Shown here: positions 1 to 64,000 of the stretch, one piece after another
Layout: every line of letters starts with the position of its first letter
Numbering within the stretch: the stretch's first letter is position 1
Source of the DNA: a virus
Direction: 5' to 3' (one strand)
Length of the DNA: 64,000 bases
IMG/VR virus record: IMGVR_UViG_3300030387_000070
Position numbers and translations under genes: made by a program
Notes under the pieces: model-generated
What the model saw: the letters and a program-made list of their open reading frames with translations, nothing else
Told to the model about the DNA's origin: nothing
The model's database searches: none

Positions 1-1
1 G

Positions 2-283
2 ATTGAGTATGCAGAAGAATTAGCCGAGTGCTTTAATGAAAATTTTGATTGTAATGTACCTGAAAACGATGCGTGGAGTAACTGTATCGAAGAAGTATTT
101 AGCTCTCTTGGTAGAGTAGAAAAAATTAAACAAAAGTTGGAACGTAATGGATATTGGGTTGATGAACTTGAAAGCTCTGATGGTGATATTCGTATTTGTT
201 GTAATTGGAGTAGCCTTCCGATGTATTTTAATTCGTGGAAGGAAGTTAAAGAATGGATTGATGAGGTGGAAGGAATTGACTGA
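2..283 (+). CDS. hypothetical protein, 5' truncated at window edge
   Basis: Open frame runs from the window start to TGA at 281-283; acidic, phage-like composition. Confidence 0.4.
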   Translation: MEYAEELAECFNENFDCNVPENDAWSNCIEEVFSSLGRVEKIKQKLERNGYWVDELESSDGDIRICCNWSSLPMYFNSWKEVKEWIDEVEGID

Positions 284-509
284 TCCTTGCCGTTACTGTG
301 TGGCACCAGAGCGTTATCCTGGTTGCCACGACCATTGTGAAAAACTGAAAGCTCATCGTGAAAGTGACGAGTATAAGAAGCTGTGCGAATACAAAGAAAA
401 GTATTTCAGAAATAATATACCGAAGAATACAGTAGCTATCTATCATGATATGCGCCGCAAGAAGCACAAAGGTTTACATATGATGGGCTATAAAGGAATG
501 GGTGTTTGA
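261..509 (+). CDS. Cys/His-rich small protein
   Basis: Track ORF 147..509; start moved to in-frame ATG 261 because the 5' part overlaps the preceding CDS; CxxC and HxxC pairs present. Confidence 0.3.
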   Translation: MRWKELTDPCRYCVAPERYPGCHDHCEKLKAHRESDEYKKLCEYKEKYFRNNIPKNTVAIYHDMRRKKHKGLHMMGYKGMGV

Positions 510-723
510 TATGGACGAGAATATTTTCAATAACATAATGGATTTTTTCGATGAATGGGAAGATACGTTAAATCATCGTATCGACACTACCATTGAAATG
601 ACAAGTGGGAAACCCGAATTAAACAACCATAAAGAAAGAGTTATTAATAAAATTACGGCGCAGAAAAAATTTCTCTGGGAACTAGAAGAATCTTTCTATG
701 ATAGATTTCAAAAAAGCAAATGA
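502..723 (+). CDS. hypothetical protein
   Basis: ORF in a tightly packed same-strand array. Confidence 0.35.
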   Translation: MFDMDENIFNNIMDFFDEWEDTLNHRIDTTIEMTSGKPELNNHKERVINKITAQKKFLWELEESFYDRFQKSK

Positions 724-732
724 GGTGATAAA

Positions 733-954
733 ATGTGGGATTTAATTAAAGATGAATATTCCCCAAAATATGGAATCGGGTGTGCGACCTTTTTCCGTGA
801 CAAACAATTAAAAACAGCGATGGTTATGTATAAATATGACGGTCGTAGTGTTATGTTTTGCTATTCCGAGTACGATAATAAGATTCTATTTGACGGTGAT
901 AAAGACGAAATTGAGATGACTATCAAAAAGAAACTCAACTTTTGGAAGGATTAA
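733..954 (+). CDS. MWDL-start paralog family protein 1
   Basis: RBS GAGGTG upstream; N-terminus MWDLIKDEYSPKYGIG resembles the two following ORFs. Confidence 0.4.
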   Translation: MWDLIKDEYSPKYGIGCATFFRDKQLKTAMVMYKYDGRSVMFCYSEYDNKILFDGDKDEIEMTIKKKLNFWKD

Positions 955-956
955 CT

Positions 957-1193
957 ATGTGGGATTTAATGGGTAACAATTATTCAGAAGTATACGGTAT
1001 TGGATATGCTTTACTGAATGGAATTTCAGCTGGGTTTTATGTAAGTGTCATGTACAAGAATCTTGGAAATGAAATTTACTTCTATTATCTTGATGATGCT
1101 CCTTACGGAGAGCTCGATGATAATACCAAAAATAAAATTGAGGATATTATCTATGATGACCTTAATAAGCGTCATATTTTTGGGGAGGACTGA
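957..1193 (+). CDS. MWDL-start paralog family protein 2
   Basis: RBS GGAAGGA 6 nt before ATG 957; begins MWDLMGNNYSEVYGIGYA. Confidence 0.4.
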   Translation: MWDLMGNNYSEVYGIGYALLNGISAGFYVSVMYKNLGNEIYFYYLDDAPYGELDDNTKNKIEDIIYDDLNKRHIFGED

Positions 1194-1195
1194 TT

Positions 1196-1444
1196 ATGTG
1201 GGATTTAAGAGAAGTTCATGCACTGCACGATGGTGATGGTTGGGTTTGGAATGAATCTTTTCATCACAAGAATGTGTTCGTATGTGAGAATGAAGATCCG
1301 AAAGAAATCTTTTGGCAAGAATGTCAGATGTTCTTCCTTCAGGATTATCTGAATAAATGTGAAGTCGTGGATGATGGCGATATCCTAGAACTTCAGCTGA
1401 AAGATTCCGGTGAACCAGTTCTCGCTATGATTGTGGCAGGGTAA
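1196..1444 (+). CDS. MWDL-start paralog family protein 3
   Basis: RBS GGGGAGG upstream; begins MWDLREVHALHDGDGW. Confidence 0.4.
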   Translation: MWDLREVHALHDGDGWVWNESFHHKNVFVCENEDPKEIFWQECQMFFLQDYLNKCEVVDDGDILELQLKDSGEPVLAMIVAG

Positions 1445-1717
1445 ATGAGAATAGAGATGTTGCTTTTTAATGACGTTCTGGATGACTGCGTAGTAATTAT
1501 CAAAGATGATAATGGCAATAATAGAGTTGTTTCTGGTAGCGCTGATTCGATACTTTATGACTGGTGGCACGAATGCAATTATGTGGCAAGTAATGATTCT
1601 TTGGTTGTTTACGCAGCTTGTTTTGGAGTAGAAGTGAAATGCAAAACGTTCGGAGAATATATGGAAATGATTGATAAGATTGCCGGAAACTGCGATGGAA
1701 TTGAAAGGAAAGAATGA
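1445..1717 (+). CDS. hypothetical protein
   Basis: ORF in array. Confidence 0.35.
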   Translation: MRIEMLLFNDVLDDCVVIIKDDNGNNRVVSGSADSILYDWWHECNYVASNDSLVVYAACFGVEVKCKTFGEYMEMIDKIAGNCDGIERKE

Positions 1718-1720
1718 GTT

Positions 1721-1891
1721 ATGCAACGATATGAAATTGTATTTTACCGCAATGATATTCTTGACGAGTTAATTCCATTTAAGAAAATGAATAAGGAATT
1801 TAATTCATATCAGGAAGCAAGAGTGTGGGCACAGAATGAGTTGTACGACTTGCCTACGGCAGTCGCAATGAATGTGTTTATGGACATTTGA
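1721..1891 (+). CDS. hypothetical small protein (56 aa)
   Basis: RBS GAAAGGAAAG upstream; fills the gap between flanking ORFs. Confidence 0.3.
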   Translation: MQRYEIVFYRNDILDELIPFKKMNKEFNSYQEARVWAQNELYDLPTAVAMNVFMDI

Positions 1892-1900
1892 GGTGAGAAT

Positions 1901-2155
1901 ATGGACGCCTTACATACGATTATGAATGAGCTTAAAAGTGGAAAGATGTTTGGTAAGACCGAGCATGGTACAGTGAGTGATTACTTTCGGTGGAATGTAA
2001 TCAAGAGCGGTACATTTATCAGGTATCGCAACTTTGGACAAAGTTCAGTTGGTTGTAATCTTAAAGATCTTGCATGGGTTATTGAAGTGATTTTTAGGAC
2101 TACGCCAGAGAAGTTTCTTGAAAAGTATGAATGTATTGATTCTTGGGAGGTGTAA
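1901..2155 (+). CDS. hypothetical protein
   Basis: RBS GAGGTGAG upstream. Confidence 0.35.
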   Translation: MDALHTIMNELKSGKMFGKTEHGTVSDYFRWNVIKSGTFIRYRNFGQSSVGCNLKDLAWVIEVIFRTTPEKFLEKYECIDSWEV

Positions 2156-2251
2156 ATATGTTTAACATTGATGGTCGTAATTTCAAAGTTAAAATCTGGT
2201 CTGATTGGTACGCTTTTGAAGAAAAGGAAAGCGCATAAGAAGTGAATAGAT

Positions 2252-2437
2252 ATGAGCGACACTGAAAAGATTATCAATGCGTTAAAAGATGAATATTCTT
2301 ATTGGCAGAATATCGCTTATGAAGCACAAAAAGAAGGCGATGAAGAGGGAATGACATGGTATTATGGCAAAGCAACAGGAATAAAAAAATCTATCGAAAC
2401 AATCAAAAAAATGAAGGATTACGGAATCATTTTATAA
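2252..2437 (+). CDS. hypothetical protein
   Basis: ORF in array. Confidence 0.35.
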   Translation: MSDTEKIINALKDEYSYWQNIAYEAQKEGDEEGMTWYYGKATGIKKSIETIKKMKDYGIIL

Positions 2438-2450
2438 AAGGGATATTGAT

Positions 2451-2639
2451 ATGAATTTACTTACATTTCTTTCTTTGGTCACTGATGGCACAAGCATAGC
2501 TCTTTGGGATGACTACAAGGAGCAAAAAATCAAAGATTATTGTAAACGTGACCAGATTTCAATTTCTGAAGCCAGTCGGTACGAAGTGTCGTTCTTTACG
2601 GCAGAATGCGAAGGTATGATTACAATTTTTGTGCATTAA
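2451..2639 (+). CDS. hypothetical protein
   Basis: ORF in array. Confidence 0.3.
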   Translation: MNLLTFLSLVTDGTSIALWDDYKEQKIKDYCKRDQISISEASRYEVSFFTAECEGMITIFVH

Positions 2640-2668
2640 AAAGATTGATAAAAGGGAGATTTTAGATA

Positions 2669-3534
2669 TGAAAAACCTGTATTGCTATGATAATGAAATC
2701 ATAAAATGGACTTTACGCGACAATCTATATTGTTTGCATATTCAGCACGATGATATTGCGGACAATAATCCTCGTTGGTGGGACGAACATGATTCTGTAA
2801 TGGCCTGTTTTCATTCTCGGTATCGTCTTGGTGATAAGATTGATGCGAGTACGGCAGAAGAGTTTTGGAACAATCTTGTTTACGAGTATTGCTCTGATGA
2901 AGAAATTCTGGATGCACTTTTTAACATGAAGTTGGAAGATACCTGTGTCGTTGTTGATGAGAATTACAGTGACGAAAAACGATATACTATTTGTGGTATC
3001 GGAACTCTTTTTGATAAAAAGGTCTCTAATAATCCAATGTATGTTGGATTAAAGTATAACGAAATTGCTACATATGTTGCTGGTGAATTTTCTATTCGAG
3101 ATTGTCAGATTCTTCTTGATAAGCATATTGCATGGCTTCCTCTTTGGCTGCACGATCACTCTGGTTTATCTATGGATTGTGATACACGGTTCAGAGGTTC
3201 GTTGGATGACAGTAATGTTGGTTGGATTGTGATCGCTATTACGGATGGTTCGGATAATACCAAAAACGAAGCAGAACGAATCATGCGTAACGAGGTAAAG
3301 ACTTACAGCGATTATCTTTCTGGTGAAAACTATGGCTATACGCTTTATAAAGAAGAGCATGGAGAGTGGAAAGAAATTGACAGAGCATTCGGATTTATCG
3401 GTTCCGATGTATTTGAAAACGGTATCACATACAGCGTTGGCTGTGGCCTTGAAACAGCATTAAAGGAAGATCGGTGCCGTATCGGTGATGCAGAGAAGGT
3501 TGTGACCGTCACTTATAACTTTGATAAATGTTGA
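2669..3534 (+). CDS. hypothetical protein (288 aa)
   Basis: RBS AAAGGGAG before ATG 2669, which is internal to track ORF 2629; function not recognised. Confidence 0.5.
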
Positions 3535-3742
3535 GTCCTAAAAGGGGTTGAATAGATATGGCATATAAATACACCGAAGAAGAAGTTTGGGATGCGATTC
3601 ATACACTTTCTGATATGAGAGCTGGATTTAACTGCTTTGACGAAAATGATGTACAGAAGTATGAAGCGTGTTCAATGGGGATTGTTGCATTAAGAACGCT
3701 TGTGGACGCCGATAAAAGTTGAATTTTAGGAGGAAAATAAAG

Positions 3743-4237
3743 ATGGATAACAACATGATGGAACGTCAGATTGCTAATTATATGGTAGAGTATGGTACTA
3801 AGAATACAAATTATGGCACATGGGTGTTTGAGGTTGATGAACTGGCGAAAAAGTTCAATATTACAGAGAAATGGATTCAGGAACATGAAGACGGTATTAT
3901 GTCTGAGCTGTATCTCAGAGAAGAAGTGGCTGACGTTGAACGTGAATTAAGCGGCAATGATATGACTATCACACTTTTTGATGTGAATTTCTACACCGAC
4001 TATTGCCCTAACTACATTGAAGACAAACAGGAAAAGGATGATGACGTAAATCAGTATTGGTTTGCAGAAACACGTTGGTGTACCGATGATATTATTGGTA
4101 TTGCAAAAGACAATGGAATTAAAATGACTCCGCAGCAAGCAGAACAGTGGTGGAAGAAGAATGAAAATTGGTTCAAGAATATCATTGTAGAATATGGTAA
4201 TGAAGTGCTGGAAGATGCAGATTTTAGTGAGGTGTAA
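3743..4237 (+). CDS. hypothetical acidic Trp-rich protein
   Basis: RBS AGGAGG before ATG 3743. Confidence 0.45.
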   Translation: MDNNMMERQIANYMVEYGTKNTNYGTWVFEVDELAKKFNITEKWIQEHEDGIMSELYLREEVADVERELSGNDMTITLFDVNFYTDYCPNYIEDKQEKDDDVNQYWFAETRWCTDDIIGIAKDNGIKMTPQQAEQWWKKNENWFKNIIVEYGNEVLEDADFSEV

Positions 4238-4240
4238 GTT

Positions 4241-4477
4241 ATGTGGTGTGTTGTAGAGTGCAATTGTGACGGCGGAACTATTTTTAGCCCGGATTTTTTT
4301 GATACAAAGGAAGACGCAATTAAATTTATCGAAAATAATGCGAATGAATGCTACGAAAGTGAGTGTGATTTACCGGAAGCAAACATCTATATTGGAAATG
4401 ATGGACTTTCTGCCACAGTAAGCACTGATGAGTACAGTTGGGTATGGCAAGCATTTGATATTTCAAACAAGATTTAA
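4241..4477 (+). CDS. hypothetical protein
   Basis: ORF in array. Confidence 0.35.
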   Translation: MWCVVECNCDGGTIFSPDFFDTKEDAIKFIENNANECYESECDLPEANIYIGNDGLSATVSTDEYSWVWQAFDISNKI

Positions 4478-4492
4478 AAGGAGAGTTTTATT

Positions 4493-4651
4493 ATGAAGTA
4501 TCAGGTAACTGTAGCTCGTACTGGCTATGTTGAAATTGAAGCCGATAATGAACAAGAAGCGATGGATATTGTTGCAAACGATATGAACTCAAAAGATATT
4601 GAATGGACGTGTGATTTTACAGTAACGGATTGTGAAGAGAGTGAGGAATAA
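4493..4651 (+). CDS. hypothetical small protein (52 aa)
   Basis: RBS AAAGGAGAG upstream; not in the ORF track because it is under 60 aa. Confidence 0.3.
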   Translation: MKYQVTVARTGYVEIEADNEQEAMDIVANDMNSKDIEWTCDFTVTDCEESEE

Positions 4652-4654
4652 ATT

Positions 4655-5137
4655 ATGGCTATCGTAAATGGATTTGATACTCAGAAACTGCGGTATATCC
4701 TCTTTGGTGATAAAGGCTATGAGATATACAAGGAAAACGATTTTTACTACCTAAGTAATGGATATGGTTATAAGTATGATGAGAAAGATGGTTGGTCTGA
4801 TTCTGATATTACAATGCTCCACAAATATTTTGAATATGTAAATCCTAGTTGTTGTTCATATTGGGAAAAATTTCATGATATAAAAGAGTTTAGACGAATC
4901 TACTATCAAGAAAACCGAGATGGTTGTTTGTACACTTATCCGTGTATTGTTTGCGAGATGGACAATAGAAATAAGGCTTTACTAAATGAGAAGTATACAA
5001 ACATTCTAGCAAAAGCGAAAAAGTGGGGTTGGTTTGCAGAGTGTAAGGATAGTTTAAGCTGCGTTCACTTTATGAATAAACAGAACACTCTTGAAGCATG
5101 GATTTGTCCGATTCGTTACAAAGAAGGTGCTATCTAA
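4655..5137 (+). CDS. hypothetical Cys-rich protein
   Basis: RBS GAGGAA upstream. Confidence 0.4.
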   Translation: MAIVNGFDTQKLRYILFGDKGYEIYKENDFYYLSNGYGYKYDEKDGWSDSDITMLHKYFEYVNPSCCSYWEKFHDIKEFRRIYYQENRDGCLYTYPCIVCEMDNRNKALLNEKYTNILAKAKKWGWFAECKDSLSCVHFMNKQNTLEAWICPIRYKEGAI

Positions 5138-5331
5138 TGTTCTATCATCTTGAATACTCTGTCAGACACTTTATGTACGGCGATACATATAGAGGGCATG
5201 AAGTCTATCCCACAAAAGAGCTGCGCGATGCAGAACTTGACTGGATGAAAACGTGTTACAGCAAGCCGACAGAGCTTGTCTATACAACATATGAAACCGA
5301 AACACTTAATGAAGATAAGATAATAATATAA
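5137..5331 (+). CDS. hypothetical protein
   Basis: ATG 5137 overlaps the upstream stop (ATGA coupling). Confidence 0.35.
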   Translation: MFYHLEYSVRHFMYGDTYRGHEVYPTKELRDAELDWMKTCYSKPTELVYTTYETETLNEDKIII

Positions 5332-5344
5332 AGGAGAAAGATAT

Positions 5345-5605
5345 ATGTACAATGTTGATGAACATGATTTCAAAGTCAAAATTCATGATGGCTGGCTGAT
5401 TGCTACGGAATCGGCAGATAAAGAAAGCTTTCCGGGGATGGGAATTTTTTACTCTAAAGACGGGGAAACATTTTCATGGGACGATTTGATTACAATTGTT
5501 GAACAGGACGCAGAAAATGATAAGATTCAAACCGACCTGTATAAGAAAGGCTGCGAAGATTGTTGTTATGTTTTTAATTACGAAGATGGAGAATTGAGGA
5601 AGTGA
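5345..5605 (+). CDS. hypothetical protein
   Basis: RBS AAAGGAGAAAG upstream. Confidence 0.35.
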   Translation: MYNVDEHDFKVKIHDGWLIATESADKESFPGMGIFYSKDGETFSWDDLITIVEQDAENDKIQTDLYKKGCEDCCYVFNYEDGELRK

Positions 5606-5613
5606 GTGTTGTG

Positions 5614-5823
5614 ATGAAAAGCTGCTTCAATAGAAATTTCTTTAAATTTAAAACAAAGTCTGGGTACATTATTATTTTGACTTCAACGGATAAAAATGGG
5701 CACATGACTGCATTTGTATTTAGCTCAGTCGATGGAAAAACTTTTCATCCGTGGGATTTGATTAAGGTTTTTGATAACGAGGACGAGCGTATGGCAGATT
5801 TCAATTATGACGACATGAGGTGA
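5614..5823 (+). CDS. hypothetical protein
   Basis: ATG 5614 after GAGGAAGTGAG. Confidence 0.3.
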   Translation: MKSCFNRNFFKFKTKSGYIIILTSTDKNGHMTAFVFSSVDGKTFHPWDLIKVFDNEDERMADFNYDDMR

Positions 5824-5828
5824 GAGTT

Positions 5829-6125
5829 ATGACTAGTCGTGAGATTGCAGAAGATTTCATCAATACAATGAACCCGTCAAGGTGGGCTGGTGTTGGTCAA
5901 AAGCCTGAAAATTTTGACACTAGAATTGTTACATACACTATTGATGGTTTTCCTGAATATGAGCTTGATATTTCTTATGACGAAGACGATGAACTTGGTT
6001 ATATAGCAATGCTTGAACTGAGATGGTCAGATGATGAGGAGTTGATCTACGTCTTTGATGTCCATGAAATCAATTCTGAGGATGAAATTGAATCTTCAAT
6101 CAATTATCTTATTGATGATCTTTAA
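5829..6125 (+). CDS. hypothetical acidic protein
   Basis: RBS GAGGTGAG before ATG 5829. Confidence 0.35.
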   Translation: MTSREIAEDFINTMNPSRWAGVGQKPENFDTRIVTYTIDGFPEYELDISYDEDDELGYIAMLELRWSDDEELIYVFDVHEINSEDEIESSINYLIDDL

Positions 6126-6150
6126 TAGAATAATATAAAGGAGAATGAAT

Positions 6151-6324
6151 ATGACAAAATTTGAGAAACAGACGGTTATTAACGCATTGCATTTTTATAG
6201 CGAATATTGTTGCAACCACAGTGAAAAATCTGCGAATATGATAGCACAGAAATGTACGGCTGAAGGTTTGCTTTATACATTTCAATCTATTCTGGATGAA
6301 AATGCAGGAAGTGTAAAAATCTAA
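6151..6324 (+). CDS. hypothetical small protein (57 aa)
   Basis: RBS AAAGGAGAATG upstream. Confidence 0.3.
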   Translation: MTKFEKQTVINALHFYSEYCCNHSEKSANMIAQKCTAEGLLYTFQSILDENAGSVKI

Positions 6325-6344
6325 ATAGAATCGAGGTTTTAAAA

Positions 6345-6566
6345 ATGATTACAGTTGTTTATGACGATACGATGTGTAATGGTCCTTACCGTGTAGAGCA
6401 CAAAACAATGGAAGATGCGGTAGAGTCTGTTAATAATGATTTTGAGAGCTTGATGAAAGAATTGCGAGATGAAGGTTATGAACCTGAATGGATTCGTGAC
6501 GGTCATCATATGCTTGAGGTTTATGTTCCGAATACGTCTATTAACGCATGGTGGGATTTTGAGTAA
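6345..6566 (+). CDS. hypothetical protein
   Basis: ORF in array. Confidence 0.35.
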   Translation: MITVVYDDTMCNGPYRVEHKTMEDAVESVNNDFESLMKELRDEGYEPEWIRDGHHMLEVYVPNTSINAWWDFE

Positions 6567-6577
6567 GGAGAATTGAA

Positions 6578-6784
6578 ATGGACATTAACGAAATCAAAAT
6601 GTTTGAACAGAAGATGGTTGATAGCGCGTTTATTGACGCTGTTGATTATGATCCGAAGGTGGCTGCACGAGCTGTGGGAGCACGTAAGATGAAAATGAAG
6701 GGTGTGTGCTCCTTTAACGAATACATTGGTTATTTGCAGACGATTACCGGCAACGCAAAGTTGTTCTGGAAGTATCAGTTTTGA
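6578..6784 (+). CDS. hypothetical protein
   Basis: RBS AAGGAGAA upstream. Confidence 0.35.
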   Translation: MDINEIKMFEQKMVDSAFIDAVDYDPKVAARAVGARKMKMKGVCSFNEYIGYLQTITGNAKLFWKYQF

Positions 6785-6793
6785 GGTGATGAT

Positions 6794-7054
6794 ATGGTTT
6801 TGAAGCTTGAATTTACCGATGGTCACGAGCCATGGATATCATTTCCAATGAATAGAGAAGAGGCTTTAAACCTGTGGAATAAGCTGAGTAAGATGCCAAC
6901 GGTACGACCGGAGTTCAGGTTTGGCAAATTGAAGTGTCGCTGTGATTGTCTTGGCAACTGGTATGTTGCTCAGTGGTTTGATGGAATGCACAAGAGTAAG
7001 GAGTTCAGATATCTTGCCAACGCTTTGAAATACATGGAAAAAGAAACGGTTTAA
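6794..7054 (+). CDS. hypothetical protein
   Basis: RBS GAGGTGATG upstream. Confidence 0.35.
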   Translation: MVLKLEFTDGHEPWISFPMNREEALNLWNKLSKMPTVRPEFRFGKLKCRCDCLGNWYVAQWFDGMHKSKEFRYLANALKYMEKETV

Positions 7055-7076
7055 CGAATAGATTGTGAGGGTAAAA

Positions 7077-7337
7077 ATGTTTGTACTTATCAATACTTAT
7101 ATTGCAAAAGGTGAGAATTCATTTCTCCCAGAAGTTGTTTATAAAAAGGGTTTTAATACGATTCTTGAGGCGGAAAATGAAATGAACAAACAAGTGGACG
7201 ATATTCTTGTAAATCATTATTGTAAATATTATAAAGATGAAAGCGGTGAACAGAATTTTAGTGTTTTGCGATTAAAAGGTGATATTCGTATTGATGCTTG
7301 TGACGTATACGATTGGTGGAAAATCGTAGAGATTTGA
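7077..7337 (+). CDS. hypothetical protein
   Basis: RBS TGAGGG 5 nt before ATG 7077. Confidence 0.35.
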   Translation: MFVLINTYIAKGENSFLPEVVYKKGFNTILEAENEMNKQVDDILVNHYCKYYKDESGEQNFSVLRLKGDIRIDACDVYDWWKIVEI

Positions 7338-7365
7338 TAAAACAGTTCTTCTAGGAGGGAATAAT

Positions 7366-7557
7366 ATGATTGATAATAAGACTATGCTTTGCGCAATTGC
7401 AGGCAAACATAATATGGAAGTTCTTGAAGGGGCACTTGATACAGTCAATGAATTTTTGGATTCTGGTGCTGTTATTTATGTGAAAGTAAAAGGAAAAGAT
7501 GGTTTTGTAAAACTCGAAAAAATTGAAACCAGAGTGATGATTATGCCGTTTATTTAA
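7366..7557 (+). CDS. hypothetical protein
   Basis: RBS AGGAGGG upstream. Confidence 0.35.
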   Translation: MIDNKTMLCAIAGKHNMEVLEGALDTVNEFLDSGAVIYVKVKGKDGFVKLEKIETRVMIMPFI

Positions 7558-7579
7558 AAACATAAAGGAGTAAAACAAA

Positions 7580-8896
7580 ATGACTACTAACAATTCTATG
7601 ACCGTAATAACCTCTAAGCCCTTCGGCGCACTGAATGTGGATGTGTACCAGAATGATAAACATCAGTATTATATGACCCGTGAACAGATTGGGCGAGCAC
7701 TGGAATGTAAAGAACCTCGGAAGTACATTGCGAAGATTCATGAGCGTAATGCAGACCGTCTTGACCCGTTGAGCTCGGTCGTCAATTTGACGACTGAGGT
7801 CGGAAATTATACGCAAGAACGTCAAATATATATGTACAGTTTGCGTGGCGTAATGGAAATCTGCCGCCTTTCTCGTCAGCCGAAAGCAGATGCGTTTATG
7901 GATTTCTGCTGGGACATTATGGAATCTTTGATGCGTGGTGATTCCGTTCTTGCTACTCCTCAGATGGATGCTGCACTGAGTAAGGAGTTCATTGATGTAA
8001 GACTTCACGCTCTGTTTGATAGTGTGAAGAATCTTCAGAGTGAGCTTGATTCTACCCGGAAAAATCTTAGTGACCAGATCGAGGAGGCTCGTGCCACCAG
8101 TAATGAGGCACTGAATGTGATTAGCAGCGTATCTCAGTGTGTCCATCAGATTAAGGACAAGCAGATGGATGATGCGATTCGTTCTACCAGAAACTTCACT
8201 CCTCGTAAGGATGTGATGAGCGACTGGCGTAAGAAGATGTATGAACGTATCAATGTGATTGCCGCAATCAATGAAATGAAGGTTCAGGATGTATTTCGTG
8301 ATATTTACGAATATATGAATCGTGTCTATACCTTCGTTATTGAGGAAGAACGCAGAAAGTATTGTGCAAGAACCGGTCGCACTGGTCACATTCCTACGAT
8401 TGATATTGTTGAAGCAAGTACGATGTATAAGTCCATCTTTGGTGCTTTGGTTGAAGATTCGTATACTGAAGCAATCAATAAGAAGAAGGAAGAGACCGCT
8501 GAGCAGAAAGCTCTGCTTGAAGCTAAGGCTGTTGATGCAGCTCCTGAAGTAGATGTCTGTGTTGCTCCTGTGATTGAGGTAGAAGCTAAGGAAGTTGAGC
8601 CTGAACCGATTGTGGAGGAAAAGCCCAAGAAGCAGAGCGAAACGGCAAAAATTCTTTTCCCGATTCTGTTACCTTTGGCAGAAAAGCTTAATGATAAGCC
8701 TCAGTACAAGCACACTTATACTCTGATTTACGAGCGTATTGGCTATAAGAAAATGAATAATTTTTTTGTGGCTTACGAAAAGGCACATGGTAAGGCACCT
8801 CATCCGAAGACTAAGGTGTTTATCGAAAATGAAAAGAATCTCGCGCTGTTTAAGAAGACTGTGAAGCAGTTGATGAAAGAACAGGAGGATAAGTAA
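7580..8896 (+). CDS. phage antirepressor-like protein (Bro-N/ORF6N-like N-terminal domain)
   Basis: RBS AAAGGAG upstream; the N-terminal 120 aa (FGALNVDVYQNDKHQYYMTREQIGRALE...) resemble Bro-N/ORF6N antirepressor domains, with a Lys/Glu-rich C-terminus. Confidence 0.5.
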   Translation: MTTNNSMTVITSKPFGALNVDVYQNDKHQYYMTREQIGRALECKEPRKYIAKIHERNADRLDPLSSVVNLTTEVGNYTQERQIYMYSLRGVMEICRLSRQPKADAFMDFCWDIMESLMRGDSVLATPQMDAALSKEFIDVRLHALFDSVKNLQSELDSTRKNLSDQIEEARATSNEALNVISSVSQCVHQIKDKQMDDAIRSTRNFTPRKDVMSDWRKKMYERINVIAAINEMKVQDVFRDIYEYMNRVYTFVIEEERRKYCARTGRTGHIPTIDIVEASTMYKSIFGALVEDSYTEAINKKKEETAEQKALLEAKAVDAAPEVDVCVAPVIEVEAKEVEPEPIVEEKPKKQSETAKILFPILLPLAEKLNDKPQYKHTYTLIYERIGYKKMNNFFVAYEKAHGKAPHPKTKVFIENEKNLALFKKTVKQLMKEQEDK

Positions 8897-8956
8897 ATGT
8901 ATGTAATATCGAATGGTCACAACTATTGGAAGATTAATGAATTCGAGGTGTGAGTT

Positions 8957-9139
8957 ATGCTCAAATATGGAAATATAACGTGTAAACGTTGTGGTATTAC
9001 ATGGTATGGACCAAAATGCGGAAAGCTTTACTGTGAAGAGTGTCGTAAGGTTGTAAACAACGAGAAGAGTCTCAAATGGTACAGAAGTAATAGAGAGCTT
9101 GTTGCAAGGAATCGTGCAGAGAGAAAGGCAATGAGGTGA
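8957..9139 (+). CDS. zinc-ribbon small protein
   Basis: Contains CxxC...CxxC (CKRCG...CEEC). Confidence 0.35.
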   Translation: MLKYGNITCKRCGITWYGPKCGKLYCEECRKVVNNEKSLKWYRSNRELVARNRAERKAMR

Positions 9140-9144
9140 ATGTG

Positions 9145-9963
9145 ATGAGTGCAGTTGTTGAAAGAAAAGAAGAACAGATATCTAAATTGATCTATTTTAA
9201 TCCGAAGCCTTCTGTTCCGGCTAAAAAACGTGGTGTTACAAAAAGTAAGCAGAAGCGCAAGCGTAATATTTCTCCAATTAGAAGCTTGGATGATGTTCAA
9301 ATGATTTCGGAATACTTCTGGGATAAAAAGCAATATCGCAATTGGTGTCTATTTAATGTAGGTATTGCAACTGGTTTGCGTGCTAGTGATTTGCTCAAAT
9401 TGAAGGTTTCCGATATGTCTTATTGCCTTTATAATGGAAAGATTGAAGTGGTTGAAGACGCTGGAGTTTGCATCGTTGAAGAAAAAACATCTAAATATCG
9501 TGAAATCATTCTTACTCCAGAAGCGAGAGATATCGTTGAAACATACATTAAGATTGCGAATCTTGGATATGACGATTGGATGTTTCCGTCTCGGCAGGGG
9601 AGTTGGAAAAAGTCATTGAGGACAAATGGTGGAGATGGGAAAACTGGTATTCCTCATATTGCAGAACCCAAAAAGGCCGGTGATCCTATTGATGTTGATT
9701 CTTTTGCTCGTATCCTTCGTAATGCTGGCAGAGATTTGGGTCTTAATTACAAGATTGCATCTCATTCTTGCCGTAAGACATTTGGTTATCGTGAGATGTG
9801 TCTTAATAAGGATGACAACCAGGCATTGTCTTGGATTCAGGGTCAGTTGAATCATAGTAGTCAGGACATTACATTACGGTACGTTGGTTTTGATGAGGAT
9901 AAGGCAAAAGAATATTATAAGAAGACTTTTTATGGTGTGAATACACACAGCTTGGAAGACTGA
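9145..9963 (+). CDS. tyrosine site-specific recombinase (phage integrase family catalytic domain)
   Basis: Catalytic residues recognised by eye: Arg box GLRASDLLKLKV, HSCRKTFG (His-x-x-Arg) and LNHSSQDITLRYV (His plus the nucleophilic Tyr). Start is uncertain between GTG 9136, GTG 9142 and ATG 9145. Confidence 0.65.
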   Translation: MSAVVERKEEQISKLIYFNPKPSVPAKKRGVTKSKQKRKRNISPIRSLDDVQMISEYFWDKKQYRNWCLFNVGIATGLRASDLLKLKVSDMSYCLYNGKIEVVEDAGVCIVEEKTSKYREIILTPEARDIVETYIKIANLGYDDWMFPSRQGSWKKSLRTNGGDGKTGIPHIAEPKKAGDPIDVDSFARILRNAGRDLGLNYKIASHSCRKTFGYREMCLNKDDNQALSWIQGQLNHSSQDITLRYVGFDEDKAKEYYKKTFYGVNTHSLED

Positions 9964-9968
9964 GGTGT

Positions 9969-10655
9969 ATGATGGCTGATACTTATATTAAAATCTGGGA
10001 TACTTACGAGAGCTACTTCGAACCCCTTAGTGCTGCTGAGGTGGGGCGTCTGGTACTGGCGATGATGAAATACAAATCGTCTGGAACGGAGCCTGAACTT
10101 AACGGAAATGAGCGGTATGTTTGGCCTGCTGTGAAGAGAGATTTGGATAAAGATGCCGAATACATCGAAGGTAAGAGGATTTCTGGTAAAGCTGGTGGTT
10201 CATCAAGCAAGCGTAAGCAAAACGAAGCAAACGCAAGCAAAACAAAGCTAGAAAAAGAAAAAGAGAAAGAAAAAGATAAGATATCGTCTTCGTCTTGTGA
10301 TGAGATGACAACGACAAAACCTATCGAGGATGTTTTCCGAGAGAATATCGGGAAGCTTGGTGCTACTGGTCAAAAGGCTTTAGCAGAATATGTTAAGCGC
10401 ATGGGTGACGAACTTGTGCTTGCTGTGATTGGTAAGTGTTCTGATCTCGGCGGTAGCACATGGGCTTATGTGCGAAAAGCTCTTGATGAAGCAGAATCTC
10501 TTGGTTGCAAGACTGCTGATGATTATCGCCGGGCTTGTCCGATAGGGAGTGGTCGTAACACGAGAGTGGATAGACAATCTCCCAGTGGGAATGATTGGCT
10601 AAAAAATGCAACGAAACGTCGTTCACTAGTTAAAAGAGAACTGGAAACAGCATGA
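9969..10655 (+). CDS. putative replisome organizer / DnaD-like replication initiation protein
   Basis: The C-terminal region (GKLGATGQKALAEYVKRMGDELVLAVIGKCSDLG...YVRKALDEAESLG) is DnaD-like; a low-complexity Lys/Glu linker is encoded by DNA repeats. Confidence 0.4.
   Translation: MMADTYIKIWDTYESYFEPLSAAEVGRLVLAMMKYKSSGTEPELNGNERYVWPAVKRDLDKDAEYIEGKRISGKAGGSSSKRKQNEANASKTKLEKEKEKEKDKISSSSCDEMTTTKPIEDVFRENIGKLGATGQKALAEYVKRMGDELVLAVIGKCSDLGGSTWAYVRKALDEAESLGCKTADDYRRACPIGSGRNTRVDRQSPSGNDWLKNATKRRSLVKRELETA
10205..10280. repeat. iteron-like short direct repeats (AAGCAAA(A)C x3 plus GAAAAA x4) inside the replication-protein gene
   Basis: Seen directly: gtAAGCAAAACgAAGCAAACgcAAGCAAAACaaagc, then agaaaaagaaaaagagaaagaaaaag. 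Confidence 0.4.
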
Positions 10656-10670
10656 GTGGAGGTTTAAATT

Positions 10671-11072
10671 ATGGGACTGTTACTCGGTTTGGGTTTGCTT
10701 GGTGCAGCGTTTGGTATTGATGCAGTGAAGCAAGCACCGTTTGATAGGGCATATCGCCGTCTGGAAAATGAATGGGGAACTTGTACATCGGAAGAGAGTA
10801 AACGATGTGATGCTCTGAAATATGCCGTACAGAACGGTTTGTGCTTCGAGAATGAAAAGAAGCCTGTGATTGAGTGGCAGAAGCTGAGGGATCTTCAGTG
10901 GAAATATCAGCTGGCTGGCATCTCTTGGCCGAGAGAATCTGCGATTCGAGATGTGTGCCGTCTGGCGGCTCGTGACCGTGGATTTGAGTACAAAGGCTAT
11001 CTGCGAAACACGTTGACGTTTGGTTATATCACTGATCCGAAAAATATTTGCAAGCTTGGCATCGTAGATTGA
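10671..11072 (+). CDS. hypothetical protein
   Basis: RBS GGAGG upstream. Confidence 0.35.
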   Translation: MGLLLGLGLLGAAFGIDAVKQAPFDRAYRRLENEWGTCTSEESKRCDALKYAVQNGLCFENEKKPVIEWQKLRDLQWKYQLAGISWPRESAIRDVCRLAARDRGFEYKGYLRNTLTFGYITDPKNICKLGIVD

Positions 11073-11086
11073 AAGGAGATTTGAAA

Positions 11087-11392
11087 ATGAATAACACTCG
11101 TAGAAAAGCTATTAAGCAGACCATTGACCATTTTTGTTCCATCCGTAAGAAGCTGGAGGAACTTGTATCTGAGGTCGAAAGTGTAAAATCCGATGTTGAG
11201 GATATCCAGTGGGAAGAAGAAGAGTATCGTGATAATATGCCGGAGAACCTACAGGGAAGTGAACGGTATGACAAAGCAGATGAAGCTTGCACAAACCTGT
11301 CCGATGCTGTGGATGCTCTGGATGATATGATTGGTGCGTTGGATTTTGATTTTGGAGATGTGACTACATCTCTTGAGGAAGCAATGGAATGA
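11087..11392 (+). CDS. hypothetical acidic protein
   Basis: RBS AAAGGAGA before ATG 11087. Confidence 0.35.
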   Translation: MNNTRRKAIKQTIDHFCSIRKKLEELVSEVESVKSDVEDIQWEEEEYRDNMPENLQGSERYDKADEACTNLSDAVDALDDMIGALDFDFGDVTTSLEEAME

Positions 11393-11577
11393 TTAACAAA
11401 ACAAATCCATTGAGGAGAAATGCGTGGGCTGTGTTCTTGTACAGAGGTAGGCAAGTTTGTTCATACCTATTGCGTAATAGCAGTCTTGGTGATAAGGAAC
11501 GCATGGTAGAACTGCTGGCACGAAGGTACATGACAGAGCCTGAGAATATTGTTGTAGATATTGAATTTAGAGATTGA
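11389..11577 (+). CDS. hypothetical protein
   Basis: Start overlaps the upstream stop (ATGA). Confidence 0.3.
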   Translation: MINKTNPLRRNAWAVFLYRGRQVCSYLLRNSSLGDKERMVELLARRYMTEPENIVVDIEFRD

Positions 11578-11677
11578 GGTGATAGAGAATGACCGCATTT
11601 GTAATGTTTGCTTTTAATGTGGCACTGATAATAGCAGTGAATAATAGTCCGTTTGCGTTTTAAGTAGAGGCATGAAT

Positions 11678-11905
11678 ATGAAAGAACTGGAAGAAATTTA
11701 CAATCGATTATATGATGAATACATTGACGCTAGACGAGAGCATTTTGAGGCTGCTCTCGATATGAAAAAGAATGGTGACAGAATATATCTACATGGTAAA
11801 GTGCATGGGTTAGAAATTGCTATTAACATCGTCGATGAAGTGCTCGAAAAGGTTAAGGCAGAATATACCAAGGAAGCTTTTGACGTAGACCCATATAAAA
11901 CCTAA
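11678..11905 (+). CDS. hypothetical protein
   Basis: ATG 11678 sits 7 nt after AGAGG. Confidence 0.35.
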   Translation: MKELEEIYNRLYDEYIDARREHFEAALDMKKNGDRIYLHGKVHGLEIAINIVDEVLEKVKAEYTKEAFDVDPYKT

Positions 11906-11924
11906 ATTCTTTGGAGGATGGATA

Positions 11925-12137
11925 ATGAAGATTGAGCTAACTCTTAATGAAGCACGAGTGATTCAAGATGCACTTGATGTGACAAGTCTATGCAGGTCTG
12001 GATGTTATATGGGTTATAAGAGCGGCGACAAGGATTTGTGTTTTAGGCTTGAAAAAGATGGTAATTGGCATTGTAAGCTGATGCGAGAAATTGATTCCAT
12101 CAATGGCAAGCTTGAGGATGCAATGGACGGAAAGTGA
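11925..12137 (+). CDS. hypothetical Cys-containing protein
   Basis: RBS GGAGGATGG upstream. Confidence 0.35.
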   Translation: MKIELTLNEARVIQDALDVTSLCRSGCYMGYKSGDKDLCFRLEKDGNWHCKLMREIDSINGKLEDAMDGK

Positions 12138-12327
12138 TAAAATCCGGGTTCTTGTGGATATTTAACAAAAGGATGTGTGGACCGATGATATAACTATTGA
12201 TGACGTAGGATTATTAGTAAAATTTTGGTAATTTTGATAATTGTGTTGAATAATCTCTTTGTGCGGTGTATGCTTGAGACAACCTCAATACAAGATGGTC
12301 AAGCCAAAAGAATGTGAGGTTAATATA

Positions 12328-12462
12328 ATGTGGATTATGATAATTTTACTTATGGTATTGAATGCTGTGTGCGCATTTGGTCTGTTAGGAGCGCTTTCCG
12401 ACGCAGATGATCAGAGTGAGCGGCTGGAAATGAAACAGGGAAGGAATGGTCGAAATGGATAA
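12328..12462 (+). CDS. hypothetical small membrane peptide (44 aa)
   Basis: RBS TGAGGT upstream; hydrophobic N-terminus. Confidence 0.25.
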   Translation: MWIMIILLMVLNAVCAFGLLGALSDADDQSERLEMKQGRNGRNG

Positions 12463-12685
12463 TTTGAAACCGTGTCCATTCTGCGGTGGAGAAGTTACCA
12501 TAGCAGAGGGCGGTTATCGCCAAACACGATGGATGTATGTTACGAGAGGAAACAAAGAAAATAGGTGCAACTGCTATGTTATCATGGAAAGCAAAACTTA
12601 CGACTTTGATTCCTCTGAAATGGAAAAAGCAAAAATCAAAACCGACCTTATCGAAGCGTGGAATAAACGGATTTATAAAAACTAA
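12446..12685 (+). CDS. Lar-family restriction alleviation protein-like
   Basis: The N-terminal (M)DNLKPCPFCGG...CNC motif is the hallmark of the Lar family. Confidence 0.55.
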   Translation: MVEMDNLKPCPFCGGEVTIAEGGYRQTRWMYVTRGNKENRCNCYVIMESKTYDFDSSEMEKAKIKTDLIEAWNKRIYKN

Positions 12686-12704
12686 GATTTAGAAGGAGAT
12701 AATA

Positions 12705-12857
12705 ATGGGCGTATTAGTAGACCGGGAAACGGCAAAGAAAGTTGAAAGAATCTTTGAACATCCAAACGAAATCTACTCTGTATATCTCAAATCGTCTGAC
12801 GAAGCAGTCTGGCTCCAAGGAAAAGTTGAACTATACAAATATTTAAGAAGCTTGTAA
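12705..12857 (+). CDS. hypothetical small protein (50 aa)
   Basis: RBS AGAAGGAGA upstream. Confidence 0.3.
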   Translation: MGVLVDRETAKKVERIFEHPNEIYSVYLKSSDEAVWLQGKVELYKYLRSL

Positions 12858-12884
12858 AACTAAGTTCTACGGAGGAGATACATT

Positions 12885-13082
12885 ATGAAAAAGTTCGTTG
12901 CTCTTTTTGAAGGTTGGAATGATAAACACGATCATGAATGTATGTGCTATGTTATTGATGTGGATGATGACTTTGAAAGCATTTTGAGTGTTGAAGAACA
13001 GGCAGAGAGGATGGCTCGAAATGAATATCCTCATCTGAAAAGTTTTGAGACGCTTTACATCAAAGAACTGCTTAACAGATAA
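12885..13082 (+). CDS. hypothetical protein
   Basis: RBS GGAGGAGA upstream. Confidence 0.35.
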   Translation: MKKFVALFEGWNDKHDHECMCYVIDVDDDFESILSVEEQAERMARNEYPHLKSFETLYIKELLNR

Positions 13083-13101
13083 AACTAATCTTTTATAGGA
13101 G

Positions 13102-13680
13102 ATGACTTCGGTGATACTAACATTAGGTATCGACAATTTTGATAAAGACAAATTTGAAATTCCTCATAATTCAGAAAAATCACAGTTCTTGAATAAGCCG
13201 GCAGGAGGTTTGTGGGGTTCAACTTTTACTCCAAATTATAATTATGTAAGTGATTGGGCGATGTTTGTTTTTGAAAACGATTTTGCCACTTCTATATACC
13301 GCAATGGAATCGCATACGAGCTAAATTCTAACGCCAGAGTTTTAGACGTTGATACTCGTTATGATTTCGTCAAACTGTTGAAGAACTTTGGGTGCCTTTG
13401 GCTTCCTGGATGTGCTTTAATTTGCATTCAAAACAAACGATTTATAGATTGGGACAAGATTGTTAAGCTTTATGACGCAGTTCATTTTAGTCGAGAAGCG
13501 ATTATATCTTGTCGTTTTATAATGAATGAGGAACGATTGGATAATGGCAAAGTGTTTACTGTGTCCAATTTGTACTCGTATGATTGCGAGAGTTGGGTAG
13601 TGTGTAACCCCGATGTGATTGATATGAAATCGATTCGCAAGATCGAAATAGATAGTGAAGGACGATTGGTGAAAAGCTAA
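13102..13680 (+). CDS. hypothetical protein
   Basis: RBS TAGGAGATG upstream. Confidence 0.4.
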   Translation: MTSVILTLGIDNFDKDKFEIPHNSEKSQFLNKPAGGLWGSTFTPNYNYVSDWAMFVFENDFATSIYRNGIAYELNSNARVLDVDTRYDFVKLLKNFGCLWLPGCALICIQNKRFIDWDKIVKLYDAVHFSREAIISCRFIMNEERLDNGKVFTVSNLYSYDCESWVVCNPDVIDMKSIRKIEIDSEGRLVKS

Positions 13681-13699
13681 GTAAAAGGAGATGGCTACA

Positions 13700-14008
13700 A
13701 TGAAGCGAAGAGTAAATGGAGATAAGTTCAAACGTGCAAAACAGTACATTGACAATAATCTGGGGCCAACTGAATTTTTGGCTTTGTGTTATGACTTGTA
13801 TGATTTTGAGCATGGAGTAAATAATAAGCCGAGTGGTCCATTTAATAAGACTCTGGATGTTCTTGGAATGTGGGATGAAACAGACTCTGTGGCCGCAGCA
13901 ATCATGGACTCTGCACACAAGATGTTTGGAAAAATGGTGTTTATGCTGCTGGAAGACAATGTGACGGAATATCTGGACTATGATGTGGATTGTTTGCACA
14001 GTGATTGA
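13700..14008 (+). CDS. hypothetical protein
   Basis: ATG 13700 sits 9 nt after AAGGAG. Confidence 0.35.
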   Translation: MKRRVNGDKFKRAKQYIDNNLGPTEFLALCYDLYDFEHGVNNKPSGPFNKTLDVLGMWDETDSVAAAIMDSAHKMFGKMVFMLLEDNVTEYLDYDVDCLHSD

Positions 14009-14059
14009 TAAAACCAATATTTTTGAAAGGAAGGGATTCTTATTAACTCTAATTTGTTA

Positions 14060-14653
14060 ATGAATCGTGAGCAAAGTATTGCTATTGTGTGTATAATGTG
14101 CTTGCTGGCAGGGAATTTGATATCGAAGATTAGCCCGGTGAATCAGAACAATTCGTACCTTTATAATAGTAGTCCTCCGGCAATTAGTATTGTGCAACAA
14201 GAGGAAAAGGAACCAGAAGTCATTGTAGAGACTGTTACTGAAACGAAGGTGGTGAACTTTAGTCAGGGTAAACATGAGCTCACTGACGATGAGCGTGCTC
14301 TTGCGGAGCAGATTGTTGCTTGTGAAGCAGGTGCTGATAGTTTGGAAGGCCAAATGGCTGTGGCCCAATGTCTTTATGATTCCGCTGTGCTTGATGGTTT
14401 AACCATTCAGCAGGTCTTTAAGAAGTATGGTTATAGCTCCTTATATAATAGGAAGGTGACGGCAGAGAACGAACTGGCTGTGTCTATGGTATTTGATTAC
14501 GGCGCTAAGATTTCAGACAAACCCATTCAATGGTTTGTGACCCCGGCGTCAGCTCCCGGCAGTTGGCACGAGCGTGGAGCAACCTTTGCTGGACAATTTG
14601 GCGCACACAGGTTTTATTATGACGCGAAGCTGGTTGTGGATGATGCTGAGTAA
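14060..14653 (+). CDS. SleB-domain cell wall hydrolase with N-terminal membrane anchor
   Basis: Hydrophobic N-terminus; the SleB/Hydrolase_2-type core (ALAEQIVACEAGADSLEGQMAVAQCLYDSAVL...) is recognisable by eye. Confidence 0.6.
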   Translation: MNREQSIAIVCIMCLLAGNLISKISPVNQNNSYLYNSSPPAISIVQQEEKEPEVIVETVTETKVVNFSQGKHELTDDERALAEQIVACEAGADSLEGQMAVAQCLYDSAVLDGLTIQQVFKKYGYSSLYNRKVTAENELAVSMVFDYGAKISDKPIQWFVTPASAPGSWHERGATFAGQFGAHRFYYDAKLVVDDAE

Positions 14654-14686
14654 ATGGCATCATCTAAAATTTCGATAAATAATACA

Positions 14687-14738
14687 ACAAAAAGATGTGT
14701 AATATATTGACGAAAACAAAAAGATGTGTATAATATAT
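14687..14738. repeat. tandem 29-bp direct repeat (ACAAAAAGATGTGTA-ATATAT, two copies)
   Basis: Seen directly; overlaps the promoter at 14707-14734. Confidence 0.6.
14707..14734 (+). promoter_or_regulatory. sigma70-type promoter (TTGACG, 16 nt spacer, TATAAT)
   Basis: -35 at 14707-14712 and -10 at 14729-14734, upstream of the CDS at 14777. Confidence 0.45.
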
Positions 14739-14776
14739 CTTGAAAGTTGTTTATGTGAGCGGAAGGCGGTATTTCA

Positions 14777-15103
14777 ATGAGTGAGAAAAAGGTTTTGGAA
14801 ATTATACAGGTTGAGAACTTTTTGAAGTACATAAGAAAAAAGCGAGTGTGGGTTTGTTTTATTTGCAATGGTGTGGATGTTCACATGATCTGCAAAAAGA
14901 TGGATGACATTGGTGTAGAGACACATGGGATTGTCAAAGGCATTGAATTTTTTGGAAACGAAAGTCATGTTGAGTTGCGGCAAGAATGCTACGAAGTAAG
15001 GAGAGTTGAGTTTAGGCCGGGCGATAAAGAGAAAGCGTATGAGATGATCTTCAATAACACCAGCGTGTTTGTGTCAGAGAATCCCGAGTTGTACGGGCAC
15101 TAA
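14777..15103 (+). CDS. hypothetical protein
   Basis: ORF downstream of the promoter. Confidence 0.35.
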   Translation: MSEKKVLEIIQVENFLKYIRKKRVWVCFICNGVDVHMICKKMDDIGVETHGIVKGIEFFGNESHVELRQECYEVRRVEFRPGDKEKAYEMIFNNTSVFVSENPELYGH

Positions 15104-15122
15104 AAATATTTTCAAAAACCTC

Positions 15123-15151
15123 TTGACTTATATGGTTGTATCCTGTATAAT
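15123..15151 (+). promoter_or_regulatory. consensus sigma70 promoter (TTGACT, 17 nt spacer, TATAAT) overlapping an inverted copy of the 21-bp motif
   Basis: -35 at 15123-15128 and -10 at 15146-15151; motif copy GTATCCTGTATAATATAGCTATG at 15138-15160. Confidence 0.6.
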
Positions 15152-15194
15152 ATAGCTATGGAACGGAGCTACACTATTATAGAGGAGAAAGATT

Positions 15195-15614
15195 ATGGAC
15201 AACAATATTGACCCAAAGGTCGGAGAGGTTTGGTTGGTCGATTTGTCAAATGCGACAGGTCATCAGCAGCGCGGTATTCGACCGTTCGTTGTGACGAGCA
15301 ACAATAAGCGCAACTTCTTTAGCCCCACAATCAAAGGGAATCCATTGTCTTCCAGAATATACAAGCGCTCTCCGGTTCATGTTCTACTTTCAAAGGAAGA
15401 TTGTGATTTCTTAGAAGTTGACAGTATCGTTCTTTGTGAAGAGACTGACACGCTTAACAAAGGACAGTTCATCAAAAAACTTGGTGTCTTGTCGGAACGT
15501 CAGATGAATATGATTGCAATGGCAAGATGTAAGGATGAACCGTTTTTGCTCGCAGCATTCCTGAGCGGCGTACAACATACTATGGAATTTCAGAATTTTG
15601 CCGCATTTGCTTGA
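15195..15614 (+). CDS. MazF/PemK-family endoribonuclease toxin-like protein
   Basis: RBS GAGGAGAAAG upstream; the N-terminus VGEVWLVDLSNATGHQQRGIRPFVVTSNN and overall pattern match the PemK/MazF fold; no MazE-like antitoxin seen upstream. Confidence 0.65.
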   Translation: MDNNIDPKVGEVWLVDLSNATGHQQRGIRPFVVTSNNKRNFFSPTIKGNPLSSRIYKRSPVHVLLSKEDCDFLEVDSIVLCEETDTLNKGQFIKKLGVLSERQMNMIAMARCKDEPFLLAAFLSGVQHTMEFQNFAAFA

Positions 15615-15667
15615 TTTTTTATAATGTTTAATGGTACACTACATATAATAAGAAGGAGTGTGCCACT

Positions 15668-16594
15668 ATGCTTACTGAAGAAAAAATCAACGCTTTTGCC
15701 GAAAGGTATTCTGATAAAAGCGGTAAGTTTGTTGTATCGACACTTAACAATGTTATGATCTATGAGGCCGAGTGTGGGTATGAGTTGTTTGATTTTACAA
15801 AAAATGATTTTGTAAAGATGTTTGCAAAATACAATTGGGTGAACTCAAGTCGTTCATTTAGAAATGTGAAATCAATAATCACTGGCTACATCAAAAGTGA
15901 AGATCGTACAAGTTTGTATGACTTGGCTGAATTTTCGGAAAATGACGTAAGTTCAGACGATATGTATGCAGACAAGTATTTTGCATCGGTTGATGAATTT
16001 GTTGACTTATTAAATAAATACGAAGAGCCATATCAGATTCGTATGAACGTGATTGCTGTATTATACTGGATCGGACTTACCGCTGGTGAAATTGTTAATC
16101 TAACAATCAATGATGTTGATTTTGAATCTCGTACTGTTCTCAATAGGACTGGTATTGATGCGAGGTTGATGGATATCATCAAGCAGTGTTATGAAATGAA
16201 ACAATATGATGCTCCCAACATGGGAGGATACAGAACGTTTTATGTCATAAACGGTGATTACATCCTTCGCAAAACAGAGGACAGGACTGGAGCAGACAGT
16301 GACCCAAAGATATCTACAAATACAATTCATACCTATTTTATGAGATTGAATGATATTCTCGAAAAAAGAGGTTGTTCTAAGATTTTGGACCAAAGACATT
16401 TAACAAGAAACAACGAGTATATCAAGGTTTATGACTATTGCAAAACTCATCCAGAATTTAATCTTGTAGAACTTAGCTTCGGAAATGGTAAAGATCCTCT
16501 TGCAGACATTATCGGAAGAAAGTGTAGCAAGGTAGCCTATATTAGCTTCCGGCAAGGATACAAGGGCTGGATTGAGTATTTCCATAAAAATTAA
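15668..16594 (+). CDS. hypothetical protein (308 aa)
   Basis: RBS AAGGAG upstream. Confidence 0.4.
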   Translation: MLTEEKINAFAERYSDKSGKFVVSTLNNVMIYEAECGYELFDFTKNDFVKMFAKYNWVNSSRSFRNVKSIITGYIKSEDRTSLYDLAEFSENDVSSDDMYADKYFASVDEFVDLLNKYEEPYQIRMNVIAVLYWIGLTAGEIVNLTINDVDFESRTVLNRTGIDARLMDIIKQCYEMKQYDAPNMGGYRTFYVINGDYILRKTEDRTGADSDPKISTNTIHTYFMRLNDILEKRGCSKILDQRHLTRNNEYIKVYDYCKTHPEFNLVELSFGNGKDPLADIIGRKCSKVAYISFRQGYKGWIEYFHKN

Positions 16595-16598
16595 AAAT

Positions 16599-16621
16599 AG
16601 GGGCTTCGGCCCCTTAATTTT
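16599..16621 (+). terminator. rho-independent terminator (AGGGGC-TTCG-GCCCCT plus T-run)
   Basis: Perfect 6-bp GC stem with a TTCG loop followed by TAATTTT. Confidence 0.6.
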
Positions 16622-16628
16622 AACACGT

Positions 16629-16649
16629 TAGCTATATAATACAGGATAC
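16629..16649 (+). promoter_or_regulatory. 21-bp promoter-associated motif TAGCTATATAATACAGGATAC, direct copy
   Basis: Contains TATAAT at 16635-16640, about 20 nt before the RBS of the Pnkp-like gene. Confidence 0.5.
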
Positions 16650-16670
16650 TTATTAGAAAGGGAAATGTAG

Positions 16671-18884
16671 ATGAGAACGCTTTTGCTGTTCCGTGGAGCA
16701 CCAGGTTGTGGGAAGTCCACCTATATTAAAGAGCATAATCTTGAGCAGTATGTATTGAATGCTGATACACTTCGACTTATGTGCCAGAGCGCACAGGAAA
16801 CACCTGCCGGGCGGATGGAGATCTCTCCGCAGAATGATGATGTTGTATGGGAGATGCTTTTCAAACTGCTTGAGGTGCGTATGAGTCATGGCGAGTTTAC
16901 CGTGATTGATGCAACGAATTCCAAGACGGTCGAAATGAATCGTTATAAGAATCTTGCAAAACAGTATCGTTATCGGATGTATGTTATTGACATGACGGAC
17001 CTTCCGATTGAGGAATGCAAACGAAGAAACGCTCAGAGAGAATGGCTGAATCGAGTTCCTGAAGCGGCCATTGATAAGATGTACGCTCGGTTTGCTACTC
17101 AAAAAGTTCCTTCTGGTGTGACAGTTCTTCCTTCTACTACGGATGTGATGTCCGATTTGAACTACTGTCCGAATGACTTCAACCAGTGGAAGAAGATCCA
17201 TATCATCGGTGATGTTCATGGCTGTTATACTTGTTTAAGTGAATACCTTGGTGAGATGAAGGACGACGAACTGTATATCTTCGTTGGTGATTATCTCGAT
17301 CGTGGCATCGAAAACGTTGAGGTATTCAAGTTCTTGTGTGATGTTGTAAATAACAACCGCAAGAATGTGATCCTTTTGGAGGGCAATCATGAGTGTTGGC
17401 TAAACAAGTGGGGGCATGATGAACCGGTTCAGAGTGAAGAGTTTGCAAACTACACTCGTCCGCAGCTCTTTAAAGCCGGTATTGACAAGAACACTGCTCG
17501 TAAGATCTATTCCAGAGTAGGCCAATGTGCCTACTTTGAGTATGATGGGAAGCGGTATTTCGTGAGCCACGGTGGTTTGAGTTATCTGCCTTATTTTCTT
17601 CCTTTCGTATCTGCTGATCAGATGATTAAAGGTGTAGGTCGCTATCCTGATATGCTAACCGTGGCTGAGTCTTGGGAAAAATCGATGCCGGATAGCTACA
17701 TTCAGATCTTCGGCCATCGAAATGTGCAGGATGTTCCTATTGATATGGGGCATCGGTGCTACAATCTCGAAGGAAAAATCGAGTTTGGTGGATATCTCCG
17801 TTGCGTTGAACTTGAACACGGTCAGTCAATCAAATGTGTAGAAACCAAGAACGATGTGTTCCGAAAAGAGGAGCCAAAGACTGAAACTGCCGTTGAAATG
17901 AAAACTGAGTTCGATAACGCAGAACTTGTTAGTAAGATGCGTCAAAGCAAATATGTGTTTGAGAAGCGATTCGGAGATATTTCTTCTTTCAACTTCTCTC
18001 GTGAAGCATTTTATAAGAAGCACTGGGATGAGGTTTCTACCAAAGCAAGGGGATTGTTCATTAACACAAAGACGAATAAGATTGTAGCTCGAAGCTATGA
18101 TAAGTTCTTTGCGGTTGATGAGCGGAATGAAACGAGAATTGGAAACCTACAGAACACTTTGAAGTTCCCAGTGACTGCATATCTAAAAGAGAACGGATTT
18201 CTTGGTATCATTTCGTATGATGCAGAACAGGATGGTCTGTTCATTGCAAGTAAATCCACTCCTGAAGGGCCTTTTGCAGATATGTTCCGAAAGATTATTA
18301 TGGATACTACTTCCGATGAAGATCGTAAGAATCTGAAGGAGGTTGCCAAGGAGCATGGCTCCATCATCTTTGAGGTTATTGATCCTGTGAATGATGCTCA
18401 TATCATAGAATACAAGAAACCGCACATTGTTTTGCTGGATGTTGTTGCAAACGATATGAATTTCAGTGTGATAGATTATGATGACTTGAAACGTGTCGCA
18501 GAAAAGTGTCATCTGCAGATTAAGGAGAAGGTTAAAACCTTTGAGAACTGGAGTGAATTCTATCCTTGGTATGAGGAAGTCATGAATGAGAACTATCTGT
18601 ACCATGACATCGAGCATGTTGAAGGCTTTGTTCTGAGAGATAGTAACAACTTTATGTTCAAGTTAAAGCTTCCTTATTATAAGCATTGGAAGTTCCTGCG
18701 TGGTGTTATGAAGAGCGTCCAGAAACGTGGCTATTACGAAAACACCGCCAAGCTGTTTACGGCTGAAGATAATTTGTTCTATGGTTGGATGCGTGAGCAA
18801 CGAGAGAAAGATCAAGAGGCGTTCAGCAAGAAGGGAATCATTCAGCTGCGAAATGAGTTCTATGCAAGTCAGCAGAAGAGTTGA
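16671..18884 (+). CDS. polynucleotide kinase-phosphatase-ligase (Pnkp-like RNA repair enzyme): P-loop kinase, calcineurin-like phosphoesterase and nucleotidyltransferase (ligase-like) domains
   Basis: Walker A GAPGCGKST at the N-terminus; metallophosphoesterase motifs GDVHG, GDYLDRG and GNHE; C-terminal nucleotidyltransferase motifs KENG (KxNG), EGFVLR and KLKLPYYK. Confidence 0.65.
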   Translation: MRTLLLFRGAPGCGKSTYIKEHNLEQYVLNADTLRLMCQSAQETPAGRMEISPQNDDVVWEMLFKLLEVRMSHGEFTVIDATNSKTVEMNRYKNLAKQYRYRMYVIDMTDLPIEECKRRNAQREWLNRVPEAAIDKMYARFATQKVPSGVTVLPSTTDVMSDLNYCPNDFNQWKKIHIIGDVHGCYTCLSEYLGEMKDDELYIFVGDYLDRGIENVEVFKFLCDVVNNNRKNVILLEGNHECWLNKWGHDEPVQSEEFANYTRPQLFKAGIDKNTARKIYSRVGQCAYFEYDGKRYFVSHGGLSYLPYFLPFVSADQMIKGVGRYPDMLTVAESWEKSMPDSYIQIFGHRNVQDVPIDMGHRCYNLEGKIEFGGYLRCVELEHGQSIKCVETKNDVFRKEEPKTETAVEMKTEFDNAELVSKMRQSKYVFEKRFGDISSFNFSREAFYKKHWDEVSTKARGLFINTKTNKIVARSYDKFFAVDERNETRIGNLQNTLKFPVTAYLKENGFLGIISYDAEQDGLFIASKSTPEGPFADMFRKIIMDTTSDEDRKNLKEVAKEHGSIIFEVIDPVNDAHIIEYKKPHIVLLDVVANDMNFSVIDYDDLKRVAEKCHLQIKEKVKTFENWSEFYPWYEEVMNENYLYHDIEHVEGFVLRDSNNFMFKLKLPYYKHWKFLRGVMKSVQKRGYYENTAKLFTAEDNLFYGWMREQREKDQEAFSKKGIIQLRNEFYASQQKS

Positions 18885-19001
18885 GTTAAAATAGACATTT
18901 TATCGTGATTTTCGTTAAAATAATTAACGAAGTATCGTGATATTTATTCCTCCGAAAATGCCATGCGTGGGGCTGACAGCCGGGAAAGACCGGCGATATA
19001 T

Positions 19002-19086
19002 GCCAAGGTGCTGCAAATGGGAGACAGGGCGAGCCCAAACCTCGCTGTGGAAACACATGCGGTTTCGAATACCGTCCTTGGCACCA
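19002..19086 (+). tRNA. tRNA-Leu(CAA), type II, CCA encoded
   Basis: Hand-folded: acceptor GCCAAGG/CCTTGGC, U8, T-loop TTCGAAT, long variable arm, anticodon loop CCCAAAC with an unusual C33, discriminator A73. Confidence 0.55.
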
Positions 19087-19114
19087 GATAATTTTATGAA
19101 GAAAGGATGATTGC

Positions 19115-19798
19115 ATGGTTAATAGGGCAGAAGATCATATTGGTGATGTCTTTGATTTGTTTGAGGTGATTGATGTTATTCGAGATGAAAATAATATTCC
19201 ATCTTACAAATGTCGATGTAAAGAATGTGGATGGACAGGGCTAAAAAATATAGCTCAGGCGAGAGCGGTTAAAGTGTGTCGGCATAAACAATCGAGTGGC
19301 GATTATAGAAATTTTTCTACACGGTGGAAAAACAAAAGAATCGGACGAATCTTTCATGGAATGAAAGCAAGATGCTATGATGTTGATGATAAAAACTATA
19401 TAACGTATGGCATGAAAGGAATTTGTGTTTATCAAGAATGGTTGGATAATCCAAAGTCATTTGAAGAGTGGTCGTTGAAAAATGGATACAAAGATAGTTT
19501 GACAATCGATAGAATTGATTCGACAAAAGATTACTGTCCTGATAATTGCAGATGGATATCATTGGAAGATAATTCAAAATATAAATCCACAACTCGAATG
19601 TTAGAAGTAGATGGTGAAATACATACGGGACGTGATTGGGCGGCAGAATTAGGGCTTGGAACAAACACGATAAATAAATATGTAAGAAGATACGGAGAAG
19701 ATAATACAAAACAATTTATAAGAAGAGTATTAAAGGACCCGGATAAAGTGAATTCTCGACAAGGGAAACAAACTATCTATAATCTTTACATGAACTAA
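19115..19798 (+). CDS. HNH homing endonuclease (HNH_3-type)
   Basis: HNH signature IDRIDSTKDYCPDNCRWISLEDN; low GC relative to neighbours; sits between tRNA genes. Confidence 0.55.
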   Translation: MVNRAEDHIGDVFDLFEVIDVIRDENNIPSYKCRCKECGWTGLKNIAQARAVKVCRHKQSSGDYRNFSTRWKNKRIGRIFHGMKARCYDVDDKNYITYGMKGICVYQEWLDNPKSFEEWSLKNGYKDSLTIDRIDSTKDYCPDNCRWISLEDNSKYKSTTRMLEVDGEIHTGRDWAAELGLGTNTINKYVRRYGEDNTKQFIRRVLKDPDKVNSRQGKQTIYNLYMN

Positions 19799-19805
19799 AT
19801 TGAAA

Positions 19806-19847
19806 TGGCCCAGTGTAAAAACTGAGTACATTGGGCCAAATATTTAT
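19806..19847 (+). terminator. rho-independent terminator (TGGCCCA...TGGGCCA plus AT-rich tail)
   Basis: 7-bp inverted repeat at 19806-19812 and 19832-19838 after the HNH gene. Confidence 0.45.
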
Positions 19848-19851
19848 ATGA

Positions 19852-19935
19852 GCACCCGTGGTGAAATTGGCAACCACGATGGACTTAAAATCCATTCCCG
19901 GTAACGGGTTGCGAGTCCGAGTCTCGCCGGGTGCA
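19852..19935 (+). tRNA. tRNA-Leu(TAA), type II
   Basis: Acceptor GCACCCG/CGGGTGC, anticodon loop CTTAAAA, 15-nt variable arm, A73. Confidence 0.65.
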
Positions 19936-19940
19936 TATTT

Positions 19941-20016
19941 CTGGGCGTAGCGAAGTTGGCATCGCACCTGTTTTGGGAACAGGGGACCGCAAGTTCAAAT
20001 CTTGTCGCTCAGACCA
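19941..20016 (+). tRNA. tRNA-Pro(TGG), CCA encoded
   Basis: Anticodon loop TTTGGGA, T-loop TTCAAAT, acceptor with one G-U pair, ends ACCA. Confidence 0.65.
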
Positions 20017-20023
20017 CTACGAG

Positions 20024-20111
20024 GATTCGCCAAGTTGGTAAGGCAGCGGAATTTGACTCCGCCAGCGCTGAACAAGCGGTCACAGGTTCGAGTCCTGTAT
20101 CCTCGGCTTAT
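20024..20111 (+). tRNA. anomalous type-II tRNA with anticodon TTG (Ser-like G73 body)
   Basis: Acceptor CGAGGAT/ATCCTCG, U8, D-arm GCC-AAGTTGGTAA-GGC, anticodon arm GCGGA-ATTTGAC-TCCGC, 19-nt variable arm, T-loop TTCGAGT, discriminator G. Confidence 0.45.
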
Positions 20112-20113
20112 AT

Positions 20114-20198
20114 GCGGGTATGGTGTAACTGGCAGCCACGTCAGATTTAGGATCTGATGCCGAAAGGCGTGAGGGATCGTGCCCCTCTACCCGTACCA
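20114..20198 (+). tRNA. tRNA-Leu(TAG), type II, CCA encoded
   Basis: Anticodon arm TCAGA-TTTAGGA-TCTGA, 13-nt variable arm, A73, CCA present. Confidence 0.6.
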
Positions 20199-20298
20199 CG
20201 GTCATAGAATGGTTGCGTACCGTTTGTTGATCTCCTTTACTATTATTCCCGGCTCGCCAGTGATGGTGCAGTAGTGCTTTGTAAGCTGGGTTTTCATG

Positions 20299-20372
20299 CA
20301 GCGGTCGTACAACGGCTAGTACATCAGCCTTCCAAGCTGAGGATGAGGTTTCGACTACCTTTCGCTGCTCCA
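20299..20372 (+). tRNA. tRNA-Gly(TCC), CCA encoded
   Basis: Acceptor GCAGCGG/TCGCTGC, anticodon loop CTTCCAA, T-loop TTCGACT, ends TCCA. Confidence 0.6.
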
Positions 20373-20560
20373 ATCTTGTATGGGTAGGATCTTTAGCGGT
20401 CAGATCCAGCCGCGCCTGTGCAAGATACCACCCCGAAAGGGGCGAGATATAGGAAATGTGCATCGCTGTTATTCCTTCCTCGTCTATATGATATAGATGC
20501 AATAGTGTTTTATAAGGAAGGTCCCCAGTTGAATAGTTGCAGCTGTTTGACTGGTAATAT

Positions 20561-20634
20561 GGGATAGTAGCTCAGTTGGTCAGAGCTGGCGGCTCATAAC
20601 CGCTTGGTCGCGAGTTCAAATCTTGCCTGTCCCA
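20561..20634 (+). tRNA. tRNA-Met(CAT), elongator-like
   Basis: Acceptor GGGATAG, D-arm GCTC-AGTTGGTCA-GAGC, anticodon loop CTCATAA, T-loop TTCAAAT; the 1-72 pair is formed, so not an initiator. Confidence 0.6.
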
Positions 20635-20742
20635 CTAACCCGATAGGGTGAATACATAGAATTTGCTAGAAATTTTGTTTTATGGGCGAATAAATAATAT
20701 GACGTTGATACGTCTATTATTTTTCGCTAATTTTTAAAGTTT

Positions 20743-20763
20743 TAGCTATGTAACACAGGATAC
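20743..20763 (+). promoter_or_regulatory. 21-bp promoter-associated motif, direct variant TAGCTATGTAACACAGGATAC
   Basis: Motif copy 3 nt before the AAAGGAGG RBS of the methyltransferase N-terminal part. Confidence 0.45.
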
Positions 20764-20780
20764 GAAAAGGAGGTGGTTTG

Positions 20781-21503
20781 GTGAAACATTATGGAAGTAT
20801 TTGCGAGATTGATGGTTCTAAGATTGAGCCTGTCTCGTGTATCACTGGTGGTTCACCTTGTTAGCCAAGACCTTTCTATTGCCGGCAAGCGGGCAGGTTT
20901 GGCTGGAGAACGGTCTGGTCTATTTATGGAAATGATTCGTGTGATAAAGGAGATGAGGGAGGCCACCAATGGAGAGTATCCAAAATTTGCAATCTGGGAA
21001 AACGTCCCAGGAGCCTTCTCTTCCAACAAAGGAGAAGACTTTAGATGTGTCTTGGAAGAATTTGCACGCATTGTCGAACCAAGTGTTTCAGTTCCTCGAC
21101 CTTCGGGAAGAGAATGTAAGTGGGCAAAAGCTGGAGCAATCGCCGGAAACGGATGGTCCTTGGCGTGGAGATTATTCGACGCTAGTGGTTGGGGTGTTCC
21201 CCAGCGTAGAAAACGTCTCGCGCTTGTCATGGACCTTAGAGGACAATGTGCCGGAAAAGTATTATTTGAGCAAACGGGCGTGTCAGGGGATCTTGATAAG
21301 AGCGTCAAGACGTGGAAAACCATTGCCCGACCTTCTGAAGGATGCACTGCAGGAGATGATTCATTGGTGGGAGATGAAAGATCCTACACTTTGAAGATTC
21401 GTTCTGGCTGCGCAGGGGGGGTAAAGGAGCACTCGTGCAGAATGAATTGAGTGCGACTCTCTCCACTTTGCAAGATCAGACTTTGTTCTGTGTAAAGCAT
21501 TAA
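20781..21503 (+). pseudogene. N-terminal part of a DNA (cytosine-5) methyltransferase (motifs IV, VI, VIII) split across three reading frames
   Basis: GTG 20781 after AAAGGAGG. Frame 0 reads VKHYGSICEIDGSKIEPVSCITGGSPC then TAG at 20853-20855. Frame 1 continues (S)QDLSIAGKR...ENVPG...QRRKRLALV...SYTLKIRSGCAGG. At the G7 run 21415-21421, frame 0 reads GKGALVQNELSATLSTLQDQTLFCVKH and stops at TAA 21501. Confidence 0.55.
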
Positions 21504-21515
21504 GGAGGGAACGGA

Positions 21516-22262
21516 TTGGAAAAAGAAACCAGTTTACATAATTTAAAACAAAATATTTCCACAGCGGTATTTGAAAGCCATAGTCAGGATGCTCGATACA
21601 CTCAGCAAGGTAATACAAGCCCAGCTTGTACAGCTCAATGGGGTACTGGTGGTAATAATATGCCGCTTGTCGCTGAAAAGAAAGCCTTTGCTATGCAGCG
21701 TATTGGCGAATATAAGGAAAGCGAACAGGCCAGCACAATGAAATCTCGTGATTATAAAGATGCAACTGATCTTGTAGTTGAAGAGAAAGAGGTGAAATGT
21801 GCTGGGTTTCCACTTGGATTTAGAGCAGAAAATACGAAATGCTACGATGAAGTGGCTACTACGCTTTGCAATGGTACGCGGCCTGGATTTACTACTGGAT
21901 GTGTTCTCAATTGGATTGTTCGCCGCTTGACTCCTGTTGAGTGTGAACGGTTACAGGGTTTTCCTGATGGATGGACCGATATTGGCGAGTGGGTTGACGA
22001 AAATGGTAAAAAGCACAAGCCAGCCGATTCTCCTCGGTACAAGGCGCTCGGCAATTCGATTGCTTTGCCTCAGTGGTATTGGATTTGCCAGAAGATGAAA
22101 CCGTATATTGGTGAAAATCCTACGCTTGGCAGTCTTTTCGATGGAATCGGTGGCTTTCCGCTTGTCTTTGAAAGTACGTATGGTGATGGTACTGCTATCT
22201 GGGGATCTGAAATTGAATCGTTTTGTGTTGCGGTGACAAAGAAGCATTTTCCAGAAGACTAA
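21516..22262 (+). CDS. C-terminal part of a C5 methyltransferase (TRD, motif IX, motif X) fused to MTase motifs I and II
   Basis: RBS AAGGAGG 7 nt before TTG 21516. Contains RRLTPVECERLQGFPDGWT (motif IX), YKALGNSIALP (motif X), then SLFDGIGGFPL (motif I) and WGSEIE (motif II) before the stop. Confidence 0.55.
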   Translation: MEKETSLHNLKQNISTAVFESHSQDARYTQQGNTSPACTAQWGTGGNNMPLVAEKKAFAMQRIGEYKESEQASTMKSRDYKDATDLVVEEKEVKCAGFPLGFRAENTKCYDEVATTLCNGTRPGFTTGCVLNWIVRRLTPVECERLQGFPDGWTDIGEWVDENGKKHKPADSPRYKALGNSIALPQWYWICQKMKPYIGENPTLGSLFDGIGGFPLVFESTYGDGTAIWGSEIESFCVAVTKKHFPED

Positions 22263-22299
22263 ATCTCATAAAAGGCTAATTCAAATAAGAGGTGACACG

Positions 22300-22506
22300 A
22301 TGAACAGCAAATTTCCTATCAATGCAACCATCGACCCCGGCTCTTTGAATATTCCGGCAAGTCCTATCTTCCAAAAGGAAAAGAATACATATCTTTGTCC
22401 GTTTTGTGTGACGAAGCTGGAGAAGTTCGAGCGTGAATGTTCTGATTGTCATCGCAAGATGGATTGGAGTAGGTTTACTGAAAAGAAGGAGGAGATGTTC
22501 ACTTGA
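22300..22506 (+). CDS. zinc-ribbon small protein
   Basis: RBS AAGAGGTG upstream; CPFC...CSDC. Confidence 0.35.
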   Translation: MNSKFPINATIDPGSLNIPASPIFQKEKNTYLCPFCVTKLEKFERECSDCHRKMDWSRFTEKKEEMFT

Positions 22507-22781
22507 ATATAGATTTCTTCCAACGGCGCAAGACTCAGCTTGAAGATACGCTTCTTTTGAAAAATCAGGCGGTCGATATGCTTGATTATTTAAAGACACA
22601 TTGTATCAACAGCGACCAGTATTGTGCTATTCGAGACTACATTGAAGAAGCTGCGAAGATTCTGGAGAGTGACCTCGAATACGCAAACAACAAGTTGCAG
22701 TCCGCATTCAGACCTAAGTATGGTCGGAATAACAGATTAACTCGTGCTCAATCTAAGATGTTCCGTGATAGAGAATATTAA
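22503..22781 (+). CDS. hypothetical protein
   Basis: TTG start overlapping the upstream stop, preceded by AAGGAGGAG. Confidence 0.35.
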   Translation: MNIDFFQRRKTQLEDTLLLKNQAVDMLDYLKTHCINSDQYCAIRDYIEEAAKILESDLEYANNKLQSAFRPKYGRNNRLTRAQSKMFRDREY

Positions 22782-22798
22782 AAATGGGGTGATGCCAT

Positions 22799-23011
22799 AT
22801 GAACACATGCAAGAAAATATGTAACTGGTGTGGTCGTGAAATCAAGCCGATAGGTAGCGAGCAGGGAATCAGTTTTGAGCATCAATACTCTTATGGTAGC
22901 CAACTTGATGGTTCACTTTTGAGTTTTGATTTGTGTCCTGAGTGTTCAGAACGGTTCCCAGTAGTGCTCGGCGCAATGTTTATACATAATCCATTAAAGG
23001 ACGATTTCTAA
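22799..23011 (+). CDS. zinc-ribbon small protein
   Basis: CNWCG...CPEC. Confidence 0.35.
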   Translation: MNTCKKICNWCGREIKPIGSEQGISFEHQYSYGSQLDGSLLSFDLCPECSERFPVVLGAMFIHNPLKDDF

Positions 23012-23156
23012 CGGCGGGTGCCGTATGAAATATAAGCCATCAATAAACCAGACGGAGGATAATACATAAAATGAATAGTGCATGAATTGATTTAAGACGA
23101 TAACAGGAAACATAAGTGATTATCAATGGAACAAAATTACATAAAGGAGACTTGAT

Positions 23157-24257
23157 ATGGCAGATAGAATTTTTAATCTTCCTCAGACCCGTGGTTCTTT
23201 TGAGATGGCTGGTAAGGTCACCGGCACCCAGCGTAGTAACTTCTATAACGAGAAGGAGACTAAGAGTGGTGCTATGCGCCGTGTCCTGAGCTTTGGCGTT
23301 CAGACTTCCAACGAAAACACTTTCTACGTTGATCTGGCTGGTATGCCTCGTGATAAGGTTTACTTCTTCCGTCGTGCCGATAAGGATAAGGGCATCGAGA
23401 AGGATAAGAAGGAAGTCGCTTGGAAGGATCGTCTGACTTATATTGCACCGGAAGGCTACGACATGATTGGCGTTAAGGTCGGTGTTACTAAGAAGACGAA
23501 TGAGTCTGGTAAGGTCGTCAATGATAACAAGACTCTAACCGACTTCGATGCAGCTAAGGAGATTTCCGAGAACCTGCATGACGGTGACAACGTGTATGTC
23601 CGTGGCAATATCGAGTACAGCACCTATAACGGCAAACACCAGATTCGCTTTGTTCCTACTCAGGTTTCTCTGAGCTCTAAGGAAATCGACTTCGATGCAG
23701 AGGGTTTTGAAGAGCTGGCTCTGTTTACTCAGACCATTGTTTATACTGGTTGCCGTAAGAGCGATGAGTGCGATGAGGTAGTTGTCGATGCAAAGATCGT
23801 GAACTACAACACCATTGAGGATGCAGAGTTCTTCATTGATTATAAGGCAAACGCTCAGAATAAGGTTCTGGCTGATTCTATTCGTAAGCGTCTGAAGCCT
23901 TATACTAGCTTCGAGTGTTTTGGTCCCATCGTTAATCAGCAGAAGGTTGAGGAAGTTGAGACTGAGAATATCTGGGGTGGTCCTAACAAGATGAAGCGTC
24001 AGAGCACTCCGGCAATTCGCAAGCTGTATATCGAGGGTGTTAATCCTGATTCCTTTGATCCGAATCCTGGTGATAAGGACGCGGAGCCCACTTACACTGA
24101 GGACAATATCTCTGAAGCACGGGCAAAAATTGCTGCCAACGCTCAGGCAAAGAAGGACTTCGACGGCAAAGCTGCTGAGAACGACACTTCTTGGTGGGGT
24201 GGTTCTAACAAGTCTACTGCAACTCCTGATGATGAGGAAGATATCAACTGGGGCTAA
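23157..24257 (+). CDS. putative phage single-stranded DNA-binding protein (OB-fold, acidic C-terminal tail)
   Basis: RBS AAAGGAGA upstream; acidic DDEEDINWG C-terminus and a central OB-like segment; call based on synteny and composition only. Confidence 0.4.
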   Translation: MADRIFNLPQTRGSFEMAGKVTGTQRSNFYNEKETKSGAMRRVLSFGVQTSNENTFYVDLAGMPRDKVYFFRRADKDKGIEKDKKEVAWKDRLTYIAPEGYDMIGVKVGVTKKTNESGKVVNDNKTLTDFDAAKEISENLHDGDNVYVRGNIEYSTYNGKHQIRFVPTQVSLSSKEIDFDAEGFEELALFTQTIVYTGCRKSDECDEVVVDAKIVNYNTIEDAEFFIDYKANAQNKVLADSIRKRLKPYTSFECFGPIVNQQKVEEVETENIWGGPNKMKRQSTPAIRKLYIEGVNPDSFDPNPGDKDAEPTYTEDNISEARAKIAANAQAKKDFDGKAAENDTSWWGGSNKSTATPDDEEDINWG

Positions 24258-24270
24258 AATTTTTTAGTTT

Positions 24271-24291
24271 TAGCTAAGTAATACAGGATAC
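24271..24291 (+). promoter_or_regulatory. 21-bp promoter-associated motif, direct variant TAGCTAAGTAATACAGGATAC
   Basis: Copy located 37 nt before ATG 24328. Confidence 0.45.
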
Positions 24292-24327
24292 CGATAAAAG
24301 AAAAGATTTAGAAAGGAATTTACATAT

Positions 24328-25488
24328 ATGGCTATTGTTTGTGATGCATCTGCTATTCGTAAGAAGCTTCGTATGCTTGTGTATGGCGAGCAGGGAACTG
24401 GTAAGTCTCGATTTGCTATGCAGTTCTGCTACATGAAGACTCCTGAAGGTCGTCCGTTCCGTGTTCTGTATCTGGATACTGAGTCTGGTTCTATCGACGA
24501 TTATCGTGAGGAACTGATGGAGAATGGGCTCGACCCGATGAATCTCCGTATCGTTTACACTCAGTCTCTCGCAGAGGTACAGGATTTCATCCATACCGTT
24601 GCAGATAATGAGGACTTCGAGGATGAAGATGGTAACGTTTGGCTGGATGCAGATGGCAAGCCTTTCCGTGCCGATGCTATCGTTGTTGACTCTGCAACTA
24701 TTCTTAATCTAACCACAAAACAGGGCTTGACCAATTTCTCGCAGAAGCGTGCAAAGGTTAAGGCTGCAGCACAGGGTCTGACCGGCGACGAGAAGTCGGT
24801 GAAGATTGAGGGTGCTGGTATGGAGTTGAAGGATTATCAGCAGCTGAACTTTAAGGGTCAGTCCCTGATTCTGGATCTGAATGCAACTGGTGTGAGCTAC
24901 ATCGTTATTTGCCGTGAGAAGGATGAGACTGAAACCAAGCTGGTGAATGGTTCTTCTGTGAGCGTTTCTACCGGTCGCAAGATTCCTGATGGCTTTAAGG
25001 GTCAGGAGTATAATGTCGGCACCGAGTTCCGTATGTACCATCCCGGCGATGATAAGTCTATCAACTTTGCTTATTTTGATAAGGATCGCACCGGTGTTCA
25101 TAATGGCGGTGAGGTTGTCGAAGACCTGACTCTGCTTGAGTATCAGGAGTATCTTGACCGCTCTGCAAAGAACCGTGAGGTCATCATCAAGAATGGTCTG
25201 AATGATGCAGTTAAGACCGAGATGAAGCTTCGTGCTCGTGAACTTGGTCTTGATGACAATGATATCAGTGATGATGCTCCTGCAGAGAACACCTCCGAAT
25301 CTAAGGAGCCTTCTCTGGATGACATTAAGGCAAAGCTGAACGATCTGATTGCTTCCGCTTCTCCTGTAAAGAAGAGTGCAGCACAGAAGGCAGTTAAGGC
25401 GGCTGGCCTGTCTACCGCATTCCGTTCCATGACTGACATCGAGGAACTGAAGAAGGTTGCCGCAATCATGGAGAAGGAACTGGCTTAA
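24328..25488 (+). CDS. RecA-like NTPase of the AAA_24 / Sak4-like recombination family
   Basis: Walker A YGEQGTGKS, followed by a hydrophobic strand ending in aspartate (VLYLDTESG). Confidence 0.5.
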   Translation: MAIVCDASAIRKKLRMLVYGEQGTGKSRFAMQFCYMKTPEGRPFRVLYLDTESGSIDDYREELMENGLDPMNLRIVYTQSLAEVQDFIHTVADNEDFEDEDGNVWLDADGKPFRADAIVVDSATILNLTTKQGLTNFSQKRAKVKAAAQGLTGDEKSVKIEGAGMELKDYQQLNFKGQSLILDLNATGVSYIVICREKDETETKLVNGSSVSVSTGRKIPDGFKGQEYNVGTEFRMYHPGDDKSINFAYFDKDRTGVHNGGEVVEDLTLLEYQEYLDRSAKNREVIIKNGLNDAVKTEMKLRARELGLDDNDISDDAPAENTSESKEPSLDDIKAKLNDLIASASPVKKSAAQKAVKAAGLSTAFRSMTDIEELKKVAAIMEKELA

Positions 25489-26180
25489 TGGAACTTACCC
25501 GTAAATGCAAGATTTGCGGGAAGAACATTTTCATCGAGCGAGACCGTAGCACTTTTTTCTATGACAAGATTGGTTTTTACCATAAGGATTGTTTTGTAGA
25601 GAAAAAGAAAAATCAAAAACGCCCTTGGACAGATGACCTGCTAAGGGCATTTTTTGACAAAGTGAATGACACTACGGATAAAAAGGTCGATGATCTTCTT
25701 TCCAAAAAGAGAGAGCAAGACAAAAATCGTGAGCTTGCTCATATCAAACAGGAAGAGAAAAAGATTCTTTTCGACCATATTCGAGATACATACGCCCCGG
25801 CGGTTGTTCCTGGCAGCTTCTACTCGAAACTTACACAGTTGATTTCCGGTAATTATTACAAATATAGAGGTTCTATTCCTCCGCTAGAACTTTACGATAT
25901 GTGGGTTCTAGCGAAACCCCGACTAGATAAAATAATTGCCGAGAAAGAAGCAAAAGGCTGTGATATGAGTCAGCGATGGAATTACGACTTGGCTGTTTTA
26001 TTGGCTCAATATCCTAGTTATCTCGAACGAAAAGAAAGACTTGCTTCGATTCGCAGTGAAAGCGAAGACAAAACGAAGGAAAATCTGACTGAAACGGTAC
26101 TGAAACGAATGAAAACAGCACCGAAACAGAGTAAAAACGAGAATGAAATTGATATAAATGCAATTCTCGATGAGATATAA
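25488..26180 (+). CDS. hypothetical zinc-finger protein
   Basis: N-terminal CKICG...H..C motif. Confidence 0.35.
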   Translation: MELTRKCKICGKNIFIERDRSTFFYDKIGFYHKDCFVEKKKNQKRPWTDDLLRAFFDKVNDTTDKKVDDLLSKKREQDKNRELAHIKQEEKKILFDHIRDTYAPAVVPGSFYSKLTQLISGNYYKYRGSIPPLELYDMWVLAKPRLDKIIAEKEAKGCDMSQRWNYDLAVLLAQYPSYLERKERLASIRSESEDKTKENLTETVLKRMKTAPKQSKNENEIDINAILDEI

Positions 26181-26193
26181 AAGAGGTTGGTAA

Positions 26194-27409
26194 ATGGATA
26201 ATACAGTTCATGACGCTCAAAGATTGAAGGAGCTTCAGGCACTCCCTCTTGAGCGAAAGATTCAAATCACTCAAAATCGCATCCAGGAATGGTATATGCA
26301 CTATGATGGCGGTGTGTACGTAAGCTTCTCCGGTGGTAAGGATTCTACTGTACTTGCTCATTTGACAAAGCAGCTGTTCCCAGATGTCCCGCTTGTGTTT
26401 AGTAATACAGGCTTGGAATACTCGTCAATCCAGAAATTTGCACGAAACGCAGATGCTGTTTTTGTTTATCCCAAGATGGGATTTAGTGATGTGGTCTCTA
26501 CATATGGTTATCCTCTTATCTCTAAAGAAGTGGCTGAAGCGATTTACTACGCTAGACGAATCAGAAATAGCGGCGCAGCCACCATGAGAGAGAGAGAGAG
26601 TAAGAACAACTCTCAGGAAAAAACAAGAACTTCTGGGTTTAAGGATGAACTGTCTGGGAGGTGTCTTTAGCAACCCGTGGCTTTACGATGAAACAGGAGT
26701 CTTTCAAGGAAACAGACGGACGATTCTACTTGGTAATGAACCGGGAGCTGAAATGCAGGCTGGAACAAAATCCATGTTCAATAAGGAAAAATGGTTGCCA
26801 GCAACACAAGAACTTCCGTTTGCAATTTCTCATTACTGCTGTTCAGTTATGAAAAAAGGTCCGATGAAGAAGTACGCAAGGGCAACCAAGCGTAAACCTA
26901 TTATTGGAACGTTGACTGATGAAAGTCGTGTTCGCAAGCAAGCTTGGATTCGACATGGGTGTAATGCTTTTGATAGCAAGTCTCCAACAAGTCAGCCTAT
27001 GAGTTTTTGGACTGAGCAGGACGTGCTCACTTTCATCAAACAGTCAGGAATTCAAATTGCAGATGTCTATGGCGATATTGTTCCTACGAGTGATAAGCCG
27101 GATGCGCCATTGTGCTGTACTGGGTGTGATCGTACCGGATGCACGTTTTGCGGATTTGGAGCTCACAACAAGAATGACAATAGATTCTCAACTCTTGCAG
27201 AACTTGACCCAAAGAAGTACGAGTATAGTATGAATGGTGGTCAATGGGTAGACAATCCAAAATATGATGCAACTGCACCAGAGTATGATGGTGTATGGAA
27301 GAATTGGAACCCGAAGAAAATCTGGGTGCCAAGCAAAGAAGGTCTTGGACTGAGAAAAGTTTTCGATATGTTTAATGAACTGTATCCAAACAACAAAATT
27401 CAATATTAA
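26194..27409 (+). pseudogene. PAPS reductase-like (PP-loop SGGKDS) phage protein split into two frames at a (GA)7 tract
   Basis: Frame 1 (26194-26670) carries VSFSGGKDSTVLAHL. Frame 2 (open from 26588; track ORF 26645-27409) carries KSMFNKEKW...CCSVMKK...CTGCDRTGCTFCGF. The switch coincides with GAGAGAGAGAGAGAG at 26586-26600. Confidence 0.55.
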
Positions 27410-27432
27410 AAAATATAAAGGGAGGTGGATGA

Positions 27433-28956
27433 GTGGAACTCATTTCAAATATCCCGAACGAAATTTTATTTGTTGGTGCAATTTACAAGCATCCTGACTA
27501 TTTGGTCGAGTATGGGCATTATGTCAAGAGCAAGTACGATTTTGCCGATGAAGCAACAAAATTTTTCTACGATGCAGCGTTAATTATTTATGAAACTCGG
27601 ACTCAAGAATTTAATAAAACGTCTGTTTTAACGTTTATGGCTGAAGACGAGTCCAGATTGTCCCAATATAAGCGGCTGAAGGGCTGGTCAACCATTGAAT
27701 ACTACATGAGTCTTGCGAATGACGATGATATCAAGGGATATTTCAATATCCTGAAGAAATATTCGCTACTTCGTGAGTATCAGAGAAACGGATTTAACAT
27801 TGAAGGAATCTTGAAGCATCGACAGTTTGAAATGTTTGGTGCTCAGGACATTTACAAATTGATTCGTGGCAAGGCAGACAAGATCAATACGGTTATCATT
27901 ACAAACGATGATGCTGAGATTTTGAATAATGGTCTGCTGCCAATGGTCAATGAACGTCTGAGCGTTCCTGATATGGGCTTGCCGTTCCAGTACCCCATCA
28001 TGAACGATTTATTCCGAGGATTGAAGCTGGGCACTGTGATGTTCAATGGTATGCCATCTAACGCTGGCAAGACTAGATACATGATGGCGATTGTTGCCTA
28101 CGTCACATTAGTTCAAAAGCAAAAAGCTCTTTTGCTGCTGAATGAGATGGATCTTGAGTCAGTCCGGTATTGCTTACTGGTTACCGCCATCAACAATCCT
28201 GAATTTCAAGAGTTGCATGGTCATCGCTTCCACAAGGATGAGCGAGAAATCACTCTTGGAATGTACCGGGATGCAAATGGAAACTTCATCTTCCGAAAGC
28301 AAAACGAAGATGGAGAATACATAGAAAGCATTGATGAGTTTACCGCTCGTGTCTACGAAGAAAGCGAAGAGTACCGCAATGTGCTTGATGTTTGCCAGTG
28401 GATTGAGAGCGAATCACAAGGCTTGATTATCGCAAAGGATGTTTCAGCTGATTATAGTGATAAGTCTCTGCGATTTGAAATCCAGAAGGCAGCTCTCACT
28501 CAGGGAGTTAAGTATGTGTTCTACGATACTCTAAAGAACGATATTGCATCTATTGGTGAATGGGCAGCGTTCAAGGTCACGGCCACCGAGCTTGAAGAGA
28601 TTGCGAAAAATCTAAAGATCTTTATCTATGGTAGCATCCAGTTGGCTGAAAATGCCCATGAGTATCTTCCTGATGAGCTGAATTCAAACAACATTGCTGA
28701 GTCAAAAATGATTAAGCATGTTGCTTGGACGATGGTTTTATTCAAGGAGATTCCAAAAGATAAGTTTGCGAAGTATCAATACATCTCTCATGACCCTGAG
28801 TGGGGCGGTGACTGTGCCCATCGGCTAAATCCAGATAAGCGGTATTACGTTGGAAACATCGATAAGAACCGCTTTGGTGAGAAAAAGAAAATCATGTTTG
28901 AAGTGAATTTGAATCAGAATATTTGGAGAGAGGTCGGTGTCTGCACCAGAAAGTAA
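27433..28956 (+). CDS. DnaB-like replicative helicase
   Basis: GTG start after AAAGGGAGGTGG; Walker A GMPSNAGKTRYM; DnaB-like N-terminal region. Confidence 0.55.
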   Translation: MELISNIPNEILFVGAIYKHPDYLVEYGHYVKSKYDFADEATKFFYDAALIIYETRTQEFNKTSVLTFMAEDESRLSQYKRLKGWSTIEYYMSLANDDDIKGYFNILKKYSLLREYQRNGFNIEGILKHRQFEMFGAQDIYKLIRGKADKINTVIITNDDAEILNNGLLPMVNERLSVPDMGLPFQYPIMNDLFRGLKLGTVMFNGMPSNAGKTRYMMAIVAYVTLVQKQKALLLLNEMDLESVRYCLLVTAINNPEFQELHGHRFHKDEREITLGMYRDANGNFIFRKQNEDGEYIESIDEFTARVYEESEEYRNVLDVCQWIESESQGLIIAKDVSADYSDKSLRFEIQKAALTQGVKYVFYDTLKNDIASIGEWAAFKVTATELEEIAKNLKIFIYGSIQLAENAHEYLPDELNSNNIAESKMIKHVAWTMVLFKEIPKDKFAKYQYISHDPEWGGDCAHRLNPDKRYYVGNIDKNRFGEKKKIMFEVNLNQNIWREVGVCTRK

Positions 28957-28965
28957 GGAACTACA

Positions 28966-29988
28966 ATGGTAAATATCGCAGATCTGAAAAATTACATTCT
29001 TGAAGAACAGCAGATTGAACCGATTCTGGAGGAACTTGGTTGTCATCATATCAGTCACAAGACTGGTTATTACCAGTGTGCAAATCCAGATGGTGACAAT
29101 AGAACGGCACTCTGTATCTACGAGAATGAGAATCTTACTGCGGTAGATTACACACGAGATATTGCCAATGGAAAGACCAGTTATGATTTGATTTCTGTCG
29201 TCCAGTTCTTTCTGGAACTGTCTTTCCCAAAAGCCATTAAGCAAATCTGCGAATGGGTTGGTCTTGACTACTATCACAACTTTGAGGAAGACCTTCCTAA
29301 AAGTATGTTGATTCTAAAAGAGCTCATTGCCATGCAAAATGAAGGCGAAGAATACGAGGATGACCGTCCGATAGTCCCCATCTCCGAAGCCATTCTCGGT
29401 TATTACAAACCTTATGTGAACCAGATTTTTGCTGATGATGGGATATCTTATGAGACGCAGCAGGAGTTTGAAATTGGCTTTGATGAATTGACAAATAGAA
29501 TCACGATTCCAATCAGAGACGAAATTGGCACTCTGGTTGGTGTAAAGGGAAGATACTTCGGCAAGCCGCCTGAAGGCGAGATGAAGTACAAGTATATTGA
29601 GCCGTGTGCCAGAAACCGTATTCTGTATGGCCTGTATAAGACAGAGCCGTATATCAAGAATGAAGGTCTGGTATATGTTGGTGAAGCTGAAAAGTCTGTC
29701 ATGCAGATGTGGAACATAGATGTCTGCAACTGTGTGGCGACTGGCGGTAAGAAGGTTTCACAGAATCAAATTGAAATTTTGACACGTCTTTGCGTTGATA
29801 TTTGCTTTGTCTTTGATAAAGACGTTCAGCTTAGTGAGCTTATGGTTCTCGCCAATCGATTCGTCGATGGCGTAAGTGTGTATGCTGTAGTAGATGATAA
29901 AGGGATTCTGGATGAAAAGGAAGCCCCAACTGATAATCCTGAAAAATTTAAGGCATTGATTGAGAATTGTGTTAGGAGAATTAAATGA
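28966..29988 (+). CDS. DNA primase (CHC2 zinc finger plus TOPRIM)
   Basis: CHHISHKTGYYQCANPDG...C zinc finger; YVGEAEKSV / VATGGKK TOPRIM-like segment. Confidence 0.55.
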   Translation: MVNIADLKNYILEEQQIEPILEELGCHHISHKTGYYQCANPDGDNRTALCIYENENLTAVDYTRDIANGKTSYDLISVVQFFLELSFPKAIKQICEWVGLDYYHNFEEDLPKSMLILKELIAMQNEGEEYEDDRPIVPISEAILGYYKPYVNQIFADDGISYETQQEFEIGFDELTNRITIPIRDEIGTLVGVKGRYFGKPPEGEMKYKYIEPCARNRILYGLYKTEPYIKNEGLVYVGEAEKSVMQMWNIDVCNCVATGGKKVSQNQIEILTRLCVDICFVFDKDVQLSELMVLANRFVDGVSVYAVVDDKGILDEKEAPTDNPEKFKALIENCVRRIK

Positions 29989-31709
29989 ATGTAAAACTCT
30001 GGAAGGGGAGTAGGAACGACCTATCAGACCCGATTGGAACGATTATGGAGAACAGAGGGGTTGAGGATTATAAGACCTACATGAACCTAGATGATTCTTG
30101 TCTGAATTCTCCGTGGGAACTGGACAACATGGAAGATGCTGTCATGATGTTGAATAAACACCTTTGGAAAAAGTCTACCATCTCTATCCTTGTAGACTGT
30201 GATGTGGACGGTTTTACAAGTGCTTCGATGATGTTTCAGTATTTGAAGGCGATTGGTTATTTTAGAAAAATCAATGTTCTGTATCATAGTGGCAAGGAAC
30301 ATGGACTCTCTAAAGAAATTGAGGTTCCACCTGAAACTACTTTGCTGATTATTCCTGACGCTGGCAGCAATGATGTTGAGCAGTGTAGGGAACTCCATGA
30401 AAAGGGCATTGATATTTTGATTCTTGATCATCATATCTGCGATAGAGAAAATCCTTACGCGATAATTGTCAACAACCAGAATGGCACATATCCTAACAAG
30501 GAACTGTCCGGTGCGGGTGTTGTGTATAAGTTCCTTCAGGCTGTTGATGAAAGTAATTGGACTGATGTTGCAGACCGATATCTTGATTTGGTGGCGGTCG
30601 GAAATATTGGTGATGTAATGGATATGCACTCGCATGAAACAAAACGGCTTTGTACAAAGGGCTTGGCACGAATTGTGAATCCGATGATTTGTGCTCTGGT
30701 TGAGGCGAATAGCTTCAACATTAAGGGTGACCCTACTATCAATGATGTTCAGTTCTACATTGTCCCGATGATGAATGCACTGATTCGTGTTGGCTCATCT
30801 GAACAAAAGAAGCGGATGTTTCGTGCAATGGTCAGTGAAGAACAGACTTTCCAATACACTCCGACTCGTGGTAAGAATGCTGGTGTCACGATTGATGAAA
30901 CTCTTGCGCAGCATGTGGCTCGTGAGTGTTCCTCTTGTAAGTATCAACAGAATAAAATCAAGGACAAGGCTGTTGGAGAGCTTCAGAAGTTGATTGAAAA
31001 GCACGGTGCAGACCAGAACAAGATTCTTTTCTGCAACTCCACAGGTGTTCTTGATAACACTTTGACTGGTGTTGTGGCAATCAAGCTTGCTGAAATGTAT
31101 GCGAAACCGTGCGTGTTGCTCCGTACTTTTACTGACGAACCGGATTATTATGGTGGTTCGATGAGAAATCCTGACGGTTCTCCGATTGAAAGCCTAAAGG
31201 AATTCTTGATGAGCACCGGAGATTTTGAATCGGTTCTTGGTCATGACAATGCTGCTGGTGTGAAAATCAAGAAAGAAAATGTGTCAAAGGCTATTGCAGA
31301 CTGTGATGAGCTACTTAAAGATGTCACGATGAGTAAGGCAATCGTGGTTGACTTTGATTTTGATTACAATAAATTGAACGTTGCATTGCCGAAAACGATG
31401 TATGAGATGCACAAAATCTGGGCACAGGGTATTTCTGAGCCGTATTTCTACATTAGAAACATTCCGCTTGTTCATAGTGGATGTGCTCCGATGGGCAAAA
31501 ACGGTAATATGTGGAAGTATTCTGATGAAGAAAAAGGCATTGATTTTGTGTGTTTTAATGACAATGGCCGGATGATTGGCTGGATTAACAATGACTTCTA
31601 TGGTGGTCAAGAAGAAAAATACATCAATGCTGTATGCCGGTTGTCTTTGAATCAGTATGGAAACAAGGTGACTCCGCAGGCACAGATTGTTGATTTTGAG
31701 GTGATTTGA
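29985..31709 (+). CDS. DHH-family phosphoesterase, RecJ-like ssDNA exonuclease
   Basis: DHH motifs DCDVDG and ILDHHI. Confidence 0.55.
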   Translation: MNVKLWKGSRNDLSDPIGTIMENRGVEDYKTYMNLDDSCLNSPWELDNMEDAVMMLNKHLWKKSTISILVDCDVDGFTSASMMFQYLKAIGYFRKINVLYHSGKEHGLSKEIEVPPETTLLIIPDAGSNDVEQCRELHEKGIDILILDHHICDRENPYAIIVNNQNGTYPNKELSGAGVVYKFLQAVDESNWTDVADRYLDLVAVGNIGDVMDMHSHETKRLCTKGLARIVNPMICALVEANSFNIKGDPTINDVQFYIVPMMNALIRVGSSEQKKRMFRAMVSEEQTFQYTPTRGKNAGVTIDETLAQHVARECSSCKYQQNKIKDKAVGELQKLIEKHGADQNKILFCNSTGVLDNTLTGVVAIKLAEMYAKPCVLLRTFTDEPDYYGGSMRNPDGSPIESLKEFLMSTGDFESVLGHDNAAGVKIKKENVSKAIADCDELLKDVTMSKAIVVDFDFDYNKLNVALPKTMYEMHKIWAQGISEPYFYIRNIPLVHSGCAPMGKNGNMWKYSDEEKGIDFVCFNDNGRMIGWINNDFYGGQEEKYINAVCRLSLNQYGNKVTPQAQIVDFEVI

Positions 31710-31710
31710 T

Positions 31711-32058
31711 ATGGGAAATCGGAAGCGTGCTATTGCCATCGACTTTGATGGCACTCTCTGTGAGAATAATTATCCCGATATTGGTGAGCCAAACTGGAAT
31801 GTAATTTATGAAGCAATTCAGGAACAGAAGCATGGTGCGGGCTTGATTCTATGGACTTGCCGGGAAGGGAAGCTCTTGTATGACGCAATGGAAGCTTGCT
31901 TCGATTGGGGCATTCAGTTTGATGCAATCAATGAGAGCCTTCCTGAGTGGAAAGAGCATTTTGGCACTGCTCCTAGAAAGGTTGGAGCTGATGAATATTG
32001 GGATGATAAGGCTAAAGTTGTAAAGAATGGAGAGTTGATTGATAATGCTGATGCCTGA
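31711..32058 (+). CDS. HAD-superfamily small phosphatase-like protein
   Basis: Motif I IDFDGTLC. Confidence 0.4.
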   Translation: MGNRKRAIAIDFDGTLCENNYPDIGEPNWNVIYEAIQEQKHGAGLILWTCREGKLLYDAMEACFDWGIQFDAINESLPEWKEHFGTAPRKVGADEYWDDKAKVVKNGELIDNADA

Positions 32059-32230
32059 ACAGTTTGAAGCAGACGTTAAAGAATTTATCGCAGAATGCCA
32101 AAGCCATCCAGTGATAGATTTATCAAAAGATGATCCATGCGAAGGATGTCGCTTTGAGGACTTTTGCGATAGGTTTTATCCGGGCGATGGTAGCACATGG
32201 CATTGGCGAGTTTATGAAGGGGGCGAATGA
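32039..32230 (+). CDS. hypothetical protein
   Basis: ORF; start uncertain between 32039 and 32048. Confidence 0.3.
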   Translation: MIMLMPEQFEADVKEFIAECQSHPVIDLSKDDPCEGCRFEDFCDRFYPGDGSTWHWRVYEGGE

Positions 32231-32989
32231 ATGGTTTACATTACAGGTGATATTCATGGTGATTTTAATCGTCTCTTAAAGCTAAATAAGTTTTGCCATA
32301 AACACAATCTTGGAAGGAATGACTGGATTGTCTGCCTTGGCGATGTCGGTTTGAACTACTACGGCAAGGATGACCCTCGTGAATGGAGTATCAAGACCAT
32401 CGCCGCAGATATTCCTGCAAATCTGTTTTGTATTCATGGCAACCACGAGCGCCGCCCGTCTCGTAAGGATGGTTACAAACTAAGGAAGATTTGTGGTGAT
32501 ATTTGCGGAAGAGTGTGGTATGACCCGCAGTATCCAAACCAGTATTTTGCTATTGATGGTGAGGTTTACCAGATTTCTGCTGATATGGAAATTTTGAACT
32601 GCCTTGTTTGCGGCGGAGCTTATTCCGTAGATAAATATTATCGGTTGGAGCGGGGATATAATTGGTTTCCCGATGAACAGCCGAATGAAAAAATAAAAAA
32701 GAAAGTTGCGCAGCAGGTAAACGATAGTAATATCGATGTTGTGTTAAGTCACACCTGTCCGACACGCTACGTTCCTACAGAGTTGTTTCTTAGTTGTGTT
32801 GATCAAAGCACTGTTGATAGTTCTACGGAAGAGTTTCTTGATGATATTCTTGATATTCTGGAAGAGACTCATATTGGTAAGCCGTTCTGGTATTTTGGTC
32901 ACTTCCATGGAAATAAATACACTGACAATTATGTGATGCTTTTTGATGATGTTATTAAATTTGGAGATAAGGTGAATACGGATGACTAA
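32231..32989 (+). CDS. calcineurin-like metallophosphoesterase
   Basis: Motifs GDIHGD, GDVG and GNHE. Confidence 0.65.
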   Translation: MVYITGDIHGDFNRLLKLNKFCHKHNLGRNDWIVCLGDVGLNYYGKDDPREWSIKTIAADIPANLFCIHGNHERRPSRKDGYKLRKICGDICGRVWYDPQYPNQYFAIDGEVYQISADMEILNCLVCGGAYSVDKYYRLERGYNWFPDEQPNEKIKKKVAQQVNDSNIDVVLSHTCPTRYVPTELFLSCVDQSTVDSSTEEFLDDILDILEETHIGKPFWYFGHFHGNKYTDNYVMLFDDVIKFGDKVNTDD

Positions 32990-33305
32990 AGATAAAAGTT
33001 TACGAGTGCTTGATTATATTGATGGCAAGGAAATCCTCATTCAAATGGGTGAGGAAGGTTCTGAGCTGTCGAAAGCTGCGATAAAGTTTTATCGTGCAAT
33101 TGACATGAAGAACCCAACACCTGTAAGTATCAATGAAGCTTACGAAAATCTCGTAGAAGAATTCGGTGATGTGTTGAACTGTATCTACGCATACTATGAT
33201 GATGACGAGGATTGCATCTTAGCGTTTACATCGAAAGCGAATGAGATTGCTAACGAGAAGCGCAAGCGCTGGATTAAGCGTCTGAAGGAACGCGACCAGT
33301 TTTAA
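32982..33305 (+). CDS. MazG-like nucleotide pyrophosphohydrolase domain protein
   Basis: EEGSELSKA and EEFGDVL motif pair. Confidence 0.45.
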   Translation: MTKDKSLRVLDYIDGKEILIQMGEEGSELSKAAIKFYRAIDMKNPTPVSINEAYENLVEEFGDVLNCIYAYYDDDEDCILAFTSKANEIANEKRKRWIKRLKERDQF

Positions 33306-33323
33306 TGGTGAAAGGAGAATAGA

Positions 33324-36300
33324 ATGCCAAGTAGTCTACACACACACTCGAATTACAGTCTACTAGATGGGTACTCTTCTCCTGAAGAAAATCTAAAAAG
33401 AGCATCAGAACTTGGTTTGAAAGCCATTGCCATTACGGAACATGGTGAGGTAACAAGCTGGCCGTACTATTCTGAACTAAAAGGCAAGTATCCGAATGTC
33501 AAACTTCTTTATGGTATCGAGGCATACGAGTGCGAAGATAGGGAAGTCAAGGACAAGAATAGTAAATATTGGCATTTAATCATTATTGCCAAGAACGAAG
33601 CTGGTCGTCAGGCAGTCAATCGCTTATCTACACTCGGTCATCTTCATGGCTTTTACAGCCGTCCTCGTATCACAAAAGAGGATATCGCTAAGGAAGATAC
33701 GAATAATTTGATTATCCTGTCTGCTTGTTTGGCGAGTAGGCTGTCAAGAACGGATGATTATGACACTTGTGTCAAGCTGGTTCAAGAGTATAAGAGCTTA
33801 TTCCCTCACTATTATCTTGAGGTTCAGGCTCATGCAAACAGTGAACAAGCAAAATATAATCAGAAAATCATGCGGTTGGCAAACGATACTCATACAAAAG
33901 TAGTCGTCACAAACGATGTTCATGCTGCTACCAAAGAGGATCTTTATTATCAAGATTATTTCCTTCGTATCGCTCATGATACGGAAACCGCCACAGAAAT
34001 CTATGAAGGGTGCTACTTCATGTCTCGTGATGAGCAGCATAGAGCCCTTGATAATCAGATTGGATACGATGCGGCAGAATGGTGTATCAATAATACTGAC
34101 GAGGTTGCTGATCTGTGTGATGATGTGGATATGCCTTGGCATGAACCGGAACTTCCCAAAATTGAGATTCCGCCACAGTATTCTAATTCGGCAGCTTATC
34201 TGAAAGACCTTGTAAAAGAGGGATGTAAGAAACGTAGCATTGATAAGTTTGATGTAGAAAAGCAGAAAATCTATCGAAAACGTGTTGATGATGAGCTGTT
34301 TGTCATTGAGAAGAAAGACTTCTGTGACTACTTTTTGATTCTGGTTGATTACATCAACTGGTGTAAGAAAAATGATGTCATTGTTGGCCCTGGTCGTGGT
34401 TCTGCTGCTGGTTCTCTTGTATGTTACCTGATTGGCATTACGCAGCTTGATTCCATCAAGTATGAACTTGACTTCGGACGATTCCTTACCATTGAGCGAA
34501 AAGACCTTCCTGACGTTGATGTTGATGTCAGTGACCGTGCCAAGGTTGTCGAGTATCTGACACAGAAGTATGGAGAAGATCGAGTAGTTCAGGTTATGAA
34601 CATCGTGTACACTACTCCGGTTACTTCAATTCAAGATGTTGGTAAGGTGCTCGGTTTCCCGTATGCCGAGATAAGAAAAATCAGTGAGAAGTTCGTTCAA
34701 AAGACATGGAAAGATTGCCTTGAAGCCAACACAGAAGTAGCTGAGAATCCAAAATATAAGGAACTACTTGATATTGCAAGTCATATCAATGGTCGCCCAC
34801 GAGGATATGGTATCCATGCTGGCGGTGTTATTGTTTGCCGACATCCTTATTACGAGTATATCGGTATCCGGCATGGTACTGACGGAGAGCACGTTATTTC
34901 CGTTGATAAGGTGATGGACGAGAAGATTGGACTTGTTAAGTTTGATATTCTTGGTGTTGCGTCGCTGGTTGCCATTGATGAAGCGAAGCGTGAGGATAAT
35001 ATTCCAGACTGGGAAATTGATATCAACAATCCTGAATTTGAAAACGACAAGGCAACTTACGATTTGATTTGCTCCGGTAAGACAGACAATCTATTCCAGA
35101 TTGAATCGTCCGGCATGAAAGATCTGGTTGCGCAGCTTCAACCTAGGTCGATTGAAGAACTATCCGCTTTGATTGCTCTTTATCGCCCTGATGCAATGCC
35201 GTCCATTCCTACATACGTTGACTGCAAGTATCATCCCGAACACATTCATTATTTCCATCCTGATATGGAACCAATTTTCCGCAGTACCTATGGCGTGAAC
35301 ATCTATCAGGAACAGAGTATGAAGCTCACAAAGGTCTTTGGTGGCCGAAGCGATGCTGGTGCTGATAGAATGCGTAAGTGCTTGGCAAAGAAAAAACCTG
35401 AGAAGGTCAAGGAAGAGGTAGAACTTCTTCACGATGAAATTCTTGCAAATGGATACGATAAAGCAACCGCTGAGTATATTTGTAACGAGTTGTCAACGAA
35501 GGGCGGCTATGGTTTCAATAAGTGTATTTCTGGCAACACGAAGTTGTGGAGAATGAGAAGTGGTCGGTTTGAGCCTACTGTTGCAGAAATGTACAAGATT
35601 CGCAATGATAGGAAGTTTGCTATCTTGACAAATCACACACATCTTAGGGACAAATATAGACGATACGGTTACGGTAGTGCGTTGTCAATGTGTGATGATG
35701 GACGCATTCGGATGAATAAAATTATTGATATCAAGTATTCTGGATATCGAATGCTGTATCGTGTAACAACTGAGACCGGTGCGACCATTGAATGTACAGA
35801 TAATCATAAATTCCCGACAACTGATGGCATTAAGTTGCTTTCTGATATGAGAATTGGTGATGAGTTATATGAGATTGGTGCTTATGAGGTTTGCAGAAAC
35901 AAGTATAATCTGACGGATGGAAATTTCGAAAGCAATTTGCCGAAGCCGGGACAAATGGGGTTCCAGACGAAGGAATTTAGTGCGAATCGTCTGTTTGAAG
36001 AGACGAAAGAAAAGAATAGACTGAAAAGAAGCCCATGTGAAATTTGCGGTAGAGAATATTCCGAAGATGCTCGTTTTGAAGTACACCACAAAGATTTTGA
36101 CCATACGCATAATGTACCTGATAACTATACTTGGTGCTGTGCATCGTGTCACAAGAAACTTCATTACGCTCACGGGCGAGTAAAACAGTATGAAAAGGGC
36201 ATCCCGTCAAAGACCGCTAAGATTATTTCTATTGAGGAAATTGGTTTTGATGATGTCTATGATGTGACAATGGATGCTCCGAATCACAATTTTGTAGTGT

Positions 36301-37340
36301 CAACTGGTATTGTAACTTGCAACTCTCATTCACAAGCCTATGCTGACATCTGTCTCCAGACTGCATATTTGAAAGCCCACCATCCGCTTGCATTCTTTAA
36401 GGCTATGCTGAACCTGAATAAAGCAAAGGTCGGCAAGGTCAACAAGATTATGGTGGATGCACGCAGCTTTGATATTCAGATTCTTCCGCCGAGTATCAAT
36501 CGTTCCGGCATGGACTTTACTGTGTCAAATGGTAAAATCCTGTTTGGCTTATCTGCTATCGGTGGTATTGGCGATACGCTTGCTGAAACTATCATTGCAG
36601 AACGAGATAGAAATGGAAAATTTAAGGGACTTGATGATTTCACGAGTCGTGTTCGTGCAACGAAGGCGCAGATTATTGCATTGGTTAAATCCGGTGCGAT
36701 TCCTACAAAGAACAAACGAATATTCTTGGAAAAGTACATTACCAGCGGTCTGGAACAATCTGAGTTTAAGCCAGTCAGTACACTTCCTACCAAGGCAGTT
36801 TTGCTGAGTAAGTGGGGTATTGATACAGAGCATTATAAGGTTGGTAAAAAGGTTGACAAAGAAACCGTCTTACGGATCTATAATGAAAAGCGCCGTGTCG
36901 TACATGAAACCGAGAAGCTGAAAAAGAAAGAAGCGTATATGGACGAGCAGACCACAAAATATCTACAAGATGAAGAACTTTGGGAGTTCCAGACTTTGCA
37001 GACCTTTATCAGTGACCCGAATCCTTTCGAGAAGGCATTTACTTATATCAAGGATTTCTCTGAAATCGAAGAAGGTGATTCTTGTGTACTGGTTGGTATT
37101 ATCGCAAAGATTCAGAAGAAGAAAACGAAGACTGGTATGCAGTTTGCATTTGTAAATCTGTATTCTGGCGATGGTATTATTGAGCTGACCGTATGGCCGA
37201 GAGTCTTGTCGGATTATCAGGATTTGATTGTAAAGGGAAGTCAGGTGGCTGTGCTTGGAAAGAAGGAAGATGAATCGCACGTTATTGCAAGCAACTTCAA
37301 ACCTTACAAGCAGTGGTTGCATGATAGAGAGATAGCGTAA
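33324..37340 (+). CDS. dnaE: DNA polymerase III alpha (DnaE-family) with in-frame intein
   Basis: PHP domain HTHSNYSLLDG at the N-terminus; the GYGFNK-SHSQAYA catalytic motif is interrupted by an insert. Confidence 0.75.
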   Translation: MPSSLHTHSNYSLLDGYSSPEENLKRASELGLKAIAITEHGEVTSWPYYSELKGKYPNVKLLYGIEAYECEDREVKDKNSKYWHLIIIAKNEAGRQAVNRLSTLGHLHGFYSRPRITKEDIAKEDTNNLIILSACLASRLSRTDDYDTCVKLVQEYKSLFPHYYLEVQAHANSEQAKYNQKIMRLANDTHTKVVVTNDVHAATKEDLYYQDYFLRIAHDTETATEIYEGCYFMSRDEQHRALDNQIGYDAAEWCINNTDEVADLCDDVDMPWHEPELPKIEIPPQYSNSAAYLKDLVKEGCKKRSIDKFDVEKQKIYRKRVDDELFVIEKKDFCDYFLILVDYINWCKKNDVIVGPGRGSAAGSLVCYLIGITQLDSIKYELDFGRFLTIERKDLPDVDVDVSDRAKVVEYLTQKYGEDRVVQVMNIVYTTPVTSIQDVGKVLGFPYAEIRKISEKFVQKTWKDCLEANTEVAENPKYKELLDIASHINGRPRGYGIHAGGVIVCRHPYYEYIGIRHGTDGEHVISVDKVMDEKIGLVKFDILGVASLVAIDEAKREDNIPDWEIDINNPEFENDKATYDLICSGKTDNLFQIESSGMKDLVAQLQPRSIEELSALIALYRPDAMPSIPTYVDCKYHPEHIHYFHPDMEPIFRSTYGVNIYQEQSMKLTKVFGGRSDAGADRMRKCLAKKKPEKVKEEVELLHDEILANGYDKATAEYICNELSTKGGYGFNKCISGNTKLWRMRSGRFEPTVAEMYKIRNDRKFAILTNHTHLRDKYRRYGYGSALSMCDDGRIRMNKIIDIKYSGYRMLYRVTTETGATIECTDNHKFPTTDGIKLLSDMRIGDELYEIGAYEVCRNKYNLTDGNFESNLPKPGQMGFQTKEFSANRLFEETKEKNRLKRSPCEICGREYSEDARFEVHHKDFDHTHNVPDNYTWCCASCHKKLHYAHGRVKQYEKGIPSKTAKIISIEEIGFDDVYDVTMDAPNHNFVVSTGIVTCNSHSQAYADICLQTAYLKAHHPLAFFKAMLNLNKAKVGKVNKIMVDARSFDIQILPPSINRSGMDFTVSNGKILFGLSAIGGIGDTLAETIIAERDRNGKFKGLDDFTSRVRATKAQIIALVKSGAIPTKNKRIFLEKYITSGLEQSEFKPVSTLPTKAVLLSKWGIDTEHYKVGKKVDKETVLRIYNEKRRVVHETEKLKKKEAYMDEQTTKYLQDEELWEFQTLQTFISDPNPFEKAFTYIKDFSEIEEGDSCVLVGIIAKIQKKKTKTGMQFAFVNLYSGDGIIELTVWPRVLSDYQDLIVKGSQVAVLGKKEDESHVIASNFKPYKQWLHDREIA
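35523..36323 (+). mobile_element. intein (267 aa) with HNH homing-endonuclease domain inside dnaE
   Basis: The insert starts with Cys after GYGFNK and ends ...IVTCN before Ser (SHSQAYA); internal HNH motif CEICG...HHKDFDHTHN...CCASCH. Confidence 0.7.
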
Positions 37341-37352
37341 GAGGGTTATAAA

Positions 37353-39683
37353 GTGGCAGATAAGAAATTTAATGAAAATATGATCCGTTGCTACATTAGG
37401 ATAAAACGAGTCTTTTATCCGAAAGATGGGAAGGAGGTGGAGCCCGGCGGCTTCGCCACTTTCTCTGCCGAAGTGATAAAAGTCAAGCAGGGGAACCCCA
37501 TTATGAGCCGATACAGTGACCTCCGACTGAAAGGCAACGTCCCTAGCCTTGATATGAATAAGACTTATTCGTTCTGTGGTGAGTATGTTCACCATGAAAA
37601 GTTTGGGGACCAGTATAAAATCGTCTATATGAACGAGTTCCAAGAGATTACTGACCCAGAAGAACAGAAAAGTTTTCTCCATTTTATCTTAACAGAACAT
37701 CAGTTTGAGATGCTTTACGAAGCATTTGATAATCCGTATGAGATCATCAAGAACGGTGATATCAAGTCTCTTTGCACTGTTAGTGGTATCACAGAAGGTC
37801 GAGCACAGAAAATTATCGATGCCTTTGAAAATAACATTGATAACAGCGAAGCATACACGAAGCTGATTGAGTATGGTTTGACTCCAAGTGCAATCGGAAA
37901 ACTTGTTCATCAATATCACGGTGCAGACACTCTTGTGAAGAAAATTGAAGAGAATCCTTATGTTCTGATTGACGATGTATATGGGATTGGATGGAAGAAA
38001 GCTGACGCTCTTGCTTTGAATATGGGATTGAAGCCAAACTCTCAGTTCCGAATTGAAGCTTACGTCATGCATTTTCTTGCTGATCGTGCCGAAGAAGGCA
38101 ATTCTATCATCCCGGCAAACCAGACAATCAATAGTTGCATTAAGGAACTTGGCTTGGATGAGGGTGACCAAGAGGTTATCAAGAGAGCACTTTTCCATCT
38201 GCACGATGTCCGCGAAACGCTTTGGTGGAGTGATGATCGTCAGGAATTTGCTTTAACAAGAGTGTGGAATCTGGAAAATAAGATTTCAAAGGAAATTAAG
38301 CGTCTGGCGGATGCACCTGTCGAGCCGATTGGTCGAAACATGGATGCTGCAATCGACGAAGCAGAACATGCTCTTGGCATCGAGTACACTGAGGAGCAGA
38401 GAGATGCTATTAAAAAGGTATGCTCTAGCAACATCTGTATCTTAACAGGCTACGGCGGAACTGGTAAAAGTACCGTTGTCGCTGGTGTTCTAAAGGTTCT
38501 TCGTGGTAAGTCTTTTGCTCAGACTGCACTTTCTGGTCGTGCCGCAGCTCGTATGCAGGAGATTACTGGTCAGGATGGAAAGACCATTCACCGTCTTCTT
38601 GGCTACGACATCGAGAACGGTGGGTTTGTTCACGATAAGGACAATCCTCTGGAAGAAGACATTATCATTCTGGATGAGACCTCTATGGTTGGAGCTCAGT
38701 TGTTCTATGACTTGATTCAGGCTATCGAGACCGGAAAGCGATTCATCATGATTGGCGATGACGGCCAGCTTGAGAGTATTGGTATGTGCAACATCTTCAA
38801 GGATATGCTTGCCTCCAAGGTTGTTCCGGTTGCTCGCTTGACGAAGATTCACCGTCAGGCTGCTAAGTCAGCGATTATCACAGAGAGCATCAAGGTTCGT
38901 AATGCCACGCAGTTGGTTCCTTACGGTTGGGCTGGTAATGAGATTCGTGGTGAGCTGCGTGATTTGGAGCTAGATATCTACAAGGATGCAGGCGAGTCGT
39001 TTAACCACATCATCAATCAATACCGTACCTTATATAATAAGGTAGGGAATGACAGCGCAAAGATTCAGATTGTACTTCCGCAGAAGCTCCGTGGTAGCAT
39101 TTGCACCTACGAGGTGAATAACGCCATTCAGGAAATTGTAAATCCGAGTCGTGGTCAGGCAGAAGCAAAGGTCACAATCTACGGTGATGGCAAGGATAGA
39201 GTGTACACTCTGCGTGAGGGCGATCAGGTCATTATCAACAAGAATAACTATGAGCTTCATACATACAATCTCAAGACAAAGAAAAAGGAAGAGAAGTGTC
39301 CGGTGTTCAACGGAAACCGTGGCATTATCCGAAAGATTGAGAGTAGTTTTATTCTGGTTGACTTTGACCAGTGGGGAACTATCTTCATTCCTCATTATTT
39401 TGGTGGGAACAACATCTGGGCAACACTTGAACTCGCTTATGCTTTGAGTTGTCATAAACTGCAAGGTAGCGAAGCTCCGTATGTAATTGTCGGCATGGAC
39501 AACTCTGCATACCTGATGTTGACGAGAGAATGGCTCTATACGGCCATCACTCGTGCCAAGAAGTATTGTGTGATTTGCGCCGAAACTCATGCTCTTGATC
39601 GGGCTGTAAAGACTTCAAGAGTGCCATATAAGCGGACGTTCTTGAAGGAATTTTTACGGAAAGAATTTTCAGAAAAGCGTTGA
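37353..39683 (+). CDS. RecD2-like SF1 DNA helicase with N-terminal HhH region
   Basis: GTG start after GAGGGT; Walker A GYGGTGKST; HhH-like GITEGRAQKIIDAF and GIGWKKADAL. Confidence 0.65.
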   Translation: MADKKFNENMIRCYIRIKRVFYPKDGKEVEPGGFATFSAEVIKVKQGNPIMSRYSDLRLKGNVPSLDMNKTYSFCGEYVHHEKFGDQYKIVYMNEFQEITDPEEQKSFLHFILTEHQFEMLYEAFDNPYEIIKNGDIKSLCTVSGITEGRAQKIIDAFENNIDNSEAYTKLIEYGLTPSAIGKLVHQYHGADTLVKKIEENPYVLIDDVYGIGWKKADALALNMGLKPNSQFRIEAYVMHFLADRAEEGNSIIPANQTINSCIKELGLDEGDQEVIKRALFHLHDVRETLWWSDDRQEFALTRVWNLENKISKEIKRLADAPVEPIGRNMDAAIDEAEHALGIEYTEEQRDAIKKVCSSNICILTGYGGTGKSTVVAGVLKVLRGKSFAQTALSGRAAARMQEITGQDGKTIHRLLGYDIENGGFVHDKDNPLEEDIIILDETSMVGAQLFYDLIQAIETGKRFIMIGDDGQLESIGMCNIFKDMLASKVVPVARLTKIHRQAAKSAIITESIKVRNATQLVPYGWAGNEIRGELRDLELDIYKDAGESFNHIINQYRTLYNKVGNDSAKIQIVLPQKLRGSICTYEVNNAIQEIVNPSRGQAEAKVTIYGDGKDRVYTLREGDQVIINKNNYELHTYNLKTKKKEEKCPVFNGNRGIIRKIESSFILVDFDQWGTIFIPHYFGGNNIWATLELAYALSCHKLQGSEAPYVIVGMDNSAYLMLTREWLYTAITRAKKYCVICAETHALDRAVKTSRVPYKRTFLKEFLRKEFSEKR

Positions 39684-39708
39684 CAATCATGTTCGTATCC
39701 TGTATAAT
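39680..39708 (+). promoter_or_regulatory. consensus sigma70 promoter (TTGACA, 17 nt spacer, TATAAT) overlapping an inverted 21-bp motif copy (39695-39717)
   Basis: -35 at 39680-39685 and -10 at 39703-39708. Confidence 0.6.
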
Positions 39709-39754
39709 ATAGCTATGAAAAGTCTCCATCTCGGAGGCTTAAAATTCTCTCTTT

Positions 39755-39774
39755 AACTATATAATACAGGATAC
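39755..39774 (+). promoter_or_regulatory. 21-bp motif, direct copy AACTATATAATACAGGATAC
   Basis: Followed by the hairpin and the MACS mini-ORF. Confidence 0.45.
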
Positions 39775-39776
39775 GG

Positions 39777-39816
39777 GAAAGGAATGGCTTGCTCGTAATG
39801 GCAAGCCTTTCTTTAT
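39777..39816 (+). terminator. hairpin GAAAGG-AAT-GGCTTGC-TCGTAAT-GCAAGCC-TTTC plus T-rich tail (terminator or attenuator)
   Basis: Complementarity seen directly; the 4-codon ORF ATG GCT TGC TCG TAA (39784-39798) lies inside the stem. Confidence 0.4.
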
Positions 39817-39823
39817 TCATTAC

Positions 39824-39843
39824 AACTATATAACACAGGATAC
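39824..39843 (+). promoter_or_regulatory. 21-bp motif, direct copy AACTATATAACACAGGATAC
   Basis: Ends 6 nt before the AAGGAGG RBS of the ligase gene. Confidence 0.45.
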
Positions 39844-39856
39844 GCAAGGAGGCTTT

Positions 39857-41188
39857 ATGACAGATAAAGAGCTCATAGGTAAGCTCGATGCGATGGTAAA
39901 GGCATTGCAGAGCACGAAGAAAAAGACAGATAAGACCCGCATTTTGCTGGATGAACGAAAGGATTTTGGGGCTGAAGCTGACGAGTTGATGGCCTTCTTC
40001 CGATTCTTGCTTGATCCGGCAATCGTAACTGGACTGTCGGATGCAAAAATCAATAAGCAGGTGAGTGCCAAGCCTGAAATTGATATCCAGTATCTCAGTT
40101 GTGGATACCTTTATATTATGGGTGCTGGTCACAACACTGGTTCTGACGCATCCATCGCAACAATTCAAAATTATTTACATAAAAATCCTGAAAATGAAGA
40201 GTTTCTGAAGCGGCTGTTTACCAAAAATCTTCCGATTGGCGTTGAGGCAGCTGCCATCAATAAGGTATATGGCGAGGAAATTATTCCTGTCTGGGAAGTC
40301 CAGCAGGGATATCCAATCGATAAGGTGAAGTTGAAACCCGGCACATGGTTTAGTCTGAGTCAGAAGATGAACGGCAATAGGGGCACAATGTATCGTGGAG
40401 ATTTAATTTCTCGTCAAGCGCAGAAGTTTGAAGGACTCGATCATATTAAGAATGATCTGCTCGCTCTATATGATGGAGGTGTGGAGAGGCGAGATTCTTT
40501 GGTGTTTGATGGCGAACTCATTTATAAGAACCCTGAAGGAATGTCGGACGGAGAGGCGTTTCGTTTCGGCACTGGCCTACTTAATTCTGACAGCAAGAAC
40601 AAGACTGGAATTAAATTTGTGATTTTTGATGTAATTCCTGTTGTAGAGTTCGACTGTGAAAAGTGTGCTGTCCAGTATCAAACCCGCCGGGAATGGCTAA
40701 ATTGTCTTCGTGCGGAGATTGCTCGTAAGAATCTTGAAAACATCGAAATTGTTCCAATGGTATACGAAGGTACTGACCAGAGTGTGATTCCGAAGTGGCT
40801 TGATTATGCTGTGGCACATGATTGGGAGGGTTTGATGTTGAACACCAATGTTCCTTATCAGCGTAAGCGTCATACCGGCTGTCTCAAAATTAAGCGTTTT
40901 TACACTGTTGACCTGCGAATCACCGCGATTGAAGAGGGTCAGAATCGTCTGGCTGGTACGATGGGCGCTCTGGTTGTGGACTACAAGGGCAACGAGCTTC
41001 GTGTCGGCTCTGGTTTTGATGATGCTACGAGAGCTGCTGTGTGGGCAAATCCTGATAATTACATCGGCAAGATCGTTGAATGTAAGTACAAAGAGGTCAC
41101 GATGGATAAAAAGACCGGTCTTGAGTCTCTGCAATTCCCGACCTTTGTAAGATTTAGAGATGACAAGAATGAGGTGTCTTATGGCTGA
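39857..41188 (+). CDS. ATP-dependent DNA ligase
   Basis: Nucleotidyltransferase motifs KMNGNRG (motif I), FDGELI (III), EGLMLN (IV) and LKIKR (V). Confidence 0.65.
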   Translation: MTDKELIGKLDAMVKALQSTKKKTDKTRILLDERKDFGAEADELMAFFRFLLDPAIVTGLSDAKINKQVSAKPEIDIQYLSCGYLYIMGAGHNTGSDASIATIQNYLHKNPENEEFLKRLFTKNLPIGVEAAAINKVYGEEIIPVWEVQQGYPIDKVKLKPGTWFSLSQKMNGNRGTMYRGDLISRQAQKFEGLDHIKNDLLALYDGGVERRDSLVFDGELIYKNPEGMSDGEAFRFGTGLLNSDSKNKTGIKFVIFDVIPVVEFDCEKCAVQYQTRREWLNCLRAEIARKNLENIEIVPMVYEGTDQSVIPKWLDYAVAHDWEGLMLNTNVPYQRKRHTGCLKIKRFYTVDLRITAIEEGQNRLAGTMGALVVDYKGNELRVGSGFDDATRAAVWANPDNYIGKIVECKYKEVTMDKKTGLESLQFPTFVRFRDDKNEVSYG

Positions 41189-41528
41189 TGTTAGATTGAT
41201 TGACTCAAATAAGGCTGAAAAGGAATTTGAATCTTGCTTAAATCTTCTTTGTAAAAATCCTATAACAAGTAACACGTATGAAATGAGTTTTAGTAGGCAG
41301 ATTTGTAACGCAGCTTTACGAACTTTGCAGAACACTCCGACCATCGACCCGGAAACGCTGCGACCGGTGGCACACTGGGAGGAAATTCCAGGCTCCTATG
41401 TGAGCTGTGCTGGGAAAAACTCATGGTGTGAACCAGCAACCCGTTGCTCGAACCCAGAATGTAGAGAGGTGAACCCGTGTGGCCTCAAAACGCCATTTTG
41501 CCCGATGTGTGGTGCAAAGATGGAGTGA
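41181..41528 (+). CDS. hypothetical Cys-rich protein
   Basis: ATG 41181 after GAGGTG; C-terminal CxxC cluster. Confidence 0.35.
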   Translation: MADVRLIDSNKAEKEFESCLNLLCKNPITSNTYEMSFSRQICNAALRTLQNTPTIDPETLRPVAHWEEIPGSYVSCAGKNSWCEPATRCSNPECREVNPCGLKTPFCPMCGAKME

Positions 41529-41531
41529 ATC

Positions 41532-41843
41532 ATGGCTAAAAACAAGTTAAAAGATTCCTTTTATTGGATGGGTAAGAATGGGCAAGAATGCAATGTTGAT
41601 TTGTCGTCCGAGCGTGTAAGCCGTTATATCAATGAAGCTAAAAATAATCTAAAGAAGATCCCGAAGGGCAAAGGAGATTTTTGCTATGTTGCTGGCAAAG
41701 AGGCACTTGTTATTGGAACGGTAAATAAAGAAGGAGAACGTTCAATCTTTGTTGCAAGAGACTATTTTGAAGCGGATTACGTTCCGGGATGCGGGTGGAT
41801 AAAAGTGGAGGATGAAGATGAATCTTTCAAAGAAGACGATTAA
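41532..41843 (+). CDS. hypothetical protein
   Basis: ORF in array. Confidence 0.35.
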   Translation: MAKNKLKDSFYWMGKNGQECNVDLSSERVSRYINEAKNNLKKIPKGKGDFCYVAGKEALVIGTVNKEGERSIFVARDYFEADYVPGCGWIKVEDEDESFKEDD

Positions 41844-42090
41844 GCATATCCTTCGGATTCTGGATAATAAATGTATCGAGGTTCCTACGAAGACATCCGC
41901 TTATAGCAGCGGTGGACGTAGAATTTTGACTCGTGATTTTGAGCCAAAGGAGTCACACGGAATGAATGGCTGGCAACGAATCGTCTATGTACCGTCCGAA
42001 GGATATTTCTACGGAATTTATAACGGAAAATCGGAAGAAGATTGGGACATTCCAGATATCTGGTCTCCTGCCCAGCTTGCTGATTTATGA
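41818..42090 (+). CDS. hypothetical protein
   Basis: ATG 41818 after GTGGAGG. Confidence 0.3.
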   Translation: MNLSKKTIKHILRILDNKCIEVPTKTSAYSSGGRRILTRDFEPKESHGMNGWQRIVYVPSEGYFYGIYNGKSEEDWDIPDIWSPAQLADL

Positions 42091-42100
42091 GGTTTTTAAA

Positions 42101-42313
42101 ATGCTACTTTTAACGCTAGATGGAGAGATTATAAATCTTGACCGCATGGCAATCATTGATACCGCAAGCCTTAATGTTTATGCAAGGCAGGGCATGGGTG
42201 AGCGTGGAATTGTTCTTGGCAGCTATAACTCCGAAAGTAGATGCTATGACGTTATTGCAAATATTTTTGACTGCTATCGAAAAAATGAGAAAGCATACAT
42301 AATGCCAAAATGA
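42101..42313 (+). CDS. hypothetical protein
   Basis: ATG 42101 after TGAGGT. Confidence 0.3.
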   Translation: MLLLTLDGEIINLDRMAIIDTASLNVYARQGMGERGIVLGSYNSESRCYDVIANIFDCYRKNEKAYIMPK

Positions 42314-42549
42314 ATGATTTTAAAAAACTAGCTATCCCAAAGAAAGAACGACTTGAAGTTCAACTTACGGATGGCACAGAAGAGCACAATATATTGTACA
42401 TAATCACATCTCTAGCCACTATTAAAGGTGCTGAGATTTTTAAAAATTTTCGTTTGTATTCTGTAGGCTCCGCCGGGGAGCTCAACTTATTAGAGAAGCG
42501 AGACGGCGATCCCTACTTTGATAAGCTGAAAGGAACAGAATATGAGTAA
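42310..42549 (+). CDS. hypothetical protein
   Basis: ORF in array. Confidence 0.3.
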   Translation: MNDFKKLAIPKKERLEVQLTDGTEEHNILYIITSLATIKGAEIFKNFRLYSVGSAGELNLLEKRDGDPYFDKLKGTEYE

Positions 42550-42889
42550 TTCGATGAATCGAGAAGACCGGCGCAGAGAGCAGCGTAAGGCACGAATCCT
42601 TGCCCGGCGAATCAAAAAGGCCGGTGGTCCCGACTTTCTGGCTGGAATGCCCGCAGAGGAATGGGAGCCAAAGATTGGTGATGAGGTCACTATTAAGGTA
42701 AAGAGGATTCAGGGTAAGAAGGATTTCTTCAAGATGAGTCCTCAGTATCAGGACTTTATCAATAGCCTTGAAGACGGAAAGCCTTACAAGATTACCAGTA
42801 CCGGCATGAAGGGTCAGGTTTACGGCATTGACGCACATCCTTATTTCCAGATTTGGAAGGGTGATATGGAACCCTACAAGGAGTCCTAA
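42542..42889 (+). CDS. hypothetical basic protein
   Basis: RBS AAAGGAACAG upstream. Confidence 0.35.
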   Translation: MSNSMNREDRRREQRKARILARRIKKAGGPDFLAGMPAEEWEPKIGDEVTIKVKRIQGKKDFFKMSPQYQDFINSLEDGKPYKITSTGMKGQVYGIDAHPYFQIWKGDMEPYKES

Positions 42890-43134
42890 TGAGGATGTAC
42901 TTCAGGACGGACTATTATGCAGATGTTGGCATAGATGAAGTCGTTCGGCTTCAAAGAGGAACTACATGCGAAGTAGTTTCAGAAACTGAATTTTTTTATT
43001 TTATCGTAACTGATAATGAATCATTCAGGAAAATGTTAAACATTGTCATGATTCCAAAAGAAGACCTTGAAGATGATGTATATGTCGTGACTGGTAAGAG
43101 CGAAAAACTTGAGGAAGGAGGTGGGGTGATATGA
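42889..43134 (+). CDS. hypothetical protein
   Basis: ORF in array. Confidence 0.3.
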   Translation: MRMYFRTDYYADVGIDEVVRLQRGTTCEVVSETEFFYFIVTDNESFRKMLNIVMIPKEDLEDDVYVVTGKSEKLEEGGGVI

Positions 43135-43334
43135 TTGGTATTGACCATCGTGAGCAGGGTCGTAAGAAACGAGCCCTTGCAGAGTATTATAGGACCTTAG
43201 CTCGATATCCTGTCGAGTGTGGAGAGCCGATTACATATCAGTTGTCAGAAGAGCAGCTTAAACAGGTTCTCTGTGGAGAGGTTACTGTTGATGAGTTGAT
43301 TGAAAAAGGTGAGGTAAATGAGAGACAGAATTAA
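43131..43334 (+). CDS. hypothetical protein
   Basis: ORF in array. Confidence 0.3.
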   Translation: MIGIDHREQGRKKRALAEYYRTLARYPVECGEPITYQLSEEQLKQVLCGEVTVDELIEKGEVNERQN

Positions 43335-43482
43335 GATGTGGATCGCTTTCATTAAGATTTTTAAGGATTATCTTATTGCGGTCGGAATCATGATTGCGTT
43401 GTGGCTGTTGTCTTGCCTTATCAAATATGGGATTTCAGTATCCAACTTCCCAGATTGGTTTAAGTTTGCACTTCTAAAATAA
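43318..43482 (+). CDS. hypothetical small membrane protein (54 aa)
   Basis: RBS AAAGGTGAGG upstream; one TM helix. Confidence 0.3.
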   Translation: MRDRIKMWIAFIKIFKDYLIAVGIMIALWLLSCLIKYGISVSNFPDWFKFALLK

Positions 43483-43493
43483 AGGAGGATTAA

Positions 43494-43718
43494 ATGGTAA
43501 CCGATATTCTTAATAGAGAGATTCATGTTGGCGACACAGTTCTTAGAGCTAGAACTCGAAATGGTCGCGGAGTTCTTTGGAGCATTCGTAAAGTTGTCTC
43601 AATTATGAACGTAATGATTAAAGTTCAAGACGGAAAGTACACAACGAATGTTGCACCCAGGAATTGTATCGTAATTGACGAGAGTGACATTCCTGAAAAC
43701 TGGCAGGACGAATATTAA
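43494..43718 (+). CDS. hypothetical protein
   Basis: RBS AAAGGAGG upstream. Confidence 0.35.
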   Translation: MVTDILNREIHVGDTVLRARTRNGRGVLWSIRKVVSIMNVMIKVQDGKYTTNVAPRNCIVIDESDIPENWQDEY

Positions 43719-43728
43719 GGAGAGTTGA

Positions 43729-44445
43729 ATGACTGTTGATTTGATCGCGTACACACAGCGAGTTGTTCCTACAAGTGATAAGAATCCTTTAGATATTGTG
43801 GAGGAAGCTGCGAGTATTTGTTACGATTCTTCAATGACTGACGATTATAAGATTGCCAAGGGATGTAAGGCAAGCGGTCACTATTCTGTGCTTGAGCACA
43901 TCAATTTTACGTTTTACGTCAAAGATGTAAGCCGAGCACTTCTGGCGCAGATTAGTCGTCATCGACATATTAGCATGAGCTGCCGCAGCCAGCGTTATTG
44001 CAGCGAGGATGGATTCAAGTATGTGAACCCGTTTACCGGTGAAGATGCTGATGTTTTCGATAATATGATGTCGGACATTGATACCGATTATCAGATTCTC
44101 AAGAAGTATCACAACGCCAAAAACGAAGATGCCCGTGCAGTTCTGCCAAATGCTTGCTGTACAGAGTTTTACATTACGATGAACGCTCGTGCTTTGATTG
44201 AGATGAGTCATCTTCGACTTTGTTCTAGGGCTCAAAAAGAAATCCGCGAGATGTTTACAGAAATGAAGAAGGAAGTTACACAGATTTGTCCTGAAGTAGC
44301 AAACTGGATGGTTCCTTCCTGCGAGGCTAATCCGAAGTATCCGTTCTGCCCAGAGGGTCGTGGTTGCTGTGGCCGTCATCCTCGGTTGGCAGATGTTTAT
44401 AAGCCTATTGAAAAAAACAAGGAGGTTATTGATGCAAACACTTGA
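43729..44445 (+). CDS. thyX: flavin-dependent thymidylate synthase ThyX
   Basis: ThyX signature ISRHRHISMSCRSQRY (RHRxxxxxxxSxR). Confidence 0.8.
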   Translation: MTVDLIAYTQRVVPTSDKNPLDIVEEAASICYDSSMTDDYKIAKGCKASGHYSVLEHINFTFYVKDVSRALLAQISRHRHISMSCRSQRYCSEDGFKYVNPFTGEDADVFDNMMSDIDTDYQILKKYHNAKNEDARAVLPNACCTEFYITMNARALIEMSHLRLCSRAQKEIREMFTEMKKEVTQICPEVANWMVPSCEANPKYPFCPEGRGCCGRHPRLADVYKPIEKNKEVIDANT

Positions 44446-44926
44446 CGAAATTAAGAAGAACGTAGACCATCCAGTCCATTACGGCGGTGCAGACAATCCC
44501 TACGAAGCCATTAAAGTGTTGCGAGAGTGGCAGCTGGATAAAGATGCTTACCTTTGGAATGTTGGTAAGTATCTGAGCCGTGCAGGTCACAAAGATGGCA
44601 ATTCTCAGCTTCAAGATTTGACGAAGGCACGTTGGTATTTGGACTATAAAATCCGGCTTTTAGAGGAACAACAGAAGATTACTGAAAGTGTCGTAGATAC
44701 GCTAAAGAAGATTCCTGATGAGGCTAATGATAAGCTGACTACGATGCCGGATTGCGGAGACGTTTATATTCCTACTATTGGAAAGACAGTAAAAGAATGC
44801 GTTCAGTATGTTCCTCGTCATGCAAAGCCTGACTATACGGATGATTTGGTTTTCCGTCCAGAAATCCATGCTCCAAGCATTGAAACTGCCGTGGTTCCTG
44901 ATTGCGCCGATGAAGTCAAGTTTTAA
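44432..44926 (+). CDS. DUF3310-like phage protein
   Basis: RBS AAGGAGG 6 nt before ATG 44432; HYGGADNPYEAIKVL...GKYLSRAGHK pattern typical of DUF3310. Confidence 0.5.
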   Translation: MQTLDEIKKNVDHPVHYGGADNPYEAIKVLREWQLDKDAYLWNVGKYLSRAGHKDGNSQLQDLTKARWYLDYKIRLLEEQQKITESVVDTLKKIPDEANDKLTTMPDCGDVYIPTIGKTVKECVQYVPRHAKPDYTDDLVFRPEIHAPSIETAVVPDCADEVKF

Positions 44927-44939
44927 GAGGTTTACATAA

Positions 44940-45497
44940 ATGAGATACAACTGGAAGTTACCTATTATCGTTATTTGTGTCGTGCTGATTTCCATTCTTG
45001 GCATGACCTTTATTGTGCAGGGGCCTAAGAACACGGCCATCTCTTATGAAGAGCAGATTCAGGAAGCTAAGTCTGGCATTGAGATTCAGGAGAAGCGCAG
45101 AGCTGATCTGATTCCAAATCTGGTTGAAACCGTCAAGGCTTATGACCAACATGAGTATCAGACTTTGATGGATGTTGTGAATGCTCGTGGCACTTCCGGC
45201 CAGACCGCTCAAGAAATTACGACTCAGATTGCAGCTATTGCGGAAGCATATCCTGAACTGAAGTCTAGCGACAACTACAAGGAGCTTATGAATGAGTTAT
45301 CCGTCACTGAAAATTTGATTGCAAACTATCGTGGCGATTACAATCGCGTCGTGAAGGAATATAAGCAGAGCGTTCGTAAGTTTCCGAACTCCTTTCTGCT
45401 GGGTCTGACTGGATATGAGGTTCAGAATTATGAGTATCTGTCCTATGAGGGGAATGAGGCGGCACCGGCAGTCGGTAACCTTTTTGGAAATCTGTAA
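44940..45497 (+). CDS. lemA: LemA family membrane protein
   Basis: N-terminal TM helix; LemA-like core ELMNELSVTENLIANYRGDYNRVVKEYKQSVRKFPNSFL. Confidence 0.7.
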   Translation: MRYNWKLPIIVICVVLISILGMTFIVQGPKNTAISYEEQIQEAKSGIEIQEKRRADLIPNLVETVKAYDQHEYQTLMDVVNARGTSGQTAQEITTQIAAIAEAYPELKSSDNYKELMNELSVTENLIANYRGDYNRVVKEYKQSVRKFPNSFLLGLTGYEVQNYEYLSYEGNEAAPAVGNLFGNL

Positions 45498-45519
45498 TGC
45501 CGAAATTACTTATCGTGAA

Positions 45520-46221
45520 TTGATCGTCAGTGTTGGTATTGTGTTCATTATGCTGATACTTGGTAGCGTTATCGCTGGAAATATCACCAGAGATTCACTT
45601 GAGCAGAAAAAAGAATATAATACAGCAATTTCGATTGAGTCCGAAAATATGTTCGATTATGGAATGAGAACCAACGTAGGTAATGCTTTTTGCCAAGGCG
45701 CACTAGAAGCAGTAGATACCGTAAGCGATCCACGTATCGACGGTCAGTGGATGTATATCTATTGCGAAGAAAAGCATTACACGATGCATACACGAACTGT
45801 CACTACTACGGATAGCAAAGGCCATACAAAAACAAGAGTCGAAACGTACTGGACTTGGGACTATTACAGCTCAGAAGAGCATAGCTCCAAAAATGTAACG
45901 TTTCTGGGTAAAGAATTTAAGTATGGTGACATCAAAATGCCATCCAGCAAGTACCTGACAACTGTACAAGTCAGTTCTCATGTGAAATTCGAGTTTTATG
46001 TCAAAGATGTTCGTTATGATGGTACATTATACGCGAATTTGAGCGATAAAAGTATACATAATGCACAGTTCATTAAAAACAAAAACATTGAAGAAGCACG
46101 AGATTATATGATTTCTGCAGCTGGTACACGAGTGGTTTGGTTTTATATATTCTGGATCGCATTGATTGTAGCTGTGGTCGGAGTTTTTTATGTGGCCGAA
46201 AATCGTTGGTTGGAAGATTAA
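45520..46221 (+). CDS. hypothetical membrane protein (N- and C-terminal TM helices)
   Basis: Long open frame downstream of lemA; start uncertain (TTG 45520 or an internal ATG). Confidence 0.35.
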   Translation: MIVSVGIVFIMLILGSVIAGNITRDSLEQKKEYNTAISIESENMFDYGMRTNVGNAFCQGALEAVDTVSDPRIDGQWMYIYCEEKHYTMHTRTVTTTDSKGHTKTRVETYWTWDYYSSEEHSSKNVTFLGKEFKYGDIKMPSSKYLTTVQVSSHVKFEFYVKDVRYDGTLYANLSDKSIHNAQFIKNKNIEEARDYMISAAGTRVVWFYIFWIALIVAVVGVFYVAENRWLED

Positions 46222-46232
46222 GAGGTGATTGC

Positions 46233-48428
46233 ATGAAATGTGTGATTAAACGCGATGGAACGAAAGTTCCTTTTGATAAGAGTAAGATTGTAAATGCGAT
46301 TGAGAAGGCGATGACGAATACGACTGGGGGAGTTGATTCTCGCGTGTCTAACGCTATTGCAGACTACATCGCAGACATTCCTGATACGATGTCTGTAGAG
46401 CAGATTCAGGATGTGGTTATTGGTCAGTTGAAAAATAGCCCTCTTTCGGATGTGGCTGACGCTTATAGTCACTGGCGTATTCTTCGGCAGGAGATTCGTG
46501 AGAAGCAGCGAGCGTATGGCGAAATTCTCTCCATCTGTGATGTAGATAACGAGAAGGTCAAGCAGGAGAACAGCAACAAAAATCCTGTTGTGAATAGCGT
46601 GCAGCGCGACTATATGGCTGGCGAAGTCTCCAAAGATCTGAGCTTTAATCTGCTTCTCCCGAAAGATATTGTGGATGCTCACTATGATGGCCGAATTCAT
46701 TTCCACGATTCCGACTATTTTGCTCAGCACATGTTTAACTGCTCGTTGGTCAATCTGGAAGATATGTTGCAGAACGGCACTGTGATTTCTGGTACTGGCA
46801 TTGATAAACCCCACAGCTTTTCTACCGCCTGCAACATTGCCACACAGATCATTGCGCAGGTGGCATCCAATCAGTACGGCGGCCAGAGCATTACGTTGTC
46901 TCATCTGGCTCCTTTTGTGGATGTCTCCCGAAAGAAGATTGCGGGTGAAGTCCATGAGGAGTTTTACGACATGATTCAAAACAATGAGATTGATAAAATG
47001 CCAAATCAGGAGACTATCAATCGAATTGTAGAGAAGCGTTTACATAAAGAAATCGTTGCAGGTGTTCAGACTATTCAGTATCAGGTCATTACTTTGATGA
47101 CCACAAACGGGCAGGCTCCTTTTATTACCATTTTTATGTACCTAGATGAAGTTCCTGAAGGCCAGACCCGTGATGACCTTGCAATTATCATTGAAGAAGT
47201 TCTTCGTCAGCGCATTAAAGGTGTGAAAAATGAAACTGGTGCATGGATTACTCCGGCTTTCCCAAAATTGATTTATGTGCTGGAAGAAGACAACATTCGA
47301 GATAATTCTAAGTATTACTATCTGACTGAACTGGCAGCTAAATGTACTGCCAAGAGATTCGTACCTGACTACATTTCTGAGAAGAAGATGTTTGAGTACA
47401 AAGGTGCTTGCTACCCCTGTATGGGATGTCGCAGCTTCCTGACTCCTGATCGAACCACCGAGAATATTTCTGGTGCCATGAATTGGGAGAAGGGCCACAA
47501 GTATTATGGTCGCTTTAATGCCGGTGTTGTCACCATCAATCTGGTAGATGTTGCTTGTAGCTCTAAGAAGGATATTTCTGAGTTTTGGAAAATTTTTGAT
47601 GAGCGTCTTGAACTGTGCCATCGAGCACTTCAGATTCGGTATAAGCGATTGATGGGTACGCCTTCTGATGTTAGTCCAATTCATTTTCAGCATGGTGCAA
47701 TCGCACGTTTGAAGAAGGGCGAGAAGATTGATAAATTGCTGTTTGACGGATATGCAACCATCAGTTTAGGTTACGCAGGTCTGTATGAATGTGTAAAGTA
47801 TATGACCGGTAAGAGCCATACTGATGATAAGGCAAAACCTTTTGCTCTTGAGATTATGCAACATATGAACGACAAGTGCAGTGAGTGGAAGGTAGCAGAA
47901 AATATTGATTACAGTCTCTACGGCACCCCGCTGGAATCCACCACCTACAAGTTCGCCAAGTGCCTGCAAAAGCGGTTTGGCATCATTCCAGATGTAACCG
48001 ACCATGATTACATCACCAATAGCTATCATGTCGTGGTTCGTGAGCATATTGATGCATTCAAGAAGCTGAAGTTTGAGTCTGAGTTTCAGCAGCTGTCTCC
48101 CGGCGGAGCCATCTCGTATATCGAGTGCCCTAATATGACCAACAACATTCCTGCTGTGATGAGTGTCATCAAATACATCTACGACACTATTATCTACGCA
48201 GAGCTGAACATCAAGTCTGATTATTGTCAGGTTTGTGGTTATGACGGCGAGATTAAGATTGTCGAGGACAATGGTAAGCTTGTTTGGGAATGCCCAAATT
48301 GTGGTAATCGAGACCAGAATAAACTGAATGTTGCACGACGTACCTGCGGATTTATTGGGACTCAGTTTTGGAATCAGGGGCGGACGCAAGAGATTCGAGA
48401 TCGAGTAGTTCATCTGAGCGATAACTAA
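46233..48428 (+). CDS. nrdD: anaerobic ribonucleoside-triphosphate reductase NrdD (class III RNR)
   Basis: N-terminal ATP-cone (VIKRDGTKVPFDKSKI); C-terminal zinc-ribbon cysteines (CQVCGY...CPNCGNRDQ) followed by the glycyl-radical motif RRTCGFIG. Confidence 0.8.
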   Translation: MKCVIKRDGTKVPFDKSKIVNAIEKAMTNTTGGVDSRVSNAIADYIADIPDTMSVEQIQDVVIGQLKNSPLSDVADAYSHWRILRQEIREKQRAYGEILSICDVDNEKVKQENSNKNPVVNSVQRDYMAGEVSKDLSFNLLLPKDIVDAHYDGRIHFHDSDYFAQHMFNCSLVNLEDMLQNGTVISGTGIDKPHSFSTACNIATQIIAQVASNQYGGQSITLSHLAPFVDVSRKKIAGEVHEEFYDMIQNNEIDKMPNQETINRIVEKRLHKEIVAGVQTIQYQVITLMTTNGQAPFITIFMYLDEVPEGQTRDDLAIIIEEVLRQRIKGVKNETGAWITPAFPKLIYVLEEDNIRDNSKYYYLTELAAKCTAKRFVPDYISEKKMFEYKGACYPCMGCRSFLTPDRTTENISGAMNWEKGHKYYGRFNAGVVTINLVDVACSSKKDISEFWKIFDERLELCHRALQIRYKRLMGTPSDVSPIHFQHGAIARLKKGEKIDKLLFDGYATISLGYAGLYECVKYMTGKSHTDDKAKPFALEIMQHMNDKCSEWKVAENIDYSLYGTPLESTTYKFAKCLQKRFGIIPDVTDHDYITNSYHVVVREHIDAFKKLKFESEFQQLSPGGAISYIECPNMTNNIPAVMSVIKYIYDTIIYAELNIKSDYCQVCGYDGEIKIVEDNGKLVWECPNCGNRDQNKLNVARRTCGFIGTQFWNQGRTQEIRDRVVHLSDN

Positions 48429-48442
48429 ACAAAGGATGAAAT

Positions 48443-48775
48443 ATGGATACTACACAACAGATTTTAGAGCGAGATTGGGATAATGATTTTGTTAAAAAGA
48501 TGCAGAATCGTATTTTGGTATCTCATTATAAATATGGTTGGATGAATCAGACATATCCAGATTTGGCTCAAGCTGTAAAGGAAATTTATCCAAGAGTCAA
48601 AAAGTATTTAGAGACAGGAAATACAGAATGGCTCATTGATGTTGCTAATTTTGCAATGATTGAATATTTGCATCCTAGCGTTGTTGGAGCGCATTTCAAA
48701 GGAACAGATAGTGAAGAGTCTCCGGGACTGACAAGTGGAATCAGCTACAAAGAACTCGAAGAGAGTATGAAGTAA
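48443..48775 (+). CDS. hypothetical protein
   Basis: ORF. Confidence 0.35.
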   Translation: MDTTQQILERDWDNDFVKKMQNRILVSHYKYGWMNQTYPDLAQAVKEIYPRVKKYLETGNTEWLIDVANFAMIEYLHPSVVGAHFKGTDSEESPGLTSGISYKELEESMK

Positions 48776-48899
48776 AATTTGAATATAAGTGGTGGGTTGG
48801 TGGGATTACATATGAAAGAAATCATTGTTTTCTTCGTGATTGTATGGGTTATCGCCTATTACATTCTGAAAGACAACTATAAAGATTAAGGAGATATTT

Positions 48900-49751
48900 A
48901 TGAAGAAATTTATGGCAATTTTTGTTGCATTCCTCGTTGCAGTTGGCGCAGTGCTTTGTACCGAGCGGGTACATACTGGTTATGTTGGTGTTGTTTATTC
49001 CGCGAATGGGGTCGAGCAGCAGACTATTTCTCAGGGCTGGCACTTTATGAGTCCTCTGAAGCATGTATCTGAGTTCCCGATTATTCAGCAGCGAGTGGTA
49101 TTTTCTAACGCTCCGTCTGATTATGGCGCAAAGGAACACGCAGATTGGCACATTGATGCTCCTGCTAATGGTGGTACGATTGCAATCAACTTGACTGTCA
49201 ATTATAACTTCCTGCCGGAGCATGTTGTTGAACTGTATACCAAGTTTGGTGGCATGGATGGTGAGAGCCTGATGGAGAGCAAAATCCAGAACGACATTAT
49301 TGCTTATGTTAAGGAAGTCACTCCTCAGTTCAGTGTCATGCAGATTTATTCTGATGATCGCGCAGGTGTTAATACTGCAATCACCAACTATCTGAATGAG
49401 AAGCTGACCGCAGAGTATGGAATCAATGTCTCTTCTGCGCTGATTGTTGACGCACAGCCTGACGATACCCTGATGCAGAAGATTCGTGCCAAGGAGCAGG
49501 CGAAGCAGGATGCAGAGATTGCAGAGCTGAATAAGCAGACCGCTCTAGCTCAGGCGGAGACTGACAAGGTTAAGGCGCAGACGGAAGCTGACGTTAAGAT
49601 GATTGAAGCACAGGCCGAGGCTGATGCAAATAAGGTGCTTTCCGAGTCTATTACTCCTGAGCTGATCCAGATGAAGGAAGCAGAAGCTCGTCTGAAGCAT
49701 GGTTGGATCACCGTTCAGGGTGCAGATACAGTCGTTACCAAGGGTGAGTAA
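48900..49751 (+). CDS. SPFH/band-7 (prohibitin/HflC-like) domain membrane protein
   Basis: N-terminal TM helix; SPFH-like core and a C-terminal coiled coil (AKEQAKQDAEIAELNKQ...). Confidence 0.6.
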   Translation: MKKFMAIFVAFLVAVGAVLCTERVHTGYVGVVYSANGVEQQTISQGWHFMSPLKHVSEFPIIQQRVVFSNAPSDYGAKEHADWHIDAPANGGTIAINLTVNYNFLPEHVVELYTKFGGMDGESLMESKIQNDIIAYVKEVTPQFSVMQIYSDDRAGVNTAITNYLNEKLTAEYGINVSSALIVDAQPDDTLMQKIRAKEQAKQDAEIAELNKQTALAQAETDKVKAQTEADVKMIEAQAEADANKVLSESITPELIQMKEAEARLKHGWITVQGADTVVTKGE

Positions 49752-49784
49752 ATAAGAATTACGATAAAGATTGGAGTCTATAAA

Positions 49785-50045
49785 ATGAAACGAATGTTTG
49801 GCATGATGCCCAGTAGTGAAGTTGAATTGCGTGAAAGTTACAAAGATAATTTTGGACTGACCGTAAGAATTGAAGCTGGCAAGCATGGATGGACTATTAT
49901 GTGGGCAGATGGTGATTCTGATTACAAGGATGTCGATGCAGAATCCGCTATTGAAAATTTTAATGAAGCATTTGAGACTGCACAGAATAGGATTGGAAAA
50001 CTCGTAAAAGTGCGTTGTTGTGGTGAATGTTGCGGTGAGTGCTAA
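49785..50045 (+). CDS. hypothetical protein with C-terminal CCGECCGEC
   Basis: ORF. Confidence 0.35.
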   Translation: MKRMFGMMPSSEVELRESYKDNFGLTVRIEAGKHGWTIMWADGDSDYKDVDAESAIENFNEAFETAQNRIGKLVKVRCCGECCGEC

Positions 50046-50078
50046 GAGGTCTTATAAAATGAAAATTTTTGAAAGAAG

Positions 50079-50306
50079 GTGATTAACATAAACGCATGGA
50101 AGAAATTCTTTAAGGCACTTGGTTCTTTTCTTGGAATTGTTCTTATTCTGGTGGCTACATATTTTATCTCGTGGATTACCACGATCGGTATTATCTGGCT
50201 GATTTTTAAGCTGCTGAATATTACGTTTACCATCAAGGTCGCAACAGGTATTTGGTTGGCACTTATTTTACTTGAATGTTTCATTAAGGGCAATCGAAGT
50301 AAATAA
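50079..50306 (+). CDS. hypothetical two-TM membrane protein
   Basis: GTG start; hydrophobic. Confidence 0.3.
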   Translation: MININAWKKFFKALGSFLGIVLILVATYFISWITTIGIIWLIFKLLNITFTIKVATGIWLALILLECFIKGNRSK

Positions 50307-50346
50307 ATCAACTAGTAGGGTGGGCGTGGTGGCATGAAAGGAGCTA

Positions 50347-50526
50347 TATGGATTATTGGTCTGTTGAAGTAATGTATTACGATGACGGGCATCAGGCGTT
50401 CAATACATATATGGTAAAAGCACAGGATCAAAATGACGCCATGAACAAAGCACATCATCGTTTTGAAAAATCTCATCCCGGTACGAGCTGCATGATTCAG
50501 AATGTAGAAAAGGCAGGTGGCTGAGA
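50347..50526 (+). CDS. hypothetical small protein (59 aa)
   Basis: RBS GAAAGGAG upstream. Confidence 0.3.
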
Positions 50527-50738
50527 TGGAAGACGAAAATATCGTTTATGAAAACATCAATTCAAAAGACGATGATGAAAAATTTGTTCTAGCGCCTTGG
50601 GGTTGCCTTAATTGTGCATTCAAGGATTTCGGTTTAGAACTTCCTAAAATCTCTAGAAAGATGGCAGAAGCTTTAATGGATGATTTCTTTGAAATTATGG
50701 AAATGGCTGGCATTATAGAGAGGGAAAATGAATCTTGA
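50517..50738 (+). CDS. hypothetical acidic protein
   Basis: ORF. Confidence 0.3.
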   Translation: MAEMEDENIVYENINSKDDDEKFVLAPWGCLNCAFKDFGLELPKISRKMAEALMDDFFEIMEMAGIIERENES

Positions 50739-50808
50739 TAAAAGTGCCGTTCTATCGTGAAATTTCATCAAATTTATAACGTAGATATGTTAAATAATAG
50801 GAGGCAAA

Positions 50809-51207
50809 ATGAAGAAGTGGACAGGAAGGCTGCTCAAAGCAGAAGGCTACGAAATCCGAAATGCAGAAATCAGAAATGTTAGTCTTAGTATGGCAGATCA
50901 TGGAGTTTTGACTTCCTATTTGACATTGGATGGTCACGAATGGGGCGTTTGCTATGGCGGCTATGTTCTCGGTAAGGGATATGTCGGGAGTAAGACTTTT
51001 GAAGGATATGCTTCTGGCATGGAGGCCATTATGCGAATCATGGATACTGTTGGTTGCGACAAGTACGAAAGTATGAAAGGCAAGTATGTCCGTGTAGCAA
51101 CCAAGGGATGGGGTAGTACGGTAAAAATTATCGGCAATATTCTTGAGGATAAGTGGTTTGATTATGGATCTTTCTTTGATGACAAAGAGAAAGAGGAGGC
51201 TGGCTAA
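50809..51207 (+). CDS. hypothetical protein
   Basis: RBS TAGGAGG upstream. Confidence 0.4.
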   Translation: MKKWTGRLLKAEGYEIRNAEIRNVSLSMADHGVLTSYLTLDGHEWGVCYGGYVLGKGYVGSKTFEGYASGMEAIMRIMDTVGCDKYESMKGKYVRVATKGWGSTVKIIGNILEDKWFDYGSFFDDKEKEEAG

Positions 51208-51208
51208 T

Positions 51209-51577
51209 ATGGATGCGGATGAGTTCATTATTAACGTAATTGCAAAGAAAAACAACGGAACAATTGAACTTTCTGTTCCTGATGATGTATTCAATCAGGC
51301 TGAACGTATTCTTTTGAAAAACGAACAATGCGTATTCTGCAAGACTCTCCCAGCGGAAGCCTTTGGCAGTGATTCGTGGATTAGCGTAAAAGAAGATTTG
51401 CCCAAAACTAATCCAAAGACTTGTGAAAGCGAGCCTGTTCTTGCTTATGACCCAGAAATGGGGAAGGCGGTAGTATTTTATCACGAGGATGGGCACTGGT
51501 ATGATATTGTTGACCGTAATTGGTGTCGTGTAGAGCCAACTCATTGGATGCTTTTGCCAGATGACCCACAGGAGTAA
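51209..51577 (+). CDS. DUF551-like phage protein
   Basis: RBS AAGAGGAGG upstream; C-terminal WISVKEDLP ... VEPTHWMLLPDDP matches DUF551 hallmarks. Confidence 0.55.
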   Translation: MDADEFIINVIAKKNNGTIELSVPDDVFNQAERILLKNEQCVFCKTLPAEAFGSDSWISVKEDLPKTNPKTCESEPVLAYDPEMGKAVVFYHEDGHWYDIVDRNWCRVEPTHWMLLPDDPQE

Positions 51578-51582
51578 TTGAC

Positions 51583-51837
51583 ATGGAAAAGAAATACGTA
51601 AAAATCTTTAAATGCCGTGGATGCAATCGCGATATCATTAAAAATGATGTTGATTTATCTATTGCTGAGAAATGGACTCTTTCAGGAATGTTTCAAGATG
51701 GGTGTAAACCCGTTGAAGTGTCTGGCGGTTCTAGGCTCTCTGGACAGAATAAATTCCTGCTTCATCGGTGTGATCCAGAGAAGCTTTGTATTTGTGATTT
51801 CATTGGATGGAAAGAAATCGAGGCTAAAAATGATTAA
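51583..51837 (+). CDS. hypothetical Cys-containing protein
   Basis: ORF. Confidence 0.3.
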   Translation: MEKKYVKIFKCRGCNRDIIKNDVDLSIAEKWTLSGMFQDGCKPVEVSGGSRLSGQNKFLLHRCDPEKLCICDFIGWKEIEAKND

Positions 51838-52168
51838 CGATCCTTTTGTAGAAGATGGTATCATTTCCTGCCAGTGCTGTGGAAGTGGTGAATATCTCTT
51901 TAATGAAGATGGTAACCGAAATAACTACTGCGGCCAGTGTGGTTCTAAGATTGACTGGGTAGAAGACGAAGACGGCTGGAAGAGTAAAAATACTGACCTG
52001 CCAAAATATGGAGCGTTGTGTCAAATTAAATATAAAGATGGCCGAGAAGATACGGCTGTTTTAAATTCTTATGTTGGATGGCATACTGAAGGCGTATTTA
52101 ATACACTCAAGGAGCCAGATTATTGGCGTTATTTTACGGAGGATAACGATGAAAAAAGTGACTCTTGA
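51830..52168 (+). CDS. DUF551-like paralog (divergent)
   Basis: C-terminal ...KEPDYWRYFTEDNDEK resembles its neighbours. Confidence 0.4.
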   Translation: MINDPFVEDGIISCQCCGSGEYLFNEDGNRNNYCGQCGSKIDWVEDEDGWKSKNTDLPKYGALCQIKYKDGREDTAVLNSYVGWHTEGVFNTLKEPDYWRYFTEDNDEKSDS

Positions 52169-52496
52169 ACTTCTGGTTGATGAAAACGGAGACGAAGATA
52201 TCAACCCTATTAAAAGTGAGATCGAGAGCGCTCTTCAACGCTGTTACCACGATATGAAGTTGGTTTCATACGAAGAAGAGAAGCTCGATGTACGATGGTT
52301 TTGTGCAAAAGACGTAACTCCTCCTGTCCCAGAGTATGGTATGTGTTCTGAAGATGTCATCGTAAAATACAAGGATGGCACAGAAAGCGTTGCGTGCATC
52401 ACATTTAATGGAGTGTGGTACGATACTGATTACAATGAAGTTGCAGATGCAATAGTGTATTGGCGATACATGACGGATGACGAAAAGCCAGATTAA
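52149..52496 (+). CDS. DUF551-like paralog (divergent)
   Basis: RBS GGAGGATAAC upstream; C-terminal ...AIVYWRYMTDDEKPD. Confidence 0.4.
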   Translation: MKKVTLELLVDENGDEDINPIKSEIESALQRCYHDMKLVSYEEEKLDVRWFCAKDVTPPVPEYGMCSEDVIVKYKDGTESVACITFNGVWYDTDYNEVADAIVYWRYMTDDEKPD

Positions 52497-52531
52497 CAAA
52501 TAAAATTCCGCTTTTAACAGAAAGGAAAGGC

Positions 52532-52840
52532 ATGTTTAAGACTTTTAAAAATACTGCTGTATGCGTCCTTCTGGCAGCGATTATGCTGACTGGATGCAGT
52601 GCAAGTGTGAAAGACTCAGTAGGAAATGTAGCTGTAGAGAATGGCTGGTTCTATCGTATCAGTGATACTCCTATGGTATACGACAAAGATACACACATTA
52701 TGTATTACTTATTCTCTAAATGTACAGGCAATCAAGGCTACGGTTATATGTCTCCTTATTATAATGAGCACGGTCAGATGTGCTACTACGTTGATGGTCA
52801 GGTTATTCCAATCGAGGAGGTGCTAATCGATGCTGACTGA
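52532..52840 (+). CDS. putative lipoprotein
   Basis: Signal peptide with lipobox LTGCSAS. Confidence 0.45.
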   Translation: MFKTFKNTAVCVLLAAIMLTGCSASVKDSVGNVAVENGWFYRISDTPMVYDKDTHIMYYLFSKCTGNQGYGYMSPYYNEHGQMCYYVDGQVIPIEEVLIDAD

Positions 52841-53036
52841 GATTGTTTGGATGCTTGTTAAATCGTATATCGTTTTGATTCTTACAGCCGCAATTATCCG
52901 CTCTGAAGAAATTCTATACGATTTCTTACGTAATACTGTAATGTATGACATCAAACTTAAATATGTAAAGTGGACTGTCGTTGCACTGAATATTCTTATT
53001 ATCGTATGTGTGAGTCTATGGACAAAGGTGATTTAA
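52830..53036 (+). CDS. hypothetical membrane protein
   Basis: Two TM helices. Confidence 0.3.
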   Translation: MLTEIVWMLVKSYIVLILTAAIIRSEEILYDFLRNTVMYDIKLKYVKWTVVALNILIIVCVSLWTKVI

Positions 53037-53037
53037 A

Positions 53038-53475
53038 ATGGATACTAGCTTTAATTTAAAGCACGTTCCCGGAAGCTTTGCATGGATTATTGAGCGAGAG
53101 AATGCCGACAAAAACTGTAATAAATGTGATACCAACGGAAATGTGAATATAACATTCTTTGACGGTACTCAGAAAAAGTGGCGTTGCCCAATTTGCCTTG
53201 GATACAAAAAGGTTGTAAAAGACGTATATCGAATCAAAAAATGTAAAATCAAGAGAGTAAACATCGGAGCAAGGATTAACGAAGATGGCAATTTAACGGT
53301 AGAAGAAGAATCTATTCAACTAGAAGGAACTAACATAAGGGACAATATCGATCCTGATTTTGAGTATTACATTCGTAATATTTATGACACAGAAAGTGAT
53401 GCGAAAATTGCGGCAAACGAAATCAATAAAGCACGAGGGAACACTGATGAATTATATGAAGATTGTCCCATGTGA
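53038..53475 (+). CDS. hypothetical Cys-containing protein
   Basis: ORF; CNKCD...CPIC. Confidence 0.35.
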   Translation: MDTSFNLKHVPGSFAWIIERENADKNCNKCDTNGNVNITFFDGTQKKWRCPICLGYKKVVKDVYRIKKCKIKRVNIGARINEDGNLTVEEESIQLEGTNIRDNIDPDFEYYIRNIYDTESDAKIAANEINKARGNTDELYEDCPM

Positions 53476-54001
53476 TATAGCGAATGGTCCGGGCGTAAGA
53501 GTCACGTTATTCTGTGCTGGTTGCAATCACCATTGCCCCGGTTGCCAGAATCCTACTACATGGGACCCGAATGGTGGTCAGCCATTCACAGATGAAACGC
53601 TTGATAAAATTGTAGATTTACTTCGACCTGATTATATTCAGGGGCTTACGCTTACTGGTGGAGACCCACTGTATCCAGAGAACAGGGAGATGATTTGCAA
53701 AATTCTAATAAGAGTCAGACACGAGTTTGAAGGAAGCAAAGACATTTGGATGTGGACTGGATATACATGGGAAGAATTGATTCAACAGGCGGCAGAAGAA
53801 TTGAAATATCAAACTATTCCGACAACGGTAACAATTATTCGAAACATAAACGTGCTAGTCGATGGTCCATATATCGAATCTAAACGAGATATCTCTTTGC
53901 CGTACATGGGGAGTTCCAATCAACGTGTAATCGGCTGTAATAAGAGTTTTGCTTTACGAAGACCAGTCCTTTGGTGGACTCCAGAAGAGAAAGGAAAATA
54001 A
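53447..54001 (+). CDS. nrdG: anaerobic ribonucleotide reductase activating protein NrdG (radical SAM)
   Basis: N-terminus MNYMKIVPCDIANGPGVRVTLFCAGCNHHCPGCQN carries the NrdG-type cysteine cluster; GGDPL motif present. Confidence 0.7.
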   Translation: MNYMKIVPCDIANGPGVRVTLFCAGCNHHCPGCQNPTTWDPNGGQPFTDETLDKIVDLLRPDYIQGLTLTGGDPLYPENREMICKILIRVRHEFEGSKDIWMWTGYTWEELIQQAAEELKYQTIPTTVTIIRNINVLVDGPYIESKRDISLPYMGSSNQRVIGCNKSFALRRPVLWWTPEEKGK

Positions 54002-54002
54002 T

Positions 54003-54551
54003 ATGGATTTAGGAAACGTAACTAAGTATTTTTATGGGCATCACGGAACTGTAGAGGCTTGTTCCAGTGTTTATCGTCCAAACATCAAAATCAATAAACT
54101 GCACGAAGATGCTTATCTGCCGACTTATGGTTCTAAAAATGCTGCTTGCGCAGACCTTTATGCCTATATCGGTTTTGATGACGCAACGATGGTAAACAAG
54201 AATGGCGATCGCTGCATTATGATTCAGCCGGGTGAGACAGTTAAGGTACATACCGGTTTGCGGATGGCTCCGCCTGAAGGTTGGTATGTCGCTATTTATG
54301 CTCGCAGCGGTTTAGCAACAAAGCAGGGTTTGGCTCCTGCGAATAAAACAGGGATTTGTGATCAGGATTACCGTGGAGAATATATTGTGGCACTACATAA
54401 TCATTCTAATATCCCTCAAATGATTACTCATGGCGACCGTATTGCTCAGATGGCAGTTGTTCCGTTCTGGCAGGCTGATTTTGAAGAAGTTTCCAAATTG
54501 GACGAAACTGAGCGTGGAGCGGGCGGGTTTGGATCTACTGGAAAACAGTAA
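54003..54551 (+). CDS. dut: dUTP diphosphatase (dUTPase)
   Basis: dUTPase motifs ARSGL, GICDQDYRGE and GDRIAQM. Confidence 0.8.
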   Translation: MDLGNVTKYFYGHHGTVEACSSVYRPNIKINKLHEDAYLPTYGSKNAACADLYAYIGFDDATMVNKNGDRCIMIQPGETVKVHTGLRMAPPEGWYVAIYARSGLATKQGLAPANKTGICDQDYRGEYIVALHNHSNIPQMITHGDRIAQMAVVPFWQADFEEVSKLDETERGAGGFGSTGKQ

Positions 54552-55024
54552 TGGAGAGAATTATGGGAAAGACAATTGATACATCCGAGCTTTTATATCG
54601 GATGGGCAAGTATGCAGAAATCGATGTTGGAGAAGAAGAACATAACGCGTTTATGCATTTCATGCTTCTTTTGACTCGCACAATTGAGAAGATGCCGAAT
54701 GCTGCATTGACTCATAAAAATCCGATTGATGATGAGATTATGGAAAATCAGTACAAGTTGGTGAACGCAATCTCACTTGTGACTGGTCGCACTAGAAACG
54801 ACGGCTGGTATCTTACTTGGATTGGCATGACCATGAAGATTGTACGGTTGAAGAGTGGAGAATCAGCTGGTTTCCGGTACATCAAAGATAATGAGGGGCA
54901 TGATTATCCGGGCGCAATGCACACATCTTGTGTTGTTGATTATTACATCTCAAGTGACAAGAAAAATATTATTGTCCAGACTGAGAACACTATTTATAAA
55001 TTTGAAAAAATTGAGGAGGACTAA
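54551..55024 (+). CDS. hypothetical protein
   Basis: ORF. Confidence 0.35.
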   Translation: MERIMGKTIDTSELLYRMGKYAEIDVGEEEHNAFMHFMLLLTRTIEKMPNAALTHKNPIDDEIMENQYKLVNAISLVTGRTRNDGWYLTWIGMTMKIVRLKSGESAGFRYIKDNEGHDYPGAMHTSCVVDYYISSDKKNIIVQTENTIYKFEKIEED

Positions 55025-55027
55025 ATT

Positions 55028-55333
55028 ATGGCTAAGTATTTTTATGTTTACAATATCGCCGGTGTCGAGGATTCTATTGTAAAGATGTTCAACACTGATA
55101 CTGGCGTAATGGGTGAGAAAAGCGTCAAGAAGGATCGTATGGATGGGTTTATTGATGGTATCAAGACGAGTGGCTTTGTTTTGAACAAAGAGCTGGCAGA
55201 AGCTGACGTTGCAGAGGCCGAAGCAAAGCGTGTTCTGGCAGAGAAAATGACAGCTTATCAGGCAGCTCGCGATGACTATCACAACAAGAGTGAGACTCTG
55301 AAGAAGGTCAAGGCCAAGTACGGTATTAAATAA
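55028..55333 (+). CDS. hypothetical protein
   Basis: ORF. Confidence 0.35.
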   Translation: MAKYFYVYNIAGVEDSIVKMFNTDTGVMGEKSVKKDRMDGFIDGIKTSGFVLNKELAEADVAEAEAKRVLAEKMTAYQAARDDYHNKSETLKKVKAKYGIK

Positions 55334-55345
55334 GGAGAACACATA

Positions 55346-55657
55346 ATGAAGTATTATACGGTTGAATCTCATGCTGAGAAAGAAGCTCCATTTGGAATTG
55401 CATGGCAAGTAAAGCTGTTTGACGAGCATACTCTTTTGGAGGAATACGACCATATCTTTTATAACGAGATTGCTGGCTACTGCAAGTGTCTTGAAGATAT
55501 AGGATTCGTGGATGAGCGATGGACTTTTAAAAGGCCACAGGACGAAGACATCCATGACTTTGTTAAAATGTGCATAAAGAAAAAGGAGAATGCACTTCAG
55601 ACGGAGTGGTATGAAATGACCGGTAACTGGCCGAATGGCGCAGTGACTCTCGATTAA
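55346..55657 (+). CDS. hypothetical protein
   Basis: RBS AAGGAGAACAC upstream. Confidence 0.35.
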   Translation: MKYYTVESHAEKEAPFGIAWQVKLFDEHTLLEEYDHIFYNEIAGYCKCLEDIGFVDERWTFKRPQDEDIHDFVKMCIKKKENALQTEWYEMTGNWPNGAVTLD

Positions 55658-55686
55658 AAGGTAAATTTTACGGAGGAAGTGATTCT

Positions 55687-56019
55687 ATGGCATACGCAGG
55701 CAAAAATGGATACGATAAAGACACGGATATTTTATTTCCGATAGCTACTAATATTATTGGATGGGTAGGTAAAACAGATAGAGAAGAGATTCTTGATCTC
55801 AGTTTTGAACGAATTTCCCTTTATCAAGTAGGGAAGATCCTTGAAAAACTTGGCTATCAGAATATTGATATGAGCGAAAACGGATGGGAAATGGATTACT
55901 GGTGGGAGTACGAACTTGCCAATAACGCCAATGATATTCCAAACCTTCCTTGTCGAGTTCAAATTAAAGGAAGTTGCGCAGAGGGCACAATGATGCTTAA
56001 TGTTTTAGATAACGAATAA
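55687..56019 (+). CDS. hypothetical protein
   Basis: RBS GGAGGAAGTG upstream. Confidence 0.35.
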   Translation: MAYAGKNGYDKDTDILFPIATNIIGWVGKTDREEILDLSFERISLYQVGKILEKLGYQNIDMSENGWEMDYWWEYELANNANDIPNLPCRVQIKGSCAEGTMMLNVLDNE

Positions 56020-56045
56020 CTCTAATAGTAGTGGTGGGTGGGAGG

Positions 56046-56300
56046 AATAAATGTATGAAACGGAATATCACAATAAAACAGACTTGCAATTGTAATGGTG
56101 ATAACTGTACTCAAATTGGAATCATTCGCAACGATGAAGTATATGTCATGCAAACAAGTTCTCCGAAAAGAGAAGACCCAGCGGAATTTACGTGCAGTAT
56201 GCCTGAACAGAAACATTGTTTAAAAAATATCCTTTATAAGATTGTAGAAAAACTAAATAGTCTTATTGGATGGATTATAGATACGTTTAACGATATTTGA
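56046..56300 (+). CDS. hypothetical Cys-rich protein
   Basis: ATG 56046 after GGGAGGA. Confidence 0.3.
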   Translation, partial: NKCMKRNITIKQTCNCNGDNCTQIGIIRNDEVYVMQTSSPKREDPAEFTCSMPEQKHCLKNILYKIVEKLNSLIGWIIDTFNDI

Positions 56301-56313
56301 TCAAGGAGATTGT

Positions 56314-56532
56314 ATGAAAGCACATATTCGAGAAGAAAAGAAAACAACTCCATTAAAACTTGGTGAGGGAATATTACTTCAAGAGAAAGATGGAAAAATT
56401 TACAAGGTTTGCGATACAGTAGAATATGATGAGACGCATACCGACGATGAAGTTATAAAGGTTGCTTTATCTGAAGAAAATATGATTGTTGGATCGAACT
56501 TTTTTAATACATCGTTTGTGTTTACAGATTGA
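56314..56532 (+). CDS. hypothetical protein
   Basis: RBS AAGGAGA upstream. Confidence 0.35.
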   Translation: MKAHIREEKKTTPLKLGEGILLQEKDGKIYKVCDTVEYDETHTDDEVIKVALSEENMIVGSNFFNTSFVFTD

Positions 56533-56541
56533 GGTGTAGAT

Positions 56542-56772
56542 ATGCACAAGACTGATAGTTTGAAAAATCCGGTAATCGTATTTCCATGTAAGAATTGCGG
56601 TTGCACAACTAAGATTCGAGTGGCTTCTTTTGAAAATCCTGATTTGGACATTCCTGAGAATAATGTGATTGCGTGCTATAGATGTAGAGCGGAAGTTGCT
56701 GGGTCTGAGTTTATTTCTTGGAAAGAAGCAACTAAAACTATTTTTACCGTGGAGGTGCCAGATGGCGATTAA
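56542..56772 (+). CDS. zinc-ribbon paralog 1
   Basis: CKNCGC...CYRC. Confidence 0.35.
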   Translation: MHKTDSLKNPVIVFPCKNCGCTTKIRVASFENPDLDIPENNVIACYRCRAEVAGSEFISWKEATKTIFTVEVPDGD

Positions 56773-56995
56773 GATTATTGAACACAAACATGAGCGAAAG
56801 AAAATAAGATATGCCGTTAAATTCCTTTGTAAATGTGGATGCGTATTTTGGGCTGATGACGAAGATACGAAAATTCCAAAAGAATTTGATTGGACTGAAT
56901 ACTCACCGGTTAAACAGGCGATTTGCCCAGAATGCAACACAGAAGTTTCATCTTGTTTATCTGCAGTTCCAAGAGAAAAGATTTTTGTGGATTGA
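56762..56995 (+). CDS. zinc-ribbon paralog 2
   Basis: MAIKIIEHKHERKKIRYAVKFLCKCGCVFWADD...CPEC. Confidence 0.4.
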   Translation: MAIKIIEHKHERKKIRYAVKFLCKCGCVFWADDEDTKIPKEFDWTEYSPVKQAICPECNTEVSSCLSAVPREKIFVD

Positions 56996-57003
56996 GGTGC
57001 CAA

Positions 57004-57303
57004 ATGGCTATACGAATTGAAGTCCATGGTAAAGAAAGAGAAAAAACAAAATACTCAGTAGAGTTTAGATGTTCTAGCTGCGGTTGCGAGTTTTGGGTTG
57101 ATGCAGATTCTCTTGGAGAGTTCAAGCCAGCCAATTATTGTGATTTAAAGTATAACTGTCCTGAATGTGATTCTAGTTCTTATCCGGTTGATATTATGGA
57201 GAACAGCCGTATCTTTAATGAGCACAAATGGAAACCTGTATTTTGGCAGATTATCGAATCTCCATTTCATCGGTATTGTAGAATTTGCGATAAAGAAAAA
57301 TAA
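57004..57303 (+). CDS. zinc-ribbon paralog 3
   Basis: MAIRIEVHGKEREKTKYSVEFRCSSCGCEFWVDAD...CPEC. Confidence 0.4.
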   Translation: MAIRIEVHGKEREKTKYSVEFRCSSCGCEFWVDADSLGEFKPANYCDLKYNCPECDSSSYPVDIMENSRIFNEHKWKPVFWQIIESPFHRYCRICDKEK

Positions 57304-57358
57304 TATGCTAAAGCAAGCTTATTTTTAAGAATGTATGTTTTAAAGTGTGGTGAACGTA

Positions 57359-57757
57359 ATGGAAGTTTGGGAACTAAATCTTCTGCATGATGGGGATATA
57401 GAACAAATATGTATGTGCTCTGATGAACAACCACTATTTGAAATGGCAGTCGATAGGGCATTTAATTTATTTGCAAAAATAAATGAGTGGCCTCTCAAAC
57501 AAGAAAATTGTCATGCTTCCGTAAGTGTAAACGACAAGCTTCATTCTATTTTAGTGAAGATTAGCACACAAGACGATAATACAGTTGAACTTTGGGAGTA
57601 TAAATGGGAATGTATTTATAAAGAACCTCATGAAGACAAGTCTAGTGACACCTTACTTCAGGAAGTTGTTTCTCGTGTACGAAACATTCCAAAACTATTT
57701 TATGATTGGGCAGAGAATTTCTGCTGGAAAGCGAGAAAAAATGGCTATTTGCAGTAA
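57359..57757 (+). CDS. hypothetical protein
   Basis: ATG 57359 after GTGGTGA. Confidence 0.3.
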   Translation: MEVWELNLLHDGDIEQICMCSDEQPLFEMAVDRAFNLFAKINEWPLKQENCHASVSVNDKLHSILVKISTQDDNTVELWEYKWECIYKEPHEDKSSDTLLQEVVSRVRNIPKLFYDWAENFCWKARKNGYLQ

Positions 57758-58085
57758 ATGTCTACATAAAGAAGTATGCGCTTTTAGGAAGCAAACAAAA
57801 GATAGTTGCGCCGAATTTTGCGAAGACTTCCTCGGTTGGGTCAAGGTCATGGATGAGCGTCCGATTCCTTTAAAAGACAACATTATAATAAGCGATTATG
57901 GTAATTCATTTATCGGATATTACGATTACGATAAGCGAGATCGAGAGTACTTTTACGATGTAAACGCCCTCGAAAAAATTTATGAATGTCCATCTTACTG
58001 GCTGAAAGGACTTAATTTGCATGAGCAGGAAAAAATCGCTAACAGAGAATACAAGTGTAGGAAATCCAATATGGGACAAGTATGA
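57741..58085 (+). CDS. hypothetical Cys-rich protein
   Basis: ATG 57741 within track ORF 57585. Confidence 0.3.
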   Translation: MAICSKCLHKEVCAFRKQTKDSCAEFCEDFLGWVKVMDERPIPLKDNIIISDYGNSFIGYYDYDKRDREYFYDVNALEKIYECPSYWLKGLNLHEQEKIANREYKCRKSNMGQV

Positions 58086-58389
58086 GATTGTGGGAGTCTC
58101 TTTTGACACATCAAATAATCCAAACAAGAAGTTCTTCAAGCCGGTTTACATAATGCCGGATGGAGATGTCGTAGCTTGCGATGGGACTCACGATTTCAAT
58201 TATGATCCTAACAAAGAAATTCAAATTGTTCCAAAGGAATCTATCCCATTTTATGGCAAGCCAACAGAGCCTGCTGTTTATTGTGATGATGATGGCAACT
58301 GTGTGGATGTTGACGGTAATCCTCTCGGTATGAAATGGGACGACTCTATGGAGAAACAGTTCCGAACGGTAAAAACTAGACTTTTATGA
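58021..58389 (+). CDS. hypothetical protein
   Basis: ORF; start uncertain. Confidence 0.3.
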   Translation: MSRKKSLTENTSVGNPIWDKYEIVGVSFDTSNNPNKKFFKPVYIMPDGDVVACDGTHDFNYDPNKEIQIVPKESIPFYGKPTEPAVYCDDDGNCVDVDGNPLGMKWDDSMEKQFRTVKTRLL

Positions 58390-58399
58390 GGTAGATTGA

Positions 58400-58861
58400 A
58401 TGGACGATAGATTTTCAATCGAAAAGAATCACTGGGAAATACAAAATCCAGAATGGGAAAGCTATTCTCATTTCATCTGCACTAAAGACCATTATTGGAC
58501 TGGTGTACACGGTATCAGCAACTATTTTCTTCAATATAAGAATTTTGGCAGAAGTAAACCAGTCGAACGATTTTCTGTAGAATGGCCGAACTTCGTAGAG
58601 CACATGTGGTTTATCCATTGGCGTGGCCCATGGGATTATATTTTTGCTTCATATAAATTATCCGAAATCAAACGATTTTTAGAACTTGATATTGATGCTA
58701 TTAAAAAGAACCATTGGCCGGATGGCCGCTGCACTTGCTACAGTGTTTATGACTACGTGACGAAAAAATGGTACTATTTTAAAATCGAAAATTTGGGAAC
58801 ATTTTATGGATGCGCGTGGCCGTTGGGTGATGATACAGGGGAGGTGATTAAATGTGACTAA
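58400..58861 (+). CDS. hypothetical Trp-rich protein
   Basis: ORF. Confidence 0.35.
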   Translation: MDDRFSIEKNHWEIQNPEWESYSHFICTKDHYWTGVHGISNYFLQYKNFGRSKPVERFSVEWPNFVEHMWFIHWRGPWDYIFASYKLSEIKRFLELDIDAIKKNHWPDGRCTCYSVYDYVTKKWYYFKIENLGTFYGCAWPLGDDTGEVIKCD

Positions 58862-59345
58862 ACAAATAGGCTATTATAAATCCGACTGGTATATTATGGG
58901 CATCGACGGTAAATACAACAACGCCTGTATCTCACATACAGAATCGCAGCTTCGATATACAGTTCCAAGGTCGCCAGAATGGACCATCAATGGATTGGGT
59001 TTTGCTTACATTAGAGAACATGGATTTGAAGATTATCCTGAACTCTATGGTATTGTATTCTATGATATGGAGTGGTGGCGACGAAAACGCTATCAGGGTG
59101 ACTTTTATGTAGAGATACCAATTTGCGATTTATGTGCAGATACCTTTCATTTAAAATGGCGTTATAAGGAATTTCGTGTACATCAGTGGTCCAACTTGAG
59201 AAAAGAAACAAAGTGGGTGAAAGGCAGAAGCAACTACACTATTTGTGAGCTCGCCCATAAATTACCACATGAAGAGTTTATTGAGTATTTGAAAGACAAC
59301 GGCATCTATATTGTAAACGAAAGTGGTGTTGAACTTGGATGGTAA
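58854..59345 (+). CDS. hypothetical Trp-rich protein
   Basis: GTG start 7 nt after GGGGAGGTG. Confidence 0.35.
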   Translation: MTKQIGYYKSDWYIMGIDGKYNNACISHTESQLRYTVPRSPEWTINGLGFAYIREHGFEDYPELYGIVFYDMEWWRRKRYQGDFYVEIPICDLCADTFHLKWRYKEFRVHQWSNLRKETKWVKGRSNYTICELAHKLPHEEFIEYLKDNGIYIVNESGVELGW

Positions 59346-59376
59346 AGATGTAAAGCTTTCTCTTGGTGAGAAAATC

Positions 59377-59742
59377 TTGTTATCAATCATTGTTATATTC
59401 GCAATTCTCTTCATTGGATATTTTGTATGGGTGATTGGCGACGGTATCTATCGTCATTATAATCCGATTGAGTGGACTGCCACTATTGAAGAACTGGAAT
59501 CTGGCATCTACGGATATACATCTACTATGGTATCTAATGTCCCAGCAGAAAATTATGAGATGCTTACGGTTCTTTGTAATGGCACTTATATGAATATCAA
59601 AGGACATGTAAAAATTGTATATGATAGCAACGCTCCATATATCGAATATAAGTCAACCAATACTGTTAATACTGACTCTGTAATAATTCATGTTCAAAAA
59701 GGACAGATTAAAAATAATGGAGTTAGTACAGTAACGAGGTGA
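59377..59742 (+). CDS. hypothetical membrane-anchored protein
   Basis: TTG 59377 after GGTGAG, or GTG 59323; N-terminal TM helix. Confidence 0.3.
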   Translation: MLSIIVIFAILFIGYFVWVIGDGIYRHYNPIEWTATIEELESGIYGYTSTMVSNVPAENYEMLTVLCNGTYMNIKGHVKIVYDSNAPYIEYKSTNTVNTDSVIIHVQKGQIKNNGVSTVTR

Positions 59743-59782
59743 TTCTTATGGAAGAATTAGGGTTTTATAAAGGAGGGCGCTA

Positions 59783-59953
59783 ATGAAGGATTTTAACTTT
59801 TATAGAGCAAAGTATATTCGTGATGGGAAATGGCGAATTGAGTTTTTCGATAAAGACGAAAAGTATGTTGGTTCTATTTATAAAGTAGGGTCGGACGGCG
59901 TCCGTGGGTATTGCCAGTGTTTAAATGATCTTGGCTACAAAGCAATTTTATAA
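59783..59953 (+). CDS. hypothetical small protein (56 aa)
   Basis: RBS AAAGGAGGG upstream. Confidence 0.3.
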   Translation: MKDFNFYRAKYIRDGKWRIEFFDKDEKYVGSIYKVGSDGVRGYCQCLNDLGYKAIL

Positions 59954-59982
59954 AACTTGGATTCTTATAAAGGAGGTTCACA

Positions 59983-60810
59983 ATGATTATTGATTGCAAA
60001 TCTATTGCACAAGATATCAAAGATAAAATCAAGAATATTATCGCAGAGGCCGATTACACTCCTGTTTTACATATTTATCAAGTAGGGGATAATCCTGCGT
60101 CTAATGCTTATATTAGAGGTAAATTGCGTGACTGTGAAGAGGTGGGGATCGAAGTAGAACTTATTAAACTGCCAGAAAATATTACTGAAGATGAATTGAA
60201 TAACAAGATCTTAGAAGATTATAATTGGGAATATGTGAACGGTATCATTGTTCAGCTTCCGTTGCCAAAACATATCAATCCTAAAAATATCTACATTCCA
60301 GACGCAGTTGATGTTGATGGATTTAATTCTACATCCAAATTTCAGCCTTGCACTCCGCTGGGCGTTATGAAGATTTTTGACTCCATCGGTTACGATCTGG
60401 ATGGCAAGAATGTGCTTGTGTGTGGTCAATCTGATATCGTAGGTCGTCCGTTGGTCAATATGCTGATTAAGCGGCACTGTAATGTAATCTCTGTGAATAG
60501 TACGGGTTCCGCCATGAAAGCCACTGCCATCGGATTTGGAATAGTCAATGTTATTATTTCCGCCGTTGGTAAGCGTGACTTTATTTCGACGTTTGATTTA
60601 TTTGATACGGATGTTTGCATCGACGTTGGTATCAACTATGACGAGAACGGAAAGCAGCACGGCGATTGTACTGATGCTGTTTATGATATGAAGGATGTCA
60701 AAGTAACACCTCGTATCGGCGGAGTTGGCCTTATGACTCGCGCTATGCTCTTATATAATGTATGTGTGGCGAAATACGGGGCAGAGAAGATGGAAGAGGT
60801 GATTGAATGA
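59983..60810 (+). CDS. folD: bifunctional methylenetetrahydrofolate dehydrogenase/cyclohydrolase FolD
   Basis: RBS AAAGGAGG upstream; FolD pattern VQLPLPKHI...DAVDVDGF...QPCTPLGV...GKNVLVCGQSDIVGRPL...NVISVNSTGS. Confidence 0.8.
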   Translation: MIIDCKSIAQDIKDKIKNIIAEADYTPVLHIYQVGDNPASNAYIRGKLRDCEEVGIEVELIKLPENITEDELNNKILEDYNWEYVNGIIVQLPLPKHINPKNIYIPDAVDVDGFNSTSKFQPCTPLGVMKIFDSIGYDLDGKNVLVCGQSDIVGRPLVNMLIKRHCNVISVNSTGSAMKATAIGFGIVNVIISAVGKRDFISTFDLFDTDVCIDVGINYDENGKQHGDCTDAVYDMKDVKVTPRIGGVGLMTRAMLLYNVCVAKYGAEKMEEVIE

Positions 60811-61037
60811 AAGAACAGAAAATTCCGCTTGAACAGCAACTTATATATAACGTAGAAGAAGTAGCAACCCTCTTGAAAACTACACGCCCTGTGGTATACT
60901 CTTTAATAGAAAAGGGTTATCTTCCGAGCATTGTTCTTGGCAGACGGAAAGTGACGAGGAAGGCACTACTTACATTTCTTGATAAGAACGAGAACACTAA
61001 TTTTAGCCAAATCTTGAAATCAAAACAACTATCGTAA
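60807..61037 (+). CDS. excisionase-family HTH DNA-binding protein (Xis-like)
   Basis: Helix-turn-helix YNVEEVATLLKTTRPVVYSLIEKGYLPSIVLGRR; last phage gene before the GC shift. Confidence 0.5.
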   Translation: MKEQKIPLEQQLIYNVEEVATLLKTTRPVVYSLIEKGYLPSIVLGRRKVTRKALLTFLDKNENTNFSQILKSKQLS

Positions 61038-61049
61038 GCCATTTGGTCG

Positions 61050-61100
61050 TGCCCACAAAATTGCCCACATTTTATTTTCTGTGGGCAAACCGTGGGCAAA
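61050..61100. repeat. paired inverted repeats at the prophage right boundary: TGCCCACA x2 (61050, 61062) facing GTGGGCAAA x2 (61081, 61092)
   Basis: Seen directly; 11-12 bp spacing between direct copies. Confidence 0.55.
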
Positions 61101-61149
61101 TCGACAATTTGTTTCCAAAGAATGACGTACACACGTCAAAACTTTATAG

Positions 61150-61224
61150 ATGGCAAAGGACGAAGCCCGTCACGGCCGTGGCTTCGAGGGCCTGCTGAAG
61201 CGCTACTTCAACACCGAAGTCTGA
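61150..61224 (+). other. 24-codon ORF MAKDEARHGRGFEGLLKRYFNTEV, possible displaced 3' end of the host integration-target gene
   Basis: High GC, and followed directly by a strong host-type terminator. Confidence 0.3.
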
Positions 61225-61261
61225 TAAGGGTTCCCCGGTTATCTATGCTGCCCGCTGCAAG

Positions 61262-61300
61262 GACATTCCGCCTTGCAGCGGGCTTTTTGTGTTTCAATCG
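61262..61300 (+). terminator. rho-independent terminator (CCCGCTGCAAGG...CCTTGCAGCGGG plus TTTTT)
   Basis: 12-bp GC-rich stem followed by a T5 run. Confidence 0.65.
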
Positions 61301-61390
61301 TGGTGACGACTTCTTTCGTAAAAATGGAATCCTAAAGATGCGCAAAGCGAACGCGGTGCGCATTTAAAATCGTCCCGCTAAAAGAGGCAG

Positions 61391-61431
61391 CTGCGCAGAA
61401 TTTCGCACAGCTGCCTCTTTTGTGGTGGCTG
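61391..61431 (-). terminator. rho-independent terminator for copA (bidirectional hairpin AGAGGCAGCTGCGC...GCACAGCTGCCTCT)
   Basis: Stem and T-run immediately 3' of the copA stop on the minus strand. Confidence 0.6.
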
Positions 61432-61435
61432 AACC

Positions 61436-63994
61436 TTACTGGATGCCGGTAACAGGATAATCCTGTGCTTCCACGGCCTTCTTCAGCACCTCATCGTCCA
61501 CTTCGGCGTTCAGGGTAACGATGGCGGTACCGGCTTCGTGGCTGACAACAGCCTCGTCCACCTGCGGCAGAGCCTCCAAAGCCTTCTTGACGCGGGCTTC
61601 ACAGTGATGGCACATCATACCTTCTACGGTCAGGGTCTTTTTCATAGCAATCTTCTCCTTGTAAGTTGTATCTTCCTCCGCTGCGGGCTGCACAAGGGCA
61701 GCGGGCAGGGCAGGGACGTGTTTGGGCGGGTGGTCATGTTTTGCGCTGTGCAGGTCAAACAGGTTCAGCCGCAAGGCGTTGCTCACCACGCAGAAGCTGG
61801 AAAGGCTCATGGCAGCTGCGCCGAACATGGGGTTCAGCGTCAGTCCCAATGGAATGAACACACCGGCTGCCAGCGGGATGCCGATGATGTTATAGATGAA
61901 CGCCCAGAACAGGTTTTCGTGGATGTTGCGCAGGGCAGCACGGCTCAGCCGGATGGCGGCGGGCACGTCCGACAGCTTGGAGTTCATCAGTACCACGTCT
62001 GCAGCGTCAATGGCTACGTCTGTGCCTGCGCCAATGGCAATGCCGGTGTCAGCGCGGGTCAGGGCAGGAGCATCGTTGATGCCGTCGCCCACCATAGCTA
62101 CCTTGCCGTACTTTTGCAGCTGCCGGATGACGGCCTCCTTGCCCTCGGGCAGCACTCCCGCGATCACCTCGTCCACCCCGGCCTGTCGGCCAATGGCCTC
62201 GGCAGTGCGCTGGTTGTCGCCGGTCAGCATCACGACCCGGATACCCATATTTCGCAGCTCCCGGATGGCCTGCGGGCTGTCCTCCTTGATGGTATCTGCC
62301 ACTGCGATAACGCCCAGCAAACGACCTGCGCCACCAAAGAACAGGGGCGTCTTACCCTGTGCAGCCAGCGCGGCGGCTTCGGCTTGCAGCGCAGCGGGGA
62401 TGGCGACCTTTGCGCCGATAAAGGCCGCATTGCCGCCAAAGATCTCCTTGCCTTCCAGCGTGGCGGTAAGGCCGTTGCCCGGCAGGGCGGTAAAATCGGT
62501 AACAGAGGGCAGCTCCAGCTGCTTTTCCTCCGCATAGGCCAGCACTGCCCGCGCCAACGGGTGCTCGCTGCGGCCCTCCAGCGCGGCGGCCAGCGTGAGC
62601 AGCTCGGTCTCAGTCACGCCCGCAGCGGGCAGAAGGTCGGTGACGGTAGGTTCGCCGCAGGTGATTGTGCCGGTCTTGTCCAGCGCTACGATGCGGGTGC
62701 GTCCGGCTTCTTCCAGCGCCGCAGCGGTCTTGAACAGGATGCCGTTCTTCGCACCAAGGCCGTTGCCCACCATAATAGCCACCGGCGTTGCCAGACCCAG
62801 CGCACAGGGGCAGCTGATGACCAGCACCGAGATGCCCCGCGCCAGCGCGTAGCCCACATCCCGCCCCAGCAGCAGCCAGACAAGGGTGGTGACCACCGCA
62901 ATGCTGATGACCGCAGGCACGAAAAAGCCGGATACGGTATCTGCGATCTTTGCAATGGGGGCTTTGGTGGCGGCGGCATCGCTGACCATGCGGATGATCT
63001 GCGCCAGCGTGGTGTCCTCGCCTACGCGGGTAGCGCGGCACTGCAAATAGCCGGACTGGTTGGTGGTGGCGGCGCTTACCTTATCGCCCACGGCCTTGTC
63101 CACCGGGATGCTTTCGCCGGTCAGGGCGCTCTCGTTCACGGCGCTGCTGCCCTCCAGCACAATGCCGTCCACCGGGATGTTCTCGCCCGGACGCACCACA
63201 AAGATGTCCTCTTTCTGCACCTGCTCAATGGGCACGGTCACCTCGGCACCGTCCCGCAGCAGGGTGGCGGTTTTGGGGGCTAGCTTCATCAGGCTTTTGA
63301 GCGCATCGGTGGTCTTGCCCTTGGAGCGTGCCTCCAGCATTTTGCCCACCGTGATGAGGGTCAAAATCATGGCGGCAGACTCAAAATAGAACTCCATCAT
63401 GTAGTGCATGACTAGTTCCTCGTTGCCGTGTAGCTGCGCATCGGTCATGGCAAACAGGGCGTAGGTGCTCCATACAAAGCTTGCCATCGAGCCCATAGCC
63501 ACCAGCGTATCCATGTTGGGGGAGCGGTGCACCAGCCCCTTGAAGCCGTTGATGAAAAATTTCTGGTTGATCACCATCACGATGCCCGCCAGCAGCAGCT
63601 GTACCAGCCCCATGGCAATGTGGTTGCCGTCAAACCAGCGGGGCAGCGGCCAGCCCCACATCATGTGCCCCATGGAAAAGTACATCAGCACCAGCAAAAA
63701 GCCCAGCGAGGCGATAAGCCGCCGCTTTAGCTTGGGTGTTTCGTGGTCGGCCAGTGCGTCCAGCTCTGCGCTGGTACTGGCAGCGGCAGCAGCGGTCTTT
63801 TTAGGGCTTGCACCGTAACCGGCCTGCTCTACGGCACGGATAATGGCGGAATCTTCTGCTGTGCCCTCCACCCCCATGGAGTTTGTCAGCAGGCTTACCG
63901 AACAGCCGGTAACGCCCGGCACGCTCTTTACGGCCTTTTCTACCCGGGCAGAGCAGGCCGCGCAGCTCATGCCGGTAACGTTGAATTGTTCCAT
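61436..63994 (-). CDS. copA: copper-translocating P-type ATPase CopA (heavy-metal-binding domains at both termini)
   Basis: [13 protein letters not shown] and [12 protein letters not shown] metal-binding sites; CPC transduction motif [11 protein letters not shown]; DKTGT phosphorylation site; GDGINDAP; about 65% GC. Confidence 0.85.
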
Positions 63995-64000
63995 TGTTGT

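Follow-up and report, generated by a model that had tools for sequence, protein, structure and literature searches.

A probable prophage attachment site within the 3' end of a Faecalibacterium reverse rubrerythrin gene

Why does the base composition of a viral record change abruptly close to its right end? Could this change mark the place where a prophage joins the chromosome of its host and, if so, which gene was entered, by which enzyme, and what became of that gene? The DNA analysed here, hereafter the window, is a stretch of 64,000 nucleotides from IMG/VR record IMGVR_UViG_3300030387_000070. We conclude that positions 61038-61224 are very probably attR, the right end of a large temperate prophage (about 150 kb, in the range of 140-160 kb, with a GC content of 40%) inserted in the 3' end of a Faecalibacterium rubrerythrin gene. 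The mechanism is an ordinary, classic one, operating in a phage family for which no published description was found; a literature search likewise returned no description of rubrerythrin as an attachment site.

The phage/host boundary and the target gene

Left of position 61100 the GC content of the entire window lies between 0.35 and 0.47, and all long open reading frames of this AT-rich part are on the plus strand; beyond that position GC climbs to 55-70%. Measured per 100 nt, the values are 0.40 (61050-61149), 0.57 (61150-61249) and 0.62-0.70 past 61900, which bears out the jump that a first-pass annotation of the sequence had placed after the Xis-like gene. The same annotation had proposed the right junction of a prophage here, with the left end beyond the window. 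We agree on both points, the first being supported by the matching attB, attP and attL sites described below.

The boundary between phage and host DNA is at 61148 (Table 1). To its left, the P arm is 100% identical in 11 lysogen sequences, agrees at 107 of 110 positions with the P arm of an attP-form contig (L129), and bears no similarity to attB. Similarity between attR of the window and the empty host sites begins at 61148 and extends through the terminator. In an alignment of 11 junctions, namely the window and 10 contigs, the phage side is invariant through 61160, and polymorphism of the kind that separates host strains appears from 61161 on. The 10 contigs are independent assemblies from ENA and JGI, 60-492 kb long and generated with several assemblers; each shows the same gene and, at an unchanged distance behind it, copA, csoR, an esterase gene, rpmB, scpA/B and further host genes. 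The exact 76-aa Xis-like protein is listed in 234 blocks of public assemblies.

Which gene was entered? An open reading frame of 24 codons that starts with ATG at 61150 encodes MAKDEARHGRGFEGLLKRYFNTEV. We rejected it as a gene in its own right: the ATG is the internal Met160 of rubrerythrin, and an in-frame stop codon lies directly upstream. MAKDEARHGRGFEGLLKRYFNTEV corresponds exactly to the last 24 residues of the intact 183-aa rubrerythrin found at two empty sites (L011 and L012). The earlier proposal that these codons are the displaced 3' end of an integration target is thus borne out, and the target is a reverse rubrerythrin, in which a rubredoxin-like domain precedes the rubrerythrin domain (Pfam RUBY_RBDX and Rubrerythrin, at the empty sites). 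The junction falls at codon 160 of 183, inside the coding region and just before the last ExxH metal-binding motif. The strong terminator noted after the 24 codons is present as well, and it is the host's own.

The host is a Faecalibacterium. CopA, encoded convergently with rubrerythrin, is 98% identical to its counterparts in Faecalibacterium intestinale CLA-AA-H281 and in two MAGs, including a Faecalibacterium MAG. At the empty sites of F. intestinale and the two MAGs (L011, L012 and L013), an intact rubrerythrin gene faces copA with no phage DNA between them, and attB is uninterrupted with a single copy of the core. An Rfam search at the junction identified no RNA family, only chance miRNA-type matches around the inverted repeat that follows copA.

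Apart from the prophage, some Faecalibacterium strains carry a nonsense mutation, GAG to TAG, at rubrerythrin codon 85 (L114 7204-7206; L115 4386-4388; L120). The exact 84-aa rubrerythrin product (P0165) is listed in 109 blocks, and many of the contigs shown stop exactly at codon 85. We rejected this product as a truncation by insertion, as it is either the TAG allele or a contig end.

Table 1. Features at and around the right end of the prophage. Coordinates are those of the window.
Feature	Position	Strand	Evidence or remark
Tyrosine recombinase, 275 aa	9136-9963		Pfam PF00589, E=1.2e-15
FolD-like gene (methylene-THF dehydrogenase/cyclohydrolase), second-to-last prophage gene	59983-60810	+	Pfam PF02882, E=1.7e-33; PF00763, E=8.5e-28
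76-aa HTH_17 protein, last prophage gene	60807-61037	+	Pfam HTH_17, E=8.2e-10
P arm of the attachment site, phage DNA between xis and core	61038-61147	.	Alignments
Two inverted arm-motif copies, TGCCCACA (61050-61057) and TTGCCCACA (61061-61069), 12 bp apart	61050-61069	-	Position kept in sister lineage, spacer differs
Two direct arm-motif copies, TGTGGGCAAA and CGTGGGCAAA, 11 bp apart	61080-61100	+	Probable arm-type integrase binding sites (putative binding)
Palindrome TGACGTacacACGTCA	61123-61138	.	Present; role not demonstrated
att core, 75-bp direct repeat AGATGG...GAAGTCT, common to attR, attL, attP and attB	61148-61222	+	Four-way comparison
Displaced host 3' end of reverse rubrerythrin, codons 160-183 and TGA, non-functional remnant	61150-61224	+	Identical protein at L011 and L012
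Host rubrerythrin terminator, 13-bp stem and T-run	61250-61283	+	Same sequence after the intact gene at attB
Inverted repeat with 17-nt arms, 14 nt after the copA stop; host DNA	61380-61421	.	Kept in lysogens and non-lysogens
Host copper P-type ATPase CopA, convergent with rubrerythrin	61436-63994	-	Pfam E1-E2_ATPase, HMA, Hydrolase

The direct repeat, attP and attL

A four-way comparison shows that attR and attP share the left arm, and that attL and attB share the host left side. attL (contig L155) and attP (contig L129) follow the core as far as 61222, beyond which they enter the P' arm. After the core, attL and attP continue as A-A-CGAAAAA; attR and attB continue as G-A-TAAGGG and the host terminator. 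Over the repeat, attR of the window and attL of L155 are identical at 74 of 75 positions. That a direct repeat should be found at the other end had been anticipated, with its copy in the window sought at 61100-61160. The repeat does exist: attL of L155 has it, and in a sister lineage a contig of 142,153 bp carries it at either end. Its actual position in the window is the one given in Table 1. As the lack of such a repeat had been named as grounds for rejecting the junction, the outcome speaks for true lysogeny.

The attP form occurs in the IMG/VR contigs L129 (Xis 97% identical), L132, L135 and L136, in the order xis, P arm, core, P' arm, int, and in these contigs the GC content stays at the low level of the phage for 10 kb on both sides. 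In L129, what comes after the P arm is the same 75-bp stretch of rubrerythrin codons, closed by TAA, then AT-rich DNA with four copies of GTGGGCAAA, and then a gene for a protein of 440 aa. In principle, such contigs may be junctions between tandem prophages instead of free phage.

attL of the window's lineage was reached by a homologue search with the 440-aa integrase. On the 352,798-bp lysogen contig L155, a xanthine/uracil permease gene is followed by an intact gene for the 183-aa rubrerythrin, the P' arm and int (99% identical); beyond int lie lysis and tail-fibre genes on the other strand. For this lineage, attL and attR were observed on different contigs. The sister lineage, whose Xis is about 80% identical and which targets a rubrerythrin allele ending in NVEL, presents both ends on one molecule: the 142,153-bp contig starts with core and P' arm (L151) and ends with P arm and core (L130). 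A separate contig (L149) shows host rubrerythrin running into the P' arm, with the gene intact at attL.

Two pattern scans of metagenomes for rubrerythrin followed by non-host DNA returned nothing in the first case and only rubrerythrins of other species in the second. These scans missed attL because attL looks like an intact gene, and their outcome for truncated rubrerythrin, although only negative evidence, fits gene reconstitution. Exact P-arm patterns had no match in IMG/VR, where the phage was found later via protein, and a pattern of rubrerythrin plus core matched there only an ordinary attB in another strain.

Most of the P' arm is also copied after the host rubrerythrin terminator in three contigs (L012 about 12780-13030, minus strand; L115 4745-5000; L010 about 10500-10720). 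The copy includes the terminator-like hairpin, GTGGGCAAA motifs and a conserved 35-nt block. Its carriers are the non-lysogenic type strain of F. intestinale, L115, in which no prophage is visible at the locus, and one lysogen. The copy has the look of a degraded attL, left by an older or a secondary integration; its order cannot arise by simple deletion of the present prophage.

Integrase, arm motifs and strand exchange

How would the phage enter the gene? On the circular phage genome, attP lies between the xis-like gene and the integrase gene and consists of the P arm, a 75-bp copy of the last 24 rubrerythrin codons, and a P' arm in which a TAA stop codon of the phage, a terminator-like hairpin and the promoter-like site of int are found. 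The 440-aa Int is predicted to bind, via its N-terminal arm-binding domain, the GTGGGCAAA motifs, four per arm, and to exchange strands close to where the 75-bp homology begins on the left. After integration, attL is composed of the 5' part of host rubrerythrin, the 3' end from the phage, the P' arm and int, so that the gene stays whole. attR has xis, the P arm and the original host 3' end with its terminator, that is, a dead remnant of 24 codons facing copA.

The P arm carries the first set of motifs. Two copies of TGCCCACA, at 61050 and 61062, face two copies of GTGGGCAAA, at 61081 and 61092, located as the first-pass annotation had claimed when it took them for recombinase binding sites. 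Their enrichment, their conservation and their presence on both arms of attP are the behaviour of arm-type sites and support that proposal. GTGGGCAA matches the window seven times against 1.6 expected; three of the seven matches lie within 51 bp, together with a fourth copy that matches only as TGCCCACA. This cluster is above chance, because none of 100 shuffles reaches seven matches and because the copies are conserved in relatives. Diverged relatives keep the same four P-arm copies, and four more are located on the P' arm next to int, both in attP (L129) and in attL (L155). The last of these adjoins an int promoter-like site with 10 of 12 matches. A 17-pair terminator-like hairpin lies at 7685-7725 of L155, 67 nt after the stop codon supplied by the phage.

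In total, eight GTGGGCAAA copies, four per attP arm, occupy equivalent positions in two lineages despite differing intervening sequence. They are probably arm-type sites bound by the integrase rather than by Xis or a repressor. The repeats are also phased at 11-12 bp and paired as inverted copies, as for dimeric HTH proteins, and they directly follow the xis-like gene; they could then be operators for the HTH_17 (Xis-like) protein or for a phage repressor, which the copy beside the int promoter-like site would suit too, and the junction would still be a true attR. We consider this unlikely, if well short of negligible. Each arm carries the motif in four copies, whereas the sites of an excisionase are classically confined to one arm, as in lambda and L5. 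Moreover, the integrase carries an arm-binding domain that requires such sites, and no second repeated motif was noted when the arm sequences of attP and attL were read by eye.

The palindrome at 61123-61138, to which the first-pass annotation had also drawn attention, is indeed present, but its significance did not hold up: it is no more than chance and carries no statistical weight, because 23 perfect palindromes of the same 6+4+6 form occur in the window. In the 97%-related attP of L129 one of its arms is mutated; in the sister lineage, another small inverted repeat takes its place. Read on the minus strand, it is scored as a terminator-like hairpin, though a weak one.

Which enzyme would carry out integration? 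In both L129 and L155, the gene directly after the P' arm encodes a 440-aa tyrosine recombinase with the domains Arm-DNA-bind_4, Phage_int_SAM_3 and Phage_integrase (E=9.4e-21). Its catalytic domain aligns with the solved tyrosine integrases 3nkh and 6en0, and the alignment with 3nkh spans the conserved HxLRH and GH...Y boxes. The gene adjoins attL and lies outside the window; judging from L129 and L155, it is likely to encode the integrase of the window's own prophage as well. The only tyrosine recombinase that the first-pass annotation had seen is about 52 kb away. This gene is present, as listed in Table 1, but the integrase is the 440-aa Int at attL. A second small recombinase-like gene is found at 15668-16594, and both lie deep in the prophage, where they perhaps serve dimer resolution. 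As the only recombinases visible inside the window they might be thought to integrate the phage, which we regard as very unlikely. No arm-binding domain was detected in either, both are 45-52 kb from attR, and small Xer-like enzymes typically resolve dimers. The 440-aa Int, in contrast, lies directly beside attP or attL in both lineages with motif copies at its promoter, and a relative, MT835556.1, swaps the xis-int pair as a unit at this end of its genome.

The last prophage gene, directly beside attP and attR, encodes the 76-aa HTH_17 protein. It has a weak PHROG match to 'excisionase and transcriptional regulator', and a search for a relative of solved structure found none; it is a probable excisionase, or recombination directionality factor. 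Ahead of this slot, all lysogen contigs have the FolD-like gene, as does the related phage MT835556.1. There (L091 9001-11500), a FolD gene of 83% nucleotide identity is followed by a Xis and an integrase, both of Tn916 type, and immediately afterwards the GC content jumps, where a host carboxyltransferase gene begins. Integration modules and targets are therefore exchanged as a whole among relatives.

Where within the repeat are strands exchanged? From the sequences compared, exchange most likely takes place in the left part, at about 61148-61168, because the phage side is invariant only to 61160, because mosaic attRs are expected from heteroduplex within the overlap region, and because contig L145 joins via only 13 shared bases, AAGGACGAGGCTC. 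Such mosaics are seen in sister-lineage attRs, which read TCC, GCA or TCA at positions equal to 61153 and 61155. The other 55-60 bp of homology would rebuild the gene and would not be needed for recombination. L145, a 146,627-bp IMG/VR contig, has the same P-arm motifs (10216-10660) and then a truncated DegV-like open reading frame on the other strand; AAGGACGAGGCTC is all that it shares with the rubrerythrin core. It is either an off-target integration or a retargeted attP.

The fate of rubrerythrin and likeness to known systems

Does integration cost the host its gene? Judged from the attL contigs, the phage supplies its own copy of the gene end and thereby keeps rubrerythrin whole. In L155, gene calling at attL gives a product of 183 aa with both RUBY_RBDX and Rubrerythrin domains, the phage supplying the missing 24 codons and the stop TAA; in L149 the gene is likewise intact. 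The prophage might alternatively disrupt rubrerythrin, to be restored only on excision, as a regulatory switch of the kind known for SPbeta in spsM or phi10403S in comK. It is true that the insertion falls within the coding region, with 24 codons left to the stop and the last ExxH motif just beyond it, and that two odd products, P0024 and P0028, break at exactly this codon. We nevertheless judge a switch highly improbable: a target split in this way would be dead in the lysogen, whereas rubrerythrin is intact at both attL sites, no common truncated or fused rubrerythrin occurs among the best 120 homologues, and the two odd products have other explanations.

Three rubrerythrin variants were rejected as products of attL. 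P0028 is a fusion to translated Illumina adapter; P0024, a fusion of rubrerythrin to an AraC-type sequence, is a singleton on a 1.5-kb contig without viral relatives; and P0186 is a frameshift. P0124, which differs at its C-terminus, comes from other Faecalibacterium species, where rubrerythrin has other neighbouring genes. P0028 and P0024 (L093 1075-1100) both break exactly after MAKD, in the crossover region of the phage. They look like artefacts, and the shared breakpoint is curious. The contig with the AraC-type continuation (L093) ends in poly-C.

That the contig is a chimera, in which an assembler wrongly joined an AT-rich lytic phage to Faecalibacterium DNA, had been kept as an alternative. 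In its favour are the 20-point GC gap, the lytic-style genes (DnaE, primase, ligase, ribonucleotide reductase, seven tRNAs) and the absence of the integrase from the window. It is excluded for all practical purposes by an identical junction in 10 independent assemblies from different assemblers and samples, by the existence of matching attB, attP and attL sites, and by the exact coincidence of the junction with the edge of a stretch of 75 bp present in the phage's own DNA.

The prophage in rubrerythrin resembles phage 21 and the element e14 in icd of E. coli, where a tyrosine integrase acts, the gene end is replaced and the displaced original is left as a remnant. In both cases the insertion lies inside the 3' end of a protein-coding gene (here at codon 160 of 183), a homologous replacement end brought by the element restores the frame, and the gene is functional at one junction with the displaced end left as a remnant at the other, here attR. 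The present case differs in its Faecalibacterium host, in its target, reverse rubrerythrin, in a homology of 75 bp, and in a phage of about 150 kb that is far more AT-rich than its host.

The attP architecture is that of lambda: P arm, core and P' arm, a short motif repeated on either arm, an integrase with arm-binding, core-binding (SAM-like) and catalytic domains, and a small DNA-binding protein encoded beside attP. In lambda, xis and int are both at the same prophage end. Here, in contrast, attP lies between xis and int, so that in the prophage about 150 kb separate int, at attL, from xis, at attR. Unlike in lambda, where the sites are bound by Int, binding of the motifs by Int is putative here, and the homology is far longer than strand exchange needs, because it doubles as a gene end.

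In gene content, the phage is similar to the SPbeta-like phages, which are likewise large and temperate, encode their own DnaE-type polymerase, ribonucleotide reductase and nucleotide metabolism genes, have a GC content below that of their host and are integrated in a protein-coding gene. SPbeta, however, relies on a serine integrase and interrupts its target, spsM, whereas the phage described here has a tyrosine integrase and its target gene is kept whole. Distant DnaE matches are found in 120-177-kb phages of Bacillota. The catalytic domain of the integrase is homologous to that of the Tn916/Tn1549 integrases (6en0, 6emz and 6emy; E about 1e-11 to 1e-10), which together with 3nkh are its nearest relatives of solved structure. 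It differs from these in its N-terminus, which is Arm-DNA-bind_4 and not Integrase_DNA, and its excisionase candidate is of the HTH_17 type and not Tn916-Xis.

These results fix the boundary, the target gene and the integration module for a widespread prophage family of about 150 kb in Faecalibacterium, a genus of medical interest, and annotators can stop calling such contigs chimeras on account of a 20-point GC gap. The exact sequences of attB, attP, attL and attR allow lysogens, free phage and cured sites to be detected in metagenomes and PCR assays to be designed. The locus also provides a clean case of a phage that preserves a stress gene while landing in it, and shows xis-int-att modules being swapped whole between relatives.

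Rubrerythrin is an oxidative-stress gene, and Faecalibacterium is a very oxygen-sensitive gut commensal. In the lysogen, int lies directly downstream of rubrerythrin in the same direction, with only the phage hairpin terminator between them. We mention as a speculation, to which we assign little probability, that leakage through this terminator ties integrase synthesis, and the readiness to excise, to the oxygen response of the host. If this were true, prophage mobility would sense exposure to oxygen, and the use of rubrerythrin as a target in several lineages, together with the P'-arm relics, would reflect selection for such coupling rather than chance.

The window further holds genes for a DnaE with an intein, a primase, a RecD2-like helicase, a ligase and an anaerobic ribonucleotide reductase, along with seven tRNA genes. 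The DnaE-type polymerase (33324-37340) has 1338 aa, its intein spanning residues 747-998 (Pfam Intein_splicing). A phage collection contained no close relative: DnaE identity was at most about 35%, and only MT835556.1 shares FolD. The tRNA cluster (19002-20635) consists of Leu x3, Pro, Gln, Gly and Met, and most anticodons read A-ending codons; this set fits a phage of 40% GC living in a host that, in the flanking part of the window, has about 60-65% GC. Beside the cluster, at 16671-18884, lies a gene for a 737-aa fusion of kinase, phosphatase and RNA ligase (Pnkp-like RNA repair).

Lysogens with an identical xis-attR end differ just inside it (L009 1-4100; L008 1-10000). L009 has a minus-strand gene for a 975-aa DUF6273 protein, and L008 has NAMPT, NAD synthase, ThyX and a shortened FolD. 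The right end is therefore a conserved module on mosaic genomes. In contigs L001-L007, a 69-aa Acb2/Tad1-like (anti-defence) gene is located about 8.5 kb from attR.
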